The notes under the pieces were generated by a model. The model ran no database searches, was not told the DNA's origin, and saw nothing but the letters and a program-made list of their open reading frames with translations. DNA of 63,926 nt, counting the filler, from an uncultured bacterium (GTDB lineage Bacteria > CAZSTA01): assembly GCA_964609495.1 (NCBI GenBank). It is 8 parts of 8 records of this genome, joined end to end, with 100 filler letters (N's around TTAATTAATTAA, not from the genome) between each part and the next. Parts side by side here need not be neighbours in the genome. Positions count along the whole stretch, not along the records: positions 1 to 8,966 come from CAZSTA010000156.1; 7 more parts are not named here. One strand, written 5' to 3'. Position numbers and translations under genes: made by a program. This document shows positions 1-63,926 of this stretch, in pieces (position 1 is the stretch's first letter; the number at the start of each line of letters is the position of its first letter).

Positions 1-38
1 CTTACGGCTGAATTTCCTTCTCTAAGTTTAATGCTCAT
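1..38 (-). CDS. 5' end of an unidentified gene running off the window (MSIKLREGNSAV...)
   Basis: ATG at 38-36 with AAGGAG RBS at 45-50; a sigma70-like promoter lies at 222-250 on the same strand. Confidence 0.55.
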   Translation of the reverse strand, partial: MSIKLREGNSAV

Positions 39-110
39 TGTTATCTCCTTACTATAATAGACTATTTTCGGCGCGTATCGAGGAAATGAGAGAAACAATA
101 AGAATTTCCC

Positions 111-215
111 TCAAATCGAGATCGGATACTTTCCGTATTTCTTCACCGCCTCGATCATCGCCTTATAATTCTCTAAAGATGCATAGTTTAGTAACTATTG
201 CTCGAGATAGCCTCT
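111..215 (-). pseudogene. Degenerate C-terminal remnant of a uroporphyrinogen decarboxylase (URO-D/MtaA-like) family gene
   Basis: Minus strand reads ...NYASLENYKAMIEAVKKYGKYPISI*, preceded by a frameshifted GY-SSNS, which resembles the family C-terminus; no start codon and an in-frame TAG upstream. Confidence 0.5.
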
Positions 216-221
216 CCCTAT

Positions 222-250
222 AGTATAACAGTATTATGGGTAAGTGTCAA
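222..250 (-). promoter_or_regulatory. sigma70-type promoter
   Basis: TTGACA-17 bp-TATACT on the minus strand. Confidence 0.6.
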
Positions 251-317
251 GCCTCTGGAAGTGGTTTTAGAGGAAATTTGACATTAAGCTTGGCATAACA
301 GTTATATCTTCAACAAT

Positions 318-346
318 AAAAAAAGACGGCAATCAGCATTCCGTCT
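318..346 (-). terminator. Rho-independent terminator of the first sugar ABC operon
   Basis: AGACGG...CCGTCT stem followed by a T7 run on the minus strand, downstream of 393..1268. Confidence 0.6.
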
Positions 347-392
347 AGTAGCCATTATACTATTTTTCAAGTAATAACATTCGATCAGTTTA

Positions 393-1268
393 TCACCCCT
401 TTAATCCAGTTAAAGTTATCCCCTGAATGAAATTTCTCTGAGCGAAGAGGAAAACTATTATAACCGGCAGAATAGCCATAACTGTCCCCGCCATTATAAG
501 GTTGTAGCTTATCGTTCCAAATTGCTGGGTGAATAAGACTAATCCTAAAGGCAGGGTTCTCTTATCTATATCCTCGATGACGATAACCGGCCAGAGGAAG
601 GAATCCCAATTCGCCATAAAGATGAAAATCCCCAGAGCCGAGAGAGCTGGCTTGGAGAGAGGTATTATGATATTCCAATATATCCTGAATTCTGAGCATC
701 CGTCTATTCGAGCCGCATCTATTAGCGATGAGGGAATGCTTTTCATAAACTGGCGCATAAGAAAGATCCCGAAGGCGCTCACTAAACCAGGTATTATTAG
801 AGCCCACAGGGTATTAGCTAGCCCTAGATCTTTAACTATGATGAAGATGGGTATGAGAACGACCTGAAAGGGGATCATCATAGTAGCTAAGATCAGTAAG
901 AAGAGCGTATCTCTGCCAGGAAACTCGAATTTGGCGAAGATATATCCAGCTAAAGAGCTACTGAATAGGGCTCCCGTAGTGACGAATGCTGCTACATAGA
1001 TGCTATTGAGAAAGAATTTGAAAAAAGGGACATCGTTTAATACTCTTATATAATTTGCGAGTCCCACCGGATCTTCAGGGATAAAAGTCGGAGGGAAGGC
1101 TATAGCCTCAAAAGAGGGTTTAAATGAGGTGGATATCATCCAGACGAAGGGAGTCAGCAGTATAAGTGCTATGATCACCGCTGATATATGTTTTAGGATC
1201 TCCTTAGTCGCTCTTAGCGCTGAGAACTTAACCATAATATTCCTCTCTTCTCTAGTCTGCGAGATCAA
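393..1268 (-). CDS. Carbohydrate ABC transporter permease (MalG/UgpE-like)
   Basis: Multiple TM helices and the EAA-loop motif IDAARIDGCSEF. Confidence 0.93.
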   Translation of the reverse strand: MISQTREERNIMVKFSALRATKEILKHISAVIIALILLTPFVWMISTSFKPSFEAIAFPPTFIPEDPVGLANYIRVLNDVPFFKFFLNSIYVAAFVTTGALFSSSLAGYIFAKFEFPGRDTLFLLILATMMIPFQVVLIPIFIIVKDLGLANTLWALIIPGLVSAFGIFLMRQFMKSIPSSLIDAARIDGCSEFRIYWNIIIPLSKPALSALGIFIFMANWDSFLWPVIVIEDIDKRTLPLGLVLFTQQFGTISYNLIMAGTVMAILPVIIVFLFAQRNFIQGITLTGLKG

Positions 1269-2176
1269 TACTCGAATTCTTCTCGGAAGTATCTAACCTG
1301 AAGAAAGGTAACAATGAATATAATAGCAAACAGAATGAATGCTAAGGCAGAAGCTTCTCCCATCTCAAAATATCTGAACCCAACATCGTAGATATGCATA
1401 ACTAAGACTCGAGTCGCTGTTCCTGGGCCTCCTCTGGTCATCACGAATACCTGAGTAAAGACCTGAAACGCTCCGATCATTCCAGTAACCATAACGAAGA
1501 GGGTAGTGGGCTTTAGAAGGGGCAGAGTTATACTTCTGAATAGTTTCCAACCTGAAGCTCCATCTACTTGAGCGGCTTCATAAAACTCCTTAGGAATGGT
1601 GGTTAATCCCGCTAAAAAGATGACCATAGTATATCCCACAGATTTCCATACGCTCATAAGGATGATGGAGGGGAGAGCTTGAGTGGTGGATGATAACCAA
1701 TCAAAGGGTCCCAATCCCAGAAATCCCAAGAAATAGTTTAGGATCCCGAACATAGGTTGATATATCCATACAAACATCAGGGACACCGCTACCATAGAGG
1801 TGATCACTGGGATGAAGCAGATGGTTCTCATTATCGCCTTAATTGGACCAAAGAAGCTGTTCACTAACAGAGCTAGCCCTAATCCTATTATTGTGCAGAG
1901 AGCAACATAGGCTACTGCATAATAGACTGTATTTTTCAAACTGATCCAAAATACAGGATCATTGAAAGCCAAGAGATAATTACCGAATCCGAAGAAAGGT
2001 TTTTCCCTTCCTAGCAGGGGCCATTTATGAAGGCTTATATAGAGGGCTGAAAAGACGGGATAGACTGAGAAGATGAAGAAGTAAATTATTATGGGAATTA
2101 ATCCTATAGCTATGAATATAAGGCGGCTACGTTTGATAGTCCCGTATCTCGCCCTCTTGCCTCTACTCTGAATCAT
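1265..2176 (-). CDS. Carbohydrate ABC transporter permease (MalF/UgpA-like)
   Basis: YEAAQVDGA motif, MTRGGPG, TM helices; overlaps the next gene by 4 nt. Confidence 0.93.
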   Translation of the reverse strand: MIQSRGKRARYGTIKRSRLIFIAIGLIPIIIYFFIFSVYPVFSALYISLHKWPLLGREKPFFGFGNYLLAFNDPVFWISLKNTVYYAVAYVALCTIIGLGLALLVNSFFGPIKAIMRTICFIPVITSMVAVSLMFVWIYQPMFGILNYFLGFLGLGPFDWLSSTTQALPSIILMSVWKSVGYTMVIFLAGLTTIPKEFYEAAQVDGASGWKLFRSITLPLLKPTTLFVMVTGMIGAFQVFTQVFVMTRGGPGTATRVLVMHIYDVGFRYFEMGEASALAFILFAIIFIVTFLQVRYFREEFEY

Positions 2177-2205
2177 CGTAACCTCCTCTTTATTTGAGAA
2201 CGGAT

Positions 2206-2241
2206 GAAAGGTCTAGGATTTTCATAGATCCTAGACCTTTC
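2206..2241 (-). terminator. Intercistronic hairpin after the solute-binding protein gene (mRNA stabiliser or partial terminator)
   Basis: 14-bp perfect stem GAAAGGTCTAGGAT/ATCCTAGACCTTTC. Confidence 0.55.
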
Positions 2242-2250
2242 TGGATTCAA

Positions 2251-3483
2251 CTACATAGAAGCTAGTTCTTTATTAATCTTTTCCTCAGCCGTCTTCAACC
2301 CTTCTTCTATCGTCAGCTCCTCGGCTAATATCCTCTCCAGCTCTCTACCGATGAGGACATCTACCTTCTCCCAGATAGGGACTCTTGAATAATAGATTTG
2401 AGCATGCTCTAAGGCGCTTCGGAAAGCATTTATCCAAGGATCATCTCTGAATTCTGGGTCCTCGAAGTTAGCCTTTCTGAAGGTGACGAAGCCTATAGTC
2501 TTAGCCATATCCAGGTAGTTATCATCATTGGACATAAAGTGGTTGAACTTCCAAGCCGCATCATATTTCGCTCCCTTAGCCTCGCTACTCACAACCCAGA
2601 ACCAGACATACATACTATCTACTTGCCTCTCTCCCTTAAGGGGAGGCAAAGCCTTATACCTCAAGTTAGGGTTGTTCTCCTGATAGAAGCTTCTCGTCCA
2701 GGGACCATTCCACTCCATAGCTGATTTCTCCAGAATAAATGCATCAGATAGGAATTTAGGATGAGCTAATTTGGTGTAGAGCTCAGTGGCTTTAATACCG
2801 GCCGGGCTATTGAAGGCAACGGCGGTGTTATCTGGATTCAGGAACTCCCCGTTCATACCGAAGAGAAGAGCAGTCCAGTGGATAACATTCCAGCTTCCGC
2901 TAATAGTAGTAGCTAGGGTAGTTCCTGCCTGGATCATACGACCCTTCTCATCATATTTATCCAACACCTTGTTGACTTCCAATAACTCGTCATAAGTGGT
3001 AGGAGGCTTAACTCCTGCCTCTTCGTAAAGTCTCTCATTGATGACCGGGGTAGGGATTCCAATATGCTGGACATAGGCATATATCTCATCACCGTATTCA
3101 GCACTGGATCCAGCTATCTCTACCGTATTCTCCTTGATATCTTGGACTACGTAGTCGGGTGCTGGCGCTATCCAATCGTTTTCGACCAATTGAACCATCC
3201 AGGGACCATAAACACCTATTACATCAGGAGCGGTGCCGGCCGAAAGACCAGTCAATATCTTGGTGTTCAAATCTGCATGAGGAACGGTGCTATAAATTAT
3301 CTTTACATTCGGATTTTCCTTCTCGAATGCTTTGGCTTGTTCAGTAAGCTTATCGTTCCAGGGCTTGTAGATGTGGCTTAGAAAGGTTAAGGTGACCTTC
3401 TCCTCAGCTCTAGCAAGCGGGATTGAAGTCATCAAAGATAAGACTATTGTTAGACAAACTGCTAAAGTTAATATCTTCTTCAT
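2251..3483 (-). CDS. Sugar ABC transporter solute-binding protein
   Basis: Signal peptide, FEKENPNVKI and GTAPDV motifs; upstream of two permeases. Confidence 0.9.
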   Translation of the reverse strand: MKKILTLAVCLTIVLSLMTSIPLARAEEKVTLTFLSHIYKPWNDKLTEQAKAFEKENPNVKIIYSTVPHADLNTKILTGLSAGTAPDVIGVYGPWMVQLVENDWIAPAPDYVVQDIKENTVEIAGSSAEYGDEIYAYVQHIGIPTPVINERLYEEAGVKPPTTYDELLEVNKVLDKYDEKGRMIQAGTTLATTISGSWNVIHWTALLFGMNGEFLNPDNTAVAFNSPAGIKATELYTKLAHPKFLSDAFILEKSAMEWNGPWTRSFYQENNPNLRYKALPPLKGERQVDSMYVWFWVVSSEAKGAKYDAAWKFNHFMSNDDNYLDMAKTIGFVTFRKANFEDPEFRDDPWINAFRSALEHAQIYYSRVPIWEKVDVLIGRELERILAEELTIEEGLKTAEEKINKELASM

Positions 3484-3657
3484 AGGTTTTCCTCCTTTTT
3501 AGATTTAACTACCTAATAAAAAAATCCTCCTCCCTAGAGGATAAAGTAAGAGATTATACATCTCACCTCCTTTACCTGATGGCTCAAAAATTTTTAAGTC
3601 CTTGCTTAGCGATCTATTCTCAATCTCTTGCTCTGGTACTCCACAGCCAGCCGAGAA

Positions 3658-3715
3658 GTGACGAACCAATCCCTTACCCTGAAGGCTAAGGGAACTTCAA
3701 GCCATTTTTCTATAA
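3658..3715 (-). repeat. IS200/IS605-type right-end-like hairpin remnant; partial second copy at 41077-41110
   Basis: Minus strand GAAGTTCCCTTAGCCTTCAGGGTAAGGGATTGGTTCGTCAC, a hairpin followed by TCAC; about 35 bp shared with 41077-41110. Confidence 0.4.
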
Positions 3716-3740
3716 AAACTGAGTTCGAATAGCAATATAA

Positions 3741-4628
3741 CTATCCCTTCAGTCCAGTCAAAGCTATGCCCTGGATAAAGGTCCTCTGAGTGAAAAAGAA
3801 GATGATAATAATAGGGATAGTTATAATTGTGGAAGCGGCCATCAACAGTGACCATTCTGTAGTATGGCCCGTCTGAAATTGCTGCAGTCCCAACGATATG
3901 GTATATTTAGACTCGTCGGTCAGATAGAGCAGTGGACCTATAAAATCCATCCAGGCATCTAAGAAACGGAACAGAGCTATAGTGAAGAGAGCGGGCTTAA
4001 CCAGGGGCAACATTATCCTCCAGTAAATGCCGAACTCCGAACAGCCATCTATCTTGGCGGCATCGGATAGCTCGTAGGGGATAGTCATAAAGAATTGACG
4101 CAGTAGGAATATGAAGAAAGCATTTCCGAAGAAGAAAGGAACAGTTAGAGGCTTAAATGTCCCTACCCAACCCATCTTCCTAAATACGATGAATAGGGGG
4201 ATCATAGTTACCTGGAAGGGAAGCATCATTGTGCTTAAAATTATGATAAATAATATATCTCGCCCTGGCCATCTTATTCGGGAGAAACTATAGGCTCCTA
4301 GAGAGCAGGAGATAAGCACCCCAACAGTGCTCGTCGCCGCGATAATGATGGTGTTCTTCAAATACGTGAAGAAGGGAATGAACTCCACCGCCTCTTTATA
4401 ATTAACCCACTTTATAGGATTTGGTATCCACTTAGGTGGGAAAAGGAATATCTGCTGATCTATCTTGAGGGAAGTGGAAACCATCCATATAAAAGGTAGA
4501 AGAAAGATAAGGCTACTTAGAATCAGGACTATATGAGCAACCACCTGCCCCGCGGTCTTTTTTGTTCTTGTCCTTCTCTTCATTGCTCTTATATCTTCGC
4601 GAGTTAAAGCGCCAGCTTTTATTGCCAT
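3741..4628 (-). CDS. Carbohydrate ABC transporter permease (MalG-like)
   Basis: LSDAAKIDGCSEF motif; ends FIQGIALTGLKG like its paralog at 393. Confidence 0.93.
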   Translation of the reverse strand: MAIKAGALTREDIRAMKRRTRTKKTAGQVVAHIVLILSSLIFLLPFIWMVSTSLKIDQQIFLFPPKWIPNPIKWVNYKEAVEFIPFFTYLKNTIIIAATSTVGVLISCSLGAYSFSRIRWPGRDILFIIILSTMMLPFQVTMIPLFIVFRKMGWVGTFKPLTVPFFFGNAFFIFLLRQFFMTIPYELSDAAKIDGCSEFGIYWRIMLPLVKPALFTIALFRFLDAWMDFIGPLLYLTDESKYTISLGLQQFQTGHTTEWSLLMAASTIITIPIIIIFFFTQRTFIQGIALTGLKG

Positions 4629-4729
4629 ATCTCAAATCCTCCGAAATCCCTAGATTGAAATTGGGGGAAGAATCTTCCCCTCAACCCTTTCTATATTAAT
4701 TATGACATTCGTGGTAAAAAATCTCAAAA

Positions 4730-5632
4730 TTACTTTAGAGCGCCCCCGTAATATACCCATCGAGCGGAACTCTTGAAGATGACCAAGGTGGAAGCTAAAA
4801 TTAGGAGAAATAGGATCCAAGCCATAGAAGAAGCATATCCCATCCTGAAGTAGGCGAAAGCGTTTCTCCATAGATATAGATTATAGAATAAGGTGGAATT
4901 GGCTGGGCCTCCTTCGGTCATAATGTAGGCTTGGGTAAATATCTGGAAACTGCCGATCAGTCCCATAATCAGGTTGAAGAAGATTACCGGAGTTATCATA
5001 GGAAGGGTGATGTGAATTGTCCTATTCCACCAATTAGCTCCGTCTAGCTCGGCCGCTTCATACATCTGTTCGGGGATATCCTGTAATCCAGCTAAGTAGA
5101 TGATCATTCCTCGACCGAATCCCCAAAGTCCCATAATAACTAGAGATGGTTTCGACCACTTCACATCAGCGATCCAGCCCGGCCCTTTAATACCAAATTT
5201 ATATAATATGGAATTTATCAAGCCAAACTGAGGATTTAATACCCACATCCATAATATCGAAGTAGCGACTATCGGGACTAAAGTCGGTAGGAAATACATA
5301 GTTCTATAGATAGCCATTCCCTTGATCTTCATATTTAAGAGAAGGGCTATCGCCACTCCCATAACTATGCCTAAGGGGACGATAAATACTACGTAGTAAA
5401 CGGTGTTATATAGAGAAACTCGGAATAGGTTATCCTCGGTAAATAACACCCGGTAGTTATCGATACCAGCCCACTCCGGTGGCTGAAGGACGTTATAGTT
5501 GGTAAAGCTGTAATACATCGAAGCGCATACTGGATAAAGGGTGAACATAAGAAGCCCTAGAATCATAGGGAGAGCGAACAACATCCCATTCCTGAGATCA
5601 GCTCGGGCTAATTTACTCATCTTCATCATCAT
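4730..5632 (-). CDS. Carbohydrate ABC transporter permease (MalF-like)
   Basis: YEAAELDGA and MTEGGP motifs, TM helices. Confidence 0.93.
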   Translation of the reverse strand: MMMKMSKLARADLRNGMLFALPMILGLLMFTLYPVCASMYYSFTNYNVLQPPEWAGIDNYRVLFTEDNLFRVSLYNTVYYVVFIVPLGIVMGVAIALLLNMKIKGMAIYRTMYFLPTLVPIVATSILWMWVLNPQFGLINSILYKFGIKGPGWIADVKWSKPSLVIMGLWGFGRGMIIYLAGLQDIPEQMYEAAELDGANWWNRTIHITLPMITPVIFFNLIMGLIGSFQIFTQAYIMTEGGPANSTLFYNLYLWRNAFAYFRMGYASSMAWILFLLILASTLVIFKSSARWVYYGGALK

Positions 5633-5661
5633 CTCTCACCTTTTTCCACTAGATTTAAGAA

Positions 5662-5691
5662 ACGAGCCTTTGCAAGGTAGCAAAGGCTCGT
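5662..5691 (-). terminator. Intercistronic hairpin after the solute-binding protein gene
   Basis: 12-bp perfect stem ACGAGCCTTTGC/GCAAAGGCTCGT. Confidence 0.55.
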
Positions 5692-5706
5692 CTATTTACT
5701 GATATT

Positions 5707-7008
5707 CTACTTGAACCACTTGTCCAGAGCCTTCTGGACATTGGCGGTTACATCGTCGAGAGCTTGCTGAGCGGTCTTCTGACCATATCTTGCATAGTCC
5801 TGAGCTTCTCTCAACTCATTCCACATCATGTCGCCCTCGGGGATAACAGGACGCCAGTGAGCGGTGGGTAGCAAACTCATAGCTAGAGCATGCTTAGGAT
5901 CTTCGTAGAAGTAAGGATCCTCAGCCGCTTTTTTGTTGGTGGGAATATGATAGGTATCTTTACAATATTCCCTCTGAGCATACTCTCCACAGAACCAACT
6001 GATGAACTCCCAGGCAGCTTCGAGCTTTTCCCCCTTGATTCCAGCGGGAATAACATGGGACCAACCACCAGCCCAGGTGCTATCTTTCTCTCCTCCGGGA
6101 GGAGAGGGGTTCGCAACTACGCCATAATCGAGATCAGGAGCGTATCTCTTAAGGTTGGCGAGCGTCCAGTCTCCGGTCTCCTGCATAGCGATCTGTCCGA
6201 TGATGAAGGGGTTCATAGCCTCGCCGCCGAAGGCTTTGCTGAAGCTCTCGATCGCGGTGACATCATACTTCTCGGCATAAGAAGCCATCCAATCCAGGGC
6301 GGCTACGATCTTAGGATCATTAGCGGTGATCTTGTGATTCTCCTCATCGTAGAAGTCGCCGCCGAAGACCCAGCCCCAGGTATAAAGCCAGCCTTGACCA
6401 TACCAGGGAATGAAACCGATCCTCTCTAATTTGCCCGCCTCATCGGCCTTAGTCAGCTTCTCGGCATACTCGTCAACCTCAGCGATGGTGGTAGGAGGCT
6501 TATCAGGATCTAGCCCAACTTCTCTGAACAATTCTTTATTGTAGTAGAAGAAGCGGTCGTCAGTATCCCAAGGCAGAGCATAAAGATGCCCCTCATAGTT
6601 AGCCTCCTGCCAAGCGAAGTTGAAGTAATCATCCTCGGTTACCCCCGCCGCTGCGGCGAGGTCATCCAGCATCGTCAGGGAGTCTCTAGCTGCCCAGGAA
6701 CCAACGACGAAGCGGTCGAAGTAATTAGCCTCTGGCGGGACTCCACCAGCGATAGCCGCTAGCAACTTCTCGCTGGACTGCATCCCAGCGGTGGTAGGAA
6801 CGTAGGTGGGTCTAACATCGATCCCTTTCTCCAATCCTACAGTGTTATTGAACTCAGTAACTAACCTTATGACAGAATCGTGATATATCCCACCACCAAA
6901 GTGATGCCAGTAGTTGACAACTACAGGTTTCTTCTCCTGAGCAGTTGCGATAGAAGTTAATGCTGCGATGATGAATAAGCAAGTTACCAATATAGCTATT
7001 TTCTTCAT
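5707..7008 (-). CDS. Sugar ABC transporter solute-binding protein
   Basis: Signal peptide; YEGHLYALP, YYNKELFREVGLDPDKPPTT and EAAWEFISW motifs. Confidence 0.92.
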   Translation of the reverse strand: MKKIAILVTCLFIIAALTSIATAQEKKPVVVNYWHHFGGGIYHDSVIRLVTEFNNTVGLEKGIDVRPTYVPTTAGMQSSEKLLAAIAGGVPPEANYFDRFVVGSWAARDSLTMLDDLAAAAGVTEDDYFNFAWQEANYEGHLYALPWDTDDRFFYYNKELFREVGLDPDKPPTTIAEVDEYAEKLTKADEAGKLERIGFIPWYGQGWLYTWGWVFGGDFYDEENHKITANDPKIVAALDWMASYAEKYDVTAIESFSKAFGGEAMNPFIIGQIAMQETGDWTLANLKRYAPDLDYGVVANPSPPGGEKDSTWAGGWSHVIPAGIKGEKLEAAWEFISWFCGEYAQREYCKDTYHIPTNKKAAEDPYFYEDPKHALAMSLLPTAHWRPVIPEGDMMWNELREAQDYARYGQKTAQQALDDVTANVQKALDKWFK

Positions 7009-7197
7009 TAGCTATTTCCCTCCTTTAATAAATTTTTTGGATCAAAAATTTTATGGGTTGGATACTAAAAGTTTTTCTTCCCGAATAATCACCTCCTTAT
7101 CAATTATAACCTGCCACTAAAATGGAATCTAGACTAGGTGATATCCGTCTTAATGGCTAATCTGATATTCCCTAAGAGACATGATGTATCTATTAGA

Positions 7198-7226
7198 ATT
7201 ATATAACATTTATATGGGTTTGTCAA
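7198..7226 (-). promoter_or_regulatory. Consensus sigma70 promoter of the second ABC operon
   Basis: TTGACA-17 bp-TATAAT on the minus strand. Confidence 0.75.
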
Positions 7227-7265
7227 GAGATTTAAAGTGTTTTGCTTGGAAGAAGTGAGAGCATC

Positions 7266-7601
7266 TTAATCTTTAACCTTAGTTAAAGTGAATTTTATCC
7301 CTCCCGAGGCACCTACTTCGACTCCAGTTCCCATCAAACCCACCCTTCCATCTCCCGTGATCTGAGCGGTAACCTCTATCTCCGATATCTCGAAGGCTCC
7401 GAGCCTAGCCTCCCCCGACTCCATGAGACCTCTCAAGTAGCTTAGAAATTGATTCATATTATCCTTGAGCTTGTCTATACTTACTTCGTTGATAATCCTC
7501 TCACCTATCCCTCTGACCGGTCTGCCTCTGGTAGCTCGTTCCTGCTCTTCGGCGTATAAATCGGAAATAATGATTATGCTGTCTTTTCCCTTTGCTTCCA
7601 T
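7266..7601 (-). CDS. Small Pepco/Trypco-like (peptidase co-occurring) protein
   Basis: 111 aa; amphipathic helix VSIDKLKDNMNQFL then Gly-rich beta strands FEISEIEVTAQITGDGRVGLMGTGVEVGASGGIKFTL; 17 bp downstream of a CHAT gene with its own RBS. Confidence 0.65.
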   Translation of the reverse strand: MEAKGKDSIIIISDLYAEEQERATRGRPVRGIGERIINEVSIDKLKDNMNQFLSYLRGLMESGEARLGAFEISEIEVTAQITGDGRVGLMGTGVEVGASGGIKFTLTKVKD

Positions 7602-7618
7602 CCATCATCCCTCCCCTA

Positions 7619-8965
7619 TCATTCTACTTTAGCTAAGGGATCACCATATAGAGAATAGGCAAGCCAAGTGGGATCGGAAGTCCCTTTTATTTTGTTCCTG
7701 GCTTCTCTGAAAGCTTCTCCCACCGTCATCCCTTGCCACAATCGCTCATAGAACTCCTGCGAAAAATCACAAGCTAATTTATCGTCAACCGACCACAGAG
7801 TCCCTACAAATATAGCCGATCCCGCTTTAATAAAGCGCGAGGCCCAGCCTCCGATCCCTGTCAGGGAGAAATCCGCGATCGAGGTTTGACAGGCGTTGAT
7901 GAAGACTAACGGTCTATTCTTCTTGCCGAATCTCATTCTTCTCCCGGCTATATCCATCGGCGTCAGTTCCCCGTCCTCCATATATATAACGGAGAGATCG
8001 GGATTATTAGAGTTATACTCACCATGACCTGCAAAGTGTAGGAGATCGAATCCCCCTTCCTCCAATACATCATAGACGCTCATCATATTAGGTATAATAT
8101 CGGATACAACAGCTCCTCTATTTTTGAGAGCATTCAGATACTCCTTCTCCCTCTTAGCATTCTCTAAGCCAGCATCAGGGATTATCATATTTATATAGGA
8201 TAACCTGAGAGTGGAGGGAGGAGCTTTCCCCAAGATCCAGCGAGAGAAAGAGAAGCGCTCGCACATAAATTCATCCTCTTGATAATCGTTCTCGGTCTCT
8301 CGATAGGGCTTCAGTATCTCCCAGGGGATCCAGGGTTCCTCGGAAATAACCATTATACTCTTTATCTTATCTCTGATCTCCCAATAGATATCCTTAACCT
8401 CCTTGGGAAGAAGTTGCTCGTAGAGATTTAATCCGATACCCGCCAGCTTCTTCGCCACAAGGGGAGGAGAATACTCTCTCTTTCTCCCAAGTTCCTCTAA
8501 TTCCCTTCTCATCTCCTCGATCCACGCCAGCGGTGGTTTGAAGATCGTCTCCCCGCACTTGCGAAAGGGATAGAGAGCTAATTCCTCCAACGGAGAAAAG
8601 AGAGTAAATTCATATCTCATTTGTCCTTCCTCTACTTCCCTCTCCTCTATCATTATGGTGAGATCTGGTGGTCTATATATTCTCTCCACCTCTATGTCAT
8701 TATGAATCTTGCTCTCTTTAGTTTTCGCTTCCACCTCTTCTTTAACTACAATCGTCTTTAAACTGCTCTGACCCACATACCGTCCATTCTGGAAGAACTC
8801 AACCTTTATCTCCTTCTCACCTAATTGTCGAGGGAATAAGTTGAATATTATAGGCGAAGAATCTCCTTCTCTAGGGACTTTTAGAGGACGATAGTAATCT
8901 TCCTCTATCTCGAAGTCTTCCGCTGATACATAAGCATAGATGATAATATCCTTAGTAGCATCATC
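7619..8965 (-). CDS. CHAT (caspase-clan) protease with an upstream Ig-like (TCAD7-like) segment; 5' truncated by the contig end
   Basis: Catalytic dyad LLHFAGHG and VFINACQ, plus PWIPWE and GTLWSVDD; frame stays open upstream of 8776 to the contig end (DDATKDIII...LKVPREGDSSPIIFNLFPRQLGEKEIKVEFFQNGRYVG). Confidence 0.88.
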   Translation of the reverse strand, partial: DDATKDIIIYAYVSAEDFEIEEDYYRPLKVPREGDSSPIIFNLFPRQLGEKEIKVEFFQNGRYVGQSSLKTIVVKEEVEAKTKESKIHNDIEVERIYRPPDLTIMIEEREVEEGQMRYEFTLFSPLEELALYPFRKCGETIFKPPLAWIEEMRRELEELGRKREYSPPLVAKKLAGIGLNLYEQLLPKEVKDIYWEIRDKIKSIMVISEEPWIPWEILKPYRETENDYQEDEFMCERFSFSRWILGKAPPSTLRLSYINMIIPDAGLENAKREKEYLNALKNRGAVVSDIIPNMMSVYDVLEEGGFDLLHFAGHGEYNSNNPDLSVIYMEDGELTPMDIAGRRMRFGKKNRPLVFINACQTSIADFSLTGIGGWASRFIKAGSAIFVGTLWSVDDKLACDFSQEFYERLWQGMTVGEAFREARNKIKGTSDPTWLAYSLYGDPLAKVE

Positions 8966-9066
8966 ANNNNNNNNNNNNNNNNNNNNNNNNNNNNNNNNNN
9001 NNNNNNNNNNTTAATTAATTAANNNNNNNNNNNNNNNNNNNNNNNNNNNNNNNNNNNNNNNNNNNN

Positions 9067-9140
9067 AAGTGTCCATAAATATGGGGAGATATCTCACCCA
9101 GCTCTTGACCAGGATCTACGACTATCTTTGCTTTCTTCAA
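9067..9140 (-). CDS. 5' end of a probable GH51 alpha-L-arabinofuranosidase (truncated by the contig end)
   Basis: AGGAGG RBS then TTG: MKKAKIVVDPGQELGEISPHIYGH..., matching the GH51 N-terminal IYGHF pattern. Confidence 0.6.
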
Positions 9141-9226
9141 TATTACCCCTCCTATTTATTTTAAAATGGAAAGCAGGAATTGGAAGTCAGCTTTCCTTCA
9201 CACTCCGACTCCCAATTCCCAACTGA

Positions 9227-9799
9227 TTATCTCGGCATAGCTAATATCTCTTTGATCGCAAATTCCTTGAACTTCCTAGGATAGCTGGGTTTAACGACGA
9301 TTGCGGTATCCGCTCCCGAGTCCGTCCCTGCTACCGCGATTATCTCTCTATCCATATCCAGAAACCCAGCATCCGCTGCCATCAAAGCCACCTCTACGCA
9401 GACCTTCATCCCTTGAGAGAATCTATAGAGCGTTTGAGTAACTATCTGATTCGGGCTTACCACTCCAAAAGCAGTGTTGACATCATCTCCAAGGGCATGA
9501 ATGCCAGTCAGAACTTTGATCCCCTTCTCCTCCACCTTCTTTCTCTCCTCAGAAGTCATCGTCCAACCCACATCCTCATAACTTTGACATATCGTAACCG
9601 CTATTATCTCCAGAGAGGATTGGCTCTTCCCTTCCGCCCCTCCGAATATCTCCCAGGCTTTGAGAGCTGTTCCCCCATGATTGGAGGCGAGAACCACCTG
9701 CTTTATACCCAACTCCTTTGCTCTCTCTAGGCAGAATTTCAAGGTGGCTTCGGTATTCTGAGGACCGCCTTTCTCGAAGTATAGGATCTTTCCTTCCAC
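9227..9799 (-). CDS. Pyruvate kinase C-terminal-like alpha/beta protein (MTH1675/COG1751-like)
   Basis: YFEKGGPQNT, VVLASNHGGTA, QGMKVCVEVALMAADAG and GADTA motifs. Confidence 0.8.
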   Translation of the reverse strand: MEGKILYFEKGGPQNTEATLKFCLERAKELGIKQVVLASNHGGTALKAWEIFGGAEGKSQSSLEIIAVTICQSYEDVGWTMTSEERKKVEEKGIKVLTGIHALGDDVNTAFGVVSPNQIVTQTLYRFSQGMKVCVEVALMAADAGFLDMDREIIAVAGTDSGADTAIVVKPSYPRKFKEFAIKEILAMPR

Positions 9800-9819
9800 C
9801 TTTTCAACTCCTCTCGAAG

Positions 9820-10671
9820 TTATACCGTGAAGTTGTTTAAGAACCTCAAACCCAACTTCAGCCCTTCATCAGTTCTCTCCCCGCCAAAAACCGGGTCCTC
9901 ATGCTCGATTACCACCGAATCATCATAACCGACATCATTGAGGGCACAGAATATCGCCTTCCAATCGATCATTCCCCAGCCAGGGATACGATAGCGCCAC
10001 CATCCTCGACCAAAGATACCCTTATAAGCCAACTGGTCCTGCAATATCTCCGTATCCTTGGCATGAACGGCATAGATCCTGTCTCCATAATTTCGGATCG
10101 CCTTTATATAATCTATCCCCAACCAGACGAGATGGGAGGGATCATACTCCAAACCTATCGTTTCCGAGGGAACTGCCTCGAAGAGGAGATCCCACATCTC
10201 CGGGCTATATCCGATATTCCCTATCTTTAGGGGATATCCGCCCGCATGAGGGCAGTTCTCCATCGCTATCTTCACCTGATTCTTCTCCGCTACCTCCGCA
10301 TAATGGCTGAATACCTCTTTATACATAGCCAAGTTCTCCCTAGGTGGTTTATCGCGATCTCCCCAAGTGTTACAGGATATAACGCTTGTTCCGATCTCCT
10401 TGCATCTCTCCATTACTTTAACGAAATAGTCGATATTCTTTTGACGCTTAGCGTCATCGGGGTCGAGATGGTTTACTGAACATATAAGGGTTGTAGCCTC
10501 TATTCCATTATCACTTAATACTTTCCTTACCTTCTGAGTATCATCTTTGCTCAGCTTATCAAAATCCAAGCTCGATCCGGGATCAGCGTTTAGCTCTAAG
10601 CAATCGGAACCAGCCTCCTTTGCGAACTTAACCCTTTCCTCTGAATACCTTGTTAAGAAGCCTATCTTCAT
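9820..10671 (-). CDS. Sugar phosphate isomerase/epimerase (xylose-isomerase-like TIM barrel)
   Basis: IAMENC, YDPSHL, VHAKD, PGWGMIDW and VIEHED metal motifs. Confidence 0.9.
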   Translation of the reverse strand: MKIGFLTRYSEERVKFAKEAGSDCLELNADPGSSLDFDKLSKDDTQKVRKVLSDNGIEATTLICSVNHLDPDDAKRQKNIDYFVKVMERCKEIGTSVISCNTWGDRDKPPRENLAMYKEVFSHYAEVAEKNQVKIAMENCPHAGGYPLKIGNIGYSPEMWDLLFEAVPSETIGLEYDPSHLVWLGIDYIKAIRNYGDRIYAVHAKDTEILQDQLAYKGIFGRGWWRYRIPGWGMIDWKAIFCALNDVGYDDSVVIEHEDPVFGGERTDEGLKLGLRFLNNFTV

Positions 10672-10774
10672 TAACTATTCCTCCTTTTTAATCTATCAGA
10701 TTACAATTCTAACCTTTATACTGCTCCTTCTACTAATTTTACTATCTCCTTGTTGTGAAATTTGACGCTTTTGC

Positions 10775-12946
10775 TCAACTCCTTTCCTCAAAATTTATGA
10801 TAACTCCATCTTTGGCTCTCATAAATAGGACTGGAATACCCCAATCTCGTCTCCCAGCGCCGAAGTCGATATATATCCCTCTCCTCGCCTCCGATATCGC
10901 AGCATCCACTGGATAACCAATCCCGAGAGAACGATAGAACTCCTGAGAGAATTTGAGAGCGGTATCATCATAGATATTATACTGCATAGCTACTACCGCT
11001 GGTATCCCCCTTCGCACTATATTGGGCGCGATCCCTATAAATGGCTTGAAGGGAGAGCTAGTTGCTCCTTCACAAGAGTTTAGGACGACTAATCTCACCT
11101 CGCTATCCAAGAATAATTCTCGGAAGAGCTTATCGCTGATAAATCTGGCGGTGTGATCCTCATTCTCTATCACTAACTCCGCTTCCTTCCCCTGAAAATA
11201 TCCATGCCCAATGAAGTGAAAGACGTGAGGATGAAAACGACGAATCTTATCTCTTATCTCGCTGGCGATAGCATTATCTAGAAATTCTAGCTTCACTATA
11301 TCCTTCTGCTCCCACTCAGTTAGAGCCTCCTTCATTATCCCCCTCTCCTTATCAGAATCAAGGGAGGAAAGGCGATATTCGGCTAGATCGGTGGGATTGG
11401 AGATTACAACTAGGAGATGAAACGGATGAGAGGTTTGTAAAGGTCTGATCGATTCTGATACTTCGATATAGCGAACCAGCGGGATCTCCGTTGAAACTGC
11501 GAAGAATCGTTCATGGCGTTTATCATAGAGATATTCCCAGGGGAGATAAGATAACTCTGGAGAGGAGAGACGAAGGCGAATACGTAACCCTCTTCCCCTT
11601 CCCTGAGCCCACCCTAAGCTGTTACGGTAGAGATCCTCTATCTCATCAGGGAACAAGTACTCAAAGAGCAATTCTCCAAATTCGGTTAATAATCGTTCAT
11701 CAGTCTGACCATATTCGATCATAGAGAGCATATCTTGAAAATCAGAGGATTCGTAGTCAAGGGGAAGAAATCCTTTCGCATTTCCTCTGGGAGATTCGAT
11801 GACATGAATTGGATAGCCCTTCCCTCCCTTTTCTCCCACTAGGATTTCAAAATCATAGTATTCCCACTGCTTTTGAGAAGGAGGAGTGATAATATCCACT
11901 GGTCGGAGAAATGATCTATTCCACGCTTCATTATATATTCCATTACGAATAACGCAATTCCCGTCTTCTCCAGCGCGGATTATTCCTATTAACTCTAAAC
12001 GCTCCAGGATAGGATCGGTGCGGCTAAAACGCACTGGCTTCCTTCCCGAATTTATCTCGTGAACCTTCGCCAAATCGGAAGGAGATAGCTCCCCCAGATG
12101 GCGCATTATATGTTGTAAATTAACATCCCCTTCCCGATGTAGCCGAGCTACCACAGAATCAACTAGGGAGCTATCCACTTTCATATCTGGAGAGTCGAAC
12201 AGCGTATCCTCGATCAGACTCCCTAGGCGTTGAGTAAGATAGGGATGACCTCCAGTCCAATGATATATACGATCTATAACCTCTTTGCTTATCGTTATTC
12301 CTCCCTCCTCAAATCCCATCCTCAGAAGTTTCTCCACCTCCTCTCGGCTGAAGTCAGTTATGTAGATTTGCTGGGTGATGTTCTTAAGCGGAGAAACCTC
12401 ACCGTTCATCAGTTTCTGCATATCAGTGGCTCCGCTGAAGATAAACACAAGCTTCTTGAAGGCTATTTTGAGCTGCCTCTGAGTGAAGGCGGAACGAGCG
12501 GTATCGGCGATACTATGAGCGTTCTCTGAGCTTAATCCTCCCATCTCATCGAGCATAATGATTATACGAGGAACTTTGCTGATCCTGCTTATCTCGCTTA
12601 GGAAATAGAGAAAATCCACTCCAGTTGTGGTCCCTAGATCTATTGGCTCATCTAAAACCTTCCCGAGTTGGGCTTTGATCTCCTGACATAAGCTCCGATA
12701 AAATTGGGCGTTGCTGAGACCGGTGAAGGATTGAAGATCTATGAAGGCAAAGCTATATCTATTTTGCAAGAGGGATCTCAGCTTGAGAAGTAAGCTAGTC
12801 TTGCCAGTCTGCCTAGAGCCTAAAACGATGACATAGTTACTAACTAACTTTATCCATCGCTCCAGATTTCTCAGCTCTTTTTCTCTTCCTATGAATAATT
12901 CTGGCTCTACCGGACCATAAGTAATAAACATATCTTCCCTCTTCAA
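10775..12946 (-). CDS. STAND-type ATPase fused to a C-terminal CHAT protease
   Basis: FIGREKE, Walker A GSRQTGKTS, Walker B IMLDE, WTGGHPYLTQ; CHAT motifs LPWEYL, VFHFIGHG, LVVLNSCEG, AVVAMQY, DWGIPVLF. Alternative ATG start at 12931. Confidence 0.9.
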   Translation of the reverse strand: MKREDMFITYGPVEPELFIGREKELRNLERWIKLVSNYVIVLGSRQTGKTSLLLKLRSLLQNRYSFAFIDLQSFTGLSNAQFYRSLCQEIKAQLGKVLDEPIDLGTTTGVDFLYFLSEISRISKVPRIIIMLDEMGGLSSENAHSIADTARSAFTQRQLKIAFKKLVFIFSGATDMQKLMNGEVSPLKNITQQIYITDFSREEVEKLLRMGFEEGGITISKEVIDRIYHWTGGHPYLTQRLGSLIEDTLFDSPDMKVDSSLVDSVVARLHREGDVNLQHIMRHLGELSPSDLAKVHEINSGRKPVRFSRTDPILERLELIGIIRAGEDGNCVIRNGIYNEAWNRSFLRPVDIITPPSQKQWEYYDFEILVGEKGGKGYPIHVIESPRGNAKGFLPLDYESSDFQDMLSMIEYGQTDERLLTEFGELLFEYLFPDEIEDLYRNSLGWAQGRGRGLRIRLRLSSPELSYLPWEYLYDKRHERFFAVSTEIPLVRYIEVSESIRPLQTSHPFHLLVVISNPTDLAEYRLSSLDSDKERGIMKEALTEWEQKDIVKLEFLDNAIASEIRDKIRRFHPHVFHFIGHGYFQGKEAELVIENEDHTARFISDKLFRELFLDSEVRLVVLNSCEGATSSPFKPFIGIAPNIVRRGIPAVVAMQYNIYDDTALKFSQEFYRSLGIGYPVDAAISEARRGIYIDFGAGRRDWGIPVLFMRAKDGVIINFEERS

Positions 12947-15900
12947 TTATTGGCTAATTTCAGCTCGATAAGTATCCCTTAGACTCTGAAGTAAAATTTC
13001 CACATCCTCGCTCTCCTTAACGATCTCCGGGAAATATCCCAGGGTGTAGCGATAACCTCTCCCCACCCTGGTGAAGACCGGATATAACCGAAGCGTTACC
13101 AAAGCCTCATCTATCGCTCGTTTATCGGTAATCCCCAGCTTTGCTAACTCCTCCTGTATATCGCTCAGATCGAACTCACTTCTATCTATCATCACCAAGC
13201 TGACTATCTTCTCCAGTGGATTCGACTCGCCCCACACCGTCTCCTTGTAATATTGATGAAAATCAGCCTCGCTTATCACCTCCTCTACATCATTTAAGGT
13301 TATACGTCTCTCCGAGATATTCCCGATCACCCTCTCGCAGATCGACTGCACCAGGTTGGGATGAAGCGATGATACCTCCAGTATCCTATCCACGATCTCC
13401 TCTCCCTCTTGCAACTCGATCCCCATATCGCTCATCGGTCGCTCTATGCTCTCTCGGGCGCTCCTTTCATCGAGACAGCCCAAGATGATCTCCTTGCCGA
13501 AGTTGAAGAAGGGCGAGGAAGGATCGTGCACTCTTCGATATAATGCTTTTCCTCCGCAGAAGATATAACGGCAGATTTCCTCCTGAGACATTGATCTCAT
13601 AAGTTTAAATAGCGCCTCGTTATTCCTCGTATCATAGGTAGCGATAGAATCTACCTCATCAAGGAGGAGGATCAAAAGCTTATCCCCTAACTCGCCCTTG
13701 ACCTCTCTTATCAGTTTGCGAAAACCTGGGAGATTATGGGCGAAATCCTTCTCCAACTGAGCACCAAGCATATCGAAGAAATCCTCATAAGTACTCACAG
13801 GCTGGCAATCAAGATAGAAGGAGTGATAGCGTGGATCGGCGGTGAATCTGCGATTAACCTTATGTAAGATGGAGGTCTTACCGATGCGACGCCCTCCCAC
13901 TAAGATGAAATCATTGTTCTTGATCGTTTGAGTAATCGTCTTGAGCTCGTTATTCCGACCGAAAAACATATTATCAGGAACAGGACCTCTCGTCACAAAG
14001 GGCGATACTAAGCTCAATTCAACCTGATCCAGGATGATATCGACCAGTTTGATATTGGTATCCTTTACCTTGATGATATTGAGTATCTCATGTCTTCCCA
14101 AAATTATGAAGTCGTAGGAATAAGGCGAATTATCGATCAACCTCCCTAACTCGACTACGTTATTCACCAGCGAGTTGGGATCCTCGAGGACAACGAGGAG
14201 AGCAAAGAAATCGGACATCTCCATCAGATTCATAAACTCGGCTAACTCAACTATTATCTCTCCATCTCCGAATCCCTCTCGCTGAATGAAGATCACCGGG
14301 AAGCGAGGCGGCACTCGTAAACGCAAGGTTGGAGCTTCTACTACATAGGCGAACATTCGTTTGAAGGTAAACTCTTCTACCATCCTCAACCCCAAAACAC
14401 TACTCAATACCTCGATAATCACGAGCGAATTATCCTGAAAGGTCTTGAGCTGATCGGAATCTTTTCCTGGTAAGACTTCCATCATCTTCTCCCAAGCGGA
14501 GAGCAAGGGTCGAGCGCGATCGGCATTTCTGAGGCTCAATTCCCCCCTGGAATAGCTCAGAGCTTCCTCATCTTTATGCTCATCATAATATCTTTCTAAC
14601 GCATACTCCCTGAAACCACCAGGAATCGCCTTGAGAAGTCGAGCGGATACCCGAACATTTTGCAGAACAGCCTCTTCTATTATATGCTCCCAGTGACCCC
14701 AACTGCGCTCCACATAGCGACCTCCTAAGGCAAGGATTAATTGTTTGGGATAACGAGGTAATTTTAAAGCGGTGATGAAGTGAATATTATTTGGTCGAGC
14801 TACGAAGAAATAGAGGAAGAATGGACCACCAACAAAGATCAGAAATAATAAAATCGAGCCTATATAGTAGAGAGGATTTAGGGGGCGAACTAGTTTAGGA
14901 TTGACCTGTCCTCGCCAGATGCTAAGTCCATCGGTAGCCGCATAAATCAGCGTATTATTCTCAGGATCGATAGTTAGGTGATTGATGGAGATATTACTCA
15001 AACCACCATCCTGCCAGGTCTCCCCTCTATCTAAACTGATGAGCATACCTTCCCTAGAGCCAGCATATACTACCTTAGGATTACTCCTATCAATTGCCAA
15101 AGTTCGCACATATCCCGAAACTACCTTTCTCCAACTCTCCCCTCCATCAGTGCTTTTGTATATTCCTCCTTCTACTCCTGCATAGAGGGTATTTGGCTGT
15201 CGAGTATCCGATACTAGAAAATAGGTTTTGATATTCGCCAATCCCTCATTTTTTGAGCGCCAAGCTTCTCCTCTATCCTCGCTCTTGAAGATCCCTCCAC
15301 TCGTTCCCGCATAAATGATATCGGGATTCTTTGAATCCACCACTAGCGAATAGACGATAGTCTCAATTACTCCTTTGCCGAGAGAAACACGTTTTTTCAC
15401 CTTTCCCTCTTCAATTCGACAGACCTCGCCTTCATAAGTTCCAGCATAGATGATATTGATATTATGAGTATCTATAGCTAAGGAGTAGATGACTGAGTTC
15501 AACAGGTCTGAGCAAAGGGATTCCCAATCATGTCCTCCATCATTACTCTTGAGGACTCCGCTTTCCGTTCCTGCATAGATCGTCATTGGATCTTGAGGAT
15601 CTAGCATAAGAGAATAGACGATCGTATCCTTTAGGGATTCGCTAGCGATACTCCAAGTGATCCCTCTATCAACGCTTTTGAAGACCCCATTCCCATAAGT
15701 TCCCGCATAAACAACCGTTGGATCATCGGGATCTAAAGCTAGAGAGTAGATAACATTATTAGTTAATCCTGCGCTGATCGTTTCCCAGGTCTCATTCCTT
15801 CTGAAGATCCCTCCCCAAGTTCCCGCGTAGAGGACATTTGAATCCTTAGAATCTTTTGAATCCTTGCGAGCTATAGCCAAAGAGTAAACTCTATTATTTG

Positions 15901-17737
15901 TTAATCCCTCGCTGAAGGGAATCCAATTATCGCCTCCATCATCGCTTCTGAAAACGCCCTTCCAAGTTCCCGCATAGAGAGTACTAGGATCACCAGCATC
16001 ACTAAGAAGTGTATGGACGAACTTATCTTCTAAGCCCTTATTGATCTTCTCCCAATTCACCCCTCCATCCTTACTGCGGAATATCCCTTCGCCGTATGTT
16101 CCGGCATATATAATATCAGAATTCTCAAGATTTATTGCTATAGAGTAAATTCTGCTCTTTATAGTAGCTCCGCTTATACCGATCCAATTTTCTCCTCCAC
16201 CAACTGCCTTGAAAATCTCTCCATTTACCGTTCCTGCATAGATGATGTTTGACTCCTTACCATAGTTGTTGGGAGATATAGCTAGAGAATATATATCAGT
16301 AGGAAGTTTGCCCACAACCGACCAATTGTTGCCTCTATCATAACTTTTAAAGATAGTTCCTCCTCTAGTAGCGACATAGATTATATCGGAGTTGAGGGGA
16401 TATATAACTAAAGAATAAACATAGAGGCTAGTCAAGCCTTTGTTAATCACATTCCAGGTGGCTCCTCGATTGATACTCTTAAAGACTCCTCCTCCTAATG
16501 TTCCCGCATAGATGATATTAGGATTATTGTGATCGATGGCCAGACAATATACTCTGGTATTAGTTAATCCCTCGTTTATTGCATCCCAACTCTCCCCTCC
16601 ATCGCCACTCTTAAAGACTCCTCCTCCCCAAGTTCCTACATAGATCACCTTTGGATCTTGGGGATCGATAGCTAAAGAATAGACTCTGGTATTGCTTAGC
16701 CCCTCATTCCTCGCCCTCCAAAGAAGTCCTTTATCCTCACTTTTGAATATTCCTCCATTCGTTCCCGCATATACCATCTTAGGATCCTTGGGATCTATGA
16801 TTAGATCATAAACGCTAGTGTTCGTCATCCCCTCGGAGGCTAAATCCCACCTACTACCACCATTGATACTCTTGAAAACTTTACCGTCATCGGTTCCAGC
16901 ATATATTATATCTTGATCTATCGGATCTATAGCCAAAGTATAAATATTGGTGCTAGTCAACCCCTTGTTGACAGAATCCCAACTCGCTCCCTTATCAATA
17001 CTCTTAAAGACGCCACTCCCCTGAGTTCCAGCATAGACGATATTGGGATTCTTAGGATCTATGGCTAAGCAATAGACGAAGGTATTAGATAATCCCTTAT
17101 TCACCGTTATCCAATCTTCGCCTCCGTTGTTGCTCTTAAATATTCCTCCTCCATAAGTAGCAGCATAGATGATCTCAGGATTATTCGGATCTATCGCTAG
17201 GGAATACACTATGATATTAGTTAATCCTTTATTAATCGCCTTCCAATTGGTCCCGAAATTCTCGCTTTTGAATACGCCACCTAGAGTTCCAGCATAGACA
17301 GTGGATGGATTTTGGGGATCGATAACCAAGGAGTAAACATATAAAGCTGTCAATCCCTCACTGCTAGCCGACCAGATATTTCCCGCATCGCGACTGATGA
17401 ATATCCCACCTCCCCAAGTTCCCGCATAGATGATATCAGGGTTCTGGGGACCAATAGCCAGGGAATAGATCCTACTATCCGTCAGACCCTTATTCATCAC
17501 ATTCCACATCTGCCCACCATCGCCACTCTTGAAGACATCTCCCTCCCTAGTGCCAGCATAGATAGTATCAGAATTTTGGGGATCGATAGCCAAAGACATG
17601 ATAACACCGCTGTAAAGGGCAGTCTGATCCCATATTATCGGCTTCTCTTGTGGTGATGAATCCGCTGAACAAGGGATGAGAAGTGCCGCGATTAGAAGAG
17701 GAAATATTAAGTTTTTGATAAAATCGACTCTTCTCAT
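12947..17737 (-). CDS. Membrane receptor: signal peptide + 21 Asp-box (BNR) beta-propeller repeats + TM helix + cytoplasmic STAND ATPase
   Basis: Likely start ATG 17737 (MRRVDFIKNLIFPLLIAALLIPCSA); repeats VYSLAIDPxxPxIIYAGTxGGxFKSxDGGxxW; TM YYIGSILLFLIFVGGPFFLYFFVA; SPFVTRGPV..MFFGR, Walker A GGRRIGKTS, Walker B LLLDEVD. Confidence 0.88.
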   Translation of the reverse strand: MRRVDFIKNLIFPLLIAALLIPCSADSSPQEKPIIWDQTALYSGVIMSLAIDPQNSDTIYAGTREGDVFKSGDGGQMWNVMNKGLTDSRIYSLAIGPQNPDIIYAGTWGGGIFISRDAGNIWSASSEGLTALYVYSLVIDPQNPSTVYAGTLGGVFKSENFGTNWKAINKGLTNIIVYSLAIDPNNPEIIYAATYGGGIFKSNNGGEDWITVNKGLSNTFVYCLAIDPKNPNIVYAGTQGSGVFKSIDKGASWDSVNKGLTSTNIYTLAIDPIDQDIIYAGTDDGKVFKSINGGSRWDLASEGMTNTSVYDLIIDPKDPKMVYAGTNGGIFKSEDKGLLWRARNEGLSNTRVYSLAIDPQDPKVIYVGTWGGGVFKSGDGGESWDAINEGLTNTRVYCLAIDHNNPNIIYAGTLGGGVFKSINRGATWNVINKGLTSLYVYSLVIYPLNSDIIYVATRGGTIFKSYDRGNNWSVVGKLPTDIYSLAISPNNYGKESNIIYAGTVNGEIFKAVGGGENWIGISGATIKSRIYSIAINLENSDIIYAGTYGEGIFRSKDGGVNWEKINKGLEDKFVHTLLSDAGDPSTLYAGTWKGVFRSDDGGDNWIPFSEGLTNNRVYSLAIARKDSKDSKDSNVLYAGTWGGIFRRNETWETISAGLTNNVIYSLALDPDDPTVVYAGTYGNGVFKSVDRGITWSIASESLKDTIVYSLMLDPQDPMTIYAGTESGVLKSNDGGHDWESLCSDLLNSVIYSLAIDTHNINIIYAGTYEGEVCRIEEGKVKKRVSLGKGVIETIVYSLVVDSKNPDIIYAGTSGGIFKSEDRGEAWRSKNEGLANIKTYFLVSDTRQPNTLYAGVEGGIYKSTDGGESWRKVVSGYVRTLAIDRSNPKVVYAGSREGMLISLDRGETWQDGGLSNISINHLTIDPENNTLIYAATDGLSIWRGQVNPKLVRPLNPLYYIGSILLFLIFVGGPFFLYFFVARPNNIHFITALKLPRYPKQLILALGGRYVERSWGHWEHIIEEAVLQNVRVSARLLKAIPGGFREYALERYYDEHKDEEALSYSRGELSLRNADRARPLLSAWEKMMEVLPGKDSDQLKTFQDNSLVIIEVLSSVLGLRMVEEFTFKRMFAYVVEAPTLRLRVPPRFPVIFIQREGFGDGEIIVELAEFMNLMEMSDFFALLVVLEDPNSLVNNVVELGRLIDNSPYSYDFIILGRHEILNIIKVKDTNIKLVDIILDQVELSLVSPFVTRGPVPDNMFFGRNNELKTITQTIKNNDFILVGGRRIGKTSILHKVNRRFTADPRYHSFYLDCQPVSTYEDFFDMLGAQLEKDFAHNLPGFRKLIREVKGELGDKLLILLLDEVDSIATYDTRNNEALFKLMRSMSQEEICRYIFCGGKALYRRVHDPSSPFFNFGKEIILGCLDERSARESIERPMSDMGIELQEGEEIVDRILEVSSLHPNLVQSICERVIGNISERRITLNDVEEVISEADFHQYYKETVWGESNPLEKIVSLVMIDRSEFDLSDIQEELAKLGITDKRAIDEALVTLRLYPVFTRVGRGYRYTLGYFPEIVKESEDVEILLQSLRDTYRAEISQ

Positions 17738-17760
17738 AATTTTCTCACCCAATTGTTTAG

Positions 17761-17914
17761 ATAAAGGAAACTTTTGCAGGCAACAAAACTCAAGGTTCAA
17801 AAGTTTCCTTTACACCCTCCCCTAACCCCTCCCATCAAGAGAGGGGGAAATAAAGAGAGCAGTCTTATCCCAGTGTCCCCTCTCCCCTCGTGGGAGAGGG
17901 ATAGGGTGAGGGGG
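17761..17914. repeat. Composite REP-doublet element (15-bp hairpin + REP-A + linker + REP-B)
   Basis: TAAAGGAAACTTTTG/CAAAAGTTTCCTTTA hairpin, then CCCTCCCCTAACCCCTCCCATCAAGAGAGGGG, then CCCTCTCCCCTCGTGGGAGAGGGATAGGGTGAGGGG. Confidence 0.85.
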
Positions 17915-18108
17915 AATTTATCTTGAACCCACTAGCGAAAAACTAAGAATAAAAAGTTATCTATTTGAAACTATTCAAAATCAAATAATTTCGGAGATTT
18001 GAACTCTANNNNNNNNNNNNNNNNNNNNNNNNNNNNNNNNNNNNNNNNNNNNTTAATTAATTAANNNNNNNNNNNNNNNNNNNNNNNNNNNNNNNNNNNN
18101 NNNNNNNN

Positions 18109-18152
18109 GATGTTCCCTCTCCCCTCGTGGGAGAGGGATAGGGTGAGGGGGG
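18109..18152. repeat. REP-B copy at the contig start
   Basis: GATGTTCCCTCTCCCCTCGTGGGAGAGGGATAGGGTGAGGGGGG. Confidence 0.85.
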
Positions 18153-18223
18153 AGTCATATCTTGATAGGAACTTGTTTATTTGAAATTACCTAAGTGGCT
18201 AGAGATAGAAAGGAGGGTTTTGA

Positions 18224-18397
18224 ATGTTGGATAAAAAGTTGTTGGAGATATTGGCTTGCCCTAAGTGCAAGAGTCCAGTGAGGGAGGAAGGAGATAAACT
18301 CATCTGTGTAAATCCTGACTGTGGCCGGGAGTATGAGATAAAGGACGGAATACCTATAATGATTATCGAGGATGAGGAGGATAACGAAGCCTCTTGA
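18224..18397 (+). CDS. Trm112 family protein (57 aa, absent from the ORF track)
   Basis: AGGAGG RBS; MLDKKLLEILACPKCKSP...LICVNPDCGREYEIKDGIPIM. Confidence 0.9.
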   Translation: MLDKKLLEILACPKCKSPVREEGDKLICVNPDCGREYEIKDGIPIMIIEDEEDNEAS

Positions 18398-18430
18398 GGA
18401 TGTTTCAAACTATAATCATAGGAGGGAGTT

Positions 18431-19423
18431 ATGTTATTCACAGGCAAGTTATCGCCTGAGAAACTTCAAGAGTTGGTGCTTCCCTTTCTAGGAGCTAAGC
18501 GTCCCGAGGTGTTAGTTCATTCCCAGTTGGGAGAGGATTCAGCGGTCTTGGACTTCGGCGAATATGTTTGTGTTATATCGACCGACCCTATAACTGGGTC
18601 AGTTGAGAACATAGGACGTTTAGCGGTTTATGTTTCGTGTAATGATGTCGCCTCCTGCGGAGCATCGCCTTTAGGAATTATGATGACTTTACTGGCCCCT
18701 GAAGGTTGTTCGGAGGGTGACATTGAACGGGTTATGCGTCAGGTCAGTGATACGTCTTCGGAGTTGGGGATCGAGGTTTTAGGAGGGCATACGGAGATCA
18801 CTCCCAAGGTCAAGGAGATGATCATATCCACTACGGCGATAGGTAGGGCACCTCGAAATCACTATGTAACCTCCTCTGGGGCTTCGCCCGGAGAGGATAT
18901 AGTTATGACGAAAGATGCCGGACTAGAGGGGACTTCAATCATCGCTAGCGATTTCGAGGAGTTACTCATCCCCAAGCTTGGATATGATCTGATAAAGCGG
19001 GCTCAGAACTTCATCTCCGAGATCAATGTCGTTCCCGAGGGGGTTCTGGCCGCTTCTTTGGGAGCTACTGCTATGCACGATGCGACTGAAGGAGGGATTT
19101 ACGGAGCTCTCTATGAGATAGCCCAGGCTTCTCAGATCGGTTTTGAGATCTGGGAGGACAAGATCCCCATTCGCTCAGAGACTAAAAAGATATGTGAACA
19201 CTTCGGTCTTAATCCTTATGGGCTGATCTCAAGTGGCTGTATGTTGATTGTAGCGGAAGAAGGAGGACGAATAGTCTATGGGCTTAAGGAGATAGGGGTT
19301 AAGGCGACGATAATCGGGCGAACTGCCGTTGAGAGAAGGGTTGTAGTGCGAGGAGGAGAGATTATTACCTTTCAACCTCCTAAAAGGGATGAGTTGTGGA
19401 GATTATTGGATGAAAGAACTTGA
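18431..19423 (+). CDS. AIR synthase-related protein (HypE/ThiL/PurM superfamily)
   Basis: GEDSAV, STDPIT, NDVASCGA, GGHTE and MHDATEGG motifs. Confidence 0.88.
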   Translation: MLFTGKLSPEKLQELVLPFLGAKRPEVLVHSQLGEDSAVLDFGEYVCVISTDPITGSVENIGRLAVYVSCNDVASCGASPLGIMMTLLAPEGCSEGDIERVMRQVSDTSSELGIEVLGGHTEITPKVKEMIISTTAIGRAPRNHYVTSSGASPGEDIVMTKDAGLEGTSIIASDFEELLIPKLGYDLIKRAQNFISEINVVPEGVLAASLGATAMHDATEGGIYGALYEIAQASQIGFEIWEDKIPIRSETKKICEHFGLNPYGLISSGCMLIVAEEGGRIVYGLKEIGVKATIIGRTAVERRVVVRGGEIITFQPPKRDELWRLLDERT

Positions 19424-19446
19424 TCTTGTAGTAAGGAGCTGTAAAT

Positions 19447-20316
19447 ATGATTTTGAGGATCGGATTTCCCAAGGGAAGCTTACAGGAATCTACCTTCAGG
19501 TTATTCGATATGGCTGGATTCGTTATAACCGTCTCTTCCAGATCTTATGTGCCGCAAATAGATGATCCTGAGCTTGAGGGACTGTTGATGAGGGCTCAAG
19601 AGATCCCTCGTTATGTGGAGAGCGGAGTCTTAGATGTTGGCTTAACTGGTAAGGATTGGATCGTGGAACAGGGGGCAGATGTGGTGGAGGTGGAAGACCT
19701 AATTTATGCCAAAGAGGGTATGAGACCAGTGAGGTGGGTCGTGGCTGTTCCCGACGATTCTTCTATTCAGTCCATCGAGGATCTCCAGGGGAAGCATATA
19801 GCCACGGAGTTGGTTAATTTTACGAAGAGATATCTTGAGGAGCGAGGAATTACCGCTTATGTGGAGTTCTCGTGGGGAGCAACGGAGGTCAAACCTCCCA
19901 GGTTGGCTGATGCCATCGTGGAGTTGACGGAGACGGGCAACTCGCTTAGGGCTAATAATCTACGGATAGTAGAGACTGTGTTGGAGTCAACCACCAAGTT
20001 GATCGCTAATAAAGAGGCTTGGAAGGATCCTTGGAAGAGGAGGAAGATAGAGAACTTAGCTTTACTCTTGCAGGGGGCTCTCAATGCGGTCGATAAAGTT
20101 GGATTGAAGATGAATGTTAATAGGGCTGATCTAGAGAAGGTCTTAAATCAACTTCCTGCTCTTCACACCCCGACTATATCTAATCTATATGATCCCGATT
20201 GGGTGGCACTCGAGGTGATATTGGATGAGAAGAAGGCGCGAGATCTTATCCCTAGGTTAAAGGATGCCGGAGCGACAGGGATCGTGGAGTATAGATTAAC
20301 TAAGGTGATCTATTGA
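19447..20316 (+). CDS. hisG: ATP phosphoribosyltransferase, long form
   Basis: [37 protein letters not shown] motifs and the C-terminal regulatory domain. Confidence 0.96.
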
Positions 20317-20348
20317 ATTCGGTTAGATAAGAACTCTCCTCTCTGCAA

Positions 20349-20388
20349 GTTCCCTCTCCCTTTGCGGGAGAGGGCTAGGGTGAGGGGG
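20349..20388. repeat. REP-B copy downstream of hisG
   Basis: GTTCCCTCTCCCTTTGCGGGAGAGGGCTAGGGTGAGGGGG. Confidence 0.85.
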
Positions 20389-20433
20389 AAGATCGGGTCT
20401 TGAACTCATCTAAATGTCTTTACTTCGTAATGC

Positions 20434-20679
20434 ACCCTCCCCCTAACCCCCTCTCGTCGGGCTCTGTAAAAAATAGAATGAAAAAACTCAAAAATTTGCT
20501 GAACTGGTGCGATGAAAGGTGGGGGGAAAGTCAAGAAACCACATAGAATTTAGCTTCAGCTTCAATTTAGAGGGGTAATTTTTGACAGAACCTCCCGTCA
20601 AGGGAGGGGGAACTAAAAGGCTTTAGTTCAATCTCAGTGTTTCCTCTCCCCTTGTGGGAGAGGGCTAGGGAGAGGGGGG
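20434..20679. repeat. REP doublet whose REP-A is split by a MITE
   Basis: CCCTCCCCCTAACCCCCTCTCGTC | insertion | TCCCGTCAAGGGAGGGGG, then linker, then REP-B. Confidence 0.8.
20460..20592 (+). mobile_element. 133-bp MITE, copy 1
   Basis: Imperfect 15-bp TIRs GGCTCTGTAAAAAAT...ATTTTTGACAGAACC; flanks TCTCGTCG/TCCCGTCA; near-identical inverted copy at 47848-47981. Confidence 0.85.
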
Positions 20680-20758
20680 AATTATAGAACAGATAATCGA
20701 AACTACTTAATAGACCTATTCTTCCCAAGACTAAGAAGGAATAGGAGGTGTTTAAATT

Positions 20759-22510
20759 ATGAGAAAATATCTTTCTCTTATCGGATTATTGGTCATCCTA
20801 ATATCGGGAATGGCTTCATCTGTCCTATCAGCGGATAGTTGGGCGGTGATAATCGGTATCTCCAAGTATAAGGATCCAAATATCCCTCCTACCTTCTGTG
20901 CCAATAACGCTCGAGCTTTATACGATCTTTTGATCGATAAAGCTGGTTTTATCTCAGGTGAGACCATTAAGCTCTTAGTCGATGAGGAGGCAACCAAAGC
21001 GAAGATCGAGGAAGCTATTTATGGTTGGTTGGGACAGAAGGCAAAAGAGGAAGATCTGGTGATCATCTATTATTCAGGGCATGGCTTCCCTCTTCCTGAT
21101 GCTGATGGAGATGAGAAGCAACGGGATCAAGATGACATCTACGATGAATGTCTCTCTACTTATGATATGATGATTGATAATCCGATAAAAGCGATCCCCG
21201 ATGACATCTTTGGCTATTGGCTTAGAAGGATAAGGTCCAGGAAGATAATCCTTTTCATTGATAGTTGCTTTTCCGGGGGAGCCGCTCAGAGCTTATCACT
21301 TCCGATAGGAGGAGCATTATCTGCTAAGTCTGAGGAGATTGGGAAAGGTGTGGTATCAGATCTAGAGAGAGACGGAACGTTCGTATTGACCGCAAGCATG
21401 GATGATGAGGAGGCCTGGCAATCTAGGAGCTTAGGGGAGTCAGTCTTTAGCCATTATCTTATAGAAGCACTGAGGGGAGGAGCGGATGCTGAGGGGAATT
21501 GGGATGGAGAGATATCGATAGGAGAAGTCAAGGATTACGTATTCAAGTATGTTCCTGAGTATTATAAGAGGGATGTTATGGTGAAGAAGCAGATACCGAC
21601 CTATAATGATAAGTTGGGAGAAGATGTGATTATAATCTCTCCAGAGAAGGTTGTTAAGGGAAAGATAATAAAGGTTTTATCCGAGGAGAAGGTGGGGCTT
21701 GATCTAGGGAGAAGAGATGGCATGAAGGAGGGGGATGAGTATCAAGTAGTTACTTCTGAGGAGAAGACAGCGAAGTTGCTCAAAATTACAGAAATTTTTG
21801 AATCTAGAGCAGTGGCTGAAGTAGTGAGGGATATATTACCAGAGGTGAAATTAGAAGAGGGATTGAAAATTAGAAGAGGATGGCCTCCAGATAGACCTTC
21901 GGTTATTCCGATTGATGAGATAACAGCAGAGGTAATAACTTCTGATAACTTTGATAGCCAATCTCTTGGAGATCGCCCTCGGGGTTGGGATCTAGCAGGA
22001 GGAGCAAGGGCAGATTGGTCTATCAGCGATGAATATTCTTATAGTAAGCCTAACTCTCTGAAGATCACAGTTACCTCTACCTCAGCACCAGGAAATGCAG
22101 GAGTAGTGCAAAAGCAATTCCCTTGGCCTCTCTCTAAAGATTTAACTTTTGAATTCTCCGTTCTAGTTGCTGAGAATAATATATCTCACATCGTTGTCGG
22201 AGTTAAGGAAGGAAAAGCCAGGTTTATGATACTCTTCAGCAACTATGGGGAGTTGTGTTACCACGATTCCCGAAGTTTTAACGTAGTATCCACCTATTCC
22301 CCTAATACCTGGTATGATTTCAAAATCATCTATCATCCTTCTACTGATACTCACGACTTATACCTCAACGGTGCTCTCCAGGGCTCTGCTCTCTCATCGC
22401 CTGATCATCCCCGTCCTGCTGGGGATTACTTCGGAGTGAGCTTCGATACAGCTGGTTATCTGGGTGGAACAACGTATCTGGACGATATTAGAATCTATGA
22501 TAGCGAATAA
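20759..22510 (+). CDS. Secreted C14 (caspase/metacaspase-like) peptidase with C-terminal beta-rich domains
   Basis: Signal peptide; WAVIIGISKY, IYYSGHG and FIDSCFSG dyad; LDLGRRDGMKEGD (FlgT-C-like) and a jelly-roll-like tail ending YLDDIRI. Confidence 0.85.
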   Translation: MRKYLSLIGLLVILISGMASSVLSADSWAVIIGISKYKDPNIPPTFCANNARALYDLLIDKAGFISGETIKLLVDEEATKAKIEEAIYGWLGQKAKEEDLVIIYYSGHGFPLPDADGDEKQRDQDDIYDECLSTYDMMIDNPIKAIPDDIFGYWLRRIRSRKIILFIDSCFSGGAAQSLSLPIGGALSAKSEEIGKGVVSDLERDGTFVLTASMDDEEAWQSRSLGESVFSHYLIEALRGGADAEGNWDGEISIGEVKDYVFKYVPEYYKRDVMVKKQIPTYNDKLGEDVIIISPEKVVKGKIIKVLSEEKVGLDLGRRDGMKEGDEYQVVTSEEKTAKLLKITEIFESRAVAEVVRDILPEVKLEEGLKIRRGWPPDRPSVIPIDEITAEVITSDNFDSQSLGDRPRGWDLAGGARADWSISDEYSYSKPNSLKITVTSTSAPGNAGVVQKQFPWPLSKDLTFEFSVLVAENNISHIVVGVKEGKARFMILFSNYGELCYHDSRSFNVVSTYSPNTWYDFKIIYHPSTDTHDLYLNGALQGSALSSPDHPRPAGDYFGVSFDTAGYLGGTTYLDDIRIYDSE

Positions 22511-22605
22511 CTCCCTCTGAAGTATGATGGATTTCTTATTAAAATAACAGTTAGGTGATATATTACGTAAGCTCATTTCCCCTCTTTTGTACTTGTATAG
22601 AACCA

Positions 22606-22761
22606 ATCTGGATGTTCCCTCNNNNNNNNNNNNNNNNNNNNNNNNNNNNNNNNNNNNNNNNNNNNNNNNNNNNNNNNNNNNNNNNNNNNNNNNNNNNNNN
22701 NNNNNNNNNNNNNNNNNNNNNGTTCCCTCTCCCCTCGTGGGAGAGGGACAGGGTGAGGGGG
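22606..22761. repeat. REP-B copy (or copies) spanning the scaffold gap
   Basis: ATCTGGATGTTCCCTC before the 100-N gap and GTTCCCTCTCCCCTCGTGGGAGAGGGACAGGGTGAGGGGG after it. Confidence 0.75.
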
Positions 22762-22830
22762 TAATACAAAGTATAGACCATTATATCTTATGCTCTGCAT
22801 AACCGAATAATTGGAGTTGGAAAGTGGAAA

Positions 22831-23910
22831 ATGAAAGAACATTGGACTATCTTAGCGATTAATCCAGGCTCTATCACAACTAAGATCGCTCTCTTCAGAG
22901 ACGAAGATAGCCTCTTCGAGGAGACGATAGAACATAGCGATGAGCCACTAGAGAGATTCCCCCGGATAGCCGATCAATGTGATTTTAGAAAGAGGGAGAT
23001 CTTGGATATCTTGGCAAGATATGAAATATCTCTTAAAGAGCTAGATGCTATCGTCTGTCGGGGAGGACTCCTCAAACCGATGGAGGCGGGGACCTATCGG
23101 ATAAATGAAGTTATGATAAAAGAATTACAGGAGGCGAGCTATGGGGAGCATGCTTCGAACTTAGCCGCCTTGATCACTCAACAGCTTCTCAAAGATATAG
23201 GGGAGATACCCATCTTTATAGTAGATCCTCCGGTAGTAGATGAATTCGAGCCGATCGCTCGGATATCTGGAACTCCTCTGATCGAGAGGAAAAGCCGTTG
23301 GCACGTCCTAAACGCTCGCTCGAGAGCGAAGAGAGCCGCCTCGGAATTGGGAGGAAGCTATGAGAAGATGAACTTCATCGTAGCTCATCTGGGAGGAGGT
23401 ATATCGGTAAGCGCTCATAGAAGAGGCAGAACGATAGATGTCAATAACGCTCTTTTGGGAGATGGGCCCTTCTCTCCTCAGAGAGCAGGAACTTTGCCGA
23501 TTGGCGATCTGATCGAGTTATGTTTCTCGGGAAAATGGACGCGAGAGGAACTTTTGCGCCGTTTCTCTATAGAAGGAGGGTTGACCGATTATCTGGGGAC
23601 TGATAATGGCAGGGAGGTGGAGGAGAGAATCGCAAGGGGAGATAAGAAAGCGGAGTTGATCTATCAAGCTATGGCCTATCAAATAGCTAAGACCATTGGG
23701 GAGATGGCTACAGTCCTAAGGGGGGAGGTGGATGCTATAGTGCTGACTGGAGGATTAGCCAGATCCGCCCTCCTCGTCAAATGGATAGAGGAACGAGTAT
23801 CCTTCATCGCAGAAGTAAAGGTCTATCCAGGTCAGGAGGAGATGAGGGCGCTAGTAGAAGGGGCTCTGGAGGTTCTAAGAGGACTTAAGGAAGCTAAAAT
23901 CTATAAGTAA
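22831..23910 (+). CDS. buk: Butyrate kinase
   Basis: ILAINPGS, RGGLLKP, EHASNL, VAHLGGGISV, DGPFSPQRAG and VYPGQEEM motifs. Confidence 0.95.
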   Translation: MKEHWTILAINPGSITTKIALFRDEDSLFEETIEHSDEPLERFPRIADQCDFRKREILDILARYEISLKELDAIVCRGGLLKPMEAGTYRINEVMIKELQEASYGEHASNLAALITQQLLKDIGEIPIFIVDPPVVDEFEPIARISGTPLIERKSRWHVLNARSRAKRAASELGGSYEKMNFIVAHLGGGISVSAHRRGRTIDVNNALLGDGPFSPQRAGTLPIGDLIELCFSGKWTREELLRRFSIEGGLTDYLGTDNGREVEERIARGDKKAELIYQAMAYQIAKTIGEMATVLRGEVDAIVLTGGLARSALLVKWIEERVSFIAEVKVYPGQEEMRALVEGALEVLRGLKEAKIYK

Positions 23911-23918
23911 ATTAATTC

Positions 23919-25715
23919 CTAGTTCCTTCCTTCTCGCTGTAACATCTCAAACTTCTGGAGGAATCTCTTCGCCCCCTCGAAGTCTCCTTTAGCTTCCGCT
24001 TCAGATATCTTCTGTTGAATCTCCTCCCGCTTTATCTTGATGTTATGCTCTTTGATCTTAGTCAGATAGTCGTCAAGAAGAGCTCTTTCTTGGCCTAAGA
24101 TGATATGATCCCTACCTTCAAGTAATAACTCGGTGAGGGTCTCTCTGGCTCTTTCATCCTCCAAGTGATTGAGAAGATAATCGGGATCTAGCGAGATGTT
24201 ATTCTCAAAGGATTCCTTTATAACTGCCATAATACTGCAATAAGAAGGATTGGTAAGATCGATTATCTTGATCTCCTTAACCACCTCGGCGACTAACTCC
24301 TGGTTGAATAATATGAGTTGAATTAGTCCCTTTTCGGCAGATATCTCTCCCCGAAGTTTTACCAAATCCTCAAGTGAGAAGGTAGGAGCTCTCTTCCTAG
24401 TCTTCTTAAGTTGAGCCAGTTGAGAGCGGATAATTATCTCTCCCACCTCTAATTCCTCGCTTAACCTCTTTATATATATCCCTTGACTGATGGGGTCTTT
24501 CAGAGATGAGATAGCGGGAAGAAGTGCATTTATTATGTTAACTTTCCCTTCGGCTTTATTCTTATCATACTTCTCACAGGTTATGTTTATCATAAAGTCC
24601 AGAATAGATTGGGAATTATCAACAGCCTCCAGAAAAGCGTCTTTGCTTTTGGCTCTGATAAAGCTATCTGGATCCATACCTCGGGGAATGAGAGCGATCT
24701 TAATATCCAACTTTTCCTGTTTTAATAGGTCCATTCCCCTCTTCGTGGCAGAGCTACCCGCGGTATCCGCGTCGAAAGCTAGATTAACCTCCTCGGCATA
24801 GCGAGCTAGTAGTTTCACTTGTCCCCTCGTTAGGGAAGTGCCTAAGGAGGCCACTACGTTATCTATCCCACACTGATGGGCGGTTATCACATCGACATAT
24901 CCCTCGACGATGATAGCTTTGTTCAACTTTTGGATAGAGGATTTAGCCAGATGTAAGCCGTAGAGGTTATTACCCTTCTTATAGATCAGGGTCTCAGGTG
25001 AGTTTATATATTTAGGTTGATCTTCGACTTCCTCTAGTATCCTTCCTCCGAAGCCTATAACTTGATTTCTAAGGTTGAGGATAGGGAACATTATCCTTCC
25101 CCGGAAGCGATCGTAGAAACCTTTTCCTGCCTTTCGAGGTAGCGCTAAACCAGCTTTAACCAATAGTTGAGGGCGAATTCCCTTAGAGCCCATAGCCTTC
25201 AGAAGACCATCCCAGGAAGGTAAAGAGTAGCCTAGCTCGAATCTTTCTATTATCTCTTGGGAAAACCCTCTTTTCTTAAGATACTTTCTAGCGTTCTCGG
25301 CGGCTTTGCTATTCAGAAGGAGATCGTGATAATAGGTGGATGCCTCTTTATTTATATCGTATAACTCTTTTCTTTCCTTTGCCTTCTTCTCCTGTTGAGG
25401 AGAGCGTTTAGCGGAAGGAAGAGATATACCGGCCCGATCGGCTAGGAGCTTAACCGCCTCCATAAAGCCGATCTTCTCCATTTTCATAATGAAGGAGAAG
25501 ACATCCCCGCTCGCTCCACATCCAAAGCAATGATAAAATTGCTTTTCAGGATCCACGGAGAAGGAGGGGGTCTTTTCGGAGTGGAAAGGGCATAGCCCCT
25601 TATAATTCTTACCCGTTCGCTTTAGATCCACTCTCTCCGAGATAACCTCTACGATATCGGAGGCATAACGGATCTCATTTACGATATCGTCGAAGTGGCT
25701 ATCCTGAGTTATCAT
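23919..25715 (-). CDS. dnaG: DNA primase
   Basis: CPFHSEKTPSF...HCFGC zinc finger, DRFRGRIMFPI, KYINSPET, EGYVD and Toprim FDADTAG. Confidence 0.97.
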   Translation of the reverse strand: MITQDSHFDDIVNEIRYASDIVEVISERVDLKRTGKNYKGLCPFHSEKTPSFSVDPEKQFYHCFGCGASGDVFSFIMKMEKIGFMEAVKLLADRAGISLPSAKRSPQQEKKAKERKELYDINKEASTYYHDLLLNSKAAENARKYLKKRGFSQEIIERFELGYSLPSWDGLLKAMGSKGIRPQLLVKAGLALPRKAGKGFYDRFRGRIMFPILNLRNQVIGFGGRILEEVEDQPKYINSPETLIYKKGNNLYGLHLAKSSIQKLNKAIIVEGYVDVITAHQCGIDNVVASLGTSLTRGQVKLLARYAEEVNLAFDADTAGSSATKRGMDLLKQEKLDIKIALIPRGMDPDSFIRAKSKDAFLEAVDNSQSILDFMINITCEKYDKNKAEGKVNIINALLPAISSLKDPISQGIYIKRLSEELEVGEIIIRSQLAQLKKTRKRAPTFSLEDLVKLRGEISAEKGLIQLILFNQELVAEVVKEIKIIDLTNPSYCSIMAVIKESFENNISLDPDYLLNHLEDERARETLTELLLEGRDHIILGQERALLDDYLTKIKEHNIKIKREEIQQKISEAEAKGDFEGAKRFLQKFEMLQREGRN

Positions 25716-25772
25716 AATAGAAAACCTCTCTCTATTCTTTTCACTCGCAGAATATAGGTAAGTTGGGGAAGA

Positions 25773-25800
25773 ATAGCCCGCATCTTGTGACGCGGGCTAT
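25773..25800 (-). terminator. Hairpin between the TolB-like gene and dnaG
   Basis: ATAGCCCGC...GCGGGCTAT 9-bp stem; weak U tract. Confidence 0.4.
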
Positions 25801-25816
25801 ATAGATTCTACTTGGA

Positions 25817-26890
25817 TTACCAATCAGGTTCATTATCCTCGGCACTATTGTCGGTCAATCTAGTCTGATCACTTCCATCGGCTTTCATCGAGTAGATCTC
25901 ACTATTTCCATCTCGATAAGAGCAAAAAGCGATTCTGCTCCCCTCAGGTGACCAAGTTGCACCCCACTCCTCTGAACCAGGTTGATTGGTTAGATTATAT
26001 TGAAGAGTTGGGTTGGAAACATCCAGATAATAGATCTCCCAATCCCCGTCTCGGTGAGACTCGAAAGTGATCTTGCTCCCATCTGGGGACCAGGCTGGCG
26101 TGAAGTTGAACTTCGTAGGATTATTTGTCAGATTAACAACATCTGTTCCATCACTCTTCATCTTATAGATGTCAGCACGCTTAGGAGGGTGGAGGCGAGT
26201 GAAAGCGATCTCACTTCCATCAGGGGACCAACTAGGAAGAATATCCCAATCATCCAGGTTAATAGTGAGCCTAGTTTGGTTAGAGCCATCTGCGTTCATC
26301 ACATAGATCTCAGGCTCGCCATCCCGTTCGGACATAAAGGCGATCTTAGTGCCATCCGGTGACCAAGCAGGTTGTTCACTAGTACCAGGAACGTCAGTGA
26401 GCCTAGTAACAGAAGTGCCATCCACATTCATCACATAGATGTCGGAAAGGGTTCCATCCCGATCGGAGTCGAAAGCGATCTTAGTGCCATCAGGAGAAAT
26501 AGTAGGCTCCCCGTCACGTGCGGAATTATTAGTCAATCTAGTCTGATTGGCTCCAGTGGCATCCATTATGTAGATCTCGTAATTTCCGTCCCGATTGGAC
26601 ATAAAAACGATCTTAGAGGACGCCACCAAGATAGTTATACTACTGCTGTTCTCTCCTCCCTTACCATCACTCACCTTTACGCTTATCGTGTAACTCTTAT
26701 CCCCGCTAATTGAAGGTGCGGTCCAAGTCGTAGAGCTTCCAGTCGTAGAACTGAAACTCCCTTCATCTGGACTCACACTCCAAGTGTAAGTGAGGGTATC
26801 CCCCTCGATATCTGTTGATGAGGCGGTAAGGTTGACTGTTCCTCCTGACTTGACGGTAGTAGCAGAAGCAGTTATCGTTGGCTTGGAAGG
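25817..26890 (-). CDS. Ig/PKD-like domain + TolB-like PD40 beta-propeller protein; 5' truncated
   Basis: Repeats PAWSPDGxKIAFxSxRDGxxEIYVMxADG; frame open to the contig end (PSKPTITAS...DIEGDTLTYTWS). Confidence 0.88.
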   Translation of the reverse strand, partial: PSKPTITASATTVKSGGTVNLTASSTDIEGDTLTYTWSVSPDEGSFSSTTGSSTTWTAPSISGDKSYTISVKVSDGKGGENSSSITILVASSKIVFMSNRDGNYEIYIMDATGANQTRLTNNSARDGEPTISPDGTKIAFDSDRDGTLSDIYVMNVDGTSVTRLTDVPGTSEQPAWSPDGTKIAFMSERDGEPEIYVMNADGSNQTRLTINLDDWDILPSWSPDGSEIAFTRLHPPKRADIYKMKSDGTDVVNLTNNPTKFNFTPAWSPDGSKITFESHRDGDWEIYYLDVSNPTLQYNLTNQPGSEEWGATWSPEGSRIAFCSYRDGNSEIYSMKADGSDQTRLTDNSAEDNEPDW

Positions 26891-26990
26891 NNNNNNNNNN
26901 NNNNNNNNNNNNNNNNNNNNNNNNNNNNNNNNNNTTAATTAATTAANNNNNNNNNNNNNNNNNNNNNNNNNNNNNNNNNNNNNNNNNNNN

Positions 26991-27181
26991 AACTCGTTCA
27001 CTATCCGCCGAGTGTCATCCCTAGATATTCCATCCACCACTAATATCTCAAGCTTGTCCTTTGGATAATCCCCCTCGGCTATCGAGATGAGGCACTTTTC
27101 GATGGTGCTGGCCTCATTTCGTGCTGGAACCACTACGGAGACAAAAGGGGTGTCATCCTCGTCTTCAGGAGAGTAGTTCAA
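26991..27181 (-). CDS. Glycosyltransferase family 2, 5' part (truncated by the contig end)
   Basis: VSVVVPARNE...EILVVDGISRDDT. Confidence 0.88.
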
Positions 27182-28214
27182 GATAGGCTTCCTCCATTCG
27201 CCTCATATTATTTTTCCAATCTCCTCGCAGATCGATAAGTTTGCTATTGATCTTCTTAGCATCTTCCCTTAAATTCCTATCCCGCAAGGCTCTAACTATT
27301 CGCTCAGCTAATATCTGAGGGGAATCAGGAGGGATTAAAAAGCCATTCCTTCCGTCCTCGATCCACTCCCTATTACCTGGAATAGAGATCACGATAGGGA
27401 AAGTCCCTACCGCCATCGCCTCTAAAAGACTCATAGAAGTCCCATCCGAGAGGCAGGTAGATACATATATTGGCGAGGATTCTAAGTAATCAGGGATTAC
27501 GTTATGATCAACTTCCCCCCTAAATTCGACCCTATCCTCAACTTTTAATTCCTCCGATATCCGCTGAAGTTCCTCCTTTTGATATCCCTCTCCTAGAATG
27601 AGGAATCTGGCAGAAGGTATCTCCTTTAGAACATAAGGGGTAGCTCTCAGTAAAAGTTGAAGGTTATAAACTGGCTCTAACTTTCGGGTGCTTAATACTA
27701 TAGGCTCGGATGGTTCCTTCCCTCTACATTTAAATACATCTCTATCAACTCCATATTGAAAGACAAGTATCTTATCTCTAGGCACGCCCAACTTGACCAA
27801 TTCCTCAGCCATATGCTCAGCGACGGTTGTCACTAAGTCCGCCTTACCCAACGCATAGCGGACGAGTTGATTTAAGATCAGCGATTTTCGGGGGGAGATC
27901 AAGAGATCCGATCCATGAGCAGTCATCACTAGAGGATGAAATCTGCTCAGAGCTGAAAGAAAACCGTAGCTGGTAAGATAGTGAGCATGAAGTATATCAG
28001 GCTTTAGAGAATGAACTATATCCCTTACCCGCCTTATATTGAAGAGATACTTCAATTTAGAAGGGATACGAGAAGTGATATAATGAACTTCTGCTCCATC
28101 TATAGAGGATGGTCGGAAGGAGATGATATGAACTCGATGTCCTCTTTGCACAAAGTAAGAGGCCCATTTTTGGGTATGAACACTTGGCGCATCTCCTAAG
28201 AAACATAGTTTCAT
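27165..28214 (-). CDS. Glycosyltransferase family 4
   Basis: Likely start MKLCFLGD at 28214; PDILHAHY, HGSDL and SLLEAMA motifs. Confidence 0.9.
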   Translation of the reverse strand: MKLCFLGDAPSVHTQKWASYFVQRGHRVHIISFRPSSIDGAEVHYITSRIPSKLKYLFNIRRVRDIVHSLKPDILHAHYLTSYGFLSALSRFHPLVMTAHGSDLLISPRKSLILNQLVRYALGKADLVTTVAEHMAEELVKLGVPRDKILVFQYGVDRDVFKCRGKEPSEPIVLSTRKLEPVYNLQLLLRATPYVLKEIPSARFLILGEGYQKEELQRISEELKVEDRVEFRGEVDHNVIPDYLESSPIYVSTCLSDGTSMSLLEAMAVGTFPIVISIPGNREWIEDGRNGFLIPPDSPQILAERIVRALRDRNLREDAKKINSKLIDLRGDWKNNMRRMEEAYLELLS

Positions 28215-28271
28215 AATGAGGGAGCAAGCTCCTCCCACCCCCCTATATTCAATATAAGTTCTCAAAATAAT

Positions 28272-29378
28272 CTATTTAAACTTTATGTCTATCGTATGCA
28301 AGATCTCACAGACCTTTTGACTCGCTTTTCCATCTCCATAGAGGGCTCTTGTTCTACCTTGAGGCTGAAAGATCCTAACTGCCTCGATTATCGCCTCTTT
28401 ATCCGCAGATACTAGGATATTCCACCCATCCTCAACCGTCTCTACCCACTCGGTTCTATCCCTCAAAGTGATACAAGGAGTCTCTAGGAAATAAGCTTCC
28501 TTCTGAAGCCCACCCGAATCAGTCAGTAGCATTCTGGCATTTTTCGTCAGGACTAGCATATCAAGATATCCTACGGGAGGTATTATAGTCAAGTTAGGCA
28601 CTCGCTTAAATCTATCGTAGAGCCTAAACCCTCGCAATCGTTTTTCCGTCCGCGGATGAAGGGGAATAATAACTCGCTCTGAAAGGGAAGATAGAGCCTC
28701 GAATATCGCCTGTAATCTATCTCCTTCATCCGTATTCTCCGCTCTATGGACCGTTGCCAGAAGATAGGTCTCTTCACCGAGATCGTAATACTCCAAAATA
28801 TGCGATCTCTTCTCCGCTATCTTTATGTTATCTTGAAGGGCATCCAACATCACATCTCCTACCAGATATACCCCGTCCTCGATTCCCTCCTTCTTGAGAT
28901 TATCAACTGCTCTCTGAGAAGGGCAGAATAGCAGGGAGGAGGTATGATCCGTTACCACTCTATTTATCTCCTCGGGCATACATCTATCGTAAGAGCGCAA
29001 TCCAGCCTCTATATGAGCGGTAGGAATCTGTAATTTGACCGCGGCTAAAGCTCCTGCTAGAGTCGAGTTAGTATCTCCATATACTATAACAACTTCGGGT
29101 TCTTCCAGCGATAACACATCCTCTATACGCATCAACATCTTTCCGGTCTGCTCTCCATGAGTCCCCGACCCTACATTTAAGTTATGATCTGGGATCGGAA
29201 GTCCTAACTCCGCAAAGAAAACTTGCGAGAGCATAGGATTATAGTGTTGTCCAGTATGCACTAGGATCTCTTCATCCCTCTTTCTCAACTCCCGGCATAG
29301 AGGAGCTGCTTTTATAAATTGGGGTCTAGCTCCCACTATAGTGACTATCTTCACCCTATTTGTCTGCCACCTCTTCAA
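28272..29378 (-). CDS. wecB: UDP-N-acetylglucosamine 2-epimerase (non-hydrolysing)
   Basis: GARPQFIK, HTGQHY, VYGDTNS, HIEAGLRS, PEEINR and TDSGGLQKEA motifs. Confidence 0.95.
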   Translation of the reverse strand: MKRWQTNRVKIVTIVGARPQFIKAAPLCRELRKRDEEILVHTGQHYNPMLSQVFFAELGLPIPDHNLNVGSGTHGEQTGKMLMRIEDVLSLEEPEVVIVYGDTNSTLAGALAAVKLQIPTAHIEAGLRSYDRCMPEEINRVVTDHTSSLLFCPSQRAVDNLKKEGIEDGVYLVGDVMLDALQDNIKIAEKRSHILEYYDLGEETYLLATVHRAENTDEGDRLQAIFEALSSLSERVIIPLHPRTEKRLRGFRLYDRFKRVPNLTIIPPVGYLDMLVLTKNARMLLTDSGGLQKEAYFLETPCITLRDRTEWVETVEDGWNILVSADKEAIIEAVRIFQPQGRTRALYGDGKASQKVCEILHTIDIKFK

Positions 29379-30705
29379 AAACTTGGCTCAACTTCTTGGT
29401 CAACTCCTGGCGGGTAAAACTTTGCAACTTCTCCGCTTTAAGTCGGCTTCTGAGCGATCCTTCATTAATACTGAGGGGTTGAGGGGAGCTTGCTCCCTCA
29501 TTATATTCGAGGTAAAACCTATATATCGCTTTTTTAATACCTTCGATATCCTCCGGAGGAACTATCCTCCCAGCTTCGAGCGCTTCGATCAACTCCCCAG
29601 CCGCGCATTTGGGAACTAGAGCTAAGATCGGCTTCCTGGTGGCTAAATACTCGAATATCTTTCCCGTTAATATCGCCTCGCCCTCTTTAGAGGCGATCAC
29701 TAAAAGTAAGACATCTGCTCCCAAAAGATAGCTTATTCCTTCTTGATGGGGAACATAACCAGGTGAGTTAACGACTTCCCGCAAGCCATACCTTTGGATC
29801 GCCTCTTCGATAATACCATCGCTCACTCGGTCGAACTTCCCTATCAGATTGACTCTGATCTCATCCTTTAATTCTTCCTTCTCAGTTAATAACTCCCCTA
29901 GCCCTTTGAGGAAATGATACGGATTGCGTTGAGCATAAAAAGTTCCTGTATAGGAGATCGTGAACTTATCGCTTATCTCGGGCTCGATGCCCTCGAAATC
30001 TTGAGGATCGAATCCATTGGTTATCGTTATCAGCTTAGATGCATCTAACCCTGGGTAAGCCCTTAACCACTCTCTCCTCAGAGGTTCAGTCGCGGTGATT
30101 ATCCTATCCGCTGAATTTATAACTTTGCGCTCCAGATAAGCCTCGAGATTTCGGTGCAACGTTGTGGGGAATCTCTTAAAACTATTCCTAGTCCAAGCAT
30201 CGCGAAAATCGGCAACCCAGGGCGCTCCAGCTGCCCTCTTCAGATGATAAGCTATGAGATGGGCAGTATAAGGAGGGGCAGTTGAATATATGAGATCTAT
30301 CTTTCCTTTTATCAATCGCTTTCCCTCGGAGAGGGCGAAGGGAAACCAGCCTAACTTATCATCGGGGACGAAGACAAAGTCGAATAAAGAGCGAATAATA
30401 TCTCCAGTTTTACCTCCTCTCTCACCCGCGGAAGAAGGGTTGGAGTTAGAACTAAGTCTAGCTCGCACTTTTCTATAAAAACGAGTCGGCTCTATAGAAG
30501 AGGTTCTGATTATCCTTACATCAGGAGATAATTCCCTGGCTAAGGTATTATCAAAAGCGTCATATCCCCCTTCCCTGACAGTCAAAACGATAGGATTCCA
30601 GCCATTATCAGGGAGATATTTGACGAATTTAAGGGTTCTTTGAACTCCTCCTCCCCCTAGAGGAGGGAAAAAATAAGCTATGACTAAAACGCTCTTAGTT
30701 CCCAA
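29356..30705 (-). CDS. Glycosyltransferase family 4
   Basis: Likely TTG start at 30705; AYFFPPLGGGGVQR, WVADFRDAW, ITNGFD and GKIFEYL motifs. Confidence 0.88.
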   Translation of the reverse strand: MGTKSVLVIAYFFPPLGGGGVQRTLKFVKYLPDNGWNPIVLTVREGGYDAFDNTLARELSPDVRIIRTSSIEPTRFYRKVRARLSSNSNPSSAGERGGKTGDIIRSLFDFVFVPDDKLGWFPFALSEGKRLIKGKIDLIYSTAPPYTAHLIAYHLKRAAGAPWVADFRDAWTRNSFKRFPTTLHRNLEAYLERKVINSADRIITATEPLRREWLRAYPGLDASKLITITNGFDPQDFEGIEPEISDKFTISYTGTFYAQRNPYHFLKGLGELLTEKEELKDEIRVNLIGKFDRVSDGIIEEAIQRYGLREVVNSPGYVPHQEGISYLLGADVLLLVIASKEGEAILTGKIFEYLATRKPILALVPKCAAGELIEALEAGRIVPPEDIEGIKKAIYRFYLEYNEGASSPQPLSINEGSLRSRLKAEKLQSFTRQELTKKLSQVFEEVADK

Positions 30706-31831
30706 AGTTCCTATACACTTCCAATAACTTCTCAGCCTCCCTCTCCCAGTTGAAGATATTGGCTGAGATCTCAAGGGCATTAGCCCTCATCTGTTTATAT
30801 TTCTCTTCATCACCTAGTATATCATCGATCGCTTGAGCTATACTGCGCGGATCGGTTTGGTCGAATAATCTCCCTACCTGATGTTCTCTCACTATTCGCC
30901 CCATCTCTGGAAAATCGCTTACCGCTACGGGAAGGCCTGAGTGAAGATATTCGAATAGCTTATTTGGTGCGGAATAGTAGTAACTCAAGCATGAGTTCTG
31001 AATAGGAGCGACTCCCACATCAGCGGAGGCCGTATAAGCTGGCAGTTGCTCTAAAGGCACTGCGTCTAGGAACTTAACCTTATCCTCTAACCCCAGCTCT
31101 TTAGCTCTAGCCTTCAGCTCCTCCTCAGCTATACCATAGCCCATCATAACTATAACTGCGTTCTCAAGATATGCTACCGCTTCCATTAATTGCTCTAAGC
31201 CTCGATTAGGAGCTAAAGCTCCTTGATAGAGAACGATCTTAATTCCGTTCTCAAGCCCAAGTTTATCTCTAATTATACGAGTCCTCTCCTGCCCTATCCA
31301 AGAAGGGCAATTCCTAACTACGACTGGAAGGGGGATCCCGTATCTCTCGGATAAGATCTTAGCCCTAGCATCATTAGTGGTGATAACTACATCAGCTCGT
31401 TTGATCAGGAGCTTCTCGGTGAGATCGGATCGCCACTTATCAAAGGCTGGCTCATTTACCGCATTTCTATCGATCCACAGCTCATGAGAATCATAGACCA
31501 ACTTAGCTCGATGGAAGCGAGAGGCTAGATATCCCACTACTAGGGTGTTTAGATCATGGGAATGATATACATCCGCCCTCTCTTTAAATACCTCCCTCAT
31601 CACCCCTTTAAGATAGGGAATAGAGTATTTGAAGATACGAGGGAGGGGAAGGGGATCAATACTCAATCTGATGACTCTGATCCCATCCCAGATCTGAAAA
31701 CTCTCGCTATCCTCATCCTTCAAAGCGAGGACTGTTACTTCATGTCCACCCTCCTCTATTAAAGTTCTCGCCTCTTTATAGACTCTAGCATCGTGTTTGA
31801 AATTATTCTTAACGAACATCCAGATGTTCAT
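30695..31831 (-). CDS. Glycosyltransferase family 4
   Basis: DARVYKEA, VYDSHE and PNKLFEY motifs. Confidence 0.9.
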   Translation of the reverse strand: MNIWMFVKNNFKHDARVYKEARTLIEEGGHEVTVLALKDEDSESFQIWDGIRVIRLSIDPLPLPRIFKYSIPYLKGVMREVFKERADVYHSHDLNTLVVGYLASRFHRAKLVYDSHELWIDRNAVNEPAFDKWRSDLTEKLLIKRADVVITTNDARAKILSERYGIPLPVVVRNCPSWIGQERTRIIRDKLGLENGIKIVLYQGALAPNRGLEQLMEAVAYLENAVIVMMGYGIAEEELKARAKELGLEDKVKFLDAVPLEQLPAYTASADVGVAPIQNSCLSYYYSAPNKLFEYLHSGLPVAVSDFPEMGRIVREHQVGRLFDQTDPRSIAQAIDDILGDEEKYKQMRANALEISANIFNWEREAEKLLEVYRNFGN

Positions 31832-31890
31832 ATCAATACTCTTTTTATTTAAGAAGATGGAAGGTATTTTTAGTTATCCGATTTCCGTTC

Positions 31891-32505
31891 TCAATCTTCA
31901 ATTTTCCACTGAACATTATAGCGCAAGCCGATAGAGAAGTTAGCGATCCCGTAGTTATCCCAATCCGCTCCTTCTGAGCTGGCGGAGAGAATTTGATTAT
32001 AACGGATTTTTCCCTCTAAACTCGTCTGCTCACCTATAATGTAGGATACTCCTCCTCCGAAAAGCACTCCTAGATCAGAACTGCTAGCGCCTTCCACAGA
32101 TGATTTGTCAACATTCATGCTGGAGATATAGATCCCTGCTCCTCCCTCAAGATAGGTAACTAGATTCTCAGAGTAAGATAGATTATATCTACCCACGACA
32201 ACTATAGGGATTACTGTCTGATTTACCCCACTCATATCCGTAGGCATGCTGATATAAGAGATATTACCTTCCACAGAGAACTCAGGAGTAAAACTATAAC
32301 CGACGAATCCCCCCAAGCTCACCGAACTTCCTCGGGAATCACTGAAGGAGGAGGGAGTGGTAGGAAGAGCAAGCCCTAACTCTCCACCTATAAAGAGATT
32401 ATTCGTTTCTCTCACTCCTATCTCCACTTGAGCGTATATCAAAGATGGTAATATAATTAATGAGAAAACCACAATTGAAACAAATATCTCTATCTTGTAT
32501 TTCAC
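31891..32505 (-). CDS. Outer-membrane beta-barrel protein (OmpA/OmpW-like)
   Basis: Signal peptide, alternating amphipathic beta strands (YLEGGAG, FGGGVSY) and FSIGLRY near the C-terminus. Confidence 0.75.
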   Translation of the reverse strand: MKYKIEIFVSIVVFSLIILPSLIYAQVEIGVRETNNLFIGGELGLALPTTPSSFSDSRGSSVSLGGFVGYSFTPEFSVEGNISYISMPTDMSGVNQTVIPIVVVGRYNLSYSENLVTYLEGGAGIYISSMNVDKSSVEGASSSDLGVLFGGGVSYIIGEQTSLEGKIRYNQILSASSEGADWDNYGIANFSIGLRYNVQWKIED

Positions 32506-32921
32506 TTAGTTGCCTCCTCAAATCGATTTGTAAATAATCTATTAAACTTTATAGAGTCACTAACCGTTCCAGAATTATCCCCAATCGTGAAAAGACCTTA
32601 ACAGCTAAGGTCATTATATCATATATAAGATTTGTAGTCAATAACAATTCGGGTTTTGGATAAAAGTTTGTAGCTTTTTACTTTAGTGCCTAAGGGAATT
32701 ATTGATATAATATGGCAAATTGACATTTTTGAAAATATCATAATCTTGGGAGAACTTCTGACGTCCTTGCGATATTAGTTGTTTTATGTTATAATTTGTT
32801 TAGTGGATTGCTTATCTTATCTAATTATGTCCATCCCTCAGTTACTCGAATGGTTATTTCAAGTTATATGACATTGCGGCGGGAAAATTAGAGACATTAA
32901 AAACTAAGGAGGTCATCATAT

Positions 32922-33902
32922 ATGCGTTACCGAAAACTGGGTAAAATCGGCATAGAAGTGAGCGAGATCGGCTTCGGCAGTTGGGGCATTGGCGGTGGCT
33001 GGGGCTATCAAGATGATGAAGAAGCCCTACGAGCGTTGAAGCAGGCGCTCGATCTGGGCGTCACTTTCTTCGATACCGCTCTGGGGTATGGAAATGGGCA
33101 CAGCGAACAGCTTATCGGTCAGGCGGTGGCGGGAATGAGGGATCGCGTGGTCATCGCCACTAAGATCCCGCCCAAGACCTATCGCTGGCCAGTGTTGCCC
33201 CAGGAGCCTATCTCCGAGACTTTCCCAGCCGATTGGATTGTCGAGTGCACGGAGAAGAGCCTGAAGAATCTCAACACGGACTATATTGATGTTCAGCAGT
33301 TACATGCTTGGACGCCTCCCTATATCCAACAGTCGGAGTGGTATGAGACGCTGATGCGTCTGAAGGAACAGGGAAAGATCCGAGCCTTTGGTGTCTCCGC
33401 CAACGACTGGGACCCCTATGGCCCGACCGATCTGGTGAAGTCTGGATTGATAAACACAGTGCAGGTGATCTATAATATCTTTGAACAGCGACCAGCCGAG
33501 GCATTGCTCCCCGCGGCATTGGAGCATAGGGTGGGCATCATCGTGCGCGTTCCCTTTGAGGAGGGTTTGCTCACCGGTCGGATGGGCCCAGATCATACCT
33601 TCGACGAGGGAGACTGGCGGGCGGATTGGCTGACGCCGGAGCGATTGCAAGAGGCAGCTCGGCATGTGGAAGCATTGAAATCTTTCCTAGCTGAGGATCG
33701 CCCGACGCTGGCAGCCTTAGCCCTCAAGTTCTGCCTGAGCCATCCGGCGGTATCCGCCGTCATACCAGGTATGCGCAGAATGACACACGTGGAAGCCAAT
33801 TGCGCCGTTTCAGATGGCAAACTGCTCTCCGCTGAGGAGCTGGAGGCGTTGAAAGCGCATGCCTTCGTCCATGGGTGGAGCTATCCCTGGAGTCAGGCGT
33901 AG
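32922..33902 (+). CDS. Aldo/keto reductase
   Basis: VSEIGFG, FFDTALGYGNGHSE, IATK, SLKNLNTDYID and GKIRAFGVS motifs. Confidence 0.95.
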   Translation: MRYRKLGKIGIEVSEIGFGSWGIGGGWGYQDDEEALRALKQALDLGVTFFDTALGYGNGHSEQLIGQAVAGMRDRVVIATKIPPKTYRWPVLPQEPISETFPADWIVECTEKSLKNLNTDYIDVQQLHAWTPPYIQQSEWYETLMRLKEQGKIRAFGVSANDWDPYGPTDLVKSGLINTVQVIYNIFEQRPAEALLPAALEHRVGIIVRVPFEEGLLTGRMGPDHTFDEGDWRADWLTPERLQEAARHVEALKSFLAEDRPTLAALALKFCLSHPAVSAVIPGMRRMTHVEANCAVSDGKLLSAEELEALKAHAFVHGWSYPWSQA

Positions 33903-33999
33903 GGCTAGCTCCGGTGGATGATACGATCTGGCTTTCCTGCGTTGGAAGCGGATCACTTCGAAGAAATTAAAAGTAGCAATTTCTAAGAGAAGGTTTAGA

Positions 34000-34614
34000 A
34001 TGAAGATCTTAGCGATAAGCGATAATGAGGATAGGATCCTTTGGGATAATTTCGATAGGGAGCATTGGAAAGATATAGATCTTATCCTATCTTGTGGGGA
34101 TTTGGCTCCTGAATACCTCTCCTTCCTGGTTACCCTGGTAAATGTTCCGCTCTATTATGTGAGGGGGAATCACGATCTCATCTATGATCAGAAATCACCC
34201 GAGGGATGTGAGGATATAGATGGGAAGATAATAGTCTGGAACGGATGGAGGATATTGGGATTAGAGGGGTCAATGTGGTATAATGGAAAGCCACTCCAAT
34301 ACACAGAGCAACAGATGAAATGGAAGCTCAGGTGGTTAAGGTTTAAGATTTGGAGAATGGGAGGGATAGATATAGTAGTTTCGCATGCCCCACCTAGAGG
34401 TTGTAATGATGGGAAGGATCTATGCCATAAGGGATTCCAAGCCTATCGAGATCTCATCGCTCGTTATCATCCTCGCTACTTTTTGCACGGACATTTACAT
34501 CTAACTTATGGACAGAGTAGGAAGAGGGTAGCGATGTTGAATAGCACCGAGGTTACAAATGTATATGGACATTATGTGTTGGAAGTTGGTCCAGGTCCCT
34601 TAGCCTCCAAGTAA
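34000..34614 (+). CDS. Metallophosphoesterase (Icc-related)
   Basis: ISD, SCGDL, RGNHD, SHAPP and HGHLH motifs. Confidence 0.9.
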   Translation: MKILAISDNEDRILWDNFDREHWKDIDLILSCGDLAPEYLSFLVTLVNVPLYYVRGNHDLIYDQKSPEGCEDIDGKIIVWNGWRILGLEGSMWYNGKPLQYTEQQMKWKLRWLRFKIWRMGGIDIVVSHAPPRGCNDGKDLCHKGFQAYRDLIARYHPRYFLHGHLHLTYGQSRKRVAMLNSTEVTNVYGHYVLEVGPGPLASK

Positions 34615-34741
34615 ATTTGGAAAGGTGTCAAAATGATTGAAATATCATAAATGAAGAGATTATATCATCTTTTTTCCCCTCTGAAGGTGACCACCTTAAA
34701 TTCTGAGATGATTCCCTTTCCTTCGCTCGAAGTCATATAAT

Positions 34742-35656
34742 CTATGAGACCTCCTCTTTGAGTTCCTCCCGAGTGGGAAAACCCCTCGTTCCTCCTGCTC
34801 GCATAGTTACTCTAGCTCCGCAGAAATTCCCCAGAGCGAGGCATTTCTCCAAAGGTAGCTTATTCAAATATCCATAGATGAATCCAGCATTGAAAGCATC
34901 TCCAGCCCCAGTTGTATCTATTACCCCGAGGGATTTAGCCCCGATCTCTATCATCTTCTCTCCTCTTTTAACTACTGCTCCCTTACTACCGCGTTTAATG
35001 ACTATCATATCGGTATATTTACTTAGATCGGATAATGCCTCTCTCCAATTATCTTTCCCCGTAATATTCTTCGCCTCGGTCTCATTGGGTAGAAAAATAT
35101 CGACATATTTCAACATCTCGTATATTCGCTCTCTATCCCATCTCTCCTCGGGATCATATCCTGGATCGAAGGAAACGCTTAGATTATGCTCTTTAGCACT
35201 TTTAAATAGCTTCAAACAATCCCTCTTCAGCTTATTTTGTAAGAAGTAGGAGGATAGATGTAGATGTTTGGCTTGATATAGATATTCCAAATTGATATCG
35301 GTCCATCCCAATTCCTCTATAGAACCCAGATAGGTCATCTGAGCCTTATCCTCAGGATAGGCAAGGGAGATGGTAACTCCAGTCTTCACGTCAGGATCTA
35401 TTAAGATTTTAGAGGTGTTTATCTCTAGTTCCCTTAAAGAGTTGATCACAAATTCGCCATAGGGGTCATCTCCCACCTTACCGATGAATCCCACCTCCAT
35501 CCCCGATCTAGCTATATCAGCGGCGAAGATAGCCGAGGAGCTTCCTAAAGTGAGGGTTAGATTACTTATTATCTTCTCCTTTCCCAGCTCAGGCAGAGTA
35601 TTAAGTCCTTCAGCTATGAGATCAACGTTTAGTTCTCCTACCACAACTATATCCAT
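34742..35656 (-). CDS. PfkB family carbohydrate kinase
   Basis: GKVGDDPYG, PNETEA and DTTGAGDAFNAG motifs. Confidence 0.93.
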   Translation of the reverse strand: MDIVVVGELNVDLIAEGLNTLPELGKEKIISNLTLTLGSSSAIFAADIARSGMEVGFIGKVGDDPYGEFVINSLRELEINTSKILIDPDVKTGVTISLAYPEDKAQMTYLGSIEELGWTDINLEYLYQAKHLHLSSYFLQNKLKRDCLKLFKSAKEHNLSVSFDPGYDPEERWDRERIYEMLKYVDIFLPNETEAKNITGKDNWREALSDLSKYTDMIVIKRGSKGAVVKRGEKMIEIGAKSLGVIDTTGAGDAFNAGFIYGYLNKLPLEKCLALGNFCGARVTMRAGGTRGFPTREELKEEVS

Positions 35657-35829
35657 TACGCCATCTCCTTTCCTTGGACATAACTATATCATTATATACT
35701 GTTATTGTCAAGTATCAATGAGTAGCTNNNNNNNNNNNNNNNNNNNNNNNNNNNNNNNNNNNNNNNNNNNNTTAATTAATTAANNNNNNNNNNNNNNNNN
35801 NNNNNNNNNNNNNNNNNNNNNNNNNNNTA

Positions 35830-36006
35830 GATGAGATAATCCCTGAACCGATCGGAGGGGCACATCGGAATCTTAAAGGGGCAGCGGCGAATTTAAAGGA
35901 AGCTTTGCTCAGGAATATAAAGGAGTTGGTCAAGATAGATTTGGATGAGCTTTTACAGAGGAGATATGAGAAATATAGGAGGATAGGTTCGTTCAGTGAG
36001 CCTTGA
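35830..36006 (+). CDS. accA: 3' end of acetyl-CoA carboxylase carboxyltransferase alpha subunit
   Basis: DEIIPEPIGGAHR...ELLQRRYEKYRRIG* at the contig start; absent from the ORF track. Confidence 0.9.
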   Translation, partial: DEIIPEPIGGAHRNLKGAAANLKEALLRNIKELVKIDLDELLQRRYEKYRRIGSFSEP

Positions 36007-36031
36007 CAGCTATCTTTAGTAAGGGGAAATT

Positions 36032-36433
36032 ATGAGTAAAAAATACACTAATCCGCAGAGTAGCACTGATATAACATCTAAAATCGAAGAAGTTCTAAGT
36101 GAGCTTCTGTTAATACCTATTTTAATCCCCCAACCCGACGAGGTGCGTAGTTATCTGCTTAGCTATCCTGATATAGCGAATCTCCTACCACCAGTCTGTG
36201 AAATGGCTCGTGAACGATTTGGAAAGTTCGTGCAGTTATCTCTGGAGGTGTATCACGACCCAGAGATCGAAGATGAATATCTCACGCTTTACGTCCGACA
36301 GGAACATTACGATGAGCAAATAATGGATAGGATTAAAGAGATACGTGCAACTTATGAAACAGAATACGAAACAGAGCTTATTGACACAGCAGGTTGGTTT
36401 CTGGTAACAACTGACTTTTATCCCCCGAAGTAG
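36032..36433 (+). CDS. Acidic hypothetical protein, putative antitoxin partner of the downstream HEPN protein
   Basis: 133 aa, 6 bp upstream of the HEPN gene; LSLEVYHDPE..EYLTLYVR. Confidence 0.55.
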   Translation: MSKKYTNPQSSTDITSKIEEVLSELLLIPILIPQPDEVRSYLLSYPDIANLLPPVCEMARERFGKFVQLSLEVYHDPEIEDEYLTLYVRQEHYDEQIMDRIKEIRATYETEYETELIDTAGWFLVTTDFYPPK

Positions 36434-36439
36434 GAAGGC

Positions 36440-36799
36440 ATGTGCTTTGATTGGGAAGAGTATCTTAATCTAGCTCGATCCCTACAGGGACAGCGAAATA
36501 AATTTACTCAAGAGGCTGCCTATAGATGCGCGGTGAGCAGAGCCTATTATGCAGCCTTTTGCTACGCCCGCAACTATGCTCGTGATCGGCAGGGGTATTC
36601 TCCCAAATACAACTCCAAAGACCATCGGCTTGTCAGAAAGCATTTTAAAAGTCGGGGGATGATTGGAATCGCTGATATGTTGCGTGAGCTAAGACAATGG
36701 CGAAATAATTGTGACTATAATGACTCAGTATATAACATTTCCACTATGAGAAACGATGCAATTAATAACGCTCAACAAATTATCAGTATGCTTCCATAA
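36440..36799 (+). CDS. HEPN domain protein (UPF0332-like)
   Basis: FDWEEYLNLA, AVSRAYYAAF, H, and LRQWRNNCDY. Confidence 0.8.
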   Translation: MCFDWEEYLNLARSLQGQRNKFTQEAAYRCAVSRAYYAAFCYARNYARDRQGYSPKYNSKDHRLVRKHFKSRGMIGIADMLRELRQWRNNCDYNDSVYNISTMRNDAINNAQQIISMLP

Positions 36800-36923
36800 G
36801 GAATTATATCGCGTGTTAATTGAGAAGTCCATACCCTCCAAGAGATTGGAAGTAGATCACCTAGTCCTATGAGTGAACTCGTAGGACTTTGTTATTAATA
36901 TTAATTTAAAGGAGATTCTATCT

Positions 36924-37928
36924 ATGTCTAAACCTAAAGTCCTACTATTGTTGCCCAAACCCTTATACAATATCATCATAACCAAGAAGGCGGAGGAGGT
37001 GTTATACTCCTTCGCCGAGGTTATAAGAAATGAGCGTGATGATAACTTATCTAGCGATGAAGTAGCTGAGCTACTTCCGGGTATAAATGGATGTCTTACC
37101 GGATGGGGATCCGCTCGTTTCGATAGTTCACTTTTAGATAAGGCGGATTCGCTTAAGATCATCAGCCATACTGCTGGCTCCATAAAGTTCCTGATTCCAG
37201 AAGAGGTATTCGATAGAGGTATAATCGTCACCCATGCCGCAGGAGCGATCGCCCCTGCGGTAGCAGAACTAGCGCTTCTGGTAACCCTCCTAGGGCTGAG
37301 ACGCATCCTTCCTTATGACCCCGCCCTGAAGGCAGGTGAGGAATGGACAAAGTTAAGGACTGAATTAGGAGAGGAGTTATTCGATAAGAAGGTGGGCGTG
37401 ATCGGGGCTGGATATACGGGTCGAGAATATATCAAATTGCTCAAGCCGTTCCGCGCCGAGGTTTTTGTATATGATCCCTATCTCTCCGAAGAAAGGGCGA
37501 AAGAGCTAGGGGTAAAGCTGGCTTCTTTAAATGAGATAATGGCTACTTGCAAAGTGGTCTCCCTCCATGCGCCCTCGACTGAGGAGACGCACAATATGAT
37601 CGGAGCGGAACAATTGGCACTTCTTCAGGAGGGAGCAGTTTTCATCAACACTGCTCGGGCTTGGGTTGTCGATCAAGATGCGCTCTTAAGAGAGCTTCAG
37701 AAGGGACGCTTTTGGGCCGCCTTAGATGTGTTTGAGGTTGAACCCCTACCAGTTGATAGTCCCTTCCGCAAACTACCCAACGTCTATCTGACTCCTCACC
37801 TAGCTGGAGCAACTATTGAAGCTCGACGGCGGATGGGGGAGGTCTCCGTTGAGGATATGAGACGCTTCTTCGCTGGAGAAGAACCAAGATATCGAGTGAC
37901 GAAGGATATGTTGAGGATTATGGCTTGA
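36924..37928 (+). CDS. D-isomer-specific 2-hydroxyacid dehydrogenase
   Basis: GVIGAGYTG, SLHAP, FINTAR, ALDVF..EP and LTPHLAG motifs. Confidence 0.93.
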   Translation: MSKPKVLLLLPKPLYNIIITKKAEEVLYSFAEVIRNERDDNLSSDEVAELLPGINGCLTGWGSARFDSSLLDKADSLKIISHTAGSIKFLIPEEVFDRGIIVTHAAGAIAPAVAELALLVTLLGLRRILPYDPALKAGEEWTKLRTELGEELFDKKVGVIGAGYTGREYIKLLKPFRAEVFVYDPYLSEERAKELGVKLASLNEIMATCKVVSLHAPSTEETHNMIGAEQLALLQEGAVFINTARAWVVDQDALLRELQKGRFWAALDVFEVEPLPVDSPFRKLPNVYLTPHLAGATIEARRRMGEVSVEDMRRFFAGEEPRYRVTKDMLRIMA

Positions 37929-37951
37929 ACCTCTGGACATATTCAGTTCGC

Positions 37952-38806
37952 TCATAAGATCATAACTAACACATCAAAAACCACCGCGCTCAACCAATGG
38001 AGTATAAAACAGGGAACGAAAGATTTGCTCTTTATCGCCACATAGCCTAATACTGCTCCAGTGATGAAAGAGCCATATACCTCCAACATTGGCTTTCCGA
38101 TATGCATAATACCAAAGGGAATCGTCTGGATTAAGATCGTCCAGTAACCGAAGGCGGGAAAGAGGCCAAAGGTTATATATCCTCGGAAGAAGAACTCCCA
38201 AACTAGCATATATACCGCTCGGAGGATGAAGGCGTAATAGAAGAATATCCAGATATTAGTTCTAGCTTCCGGATAGAAGGGATAATAGCTCTTGAACTCC
38301 GCCCTTCTAGCTCCAAAGATAAAGACCGGAAGTACCAGAAGGAATAAGACCAGGATGAACTTAGCACCAGTTTTGATATCCCCTAGTTGAAAGCCGAATC
38401 TCTTAAGATTCTCTCCCAGTATCCCGGCGACCACCGCCCAAGTTACGAGGAGGAGAGTGAAGACATTGAAGATCACCCATCTAGCATAAGAAGAACCCCC
38501 TGGGTAGAGATAAGACAGGAAAGGAAGGGCTAATAGGAGTAAGAGAACTAGGTTATCAGTGGGTATCTCTCTTCCTCCTATCTTTATCTTCCTATCGCTT
38601 AATCTTTCCCCTCTTAATCTGAGAACTAGGTAGAGTAAAACCACCAGCATTATAGAAACATTAAAAAAGGTCCACTGTTCATAAGTAGTTCGATTATACA
38701 GCTCATGAGAGATCATTATCAGTACCGAGGAGATGATGATCACCATAGACATCAGTTTTCCCCTGATCCCCTTCCTCTGTTCCTCAACGAGAGTAGGAAT
38801 GGACAT
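37952..38806 (-). CDS. CPBP (CAAX/Abi) family intramembrane metalloprotease
   Basis: WEFFFRG, FGIMH and LHW motifs; multiple TM helices. Confidence 0.88.
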   Translation of the reverse strand: MSIPTLVEEQRKGIRGKLMSMVIIISSVLIMISHELYNRTTYEQWTFFNVSIMLVVLLYLVLRLRGERLSDRKIKIGGREIPTDNLVLLLLLALPFLSYLYPGGSSYARWVIFNVFTLLLVTWAVVAGILGENLKRFGFQLGDIKTGAKFILVLFLLVLPVFIFGARRAEFKSYYPFYPEARTNIWIFFYYAFILRAVYMLVWEFFFRGYITFGLFPAFGYWTILIQTIPFGIMHIGKPMLEVYGSFITGAVLGYVAIKSKSFVPCFILHWLSAVVFDVLVMIL

Positions 38807-38875
38807 TCCGATCTTCCTTTCTATCCACTTAGGATATTTAACAACGGACTTCTTCCTCCTAAAGTAACCATTCGA

Positions 38876-39868
38876 CTAATAGCGAATCTTTCCTATCTTC
38901 ACCCTATAGGTGCGCTGAATATCAATCATTAAAACCGCTGTCGCAATGGAGAGGAATTTAGTCTCAGCGCTATCGGCTCTTGAAGTGAGGACTACTGGAG
39001 CTCTTGCTCCTATTACCACTCCCACCGCTCTTCCTCCCGCTAAATAGATATAGGATTTAGCCAGAGTATTACCAGCTTCCACATCAGGAGCTAGGATTAT
39101 ATCAGCTTGTCCAGCTACGGGGCTTACGATCCCCTTATGTTTAGCCGCTTCTATTGAAACCACATTATCCAAAGCTAAAGGACCATCTACTATACAACTG
39201 GGGAACTGTCCTCTATCGCTCATCGTTTTCAAAAGCGCGGCCTCGATCGTAGATGGCATCGCGGGATTTACTAACTCTACCGCTGATAAAACTGCTACCT
39301 TCGGTTCTTCAATACCAAAGATATGGGCTAAATAAACAGCGTTAAGGATGATCTGAGTCTTCTCTACAAGAGTGGGGGCTATATTCATTCCCCCATCAGT
39401 AATGAAAAGCAGGCGATTATATAGGGGAACTTCTATGATATAAATATGACTCATAAGATATCCAGAACGCAGTCCTATATCTCTATCCAACACCGCTCGT
39501 AGAAAATCATCGCTATGGATGTAACCCTTCATAACAATATCGGCATCTCCACTGCTCACTAATTCTACAGCCTGTCGAGCAGCATCTATATGATCGGGTT
39601 TGTTGATTATCTCTGCACGAGATATATCGATCTCCCTCTCCTCCGCTATTCTCAGGATCTCGCTTTTATCTCCCACTAATATAGAATCTGCTACCTCTTC
39701 TTCATAAGCCCTCTTGACTGCTTTCAATACGGTGTGGTCCTGGGCAACCGCAACTGATAATTTCCTCTTAGGATATTCAATGACCCTCTCCAACATCTGA
39801 TCGAAGTCAGTTATCCTAAGATATTCCTTGGCCCTCTTTATCAACATCTGATCGAAATTAGTTGCCAT
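38876..39868 (-). CDS. ptb: Phosphate butyryltransferase / phosphate acyltransferase
   Basis: ADIVMKG, TDGGMNIAP, SAVELVNP, DGPLALD, PDVEAGN and LTSRADS motifs. Confidence 0.88.
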   Translation of the reverse strand: MATNFDQMLIKRAKEYLRITDFDQMLERVIEYPKRKLSVAVAQDHTVLKAVKRAYEEEVADSILVGDKSEILRIAEEREIDISRAEIINKPDHIDAARQAVELVSSGDADIVMKGYIHSDDFLRAVLDRDIGLRSGYLMSHIYIIEVPLYNRLLFITDGGMNIAPTLVEKTQIILNAVYLAHIFGIEEPKVAVLSAVELVNPAMPSTIEAALLKTMSDRGQFPSCIVDGPLALDNVVSIEAAKHKGIVSPVAGQADIILAPDVEAGNTLAKSYIYLAGGRAVGVVIGARAPVVLTSRADSAETKFLSIATAVLMIDIQRTYRVKIGKIRY

Positions 39869-39963
39869 CTAGATCAAACTCCTTTCTTAGAGATTAAAGC
39901 TCAGTAGATTCCAAATAAAGGGATTACATCCCTCTTCCTGAGCGATTTAATGAATTTAAGTGA

Positions 39964-40010
39964 TTCGCTCATATCCGCATAAGGTGCACCAGACTGATCT
40001 AATGAGCGAA
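39964..40010. repeat. 47-bp stem-loop repeat, copy 1
   Basis: TTCGCTCATATCCGCATAAGGTGCACCAGACTGATCTAATGAGCGAA; near-identical copy at 57193-57239. Confidence 0.75.
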
Positions 40011-40022
40011 GGAAATAATTTT

Positions 40023-40119
40023 CCTCCTCACCCTATCCCTCTCCCACGAGGGGAGAGGGAACATCCAGATAGGACTGCTCTTCTTATTCCCCTCCCTCGA
40101 TGGGAAGGGGTTAGGGGAG
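40023..40119. repeat. REP doublet in inverted orientation
   Basis: CCTCACCCTATCCCTCTCCCACGAGGGGAGAGGGAACATCCAGAT...CCCCTCCCTCGATGGGAAGGGGTTAGGGGAG. Confidence 0.85.
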
Positions 40120-40143
40120 ATTTAAGAGAAGTTCAAGACCTAT

Positions 40144-41046
40144 CTATCCTCTCTTCTCCTTGATAAACTTTTCGGCTTCAGCTAGCGTTGGTATTCCTGC
40201 TCTTCCTCCTAGCTTGGTGCATTTGATAGCCGCTACTGCGGTGGCGAATTCGGATACGCGTCTTATATCCCATTCCCGTAATAGACCATATAGAAAAGCT
40301 CCATGAAACACGTCTCCGGCCCCGGTAGTATCTATCACTTCCACCTCGAAGGTATCACAAATAAAGAAATCTTCCGAGTGTAAGCATACCGAACCATCTT
40401 CTCCCAAGGTTATGACAATTAATTCCGATTTTAAAGATCTCAATTTCTCCGCTGCCTTTCGATAATCACTCTCTCCCGTGAAATCTTCGGCGAATGCTTT
40501 AGAGGCTATTAGGATATCGGTCAACTCCATAAGTTGCCTCGACCTCGGTGAGAAATAGCCCGCGTCGTAGCTTACCTTAACTCCTGCTTCTTTAGCCCAT
40601 CTCGCGGCGGTAATGGCCGTCTCAGAGGGACCATCCAGATGAAGATATCTCCCTGATATTATGTAATCTTTATCCAAATCCCTCGGTAATAAGGGAGAAA
40701 ACGTTCCTTTACTATGAATTATACTTCTCTTTCCAGTTCCTTTATCAACTAGAACGATCGAGAGGGAGGATTTAGCTCCTTTCTGAACTACCATTCTGCT
40801 TATATCAACGCCATAATGGAGGAACTGATCTCTTATAAAATCCCCAGCTTCATCATCTCCCACCTTGCCCACGAAGCCCGCTTTAGCTCCTAATCTAGCT
40901 AGGGTGACCATAGCTGTCGCGGTTGGTCCTCCTCCTTGCTTGGTATAATCGAGGAGAGGATCCCCTTGATCTAATTTGGGAAGATAAGGCACTAATCCCA
41001 CGTGATCTAAGCAACAAGTCCCTAATCCTATAATATCGAAATTCAA
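40144..41046 (-). CDS. PfkB family sugar kinase
   Basis: GGGPTATA, GKVGDD and DTTGAGDVFHGA motifs. Confidence 0.93.
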   Translation of the reverse strand: MNFDIIGLGTCCLDHVGLVPYLPKLDQGDPLLDYTKQGGGPTATAMVTLARLGAKAGFVGKVGDDEAGDFIRDQFLHYGVDISRMVVQKGAKSSLSIVLVDKGTGKRSIIHSKGTFSPLLPRDLDKDYIISGRYLHLDGPSETAITAARWAKEAGVKVSYDAGYFSPRSRQLMELTDILIASKAFAEDFTGESDYRKAAEKLRSLKSELIVITLGEDGSVCLHSEDFFICDTFEVEVIDTTGAGDVFHGAFLYGLLREWDIRRVSEFATAVAAIKCTKLGGRAGIPTLAEAEKFIKEKRG

Positions 41047-41212
41047 GGTTCGATTACCTCTTCCTATATATTTGTCGAAGGCTAGGGAGCTTCAAGCCAT
41101 ATTGCTATAATATCTGAGATATCATAACATTTAAACTTCACCTTGTCAACAAAGGATCTCAACATAGTAAGCATGTAGAATATTGTGCTAGCGGTTTTGA
41201 ACTCCCTTAAAT

Positions 41213-41317
41213 CCCCCTCCCCCTAACCCCCTCCCATCAAGGGAGGGGGAAACTAAAGGGAACAAGCTTATCTGGATGTTCCCTCTCCCCTCGTGGGAGA
41301 GGGCTAGGGTGAGGGGG
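41213..41317. repeat. Complete REP doublet (REP-A + linker + REP-B)
   Basis: CCCCCTCCCCCTAACCCCCTCCCATCAAGGGAGGGGG-AAACTAAAGGGAACAAGCTTATCTGGATG-TTCCCTCTCCCCTCGTGGGAGAGGGCTAGGGTGAGGGGG. Confidence 0.9.
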
Positions 41318-41414
41318 AAATCATATCTTGACTTCTTGGTAAAAATCTACTAGCACAAAGTCTATATACTTCCCTCGACATATTGATATGGAAATTCTGA
41401 GCAGATAGGTTATT

Positions 41415-41858
41415 TTACTCCCTATTCAGGTCATCTACAAACCATCTTTGCCCTCGTTCATCCCCTCTCATAAAGGCAAGACCAGTTATTATATCTTTAG
41501 GGAGTAAATAGTAAGCGACGAAGTTCCTTATATTCTCAGGGTCGTCCCAGATAATATTCCCGTCGGGATCCCTATTATAGCGAGGCTCAGCTACTATTAC
41601 CTGACCTTCCGAGAGTATATTGACATAGTTTGATACTTCAATGGATTCTAATATCCTTAGAGTAAGTTCCGCTAAAGGAAAATCGCTTCTCTTCACCGAT
41701 ATAACCTCGGCTCTGATCTCACTTCTATTAGGGACAACTGGAACCTTAATAGGCGTAGGAGTCGCTTCAACTGAGTACCGACATCCACCTATTAACATAA
41801 CTACTATAGCAGTAAGAAGAAATATATAATTCTTAAACTCCTTCATATCTCTTCTCAT
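41415..41858 (-). CDS. Hypothetical lipoprotein
   Basis: Lipobox-like IGGC after a hydrophobic stretch; GGAGGTG RBS. Confidence 0.7.
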   Translation of the reverse strand: MRRDMKEFKNYIFLLTAIVVMLIGGCRYSVEATPTPIKVPVVPNRSEIRAEVISVKRSDFPLAELTLRILESIEVSNYVNILSEGQVIVAEPRYNRDPDGNIIWDDPENIRNFVAYYLLPKDIITGLAFMRGDERGQRWFVDDLNRE

Positions 41859-41896
41859 CTATATACACCTTCCGATGCAAGTTACACATTTCTCTT

Positions 41897-43219
41897 TCAA
41901 TCTATCTCAAGATTTATAATCGTAGATCTAGTTGTTCGTCCTACACTATCAATAGCTCTGAAGATAAGAGTGTAATATTTGAGTAAGGACTGCTGGGAAG
42001 AGAATAACCTGAACTTGAAGATACCTTGCTCATTGGCTCTCGTCTCATAGGTCCTTATAAACCTTAATTTACCCACAGAATCAGGAGCTAATAGTTCAAC
42101 TCTAACTGTTGCCAAAGGACTTGTTTTTCCCATGATATCCACTGGGACATTGACTATAGAATTATCCCTGTGGCTGATGATTATCGGTTTGAGTAGAACT
42201 TGATAGCTTTCCTCGGGGATATAAGTCTCTCCCTCCCTTTGATAGACGAAGATAGGTCCCTTCCTCCTAGGGGGAGCGAACGAAATAGAGATCGTAGAGG
42301 TATCTTTATCCCAATATACTTCGGCGCCGAACTTCTCAGCCGCAAAACGAAGTGAAATCATAGAACGCCCATTCCAGATATATAAAGGGGCTAATGGCTC
42401 GGATCTAGTTATCCACCTACCGCTCTTTACTATCTCATAATTAAGGCTTCTATCTCTTAACCTCAGATAAGGCTCTTCTCCCTTCCAGACTGTTACTGTT
42501 TTTGTATCCTCTTCCCATTGAACATAGGCACCAAATATACCAAATAGCTCCTTTGAAGGCGCCATAACCCTATCTGAAATTAAAAGAGGGGGGGTAATAA
42601 AGCTAACTGGCTGGCCATTAACTATTATACCTACCTCTGTATATAGAGGTTTATAACTGGATTCCTCGCCACCGCTCTTCTTAACTTGCGATTCAACTTT
42701 AGGTATAACTACAGGAGGGGATTTAGAGACAGGGACTTCGTTTTTTCTGTATATACCAGTTTCCTTTTCCTCCTCCTTTTGAGCGACAGGAGCTTTCTCA
42801 GGCGATTCTTTAGCTACTTCAGGCTTCTTTTCAGCTACCGCGGGAGGAGATTCTTTCGCCTCACCTTTGGAGATCGTTATGGATGTCTCAATAGCTCTAC
42901 TTCTCTTCCCTCTATTATTTACTGCTGTGACCTTAAATTCATATTTTCCGGGGGCCACATCGCCTGATATCCATTCCGTCTTAGGAGCATCAACGCTACC
43001 TTCATGAGAAGCTCCATCACCAGTTTTATAAGAGATATCATATCTTACAATATTCTCTGAGGAAGATGCTTTCCAGCTCAATTTAACTCTTCCATCTTTA
43101 AGATCAGTTGCCTTTAGATCTGATACGGGTCTGATAGATAAAATATCACAGGATAGCAAACTAGACAATGTTATTAGTAATAAAATTAGTAAAATTTTGC
43201 TCGATAATTTTCTTCCCAT
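41897..43219 (-). CDS. Lipoprotein with a fibronectin type III domain and a copper amine oxidase N-terminal (stalk)-like domain
   Basis: LLSC lipobox; VKLSWKAS...YEFKVTAVN (FN3); GRSMISLRFAAEKFGAEVYWD (stalk). Confidence 0.8.
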   Translation of the reverse strand: MGRKLSSKILLILLLITLSSLLSCDILSIRPVSDLKATDLKDGRVKLSWKASSSENIVRYDISYKTGDGASHEGSVDAPKTEWISGDVAPGKYEFKVTAVNNRGKRSRAIETSITISKGEAKESPPAVAEKKPEVAKESPEKAPVAQKEEEKETGIYRKNEVPVSKSPPVVIPKVESQVKKSGGEESSYKPLYTEVGIIVNGQPVSFITPPLLISDRVMAPSKELFGIFGAYVQWEEDTKTVTVWKGEEPYLRLRDRSLNYEIVKSGRWITRSEPLAPLYIWNGRSMISLRFAAEKFGAEVYWDKDTSTISISFAPPRRKGPIFVYQREGETYIPEESYQVLLKPIIISHRDNSIVNVPVDIMGKTSPLATVRVELLAPDSVGKLRFIRTYETRANEQGIFKFRLFSSQQSLLKYYTLIFRAIDSVGRTTRSTIINLEID

Positions 43220-43417
43220 CTTATTCCCACCCCAAATGTATCCTGAAGCTTTATCCTTTATGTATTTACATTATATCATCTCAGCTACTATATGTCAACA
43301 AAAATTATAGCTCTCTCTGCCAATTGATCGTGATAAAAAGAGAATTGTGTCAACGCTTGACTTAATAAAATAATGTGCTAAAATTAATAACAGATGTGGA
43401 TAGAGAGGAGGGGTAAA

Positions 43418-44011
43418 ATGCGAAATCTTTTCAGCCCTAAGGGACAGAAAACGATACTCTTTTTGCTAATAGCCTTGATAGTAGGAACAGGAGTATCAGT
43501 ATATAAAGGTCGCATCTTTAGGAAACATAAAGAAGTCGAGATCATAGAGTCTCCCATCCCTCCTGAAATTAAGAAATCCTATATTCTGGAGGATAGTTTA
43601 TCCGCTATTAAAGAAGATGAGCAGATAGAAAATGAGAATCTACCTGCCACTGATAGCTCCGAGGAGCCACCTAGCTATATCATAGGCACTACCTTACCTG
43701 GTAAAAATATCAATTTGGAGAAGACCGCTCAAACCGCGGAGGATAACAGCACTTTCAAGAGGGAAGAGCTAGAAGAGGAATCAACCGAAGTTGAGAAGCA
43801 GATACCACCTTCTCCAACTAAGATCAATATTAACACCGCTAGTGAGGAGGAGTTAGATACCCTTCCAGGGATAGGACTGGTTCTGGCAGAGAGGGTAATT
43901 GCTTATCGCAAGGAGAACGGGGAATTCAAGTCCATAGAGGAGATAATCGAAGTTAGGGGAATAGGAGAGAAGAAATTCGAGCAAATTAGGGATCTTATCA
44001 CCGTTGAGTAG
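43418..44011 (+). CDS. comEA: Competence DNA receptor ComEA (helix-hairpin-helix)
   Basis: KININTASEEELDTLPGIG...GEFKSIEEIIEVRGIGEK; N-terminal TM; directly upstream of comEC. Confidence 0.88.
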   Translation: MRNLFSPKGQKTILFLLIALIVGTGVSVYKGRIFRKHKEVEIIESPIPPEIKKSYILEDSLSAIKEDEQIENENLPATDSSEEPPSYIIGTTLPGKNINLEKTAQTAEDNSTFKREELEEESTEVEKQIPPSPTKININTASEEELDTLPGIGLVLAERVIAYRKENGEFKSIEEIIEVRGIGEKKFEQIRDLITVE

Positions 44012-44017
44012 GGAAAA

Positions 44018-44536
44018 ATGCGCTATATTCTCGATAGACCGATCATAACTATAACTATACTATATATCATAGGTATAATCATAGGGAGGATAGAAGGAAG
44101 GATCCCCGCCTCTTATATATATCTCATCCTTGCTGGAGTGACGATCTTATCCCTAATAGCTAGAATTCGACGATCCTATCTTGCTCAATATGGAATCGCT
44201 CTGGCTTTCATCCTACTCGGCGGCTGGTTATGTCGAATAGGATTTGAACCACCAAGTGCCGATCATATTCGTAATTTCACTAACAGAGATGATATACAGG
44301 CGATTGAGGGAGAAGTCGTATCAGATCCAATTCACAGAGGAGATAGGATATATTTAATATTTAGAGCGGAAAAAATCGAGCTAGAAGGACGGGAAAAAGA
44401 TGTAGAAGGCTTGATAAAGGTAACGTTGGCGAACTATTATGAAGAAGTGCAATGGCCCGAGTTGAATTATGGGGATAGGGTGATATTCAAACGACCTGCA
44501 TACGATCCTCCTAGGGTGAGCGTTCCTGGGGTTTTC
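44018..44536 (+). CDS. comEC: ComEC N-terminal region (DUF4131), truncated by the contig end
   Basis: Three TM helices then OB-fold-like IEGEVVSDP...LNYGDRV...PGVF; follows comEA. Confidence 0.75.
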
Positions 44537-44649
44537 NNNNNNNNNNNNNNNNNNNNNNNNNNNNNNNNNNNNNNNNNNNNTTAATTAATTAANNNNNNNN
44601 NNNNNNNNNNNNNNNNNNNNNNNNNNNNNNNNNNNNAGGAGGATCTTAA

Positions 44650-45774
44650 GTGGCTACGATAGAGGAAACTAGCAAGGCAATTAGTGCTGAAGAAAGATAC
44701 TACCTAGCCTCCCAATGGCAGCTTATGTGGCGAAAATTTATAAAGCATAAGTTGGCTATTTTAGGGGGAACTATATTAATCATCTTTTATACTTTGGCTA
44801 TATTCTGTGAATTTTTCTCCACCTACGACATATATAAACGCTACACAGGGTATATTTATTGTCAACCCCAAAGAATTCATTTCTTCGATGAAGAGGGAAA
44901 TTTTCACTTCCGTCCCTTTGTTTATGGACTGGAGCGTACAACCGATCCAAAAACCTGGAGCAGGATATATACTGAGGATAAAACTAAGAAATATCCTATT
45001 TACTTTTTTATTCACGGCGATAGGTATAAACTCTGGAATTTATTTCCCTTGGATGTTCATCTTTTTGGGGTAGAGGAACCCGGAGTAATATTTTTATTTG
45101 GAACGGATAAATTAGGAAGAGATTTACTCTCTCGTAATCTCTCCGCCGCTCGTATTTCTCTATCTATAGGTTTAGTAGGAGTATCTTTAAGCTTTATATT
45201 AGGCTGTATATTAGGAGGGATCTCGGGATATTTTGGGGGAACCACTGATATGATCATCCAGAGGGTTATAGAGTTCTTAATCTCCATACCAACTATCCCT
45301 CTCTGGATGGCCTTGAGCGCGGCTCTTCCAGCTGAGTGGCCACCACTTAAAATTTATTTTGGTATCACCATTATTCTTTCCATTGTAGGTTGGTGTGGCT
45401 TAGCCCGGGTAGTTCGGGGGAAGCTTTTGGAGTTAAGGGAGGAGGATTTCGCTATGGCCGCTAAGGTTGCCGGGGCAGGTGAGGGACAAATAATCGTAAG
45501 GCATCTACTTCCTTCCTTCCTAAGTTACCTCATAGTGAGTTTAACCTTAGCTATACCCAGTATGATCTTGGGAGAAACAGCTTTAAGCTTTCTTCATTTG
45601 GGACTTCGTCCCCCGGTAGTTAGTTGGGGTACCTTGCTTCAGGATGCACAGAATATGCGCACAGTTGCTCTTAATTCCTGGCTCCTCATCCCTGGCCTTT
45701 TTGTCATCATCGCTGTTTTAGCCTTTAACTTCTTAGGAGATGGCCTGCGTGATGCGGCTGATCCTTATAAGTAA
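44650..45774 (+). CDS. Peptide/oligosaccharide ABC transporter permease (DppC/OppC-like)
   Basis: FGTDKLGRDLLSR, ARVVRG, ETALSFL and NFLGDGLRDAADP motifs. Confidence 0.93.
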   Translation: MATIEETSKAISAEERYYLASQWQLMWRKFIKHKLAILGGTILIIFYTLAIFCEFFSTYDIYKRYTGYIYCQPQRIHFFDEEGNFHFRPFVYGLERTTDPKTWSRIYTEDKTKKYPIYFFIHGDRYKLWNLFPLDVHLFGVEEPGVIFLFGTDKLGRDLLSRNLSAARISLSIGLVGVSLSFILGCILGGISGYFGGTTDMIIQRVIEFLISIPTIPLWMALSAALPAEWPPLKIYFGITIILSIVGWCGLARVVRGKLLELREEDFAMAAKVAGAGEGQIIVRHLLPSFLSYLIVSLTLAIPSMILGETALSFLHLGLRPPVVSWGTLLQDAQNMRTVALNSWLLIPGLFVIIAVLAFNFLGDGLRDAADPYK

Positions 45775-45788
45775 AGGGGATATGAGGG

Positions 45789-45836
45789 GTGAAAGATGAG
45801 AATAATCTCTTATTGGAAGTGAAGAACCTCCTTTAA
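45789..45836 (+). pseudogene. Stub of a deleted DppD/OppD ATPase gene
   Basis: GTG-initiated MKDENNLLLEVKNLL* at the position where oppD normally lies, between oppC and oppF. Confidence 0.6.
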
Positions 45837-45912
45837 TTGAGATAAGTGAGATGTTATCTTTACACATAGTATTTGACAGATAATAATTTCTGAATAATAT
45901 TAATATAGAGGG

Positions 45913-46944
45913 ATGATTTTTATGGAAAAGGAAAACAAAAATAAACTTTTAGAGGTTAGATCGCTAAAGAAATATTTCCCTATCGAGAAGGGATTTTGGA
46001 GGAATGTAGCTGGCTATGTAAGGGCAGTTGATGGGATTAATCTCTATATCTCGGAGGGAGAGACCCTGGGATTAGTAGGTGAGTCAGGTTGTGGTAAGAC
46101 CACCGCGGGTAGATGCATCTTAAGGGCAATAGAGCCTACCGAGGGGGAGATTTTCTTTAAACTAGATAGTGATAAGGAAGTGGATATTACTAAGTTGGAT
46201 AAGAAAGAGATCAGACTGATTAGAAAAAATATGCAGATGATATTTCAAGATCCCTACTCCTCTTTGGATCCTCGAATGACAGTATTAGATATCATAGGGG
46301 AACCATTACGAGTTAATAAGATCGCTAAAGGCAGGGAGTTGGAGGAGAAAGTTAAAGATTTAGTTCAAAGAGTGGGATTAAATGTAAAGCACCTGAAGCG
46401 CTATCCTCATGCCTTTAGTGGTGGACAAAGACAACGTATCGGGGTAGCTAGAGCGTTGGCTCCCCATCCTAAATTCATTGTAGCTGATGAGCCAGTTTCC
46501 GCTCTTGATGTCTCTGTCCAGGCTCAGATTCTAAACCTTCTGCAAGATCTACAGAAGGAGTTTGATCTGACTTATCTATTTATCTCCCACGACCTGAGTG
46601 TAGTTGAGCATATCTCTGATAGGGTAGCGGTAATGTATGTGGGGAAGATAGTGGAGATGGCGGAAACAGAGGAACTCTTTCTTAACCCTAAGCATCCTTA
46701 TACAGAAGCACTTCTATCCGCTGTGCCTAAGCCAGATCCTCGTCTGAAAATGGAGCAAATCATTCTAGCCGGTGAAGTGGCTAATCCAGCTAATCCCCCC
46801 TCAGGTTGTTATTTTCATCCTCGATGTAGATATGCTCAAGATATATGTGAAGTTGAGGAACCTGAATGGAGAGAAGTTGCTCCTGGGCATTACGTTAGTT
46901 GTCATTTTGCCGATGAGCTTAGCCTTGAGGGGGTACCTGAATAG
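45913..46944 (+). CDS. Peptide ABC transporter ATP-binding protein (OppF/DppF-like)
   Basis: [34 protein letters not shown] and GCYFHPRC motifs. Confidence 0.94.
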
Positions 46945-47349
46945 ATGTTAAGGTTTTCTCTTATCTTTTTAGGTTTTATAGCTTGCTTCACCCTAATCCT
47001 CCGAGGGACCGTCTTGTTAATGGGTAAATTTGTAGGTAAGTATGTAGAGGAAAAACATCGAGCAGCTGAGACGATTATTAATACGGGCAAGGTGCCTAAA
47101 AGCTGGACCTATAAATTGGAGGGAAGGATAGCTTCTTTGGAGAGAGCTTCGGAGGAGCCAGCAAAAATATATGAAATTCAGAAGAAGGCTAAGAGTTCTT
47201 ATCTAAAGAGACTCGATCGTCTCATAAAGCACTTTAAAGAATCTCCCTTAATCGAGGATAAAGAAACTCGGGAGATGTTATTAGGCGAGCTTCGAGAAGT
47301 TCGCAATTTATGGGAGGAAAGCAGCTGGCAAGAAATTGTGGCTGGTTGA
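46945..47349 (+). CDS. Hypothetical membrane-anchored protein
   Basis: N-terminal TM helix; abuts oppF. Confidence 0.65.
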   Translation: MLRFSLIFLGFIACFTLILRGTVLLMGKFVGKYVEEKHRAAETIINTGKVPKSWTYKLEGRIASLERASEEPAKIYEIQKKAKSSYLKRLDRLIKHFKESPLIEDKETREMLLGELREVRNLWEESSWQEIVAG

Positions 47350-47352
47350 ATT

Positions 47353-47811
47353 ATGAAGAAAAATTTATTATATGTATTATGCTATGTGCTATGGTTTATC
47401 ACAGTAGCTTTAGGACTTTATAATCTGCTCTCTATCAGAGGGCTATATCTGTTGATTCTAGAAGTGGGCGCACTTAAGGGCTCATTTAATCCTTGGGCTA
47501 TCTCTGCAGCGGATAAGTTCGCTTTCCTCATCCTTGCTGTTATATTCCTTGCGTTCGTCATCTATTGTGAAAGTTATTATCGAGTTGGTGTTATCAAAAG
47601 CAAGCTATGGAGAAGATTTTCTTTAATCACAGGTGGGCAGTTCATTCTCCTTTTCCTCATTAATATCATACCAATTATCCTATATCATGAACTTTATACC
47701 TTGGGATATAATATCTTGGGATATAGTAATACCATTATTATCATTGTAGCAGAGTTTTTCGTGGGTATAATCCTTTTGTTCCTTGCTTTCCGTCCCCCAC
47801 TAAAGGCTTAA
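47353..47811 (+). CDS. Hypothetical integral membrane protein
   Basis: About four TM helices; same operon. Confidence 0.7.
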   Translation: MKKNLLYVLCYVLWFITVALGLYNLLSIRGLYLLILEVGALKGSFNPWAISAADKFAFLILAVIFLAFVIYCESYYRVGVIKSKLWRRFSLITGGQFILLFLINIIPIILYHELYTLGYNILGYSNTIIIIVAEFFVGIILLFLAFRPPLKA

Positions 47812-47847
47812 TCAGTAGCATCTTAGCTCTCCTCTGTATCTCACCCT

Positions 47848-47981
47848 GGTTCTGTCAAAAATTAGCTCTCTAAATTGAAGCTGAAGCTAGATTTTATATG
47901 GTCTCTTGACTACCCCCCCCACCTTTCATCGCACCAGTTCAGCAAATTTTCGACTTTTTTCATTCTATTTTTTACAGAGCC
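47848..47981 (-). mobile_element. 134-bp MITE, copy 2 (inverted)
   Basis: GGTTCTGTCAAAAAT...ATTTTTTACAGAGCC; flanked by CTCACCCT/TTCACCCT direct repeats. Confidence 0.88.
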
Positions 47982-48082
47982 TTCACCCTACCATCAATCA
48001 GTAGAAATCATCTGTGTTCTTATCAGATATTAACCCCTTCCCAGTCCGATATTTTTCATACTTCCCTAGTAAGAAAAATTAC

Positions 48083-48132
48083 TTGACATAATTGTCTAAA
48101 TAAGTTATAATAAAGTGAACTGACCAGTCAGT
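48083..48132 (+). promoter_or_regulatory. Consensus sigma70 promoter plus a palindromic operator upstream of the TetR gene
   Basis: TTGACA-17 bp-TATAAT (48083-48111) then ACTGACCAGTCAGT (48119-48132). Confidence 0.75.
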
Positions 48133-48158
48133 ATAAAATTAAGCGGAGGAGAAGAGCT

Positions 48159-48779
48159 TTGACCTGCGCTGAAGGGGAATACTGCGATAAGAAGGCTAAG
48201 AGAGAAAAGATATTAGAGACCTCTTCTGTTATCTTTTGCCAGCGCAATTATCATGAGGTTACTATGGATGAGATCGCGGCAACGGCGGGAGTAGCTAAGG
48301 GGACTCTGTATAATTACTTCGCTAGCAAGGAGGAGTTATATTTTGCTATTATCCGAGAGGGCCTGACCTCTTTAGCCGATACTCTGGAACAGGAGGTAAG
48401 AGAGGAACAAAGCGTTATAGGGAAGGTGAGACGTATTGTCAAACGCCTTCTGAAGTTTTTCTACAAGCATCGTTACTTTTTCGCTATATTACAGAAGGAA
48501 GAAGGGCAACTTAAGAGCAAGAACCGAATCGGTTGTGAAGAGAAATGGTGTCAAATTAGGTATCTTCTTAAGAGTGTATTACAGCAAGGGATGGATGAGG
48601 GAGTTTTCAAGCAAATTACTGCCGCGGCTACTGCTGATATGATTATGGGTATGGTCAGATCTTTAGTGCAACGTCGCATAGCCGAAAAGGTCTCTTGTCA
48701 AGAGGCGAATCTATTGCTAGGTGTTCTCTTTCATGGCCTACTAGAAACTATAGAGGATGAGATAAGACCAGGTGCTTAA
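48159..48779 (+). CDS. TetR/AcrR family transcriptional regulator
   Basis: TMDEIAATAGVAKGTLYNYFASKEEL helix-turn-helix. Confidence 0.95.
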   Translation: MTCAEGEYCDKKAKREKILETSSVIFCQRNYHEVTMDEIAATAGVAKGTLYNYFASKEELYFAIIREGLTSLADTLEQEVREEQSVIGKVRRIVKRLLKFFYKHRYFFAILQKEEGQLKSKNRIGCEEKWCQIRYLLKSVLQQGMDEGVFKQITAAATADMIMGMVRSLVQRRIAEKVSCQEANLLLGVLFHGLLETIEDEIRPGA

Positions 48780-48862
48780 TATTTGCTGATATGCTGATCG
48801 GTATCTGTTTTGGTGCGGGTTGAGAGTAGATAAGCCTGCCCAATCCCAATTATTAGAAGGAG

Positions 48863-49672
48863 GTGAGCTATATGCTTATAGCTAAACGCACTTGCACTAT
48901 GGAATGGCATTTCCTCGGAGAGGATAATATTCCGGCTTTATTATTCTATAGATCATCAGATAGCAAGAAGCCCCTCTTACTTCTCTTTCACGGACTGACT
49001 GGTCGGAAGGAAGGAGAACTCTTCTACGCCACGAGGTTGGCAGAGGAGGGATATCTCGTTGCGGCGATCGATGCTCGCCAACATGGAGATAGGGTTGATC
49101 TGGATTTCTGGAAGAAGGTGCATTATAATCTTCCCAAAGAAGTGGTCAAGATTGTAGTAGAGACAGCTCAGGATGTCCCCGCTATAATCGAGGCTTTGCT
49201 AGAGAGAGAAGACATCGATCCAGAACGGATCGGTATCGCTGGTGGATCGCTCGGAGGATTTATAACGATATTAGCAACAATGCTCGATAGGAGGTTGAAG
49301 GCAGCGGTCTCCATCGCTGGAGGAGTAATATCGGAGAACTCTTTCGATGAAACTGAGATATACGAATTACTCTGCTTAGAGAAGGATTTGGATAAACAGG
49401 TTGATGAGGAAATGAAGGAGTTGACAGCTAAGAATAATCCCTTCGCTCGCCTTGATAAGTTCTATCCCACCTCCCTGCTTATGGTGCACGGAGATATAGA
49501 TAACATCGTTCCGTTGGAATCCCATCAGCGGTTATACGAGGCCTTGAAGCCTTATTATAAAGATGCTCCTGATAAGTTGAATCTTAAGATCTACCCAGGG
49601 GTAGATCACTCCATCGGTGCTCTGCCAGAGGCTATGGATGATATAGCTAAGTGGTTAAAGGAGCATTTATAG
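48863..49672 (+). CDS. Alpha/beta hydrolase (esterase)
   Basis: FHG, DARQHGDR, GGSLGG nucleophile, HGDIDNIVP and YPGVDH. Confidence 0.9.
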   Translation: MSYMLIAKRTCTMEWHFLGEDNIPALLFYRSSDSKKPLLLLFHGLTGRKEGELFYATRLAEEGYLVAAIDARQHGDRVDLDFWKKVHYNLPKEVVKIVVETAQDVPAIIEALLEREDIDPERIGIAGGSLGGFITILATMLDRRLKAAVSIAGGVISENSFDETEIYELLCLEKDLDKQVDEEMKELTAKNNPFARLDKFYPTSLLMVHGDIDNIVPLESHQRLYEALKPYYKDAPDKLNLKIYPGVDHSIGALPEAMDDIAKWLKEHL

Positions 49673-49713
49673 TATAATAGAATGATGACCTTGTAGCGAA
49701 GGAGGCGAACTCA

Positions 49714-49893
49714 GTGTTCACCAGAAAATATAGATGCCTCGATTGTGGCAAGAAATTCACGCTCTTCATCGAAGAAGTTCGCTCCAATAAAGCCGATGGT
49801 AATTGTCCTCGTTGTGGTGGTTATGAGCTAGAACCTGCTATCTCCTTCTGGGATAGATTGCGGGAGTTCCTGATCCTCTATAACTACACGTGA
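49714..49893 (+). CDS. Small zinc-ribbon protein (FmdB-like, 59 aa; absent from the ORF track)
   Basis: AAGGAGG RBS, GTG start; YRCLDCGKKF...CPRCGG. Confidence 0.75.
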   Translation: MFTRKYRCLDCGKKFTLFIEEVRSNKADGNCPRCGGYELEPAISFWDRLREFLILYNYT

Positions 49894-49963
49894 GGACTCG
49901 ATTCAATGAATCGATAGGTTATCGAGATAATTTGTATAATATTGAAAAAAGGGAGGTTTCTCA

Positions 49964-51121
49964 ATGGGAAGAAGTAAGCTTTACTTTGCGGATGCTAGAT
50001 CCACAACTTGGGAGCATTGGTATAGCTTACCCTCTAAGTTAGAGGAATTGTTAGATCAAGCCGATATCTCTAAATATATAGAGAAAGGTGAGTATGTGGC
50101 AGTTAAGATACATCTCGGCTCGCCAGGAGCATTCCGAGTAATCAGACCCACCTTTGTCCGCCGGATCGTGGAGGCGATAAAGGCGGTGGGAGGAAAGCCC
50201 TTTATCGCTGAGACCACTCGTATCCCTGGTTTAGAATATCTCGAAGTGGCGACTATGAACGGATATACTCATCTGACCTGTGGTGCTCCGATCGTTATGG
50301 CCGATGGCATTTTCGGAAGGGATACGATCCAAGTCAAGGTCGATGATGCTCAGTTTATCAAGGAGATCGGAGTAGCGTCCGCAATATACGATGCGCCAGC
50401 TATGGTCGTTATCACTCATTGCAAGGGGCATGTGGCAAGCGGCTATGGCGGAGCGATAAAGAATATCGGTATGGGGGCTATAGGGGTGAGAACAAGGGAT
50501 AATCAGACTAACCGAGGTCTTGTTCACAGCACCGAGAATAGGCCGCCCTCCTGGGATAGAGATAAATGTAGTTGGTGTCGCAGTTGCGAGGAGGTATGTC
50601 CGAAGGATGCGATCTCTATCGATGTGGATGAGGAGATATGGGAGGTAAGCGATGAACTTTGCGATAGGTGTGGACGTTGCGTGCGGGTATGTCCAGAGGG
50701 CGCTTTAGAATTGCCGATGTCGGATGAGCTATTCGCTCAAGGTCTAGCAGAGTCTGCTAAGGCGGCTTTAAGCACCTTTAAGCCGGGCAAGATATTGTAT
50801 GTGAATTTCTTGACTGAGATCCAGCCTGAGTGCGATTGTATGCCCATCGCTGATGCTCCTGTAGTCCAGGATCAGGGTATCTTAGTAGGAGATGATATCG
50901 TAGCGATCGATCAAGCCTCGCTCGATATGATCAATGAGGCTGAACCTCTTCCCCAATCCAAGGGTGTGGAACAGGGAAAGGAGAAACCCGGCGATATCTT
51001 CTGGGGCATTAATCATAAGAGATCGCAGTTACATGTTGATGCGGCGTCCGCTCTAGGGCTGGGTAATAAGGAGTATGAAATCATTAAAATCGAGAGGAAG
51101 AGGAATCCTGAAGAGCAGTAA
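49964..51121 (+). CDS. DUF362 protein with a 2x[4Fe-4S] ferredoxin domain
   Basis: VAVKIHLG, HCKGH, GGAIKNIGMG; CSWCRSCEEVCP and CDRCGRCVRVCP; PECDC and DIVAIDQAS. Confidence 0.88.
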   Translation: MGRSKLYFADARSTTWEHWYSLPSKLEELLDQADISKYIEKGEYVAVKIHLGSPGAFRVIRPTFVRRIVEAIKAVGGKPFIAETTRIPGLEYLEVATMNGYTHLTCGAPIVMADGIFGRDTIQVKVDDAQFIKEIGVASAIYDAPAMVVITHCKGHVASGYGGAIKNIGMGAIGVRTRDNQTNRGLVHSTENRPPSWDRDKCSWCRSCEEVCPKDAISIDVDEEIWEVSDELCDRCGRCVRVCPEGALELPMSDELFAQGLAESAKAALSTFKPGKILYVNFLTEIQPECDCMPIADAPVVQDQGILVGDDIVAIDQASLDMINEAEPLPQSKGVEQGKEKPGDIFWGINHKRSQLHVDAASALGLGNKEYEIIKIERKRNPEEQ

Positions 51122-51151
51122 ATGAAATTTTATAGGCAGGAGGTGAACAGT

Positions 51152-51370
51152 ATGGCTGAGGAGGAAACGAAAATAACTCTGGATATGACTATCGAGGAGG
51201 TAGTTAGAGAATATCCTCAAACCGTCCCCGTATTCTTCAAGCATGGGTTGGCTTGTGCAGGTTGTCATGCGGCTAGATTCGAGAATATACAGCAGGGAGC
51301 GATGGCGCATGGCATTGTAGTTGAGAGATTGCTTGAGGATCTGAATAAGGTTGTGGCAGGCTCGATTTAA
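51152..51370 (+). CDS. DUF1858 domain protein (hybrid-cluster-associated redox disulfide domain)
   Basis: ITLDMTIEEVVREYP...GLACAGC..ARFENIQQGAMAHGI; AGGAGGTGA RBS. Confidence 0.85.
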   Translation: MAEEETKITLDMTIEEVVREYPQTVPVFFKHGLACAGCHAARFENIQQGAMAHGIVVERLLEDLNKVVAGSI

Positions 51371-51448
51371 ATTTAAGCCTTAGCCTCAATCAAGGAGCAC
51401 CGTTATCAAACTTTTAGCTCAGGAGGTTTGTGGAGTTCCTAATGATCA

Positions 51449-51473
51449 GGCGTCGGGTTTCTGCCCCGACGCC
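51449..51473. terminator. GC-rich hairpin downstream of the DUF362/DUF1858 genes
   Basis: GGCGTCGGG-TTTCTGC-CCCGACGCC; no U tract. Confidence 0.4.
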
Positions 51474-51628
51474 ATAGAGACATAGAAATGCTATCGCTAA
51501 TCAATTCAACGTTGTCTTCAACTGGGATATGGGAGCGGCTTTTAACTTCATCCTGCTGGCTATATCGGTAATTATCTAGCTATCTTCGCTAGAGTTATCG
51601 ATCTAGATCAGCTCAAGGGTGTGAGGAT

Positions 51629-52234
51629 GTGATGAAGTCTGATGAAGTAAATTTAGCTTACAGCGGGAAATTGAGTCCTAAATACGAGTTGAAGGATATA
51701 ATAGGGGATTTTCAAGATATAGCCGAGGTTAGCGGATATAAGTATGAGATAATCGATAAGGTTGTTGGTTACTCGCTTCCGCTCTGGATGATAATGAATC
51801 CTAAAGCGGTGTATTGGAAGAAGCCCTATATCTCCTGTGAGGATGTAGTAAGGGAGATAGCTAGCAGAGCGGGTATCCTGAATGTGCAAGAGAAGCCCCA
51901 TAGCAGATTATGTAAATCTCTGCTAAATATAACTTTCCCCCAAAGAGGGATATATATCTGGATAGATGAAAAAGCAGATCCTCTTCGCTTAGTATTTGGA
52001 AATGATGATCGGCTCGAGGAAGCTATAGAGCAACGAGATCCCGATATCCCCGATCTCCTTTATATTAGATCGACTTATCGTTTAAACATCAAAACTTACT
52101 TGGTAGAAGGAGAGATCAGTTCTATACATAAGCGAATCTGTAAGATGTTGAGATATGCGGAGAAACATTATTTTGAAGGGGGATTGAATATCTGCGATGA
52201 GAGCGGGTTTTATTATTCCCTTTCCCTCAATTAA
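51629..52234 (+). CDS. Hypothetical protein
   Basis: 201-aa ORF with host-like codon usage; no motif recognised. Confidence 0.6.
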   Translation: MMKSDEVNLAYSGKLSPKYELKDIIGDFQDIAEVSGYKYEIIDKVVGYSLPLWMIMNPKAVYWKKPYISCEDVVREIASRAGILNVQEKPHSRLCKSLLNITFPQRGIYIWIDEKADPLRLVFGNDDRLEEAIEQRDPDIPDLLYIRSTYRLNIKTYLVEGEISSIHKRICKMLRYAEKHYFEGGLNICDESGFYYSLSLN

Positions 52235-53085
52235 ATAAATTTCCACAGACTCTCATCTGCCGCGGGATAAGAACCTAAGATCTTCATCAAAGACGCAGTC
52301 CTCAATAATTCGAAGAGGGCGTCTTTACATTCGGAATCGTCGGAATGTCCCTCGAAGTCGAGGTAGTAGATGTATCTCCAAGGCCTCAGACGGCTAGGGC
52401 GAGATTCCAGCTTTGTTAAGTTTATATTGCGTCTAGCAAAGGCCCCCAAGCTCTTATAAAGTGCTCCTGGAACATTGCGAGTCGAGAAGAGAATGGAGGT
52501 TTTATTTTTCTCAGCAGGTGGAGCTGGTTCTTCGCTTAAGATGAAGAAGCGAGTATAGTTCTGGTGATGACTCTCTATTCCCTCCTGAAGAATCTTCAGT
52601 CCATATATAGCCGCCGCTCTCTCATTAGCTATAGCGGCCGCATCTTTTAATCCTTTCTCGGCAACCATCTTAGCGCTTCCCGCGGTATCATAGGTAGATA
52701 TCACCTCCCAGTCGGAGTGGCGACGGAGATACCCTTGGCACTGAGCTAAGGCTTGAGGATGAGAATACACAGTTTTTATCTCGCTCAGTTGCACCGAGGG
52801 ATCAGCCATAAGGCAGTGGACCACCCTCAGATAGGCTTCTCCTACGATCTGGAGATCAAAGTCTAACAAGAGATCGTAAGTCTGATTGATGCTTCCTGCT
52901 TGAGAGTTCTCCGCAGGAACGATTCCATATCCAGTATCACCATTCGTGACGCTCTCGAAGACCTCATAAATGCTCGCACAGGGCTTAACTTGAAGGTCGC
53001 TTCCGAAAAATGATATCGCGGCGTCCTCGCTAAAAGCGCCTCTCTCTCCCTGAAAAGCTACACTTATTATCTTATCTTCTGACAT
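52231..53085 (-). CDS. pheA: Prephenate dehydratase
   Basis: FQGERGAFSE, PAENS..GS, YSHPQALAQC, NYTRF, and an ACT domain with INLTKLESRP. Confidence 0.95.
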   Translation of the reverse strand: MSEDKIISVAFQGERGAFSEDAAISFFGSDLQVKPCASIYEVFESVTNGDTGYGIVPAENSQAGSINQTYDLLLDFDLQIVGEAYLRVVHCLMADPSVQLSEIKTVYSHPQALAQCQGYLRRHSDWEVISTYDTAGSAKMVAEKGLKDAAAIANERAAAIYGLKILQEGIESHHQNYTRFFILSEEPAPPAEKNKTSILFSTRNVPGALYKSLGAFARRNINLTKLESRPSRLRPWRYIYYLDFEGHSDDSECKDALFELLRTASLMKILGSYPAADESLWKFI

Positions 53086-53206
53086 CGATTACTCTCCTCT
53101 TTATTCAACTGATTATTGTAAAGATTGTATTATATTATCTTCTATTTGTCAAGAATTATCAAGAAATTCGAAGCATGTAAAACTTTGTGCTGAGGAATGT
53201 GATTCT

Positions 53207-53289
53207 CCCCCCTCACCCTGGGCCTCTCCCACAAGGGGAGAGGGGACATCGAGATAAGCTCGATCTATTTAGTTCCCCCTCCCTCTTGG
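53207..53289. repeat. Partial REP doublet (inverted) near the contig end
   Basis: CCCCCCTCACCCTGGGCCTCTCCCACAAGGGGAGAGGGGACATCGAGATAAGC...TTTAGTTCCCCCTCCCTCTTGG. Confidence 0.8.
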
Positions 53290-53440
53290 TTTTTGAACTT
53301 ATAATCGGGGGTATCATATTCTTAGTTCTTCGTTAGGGAGNNNNNNNNNNNNNNNNNNNNNNNNNNNNNNNNNNNNNNNNNNNNTTAATTAATTAANNNN
53401 NNNNNNNNNNNNNNNNNNNNNNNNNNNNNNNNNNNNNNNN

Positions 53441-54338
53441 CAGAGTTAAGTCCCTTCTCCGTCCTCTTTTTATCTATGATCAGCATAACCTCCTGATCTA
53501 GAGCAACTGGATCGGTGCCCACTATGATTTGATTGTTGACCCACTGAGGATATCCCCCAGGTCCTCCCGTGTAGATACCCAACAGCGCATCGCATATTAT
53601 CAGCTTTGTTTTATCCTTGATATGTGGCTCTGAATTGACGATAGGTATATAGGGATCGCAGTTATTTCGATGCAAGCTACCGGGATTATCGACTGTGCCA
53701 TAGTGATTCTTCATGCTGGCTGTGACTCCCGCGGTATCGTGATCTTTAACGAGAGGCACGTTTATTAGATAATCACACTCCTTGGTGAGGATGCTACTCA
53801 AGAAGGAATTGATCTCGGGAACACGGTAGCTTTTATCATAGCCGAAGCCATCCGTATCGGTGCTGATGTAACGAACGCCCTTGTCAGAGGTGTTCATCTC
53901 ATAGCCAGCACTTATCATCTCCCAATTATACCTATCCCAAACGATTACATTATTCTCGTTGACTCCTATCTCCTTCAATCCCGCCACTATCGTGGTTATC
54001 ACCTCGGGATGGCTGGAGAGGTGGCGATTAATACAATTCACCTTAATCCCGATTACATCCTTCGAGGTTAAATCGGGGAATATAGCCTCCCAGCTCTCCG
54101 CTACGGTAGATTTCCCAGTGAAACTCTTCATAGCTTCATTTAACATCGTCTGAACAGTGGGAATATCGATATTTCCATCCTCATCGGCGGCTTTGGAATG
54201 CGTAGCGAAAACTATCTTGGACTTTGGCTCATCCGCCCTCGTCTCCATAGAATTCAACAATAGAGAGGAAGTTGATAGAGCAGCAACTCCCATCGCGCTC
54301 TTCTTAAGGAACTCCCTTCGACTGAGCTTATCAGTCAT
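53441..54338 (-). CDS. Tat-exported DUF362 protein; 3' truncated
   Basis: SRREFLK twin-arginine motif; IGIKVNC, INVPLVKDH..AGVTASMKNHYG and DPVALD. Confidence 0.88.
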
Positions 54339-54392
54339 AACTGATCCCTCCTAAAGTTATGGATAATTGAGTCCATTTAGCTTTTGGATCAA

Positions 54393-54953
54393 CTATTGTT
54401 GTTCTTCACGATCATTCTCTTTTATCCTCTGAGATATAGATTCGGCGAATAATATAACAGCCTCTTTTGCCTCATCCTCCTTAGAATCGATCGCAATTCG
54501 GATGAAGAATTCATCCTGCCAGAATTCTAACAGATAAACACCGATAAGTTTTTCGTCCTTCCTAGCTCCATCTCCTAGCTTCTCTATAGGGGTCGGATTC
54601 GCTATAGGGGCATCAACGAAGAGAGTTTCTGCTTGCTCCTTACTCCCCATCTGGTAGATCTCTAAGGTAAGCCACATATTAGAAGGAGAGTGCTGATAAT
54701 CTTGGAAGAGGACTACCTTCGCTCCATGATCGACATAGAAGGGGGCAGCACCATCTATCTGATTCATTAGGCAGTCCGGATCTTCACATTTGATATAATC
54801 CCCTTCTCTAGCCCATCCTTCAAATTGTTCATTTGTAGGAAGGAGATCCACTATTGAGATCTCCCCCGATAAAGCGATTGGTGAATAGAAGACTAAACTA
54901 ATACTTAGAATTATCATCAGCATCGTTCGTTCAGCCGAAATGCGATCTCTCAT
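54393..54953 (-). CDS. Secreted hypothetical protein (DUF6599-like)
   Basis: Signal peptide; QIDGAAPFY, LEIYQM; context next to DUF362. Confidence 0.65.
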   Translation of the reverse strand: MRDRISAERTMLMIILSISLVFYSPIALSGEISIVDLLPTNEQFEGWAREGDYIKCEDPDCLMNQIDGAAPFYVDHGAKVVLFQDYQHSPSNMWLTLEIYQMGSKEQAETLFVDAPIANPTPIEKLGDGARKDEKLIGVYLLEFWQDEFFIRIAIDSKEDEAKEAVILFAESISQRIKENDREEQQ

Positions 54954-54990
54954 TCCCTCACCCCTCTTTTGGCATAAAATTCATCTCGTT
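54871..54990. repeat. 120-bp imperfect direct repeat, left copy
   Basis: Matches 57237-57356 (AAAGC..TTGGTGAATAGA...AAAATTCATCTCGTT). Confidence 0.9.
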
Positions 54991-55113
54991 GCGGAACAAA
55001 ATGTGACCTGCCTTTACGGAGAGCCGCTGTTAACCAACCCGAAAGGCAAGCGACCGCAAAGTTCGCCCGCCCTCACCGCGCCAATAGCAAAAATGTCCGT
55101 TCAGTTGAAGGTA

Positions 55114-57138
55114 TTATGAAGTTGTTCCTTTAACAGGCTCGATGCCCAGCACATATCTATTCATCCAGTCGAGAAGCACCTCGTTCTGAACTCGGCGAAC
55201 GATCGGTGCTCCTGTGATTGATCCACTGTGGGAACTTCCCGGAAAGCGCACCATCTCCACGGGGCAGCTGCTTGCTTTGAGTGCAGCGTAAAATTGCTCC
55301 GCCTGTTCTGCCGGACAGCAATAGTCGGCCTCACCCTGCAAAAGCAAGGTGGGTGTCTTGCAGCGATGGGCATAGGTAATTGGTGAGCAGCGCCGATACA
55401 CCTCAGGTATTTCGTGCGGCAACCCACCCAATTTCTCAACTGCGTACCGAGGGCCGATATCGCTGACACCGTAGAAACTGACATAGTTGATGACTGGGTT
55501 CTCCGGAACTGCTGCTTTGAAACGATCCGTCTGCTCCGTGATCCAGCATGTCATGTAACCACCGTAGGACAGTCCGCAGCATCCAAGGCGATTCGGGTCG
55601 GCAATGCCCTTCTCGATCGCGAAATCAACGCCGGCTATCAGGTCTTTGTATTCCAGGTTGCCCAAGTCACCATTGATCTGGGTAGCAAACTCATCCCCAT
55701 AACCGCTCGATCCCCGGTAATTGATGAACAATACCGCATAACCCGCACCGGCCAACATTTGAAAGTCAAAGGAAAAAATGTGACCAAAGCCAGCATATGG
55801 CCCACCATGGATGTATAAGATGGTCGGATAAGGCGCTTCACCGATGCAAGGCTTGAGGATCCAGCCTTCAACCGGTACCCCATCAGGAGCAGGAAATAAC
55901 AGATGCTCAATGGTGGGGAGAGCCCTCTCTGCAAGTAGGTCGGCGTTGAGATGTGTGAGTTGTCGCTCGTTGGTCCCATCCATTTCGGCGAGGAAAAGAT
56001 CCACAGGATTCTCGAGAGTGCTGCTGGCGAATAGCAGATGTCTATCATCCGTGTCCAGCAGGAGGCAGGTTCGCTCCCCCACCACCACTGGATCCCAGGA
56101 TTCAGGTCCTGTCAGGGTAACACGATAGATCTGAATCGTTCCACCATCTTGAACTTGCACATAGGCTGTCTTGCCATCCCTTGTTAGAAGAATTTTGGGA
56201 GCAAAAAATAAGCTTTCCCAGAATGTCGGCATATCGGGCTGCAAGCCGCTACCCACCCCAAATTTGAGGCCTGCCGTGCGACATTCGGGCTCACCACCCT
56301 GTTTATCGATCACCCACAGGTCATCCTTGGAGCTAGCGAGGCGACCAAACAGTCTGCCAACGAATACGACTCGTTCGCCGTCTGGAAGCCAAGCAGCGGA
56401 GTTGGCATAACCCCAATCCCCAACAATTTCACGCACCTCTCCCTCCAGATTCACCACCCTGAGTCTGGGCAGAGAAACCTGGTGCGAGTCCGGAACCATC
56501 ATCACCGTGTACAGGATCTCTTGTCCATCTGGGGACCAAAGCGGTGCGATGTTCTGACATTCGTCACTTGTCAATTGCTGGGGTTCTCCTCCTTGGGCAG
56601 GGATGACATAGATATCCTGAACCATGTTGTCAAGGTATCCCATCCCATCAAACCTGTAGATGCGGCGGGTAACCCGATAGGGCTTTTTCAGATCAAGTGG
56701 CTCAACCGCTGGCCCAGAGGTAAAAGCGATATACTTCCCATCGGGTGACCAGACAGGGCCATTATACTTCCCATCGGGTGACCGGCCACCACCCACACCC
56801 TGTTTCATAGCGGTTAAAGCCCGGGCTTCCCCACCATCCACAGAGATAAGGTAGATTTGGGGCTTATCCCCACGGGTCGAGAGGAAGGCAATCTGCTTGC
56901 CATCCGGTGACCACTGAGGATTCCAGTCGCGGGCAAGCCCTGCCGTGAGCTGGCGAGAGGAGCCAGTATCCAGGGACAGGAGCCAGAGGGTTAGATATTC
57001 CTCTTCCTTGTCAGGATCTACATGGGAAACAACATAAGCAACCGATTTGCCATCTGGAGAGAGCTTACCTTCCTGCAAGAACTTTAGTCGGAACAAATCA
57101 TCCGGTTCAATTGTCTGGAGTTCTTTTGTCTTGTCCAT
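55114..57138 (-). CDS. S9 family peptidase (acylaminoacyl/dipeptidyl aminopeptidase)
   Basis: Start MDKTKEL at 57138 with AAGGAGG; WSPDG propeller repeats, IHGGP, GLSYGG (Ser), QGEAD (Asp), SSH (His). Confidence 0.93.
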   Translation of the reverse strand: MDKTKELQTIEPDDLFRLKFLQEGKLSPDGKSVAYVVSHVDPDKEEEYLTLWLLSLDTGSSRQLTAGLARDWNPQWSPDGKQIAFLSTRGDKPQIYLISVDGGEARALTAMKQGVGGGRSPDGKYNGPVWSPDGKYIAFTSGPAVEPLDLKKPYRVTRRIYRFDGMGYLDNMVQDIYVIPAQGGEPQQLTSDECQNIAPLWSPDGQEILYTVMMVPDSHQVSLPRLRVVNLEGEVREIVGDWGYANSAAWLPDGERVVFVGRLFGRLASSKDDLWVIDKQGGEPECRTAGLKFGVGSGLQPDMPTFWESLFFAPKILLTRDGKTAYVQVQDGGTIQIYRVTLTGPESWDPVVVGERTCLLLDTDDRHLLFASSTLENPVDLFLAEMDGTNERQLTHLNADLLAERALPTIEHLLFPAPDGVPVEGWILKPCIGEAPYPTILYIHGGPYAGFGHIFSFDFQMLAGAGYAVLFINYRGSSGYGDEFATQINGDLGNLEYKDLIAGVDFAIEKGIADPNRLGCCGLSYGGYMTCWITEQTDRFKAAVPENPVINYVSFYGVSDIGPRYAVEKLGGLPHEIPEVYRRCSPITYAHRCKTPTLLLQGEADYCCPAEQAEQFYAALKASSCPVEMVRFPGSSHSGSITGAPIVRRVQNEVLLDWMNRYVLGIEPVKGTTS

Positions 57139-57192
57139 ATCATCATCCTCCTTTAGAGATATAATGGTTGAATAAGGGCGGGCGAATTTCAG

Positions 57193-57239
57193 TTCGCTCA
57201 TATTCGCATAAGTTGCACTAGACTGATCTAATGAGCAAA
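57193..57239. repeat. 47-bp stem-loop repeat, copy 2
   Basis: TTCGCTCATATTCGCATAAGTTGCACTAGACTGATCTAATGAGCAAA. Confidence 0.75.
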
Positions 57240-57356
57240 GCACTTGGTGAATAGAGAGCTAAACTAATATTTAGAATTATCATCAGTATCGTTCGTTCAG
57301 CCGAAATGCGATCTCTCATTCCCTCACTCCTCTTTTGGCACAAAATTCATCTCGTT
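57237..57356. repeat. 120-bp imperfect direct repeat, right copy
   Basis: Matches 54871-54990. Confidence 0.9.
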
Positions 57357-58316
57357 TATGGATATCCACCCTAATTGATCACTCGGTAATTTCACCAGGC
57401 ACCACTGATCGAAATACTGTCCATTAACTATCACCAAATCGAGTAAATCTAAAGGGGCAGTATCCTTAATTGTATCAATTGTCTCCGAAGAGCGATTAGG
57501 TTCGCTATATACCTTGATCTCATCCTCTATCATCAAGGCTAGTCCTTCGGTTTCGATCTCTGGAGGTATCGGATCGATCTCGCCAGTAGCGTTATCATAA
57601 TTATATCCCTTATAAAAGTGAAAATCGACCGAGATATCAAAGTTACCTTCCAACTCAGCTTTATCCTCGGGGAACTTTCCCTCACTTTGAGAGTGCATCA
57701 TAAGAAAGCCTCTCATCGCGCTGATAAGGGCATCATCTCGATTGATATAGTCGATGGGAACGAGGGTTAGTGAGCGAGGATACTCCTCCCTTAATCTAGT
57801 ATATATTCGAAGGGTATTTAAGATCTTCTCAGATAACTCGAATGATTCCGTAGATGATTTAATCCCAATATCGATCTCCAGGGTAAGATTCGAATTTAAA
57901 CTATGCAGGCTCATCGCAACTATTCGTCCTTTCTCTATATCGAAGGCGTTTTCTCCTGTGCTTTTTAGATCAGCTTGATAACCATCTATCTCGGCCAATT
58001 TCCGAGGCTCTAACTCCTCTAGCTCGAAGTTCCACCAAGCTAGAGCTATCTCCTTACGGATATACTGCGGAAGAGGTAAGCCTATATTGTTTGCAGTTAT
58101 TATAGAGACGAAGATATTCCTATCAGGGGATATCAAATCCGTATGATTAGGGTAGATGCTCTCTACCTTCCAACTGCTGGGGAATCGGATAGTGCAAGAG
58201 ATATCATTCCCTCCGGAGAACTCGTAACTTCTCCACTCTTCATCACTAGCAAAGGTTATATTTAGTGAAGTTAAGATAACAGCCATTAAGATAAGCAATA
58301 TAAACTTTTTAGACAT
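57324..58316 (-). CDS. Secreted protein with a C-terminal SH3b-like domain
   Basis: Signal peptide; IKVYSEPNRSSETIDTI...WCLVKLPSDQLGWI. Confidence 0.7.
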   Translation of the reverse strand: MSKKFILLILMAVILTSLNITFASDEEWRSYEFSGGNDISCTIRFPSSWKVESIYPNHTDLISPDRNIFVSIITANNIGLPLPQYIRKEIALAWWNFELEELEPRKLAEIDGYQADLKSTGENAFDIEKGRIVAMSLHSLNSNLTLEIDIGIKSSTESFELSEKILNTLRIYTRLREEYPRSLTLVPIDYINRDDALISAMRGFLMMHSQSEGKFPEDKAELEGNFDISVDFHFYKGYNYDNATGEIDPIPPEIETEGLALMIEDEIKVYSEPNRSSETIDTIKDTAPLDLLDLVIVNGQYFDQWCLVKLPSDQLGWISINEMNFVPKEE

Positions 58317-58412
58317 ATTTCTACTCCTCCTTCGCCATCGAATTATATATTAGTATAACATAGCTCGATTTTTATTTCAAATTTTTCTCACTTCTATCAA
58401 TTTTAGAATGTT

Positions 58413-58441
58413 TTGACATACACATCTTTAAGTGATATAAT
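58413..58441 (+). promoter_or_regulatory. Consensus sigma70 promoter
   Basis: TTGACA-17 bp-TATAAT. Confidence 0.7.
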
Positions 58442-58531
58442 ATATGTAGAATATTCAGTGAGGATATAGCATAAAGTATATTGAGGGTGTTGCTAGTAGG
58501 ATTTTCTCAATTGATAAAAGGAGGATTATAG

Positions 58532-59671
58532 ATGAAGCTCTTTAGAAGATGCTTAATATTGTTTTTTCTGATATTCATCTTCACTATGTGGAGATGTGCC
58601 ACCAACCTAGAGAACACTGAAGCTCAAAATCTGGTAAGAGGCCCTTATCTACAATCTGTAACTGAAAGCTCAATTGTGATCTGTTGGGAAACCGATATAG
58701 CTGGATATGGTCAGTTAGAACACGGTTTAACTGATAGCTATGGTTATATCGCCAGACCTTCCGAGATAAGCAAGAGATATGAGATCACCCTAACTGATCT
58801 CGAACCCTATACCACCTATCACTATCGAATTAGAGGCAATGAAAAGATATTAACTGAGGATAGCACCTTCAAAACTTCTGCTTCATCCGAACAAACATCC
58901 TTTAACTTCGTAGCCTATGGGGATACGCGTAGAGTATCAGGTCTCCCAGCTTTCTTAGCTGTTATCGATCATCGAGAGGTAGCTAACTTAATAAGCTCGC
59001 TTAATCCAGATTTCTACCTTCATACTGGCGATCTTGTGAACAATGGTCTTTCTCTGGCGGAGTGGAACGAGTTCTTCGAGATAGAGGGAAAAGTTTTAAA
59101 AAAGATGCCCCTCTTTCCCACACTCGGCAATCATGAGAGGAATAGCTCCCTCTACTTCGATCTTTTCCACCTTCCTAACAACGAGAGATGGTATTCCTTC
59201 GACTATGGAAATGCACATTTCGTTTGCCTCCAGGTAGATGGATATGCAAGGTTCGATCGAGAAAGCGAGCAGTATAAATGGCTGAAGAGCGACCTTGCTA
59301 AAACGAATAAATTATGGAAATTTGTCTTCTTTCACTTGCCCGTTTACAGCTCTGGGCCTCATGGTTGCTCCGAGAAGATGATAAGAGATGTTCGAGAGAT
59401 TTTAAAACCCATTTTCGAGCAATATGGAGTTGATATCGTCCTTAGTGGTCATGATCATACCTATGAGAGAAGCCTGGTAAATGGCGTAAACTATATTGTT
59501 ACCGGAGGTGGAGGGGCGGAGTTATATAGTTCGAAGTGCGATAATAAGTATCAAGTTCACTTCGAAAAGGTGCATCATTGTGTCTTAATCTCGATAGAGG
59601 GCAATTCGCTGACCTGTGTAGGAATTAGACCCGATGGGACAAGATTTGATCTTTTCAATTTGGTGAAATGA
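58532..59671 (+). CDS. Secreted purple-acid-phosphatase-like metallophosphoesterase with an N-terminal FN3 domain
   Basis: RGPYLQ, LEPYTTYHYR, YGD, HTGDLV, GNHE, HLP and SGHDHTYER motifs. Confidence 0.9.
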   Translation: MKLFRRCLILFFLIFIFTMWRCATNLENTEAQNLVRGPYLQSVTESSIVICWETDIAGYGQLEHGLTDSYGYIARPSEISKRYEITLTDLEPYTTYHYRIRGNEKILTEDSTFKTSASSEQTSFNFVAYGDTRRVSGLPAFLAVIDHREVANLISSLNPDFYLHTGDLVNNGLSLAEWNEFFEIEGKVLKKMPLFPTLGNHERNSSLYFDLFHLPNNERWYSFDYGNAHFVCLQVDGYARFDRESEQYKWLKSDLAKTNKLWKFVFFHLPVYSSGPHGCSEKMIRDVREILKPIFEQYGVDIVLSGHDHTYERSLVNGVNYIVTGGGGAELYSSKCDNKYQVHFEKVHHCVLISIEGNSLTCVGIRPDGTRFDLFNLVK

Positions 59672-59701
59672 ATAAGGGGATAATATGATTGGAGGAGTCA
59701 G

Positions 59702-60004
59702 ATGCCATTGTTACAGGAGAAGGCGATAGTGCTTGATCCAAAGGATAATGTGGCTACCGCCAAAGTTGAGATAAAAGCTGGAGCGGTCATAATTGGAGAT
59801 GAGGGAAGAGAGATCAAGATACTGGAGGATATACCTTTTGCTCATAAATTCGCTTTAGAGGATATACCCTCTGGAGAACCGATCATAAAGTATGGTCAAA
59901 CGATCGGAAGAGCTATACAGGATATTAAAGTCGGGGAGTTGATCCATATTCATAACTTAGAGAGTCTTAGAGGTAGAGGGGATAAGAAGATTATAACTTC
60001 TTAG
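59702..60004 (+). CDS. UxaA-family dehydratase small (SAF) subunit
   Basis: DNVATA, IPFAHKFAL, IIKYG and IHIHNL motifs. Confidence 0.9.
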   Translation: MPLLQEKAIVLDPKDNVATAKVEIKAGAVIIGDEGREIKILEDIPFAHKFALEDIPSGEPIIKYGQTIGRAIQDIKVGELIHIHNLESLRGRGDKKIITS

Positions 60005-60020
60005 AAAGGAAATAAGGGAG

Positions 60021-61178
60021 ATGGATTTGAAGGGATTTATAAGACCTGATGGCTCCATAGGATTTCGCAACCATCTGCTTGTTCTTCCCTCAGTTGCTTG
60101 TTCCACCCATGTGGCGAGTATGATCGGGAAGCATCACAAGGACGTCGTCTCGATCATCCATCAGCATGGGTGCGCCCAGGTAGGGGAGGATAGGGAGCAG
60201 ACTGCTCGAACTCTGATCGGGATCGGTCGGAATCCGAATGTAGGAGCGGTATTAGTCGTCGGATTGGGATGCGAGACTATATCGGCTAAGTATATAGCGG
60301 AGGAGATAGCTAGCACTGGAAAGCCGGTGGAGATGGTAATTGTTCAGGAGGCGGGAGGAACTGGAAGGGCAACTGAATTGGGAAACAATAAAGTTCGCTT
60401 ATTATTAGAAGATATAACAAGTCTTGAGAGAGAGCCAGTCGGATGGGAAGCGGTGATCCTAGGGACTAAGTGCGGTGGGTCCGATGCTTGCTCCGGATTA
60501 TCGGCTAATCCCGCCGTGGGCTTTGTCTCCGATCGCGTAGTTGAGGCAGGAGGAACAGTTATCTTAGCGGAGACAACAGAGTTTATCGGTGCCGAGCATC
60601 TTTTAATGGAACGCGCGGCGAATGAAGAGATCGGAAGAGAGATAGAGAAGATAGTGACTAAGGTTGAGCAAAGGGCGTTCTCGTTGGGAGTGGATATCAG
60701 AGGAGCTAATCCTACTCCGGGCAATATCGAAGGTGGGATCACCACCATTGAGGAGAAATCCCTAGGGTGTATTCGCAAGGGAGGAACTACCCCTATTAAT
60801 GAAGTATTAAGATACGCTCAGAAGCCTACTAAAAGAGGATTAGTGGTTATGGATACCCCTGGTAATGATGTGGAAACAGTCACCGGTATAACTGCTGGAG
60901 GTGCTCAAGTCGTGATCTTTACCACCGGTCGGGGAACTCCGCTCGGCTCTCCCATCGCTCCAGTGATAAAAGTAGCTACTAATACTCAGATGTATGAGCG
61001 GATGAAGGATAATATGGATATTAACGCCGGAACTATCATAGATGGAATGGATACTATAGAGCAGGTGGGGAATGAAATCTGGAATAAACTCATAGCTGTG
61101 CTTAACGGAGAGGAGACAAGGACTGAGTATTGGGGGCATCGCGAGTTCGGCATAAATAGGCTTAGCTCTTCCTTCTAA
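60021..61178 (+). CDS. UxaA-family dehydratase large subunit (altronate dehydratase/SuyB-like)
   Basis: HQHGC, GLGCE, KCGGSD, NPTPGNIEGGITTIEEKSLG and FTTGRG motifs. Confidence 0.9.
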   Translation: MDLKGFIRPDGSIGFRNHLLVLPSVACSTHVASMIGKHHKDVVSIIHQHGCAQVGEDREQTARTLIGIGRNPNVGAVLVVGLGCETISAKYIAEEIASTGKPVEMVIVQEAGGTGRATELGNNKVRLLLEDITSLEREPVGWEAVILGTKCGGSDACSGLSANPAVGFVSDRVVEAGGTVILAETTEFIGAEHLLMERAANEEIGREIEKIVTKVEQRAFSLGVDIRGANPTPGNIEGGITTIEEKSLGCIRKGGTTPINEVLRYAQKPTKRGLVVMDTPGNDVETVTGITAGGAQVVIFTTGRGTPLGSPIAPVIKVATNTQMYERMKDNMDINAGTIIDGMDTIEQVGNEIWNKLIAVLNGEETRTEYWGHREFGINRLSSSF

Positions 61179-61385
61179 ATTGAAGAGGTTGAATTTGGTT
61201 ATGAATATCAAGGGAAGTATATTAGGGATTGCTCTATCCTCTGGTGAAGCAAGAGATAACGATTACAAAAATAGGTGAATATCATTCCTTGCTCTCAGGA
61301 ATCTTCTTCGGACTTTCATTTTCAGAGTTTGTGAATTAGAAAGGGATATAACAAAGATGTAGAGATAATTAAGAAGGGGAAAGCA

Positions 61386-61928
61386 ATGAGATGCCCATCT
61401 TGTAATTTTGATAATAGCCCCGGAGCAAGATTCTGTGAGAACTGCGGGGAGGCATTATTTAAAACTATTGATATTGCCCTTGGGTCTGAATCTGGCTCTT
61501 TTTTTGAGCGTAAGCGTGAACTGAAGCATATATTCTTAAGCTATAGCCATGAAGATATAGACTTTATGCGCCGCTTGAGAGCTGACCTGCGTGCCGAAGG
61601 ACTAGACGTATGGACTGACAAACAAAGGCTGGAGCCAGGTACCCAAATGTGGAGTGAAATCGAGAAGGCGATAGAGAGTGCGGGCTGCATGGTGGTAATC
61701 CTTTCGCCTGATGCTAAGCAATCAGTATCGGTTAAACGAGAATTGATCTACGCGGAGACGTTTGGCGTTCGTATCTTCCCAGTGCTGGCGCGTGGAAATA
61801 AGCGCAACGCAGTTCCCATCACGTTGAGCGATATACTGTGGGTTGATGCGCGCCGTGATAGTGATTATAAAGAGGCGGTGCAGATTCTCTTTGCTGCGCT
61901 GTGTAGATACCTGAATGGGAAAAGCTAA
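61386..61928 (+). CDS. Zinc ribbon + TIR domain protein
   Basis: CPSC...FCENCG; IFLSYSHED, VWTD, EIEKAI, VILSPD and VKREL. Confidence 0.88.
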   Translation: MRCPSCNFDNSPGARFCENCGEALFKTIDIALGSESGSFFERKRELKHIFLSYSHEDIDFMRRLRADLRAEGLDVWTDKQRLEPGTQMWSEIEKAIESAGCMVVILSPDAKQSVSVKRELIYAETFGVRIFPVLARGNKRNAVPITLSDILWVDARRDSDYKEAVQILFAALCRYLNGKS

Positions 61929-62015
61929 GTTTAGGTGGTTAAGTAGTCTCAAAAAAGTTTCTAGCTATTTCGTCTGAGATGTTCAAGAGCAAATTAGGTC
62001 TTGAACTCGCCTTAA

Positions 62016-62091
62016 ATAAAGGGATTTTTTGCTTTGAACAAAACTCAAGGTTCAAAAGTTTCCTTTATACCCTCCCCTAACCCCTCCCGTC
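62016..62091. repeat. Partial composite REP element (hairpin module + REP-A half) at the contig end
   Basis: AACAAAACTCAAGGTTCAAAAGTTTCCTTTA..CCCTCCCCTAACCCCTCCC shared with 17761-17836. Confidence 0.8.
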
Positions 62092-62232
62092 TTGGTTCTT
62101 GCTGAATTAATAAGGTTATCAAAGAATCTTGTNNNNNNNNNNNNNNNNNNNNNNNNNNNNNNNNNNNNNNNNNNNNTTAATTAATTAANNNNNNNNNNNN
62201 NNNNNNNNNNNNNNNNNNNNNNNNNNNNNNNN

Positions 62233-63925
62233 AGGTCCCCTGATCTTTTTGGATCGTCCCCAAATTATGGAGGGAGCCAGCGATTCCGCTCTTATCTCCT
62301 AACTGTCTTGCCATACGCAAGCTCTCCTCATAGAGCTTCTTCGCATCCTCACAGTTCCCCTGCTGATAGTGGATATTACCCAAATTATGGAGGGAGCCAG
62401 CGATTCCGCTCTTATCCCCTAACTGTCTTGCTATCCGCAAGCTCTCCTCATAGAGCTTCTCCGACTCCTTATAGTTGCCCTGATCCTGCTTGATCACTCC
62501 TAGATGATGAAGAGCCGCGGCTTTTATTTTCCCTTCGTTTGTCTCAATAGTCTCCTCATTCAATCCCCTTATAAGATCATAGTATCCCCAACGCAATAGA
62601 GGTGGCATCAAATCATCTGCTACTAATTCCCCAGCTCTATCATACTCCTTCACCTCGAAGTAGAACCGCCTTGCCTCTAAATAATCAGCGATATCGTGCG
62701 ACTCATTCCTACCCCTATATAAATATATCTCCGCCGCTCTGATCTTAGCCTCCTTAATTCCTTCCTCTCCCTCAACTTCCACCAGCTTCCTGTATCCAAA
62801 CTTTCGAGTAGTGCTATGCATCTCGTAGGAGTTATCCGCAACCCTCACTAACAAACTCTTCTGTATCAAGGAAGCTATCTTCTCATCATCTCCTCCCTGC
62901 TTTACCAAGAAATTCTGATCGATCGGCAATCTATATACCGAAGTTCGGCGGAAGAACGTCCTGGTATCATCATCGGGCAGGAGATCATACAACCTATTCA
63001 ACATCGCCACTTCCTCGAACTTGCCCTGAACATCCTTATCTATATCGACCAACACACTACTCAAGGGGATATTCCCTGCCAACCCCACCACCAGGTCGAT
63101 CACATAGGGATTCCCTCCAGCAGATTTATAGACCTCGAGCTTATCACTCGGATCAGCTCCTCGCAAGGCGGGAATGTTATCCATCATCCGCAAAACCTCG
63201 CTCTCGCTCAGCTCAGGGAGCTTGATCCGCTCTATCATCGCCTGATAACGATCATCCCTCGTGAAATCGAAATCATAACGGCTGGTGATTACCACTCGGC
63301 TCTCCTTTAGATTGGTCGTCAGTAGCTCCAAGAGATGTCTCACCAGTTCATCGCGAATCTTATGCTCATCACCCTCGATATCGAGCATATCCTCGAAGTT
63401 ATCGAAGATGAGGAGATATCTTCTTTTATCCAATATTGATGGCAGATACTCGATCTTCGCTTGGAGATCCAAGTCTGTCTGCATTATCCTCGTCAGCGTA
63501 TCATCTCCATTGAGCGTCAGGAAGGTATTCAATTCCAGTAATATCTCCTCGGCGGAAAAACCCCTTCGGCAATCGAGGGTCACCCCAGCATAGAACTGAT
63601 CCTCACTCCTAAGGCTATTGCTCATCTGTTCCCACACCTGAGCGACCAAGCTCGACTTCCCAATACCCGCGGGACCTAATATCATTAGGCAACGCGCCTC
63701 TCCCCCTCGGAGTGCCTTTCGCAACCTCCTGACCTCAAGCTGTCTTCCCACGAATCTATCCCCTAGCTGTGGCAGGTTGACCTTGCTCATACCCTTGGGA
63801 GGCTTCTCTGGAATCTGGAGCGGGGCCTTCGTATCAACATCTAATATCTTCACCTCAGGAGAGGATAGAATCAGAACAGGAATGCCCCAATCGGGTCGTC
63901 CCTCTCCTTTGTCCCTCATCGTCAG
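62233..63925 (-). CDS. CHAT(tail)-STAND ATPase-TPR protein, truncated at both ends
   Basis: Frame open to the window end; DWGIPVL (CHAT C-terminal motif), FVGRQLE, GPAGIGKS, LIFDNFE, ITSR, GGNPY and 40-aa TPRs. Confidence 0.85.
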
Positions 63926-63926
63926 T

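Follow-up and report, generated by a model that had tools for sequence, protein, structure and literature searches.

A CHAT protease gene followed by a Pepco gene in an uncultured bacterium: a candidate protease-effector death module

Introduction

What caspases and gasdermins do in cell death has its bacterial counterpart in pore formers that a protease licenses. The closest described system is that of Streptomyces subrutilus, in which SsPepco is a pre-assembled 9-10-mer beta-barrel toxin that is activated through cleavage by a neighbouring protease (Evans et al., 2025, bioRxiv 10.1101/2025.11.14.688446). According to this preprint, the SsPepco oligomers resist heat and SDS, the trypsin-like SsAvs4 cuts the protein, the truncated form kills Escherichia coli, and mutations in the amphipathic helix abolish toxicity. 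The cut occurs after an isoleucine, at an Ile-Arg junction near the C-terminus, and toxicity hinged on the exact end that it leaves (Evans et al., 2025). The same authors, who for the name Pepco cite Nicastro et al. (2023, PMC10681802), describe Pepco as the most abundant protease-associated effector.

Related arrangements are known. EACC1, small and non-enzymatic, is encoded beside a caspase-superfamily protease and has a conserved transmembrane helix at its core (Kaur et al., 2020, PMC7159879); according to Evans et al. (2025), its cleavage occurs after Asp49 and assembly follows only then, the removed N-terminal fragment apparently blocking the toxic C-terminal part by strand pairing. Trypco1 and Trypco2 were introduced as trypsin-co-occurring domains (Kaur et al., 2020), and in bacterial gasdermins a neighbouring caspase-like protease frees a pore former by a single cut (as cited by Evans et al., 2025). 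Here we describe a locus from an uncultured bacterium in which a Pepco gene follows the gene of a CHAT protease, and we compare it with these systems.

Results

Gene layout and contig end

The window, by which we mean the whole stretch of 63,926 nucleotides (filler included) that was analysed, is joined from contigs of one genome and contains the following features at the locus.

7619-8965, minus strand: 5'-truncated CHAT protease gene, with no stop codon before the real sequence ends; 448 aa retained (P0001); stop codon at 7619-7621
7602-7618, minus strand: intergenic spacer of 17 nt, read from the sequence as TAGGGGAGGGATGATGG
7266-7601, minus strand: Pepco gene, 111 aa, stop codon at 7266-7268; matches Pfam PF24393
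8967-9066, no strand: artificial contig joint, consisting of Ns with TTAATTAATTAA at 9011-9022

The spacer, which separates the CHAT stop codon from the Pepco ATG at 7601, has the 17-bp length noted in an earlier, sequence-only reading of this DNA, and it contains the Shine-Dalgarno-like element GGGGAGGG; both genes probably share a transcript. That reading had also held the sensor part of the protease to be lost at the contig end, and the gene is indeed truncated there: the real sequence ends at 8966 and is followed by Ns and the linker TTAATTAATTAA, so that the CHAT gene is cut by the end of its contig. The linker is one of seven such elements in the window, with a chance expectation of 0.02. 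Since the DNA past 9066 belongs to a different contig, its adjacency to the module cannot be assumed. On the module's own contig, which shows 7.3 kb on one side only, the other genes near the module are sugar ABC-transporter genes, and no defence island is seen there.

Among 588 frames in the window, the 111-aa ORF is the only Pepco-like one, and an Rfam search of the window returned no RNA family. When 150 listed relatives of the protease were used in tblastn, no contig-end ORF that could supply the lost 5' portion was found on the window's other contigs; apart from the CHAT gene itself, the matches were to another CHAT gene, at 10.8-11.8 kb, and to the mid-contig sites 20840-21604 and 62237-62557.

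The CHAT protease

The retained part of the protease includes a catalytic domain and an N-terminal all-beta domain.

7622-8359, minus strand: CHAT catalytic alpha/beta domain, aa ~203-448, with a conserved dyad; aligned to the Craspase CHAT chains
8036-8038, minus strand: codon of His310
8024-8026, minus strand: codon of His314
7889-7891, minus strand: codon of the catalytic Cys359
8747-8965, minus strand: modelled all-beta domain, aa 1-73, equivalent to the DUF7363 region of relatives; first strands lost at the contig end

The sequence-only reading had recognised an intact CHAT protease by its HFAGHG and INAC motifs, and this assignment is well borne out. The protein matches Pfam CHAT (PF12770) with an E-value of 9.4e-22 and 78.2 bits (cut-off 24) as well as Peptidase_C25 (E 1.5e-09); the two motifs are present as LLHFAGHGE and FINACQT; across 69 aligned family members, H310 and C359 never vary and H314 reaches at least 90% conservation. 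Moreover, in Craspase 8d9h and 8d9f the CHAT chains have their HGE and AC motifs at the positions aligned with this His and Cys. The His/Cys catalytic dyad is hence intact, and the protease is predicted to be active. An AlphaFold2 model of the truncated protein, with a mean pLDDT of 90.6, found Craspase TPR-CHAT (8d9f) as its top Foldseek match (E 5.9e-14, identity ~15%), followed by SAVED-CHAT, separase, gingipain R and caspases. The gene product is a clan CD, caspase-like cysteine protease.

No NCBIfam model covers the CHAT protein, and with PADLOC the catalytic core gave weak matches to SAVED_CHAT (E 0.005) and to BovA of the Borvo system (E 3e-06). The CHAT fold and the dyad are common to the window's protease, the TCAD7/EAD-DUF7363-CHAT proteins of Aravind-type conflict systems, Craspase TPR-CHAT (Csx29), SAVED-CHAT and Borvo BovA; unlike Craspase and SAVED-CHAT, however, the module studied here stands without a CRISPR or CBASS context. 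At E <= 1e-30, the CHAT family comprises 1807 representative clusters.

The beta segment that had been seen on the N-terminal side of the CHAT domain is recovered in the AlphaFold2 model, in which aa 1-73 are all-beta (strands 7-14, 18-20, 25-30, 43-45, 49-59 and 62-73). DUF7363 (PF24063) of the relatives sits where these residues align; the truncated protein itself, whose N-terminus is incomplete, does not match DUF7363 even at E <= 10. In full-length relatives of 600-1000 aa, residues 5-447 of the query align from residues ~290-330 onward, which places about 300 aa of the window's CHAT protein beyond the contig end. A GTG at 8776 was considered as the start of the CHAT gene and rejected, because the alignment of relatives extends upstream of 8776. 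The N-terminal modules of the relatives vary, with TCAD7, EAD1 plus pentapeptide repeats, VWA and Ser/Thr kinase domains, and TPR or FHA as well. TCAD7 (PF19973), a lead from the sequence-only reading that proved fruitful, occurs in 39 of the 120 protease relatives listed; the closest among those listed (45-46% identity) are without it.

The Pepco protein

The product of the 111-aa ORF matches Pfam Pepco (PF24393) with an E-value of 3.5e-19 and 69.8 bits (cut-off 27), its residues 33-108 being aligned to positions 36-112 of the 112-position model. These scores rule out chance for the family assignment. PF24393 is likewise present in all 95 database relatives (E <= 0.001) and in each of 75 aligned relatives, and in the Atlas the clusters nearest to the window's protein are Pepco clusters (score 0.93). 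Judged by its sequence, the 111-aa product is a genuine Pepco, as the Pepco/Trypco-like label of the sequence-only reading had anticipated, and not a member of an unrelated family. The 77-aa database version of the protein (P0003) was rejected, since the N-terminal 34 residues that it lacks are conserved in relatives. The AlphaFold2 monomer, of moderate confidence (mean pLDDT 66), outlines the following parts.

7500-7601, minus strand: N-terminal extension, aa 1-34, with a hydrophobic strand (8-14) followed by a low-confidence linker
7509-7523, minus strand: R27-P-V-R30-G31, the window's form of the family motif R-x-E-R-G, in the disordered linker; candidate cleavage site
7419-7478, minus strand: amphipathic helix, aa 42-61 (AlphaFold2), aligned with the N-terminal helix of Trypco2
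7278-7406, minus strand: Gly-rich beta region, aa 66-108, with strands 74-81, 87-89 and 101-107 (AlphaFold2) and a near-invariant GGIKFxL

Conserved among the 75 aligned relatives, the N-terminal extension is not covered by the alignment to Trypco2. Position 9 is I in 66 of them; positions 10 and 11 are L in 56 and V in 58, respectively, where the window has I at both, and each position is hydrophobic in at least 97%. Within the linker, where residues 16-32 have a pLDDT below 50, R27 is found in 64 of 75 relatives, E29 in 68, with V at this position in the window, and G31 in 70; position 30 is R in 73 and K in the other two.

The helix and the Gly-rich beta-hairpin that had been described for this protein are both present, but the amphipathic character ascribed to the hairpin holds for one strand. 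Helix 42-61 has a hydrophobic moment of 0.52, matched by 0.7% of 2000 shuffles, and strand 74-82 shows polar/hydrophobic alternation with a moment of 0.77, matched by 0.9% of shuffles; for the other strands, amphipathicity was not significant in the shuffle comparison. Between positions 83 and 101, Gly accounts for 8 of 19 residues. Among the relatives, G100 is found in 75/75, I102 in 69/75 and K103 in 68/75, and position 108 is basic in 75/75. Just 6-11 residues follow GG[IV]KF in 70 of the 75 sequences, those in which the motif was found; in the window, seven follow GGIKF.

Searched against the PDB, the moderately confident monomer model gave no fold match at E <= 0.001, and no PADLOC or NCBIfam model matches Pepco. 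The kinship with Trypco proteins suspected in the sequence-only reading is more distant than with Pepco itself. Directly, the window's protein matches neither the Trypco1 nor the Trypco2 Pfam model at E <= 1; at the level of profiles, its core (helix, first strand and GG(I/V)KF) is homologous to Trypco2 (PF19631; hhalign probability 74%, E 2.7e-05). Weak direct matches are found for two of the 75 relatives to Trypco2 (E ~0.03) and for one to Trypco1 (PF19493), and one Atlas cluster is mixed, with Pepco in 82% and Trypco1 in 11% of its members. In the ten Trypco2 proteins that we retrieved, by difference, the helix is N-terminal and 40-50 residues lie beyond GGVKFWV. In nine of these ten loci a large ORF comes directly downstream of the Trypco2 gene; five of the nine ORFs match Trypsin_2 at E <= 0.001, one above cut-off.

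Pepco genes in other genomes

Genome and metagenome scans yielded one Pepco locus each, in a Gammaproteobacteria MAG (L001) and on a metagenome contig (L002), both of the CHAT-CHASE2 type. Their Pepco orthologues, 51-53% identical to that of the window, are encoded directly upstream of an 825-aa CHAT-CHASE2 fusion, so that the gene order is reversed relative to the window, and the CHAT core of the fusions is 31% identical to that of the window. These loci represent an independent linkage of Pepco with CHAT; the CHAT-linked contexts examined thereby number three, namely the window, L001 and L002, the latter two being of the same type. Among 401 Pseudomonadota genomes we found three Pepco loci, one of which adjoins a gene for a patatin-like phospholipase and one of which lies at a contig end. 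A peptidase neighbour is consequently not universal for Pepco. The named sources of relatives include Anaerolineae, Oscillochloris and Ardenticatenaceae. No relative was found with Pepco in a plasmid collection by tblastn, and in viral contigs none of 28 pattern matches was confirmed with the 75-sequence alignment.

Discussion

Family membership, an intact dyad and the close coupling of the two genes place the locus beside the SsPepco/SsAvs4 pair. In both, a small protein of ~110-117 aa without an enzymatic domain, but with an amphipathic helix and a beta-hairpin, is encoded beside a protease fused to a sensor, a putative one in the window, and in both the expected logic would be that proteolysis licenses a beta-barrel pore. 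There are also differences. The window's protease is a CHAT cysteine enzyme whereas SsAvs4 is trypsin-like, and the window's Pepco gene lies downstream rather than upstream of the protease gene. Taking the SsPepco layout from the published text and from Trypco2 proteins rather than from the SsPepco sequence, the helix of the window's protein starts at residue 42, behind a conserved extension of 34-41 aa, while that of SsPepco includes residues 10-17; the window's protein is also without the ~20-aa charged or proline-rich tail.

With EACC1 the locus shares a small non-enzymatic protein beside a caspase-superfamily protease and, if our proposal is right, the removal of an N-terminal fragment that restrains the toxic remainder. 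It does not share the sequence family, Pepco being the sole Pfam family found for the window's protein at E <= 1, and the site after Asp49, the assembly after cleavage and the transmembrane helix reported for EACC1 set that protein apart further (Kaur et al., 2020; Evans et al., 2025). The parallel with bacterial gasdermins that the sequence-only reading had drawn stands as functional logic; in family and size the proteins are unrelated, as neither a gasdermin Pfam family (E <= 1) nor a fold match in the PDB (E <= 0.001) was found.

We consider it probable that the two genes form a protease-effector death module in which Pepco is a membrane pore former licensed by the protease through a cut in the R-x-E-R|G linker. 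A putative N-terminal sensor or adaptor, encoded in the ~300 aa beyond the contig end, would detect a signal, most likely phage infection, and switch on the CHAT domain, which would then cut the latent Pepco at one specific site. This cut would lift autoinhibition, upon which an oligomeric barrel with amphipathic helices could perforate the cytoplasmic membrane and kill the cell ahead of the invader's spread. Protease-dependent cleavage, a beta-barrel oligomer and toxicity are documented in the literature on the homologous module, and by analogy the window's Pepco most likely perforates membranes once cut. That Pepco is both substrate and effector and possibly forms an oligomeric beta-barrel, as the sequence-only reading had proposed, thus draws its support from the homologous system; that the window's pair would behave in the same manner, and in defence, we infer from it.

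The characterised Pepco is cut C-terminally after Ile by a serine protease, and the analogy can therefore not be residue-for-residue; given the different layout and protease class, we infer where the window's protein would be cut and how it would be activated. Its CHAT neighbour, the missing long C-terminal tail and the N-terminal strand with its R-x-E-R-G linker, a layout unlike that of SsPepco, led us to propose a cut in the linker. With cleavage after R30, aa 1-30 and hence the N-terminal strand would be lost, and a core of 81 aa, made up of helix and hairpin, would stay behind. The near-invariance of R30 and G31 within a poorly ordered linker argues for this site, as does the reported loss of an inhibitory N-terminal fragment of EACC1 to a caspase-like protease (Evans et al., 2025). 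With 6-11 residues past GG[IV]KF, there is moreover no counterpart of the 2 kDa C-terminal tail that is removed from SsPepco. Generalised, CHAT-paired PF24393 Pepcos might carry their safety catch at the end opposite to that of the trypsin-linked form, the N-terminal strand restraining the core until an Arg-directed cut in the linker frees it; we advance this tentatively, as a possibility that falls somewhat short of an even chance.

The same module could instead be licensed at its C-terminus, by trimming of the last 3-6 residues after the basic position 108 or by a cut at I102-K103, so that the N-terminal strand would belong to the barrel structure and activation would parallel that of SsPepco. 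Position 108, K in the window and R in most relatives, is basic throughout, which makes a short C-terminal trim an equally simple site, and the conserved I102 and K103 recall the Ile-Arg junction of SsPepco and its dependence on an exact end (Evans et al., 2025). Against this, the residues past 102 form the predicted strand 101-107 within the Trypco2-shared core, only some three residues lie beyond 108, and Evans et al. (2025) reported the Ile rule for serine-protease-linked Pepcos; we hold C-terminal licensing to be unlikely. Lower still we rate the view that Pepco is not a substrate but associates with the membrane and acts as partner, regulator or inhibitor to the CHAT protease, which would kill by cutting different targets in the cell or an effector whose gene lies elsewhere. 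A sensor role was first proposed for the analogous small EACC1 (Kaur et al., 2020), a caspase-like protease that defends without an associated effector is mentioned by Evans et al. (2025), and one Pepco gene adjoins that of a patatin-like phospholipase and no peptidase gene. However, SsPepco and EACC1, the two small proteins reported as tested so far, are both cleaved toxic effectors (Evans et al., 2025), and a basic motif that is conserved within a disordered linker resembles a processing site, so that a mere partner role seems quite improbable.

A further reading accepts the cassette as functional but not as anti-phage, and places it in developmental or stress-induced death, or in kin conflict, of a multicellular or filamentous bacterium. 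It accords with the enrichment of such conflict systems in multicellular prokaryotes (Kaur et al., 2020), with Anaerolineae, Oscillochloris and Ardenticatenaceae as sources of relatives, with the sugar ABC-transporter genes that adjoin the module in place of a defence island, and with the lack of relatives in the viral contigs and plasmids searched. Yet the Pepco and EACC1 modules reported as tested respond to phage proteins (Evans et al., 2025), and the contig shows but 7.3 kb on a single side of the module; we see a role outside phage defence as distinctly unlikely. A module that responds to infection, with Pepco freed by a cut in its linker, remains our preferred reading.

The locus is a fairly ordinary new example of a module type already described, and its value is that of a correct annotation rather than of a discovery: it adds a CHAT-linked Pepco from an uncultured bacterium. 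What sets it off is the contrast with the experimental model, a Pepco with a serine-protease partner and a C-terminal cut, while about 70 relatives of the window's protein share the N-terminal strand and the R-x-E-R-G linker. If this linker is the cleavage site, the specificity of the large CHAT family, with its 1807 clusters, would be defined, and the adaptation of a single effector core to two protease classes would become apparent. Should CHAT-paired Pepcos truly use the opposite end as their safety catch, one pore-forming core would have been wired to two classes of protease via permuted pro-segments.

Gene layout of the CHAT/Pepco pair

The window consists of contigs of about 9 kb each, joined through N runs with a TTAATTAATTAA linker; the latter is present seven times against 0.02 occurrences expected by chance. 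The CHAT/Pepco gene pair is located on the first contig (bases 1-8966); the DNA past position 9066 belongs to another contig and cannot be taken as a neighbor of the pair. The following features, all on the minus strand, define the locus:

Contig's last real bases to stop codon 7619-7621, minus: CHAT gene, open frame of 448 aa (P0001)
7601 to 7266, minus: Pepco ORF, 111 aa
7226-7198, minus: sigma-70 consensus promoter TTGACA-17-TATAAT, perfect match at 12/12 positions

These data confirm what the sequence-only reading had observed, namely a CHAT frame open to the contig end and, after a spacer of 17 nt, a 111-aa ORF; the spacer carries a Shine-Dalgarno-like GGGGAGGG ahead of the latter. The promoter comes after the Pepco stop codon and ahead of a binding-protein ORF whose start is at 7008; two ABC-permease-like ORFs come next. 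Because this perfect promoter is positioned directly 3' of Pepco and ahead of the binding-protein ORF, the CHAT and Pepco genes form their own unit, and the ORFs 3' of the promoter constitute a separate transcription unit.

The region 393-7008 (minus strand) holds two tandem cassettes, each consisting of a binding-protein-like ORF of about 410-430 aa and two membrane-permease-like ORFs of about 290-300 aa. Judged by eye, these are sugar ABC importers in appearance, and the direct neighbors of the proposed death module would be ordinary metabolic genes and not a defense island.

The truncated CHAT protease

The P0001 protein matches the Pfam CHAT family (E 9.4e-22), with weaker matches to Peptidase_C25 and caspase. 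In an alignment of P0001 with 68 of the best 150 relatives listed, H310 and C359 never vary, and at least 90% of the sequences keep H314; the HGE and AC motifs line up with the CHAT chains of solved Craspase structures. AlphaFold2 yielded a confident model (pLDDT 90.6), entirely beta in residues 1-73, followed by more strands and a helical bundle ahead of the catalytic domain. The best PDB match of this model is the Craspase TPR-CHAT 8d9f (E 5.9e-14), followed by SAVED-CHAT, separase, the CHAT anti-sigma factor DdvA, gingipain R and caspases. An exhaustive search showed the family to be large: 30092 representative clusters matched at E <= 0.001, and 1807 still did so at E <= 1e-30.

Relatives that are 600-1000 aa long align with P0001 residues 5-447 only from their own residues ~290-330 onward, and about 300 N-terminal residues are therefore lost at the contig end, in keeping with the proposal that the sensor part of the protease is missing there. 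TCAD7 (PF19973) is N-terminal in 39 of the 120 relatives listed; others carry EAD1 with pentapeptide repeats, VWA, a Ser/Thr kinase, a zinc ribbon, TPR or FHA, and the closest relatives (45-46% identity) possess either an N-terminal region without a Pfam domain or EAD1 with pentapeptide repeats. Since this module differs among relatives, the lost part of P0001 cannot be named. The position of DUF7363 in relatives coincides exactly with the aligned beta domain of P0001; a Pfam search did not detect DUF7363 in the truncated protein itself.

A second CHAT system is present on a different contig (10775-17800, minus strand). There, a protein of 1617 aa that carries Sortilin/BNR-type beta-propeller repeats and, at its C-terminus, a STAND-like ATPase adjoins a 723-aa AAA_35/ATPase-CHAT protein, stop and start being adjacent at 12947/12946. 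PADLOC gave weak matches to PDC-S27 and SAVED_CHAT. No small effector gene lies 3' of this system, the next gene encoding a xylose-isomerase-like TIM barrel.

The Pepco protein and its relatives

The suspected Pepco affiliation of the small protein held up in a Pfam search (PF24393, E 3.5e-19, 69.8 bits against a cut-off of 27), and none of the other frames in the window, 588 in total, is Pepco-like. A profile search recovered 95 relatives at E <= 0.001, all 95 annotated as PF24393, and 66 of the 94 sequences read are 111-113 aa long. Our alignment A3 comprises 75 rows (the window Pepco, 73 of the 95 relatives and the protein of locus L001), all matching PF24393; 22 sequences were left out, being fragments, gene calls with an extended N-terminus, or the 77-aa call of the window itself. 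In the ESM Atlas, Pepco clusters are nearest (score 0.93), and the most frequent named phylum is Cyanobacteriota.

For the monomer, AlphaFold2 gave a model of moderate confidence (pLDDT 66), in which strands span 8-14, 35-41, 74-81, 87-89 and 101-107, residues 42-61 form a helix, and residues 16-32 are a disordered linker. The helix is amphipathic, and polar and hydrophobic residues alternate along strand 74-82; the remaining strands have no significant amphipathicity. The protein database lists a 77-aa version (P0003, 7266-7499) that begins at residue 35, a start called too far downstream, as the 34 N-terminal residues are conserved.

Two further loci with close Pepco relatives could be retrieved, L001 from a Gammaproteobacteria MAG and L002 from a metagenome. 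In both, the gene for Pepco (51-53% identity) immediately precedes that for a CHAT-CHASE2 protein of 825 aa, and a FecR-like gene comes next. As the CHAT core of the CHAT-CHASE2 protein is only 31% identical to that of the window over 134 residues, and its architecture and the gene order differ, the Pepco/CHAT pairing is kept across two different protease contexts. Downstream of the L001 pair, FecR-like, response-regulator receiver and SIR2_2-domain proteins are encoded (10811-13859), which could represent a larger signaling or defense neighborhood.

PF24393 is present in three of 401 sampled Pseudomonadota genomes: that of L001, G102, and one in which it lies at a contig end. A peptidase neighbor is not invariable, since Pepco follows a patatin-like phospholipase in G102. 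At this locus (L006, contig C71, 7989-12393), the 129-aa Pepco-family protein (PF24393, E 7.3e-14) is encoded directly downstream of the phospholipase, upstream of which lie genes for two proteins of 407 and 415 aa that belong to no Pfam family and for a coiled-coil protein of 136 aa; the locus may be a Pepco module without a recognizable peptidase.

Comparison with characterized modules

Within the set of papers searched for Pepco, the relevant ones were Evans et al. (2025; bioRxiv 10.1101/2025.11.14.688446) and Kaur et al. (2020; PMC7159879). The latter defined Trypco1, Trypco2 and EACC1. Evans et al. (2025) describe SsPepco as a Streptomyces protein of 117 aa whose gene precedes that of the trypsin-like Avs4 protease and which forms nonamers and decamers that resist heat and SDS. 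It is cut after Ile97, which removes a C-terminal tail of 2 kDa; the exactly truncated form is toxic, and disturbing its amphipathic helix (L10, E15, L17) abolishes toxicity. For EACC1, an inhibitory N-terminal fragment is removed by a caspase-like protease. Together with family membership, these experiments on a homologous module lend support to the earlier interpretation of the small protein as substrate and effector of its protease neighbor.

Among ten Trypco2 proteins from Pseudomonadota genomes, nine are followed directly 3' by a large LTARH-containing ORF, five of these nine ORFs matching Trypsin_2 at E <= 0.001 (one of the five above the cut-off). Profile-profile alignment of Pepco 50-106 with Trypco2 11-58 (probability 74%, E 2.7e-05) spans the helix, first strand and GGxKF, and the core is thus common to both. 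In Trypco2, the helix sits at the very start of the protein and another 40-50 residues come after GGVKFWV, which fits the description of SsPepco by Evans et al. (2025). In contrast, the window Pepco family has 6-11 residues after GG[IV]KF (70 of 75 A3 rows, in which the motif was found) and a conserved N-terminal extension with a hydrophobic strand and an R-x-E-R-G motif.

A predicted processing site

In A3, the N-terminal strand carries I9 in 66/75 rows, and the R-x-E-R-G motif is represented by R27 (64/75), E29 (68/75), R30 (73/75, plus two K) and G31 (70/75); position 29 of the window Pepco is V. The motif falls into a low-confidence linker of the AlphaFold2 model. Being basic, conserved and placed in a disordered linker, with a clan CD protease encoded alongside, the motif looks like a processing site. 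Some clan CD relatives, gingipain R and separase, cleave after Arg. On these grounds, we propose that the CHAT protease would cut the window Pepco after R30. Alternatively, a short C-terminal trim after basic residue 108 can be predicted, a position that is basic in all 75 A3 rows.

The CHAT/Pepco pair belongs to an already known module type. Its sole potentially new element would be the proposed N-terminal, Arg-directed licensing site.
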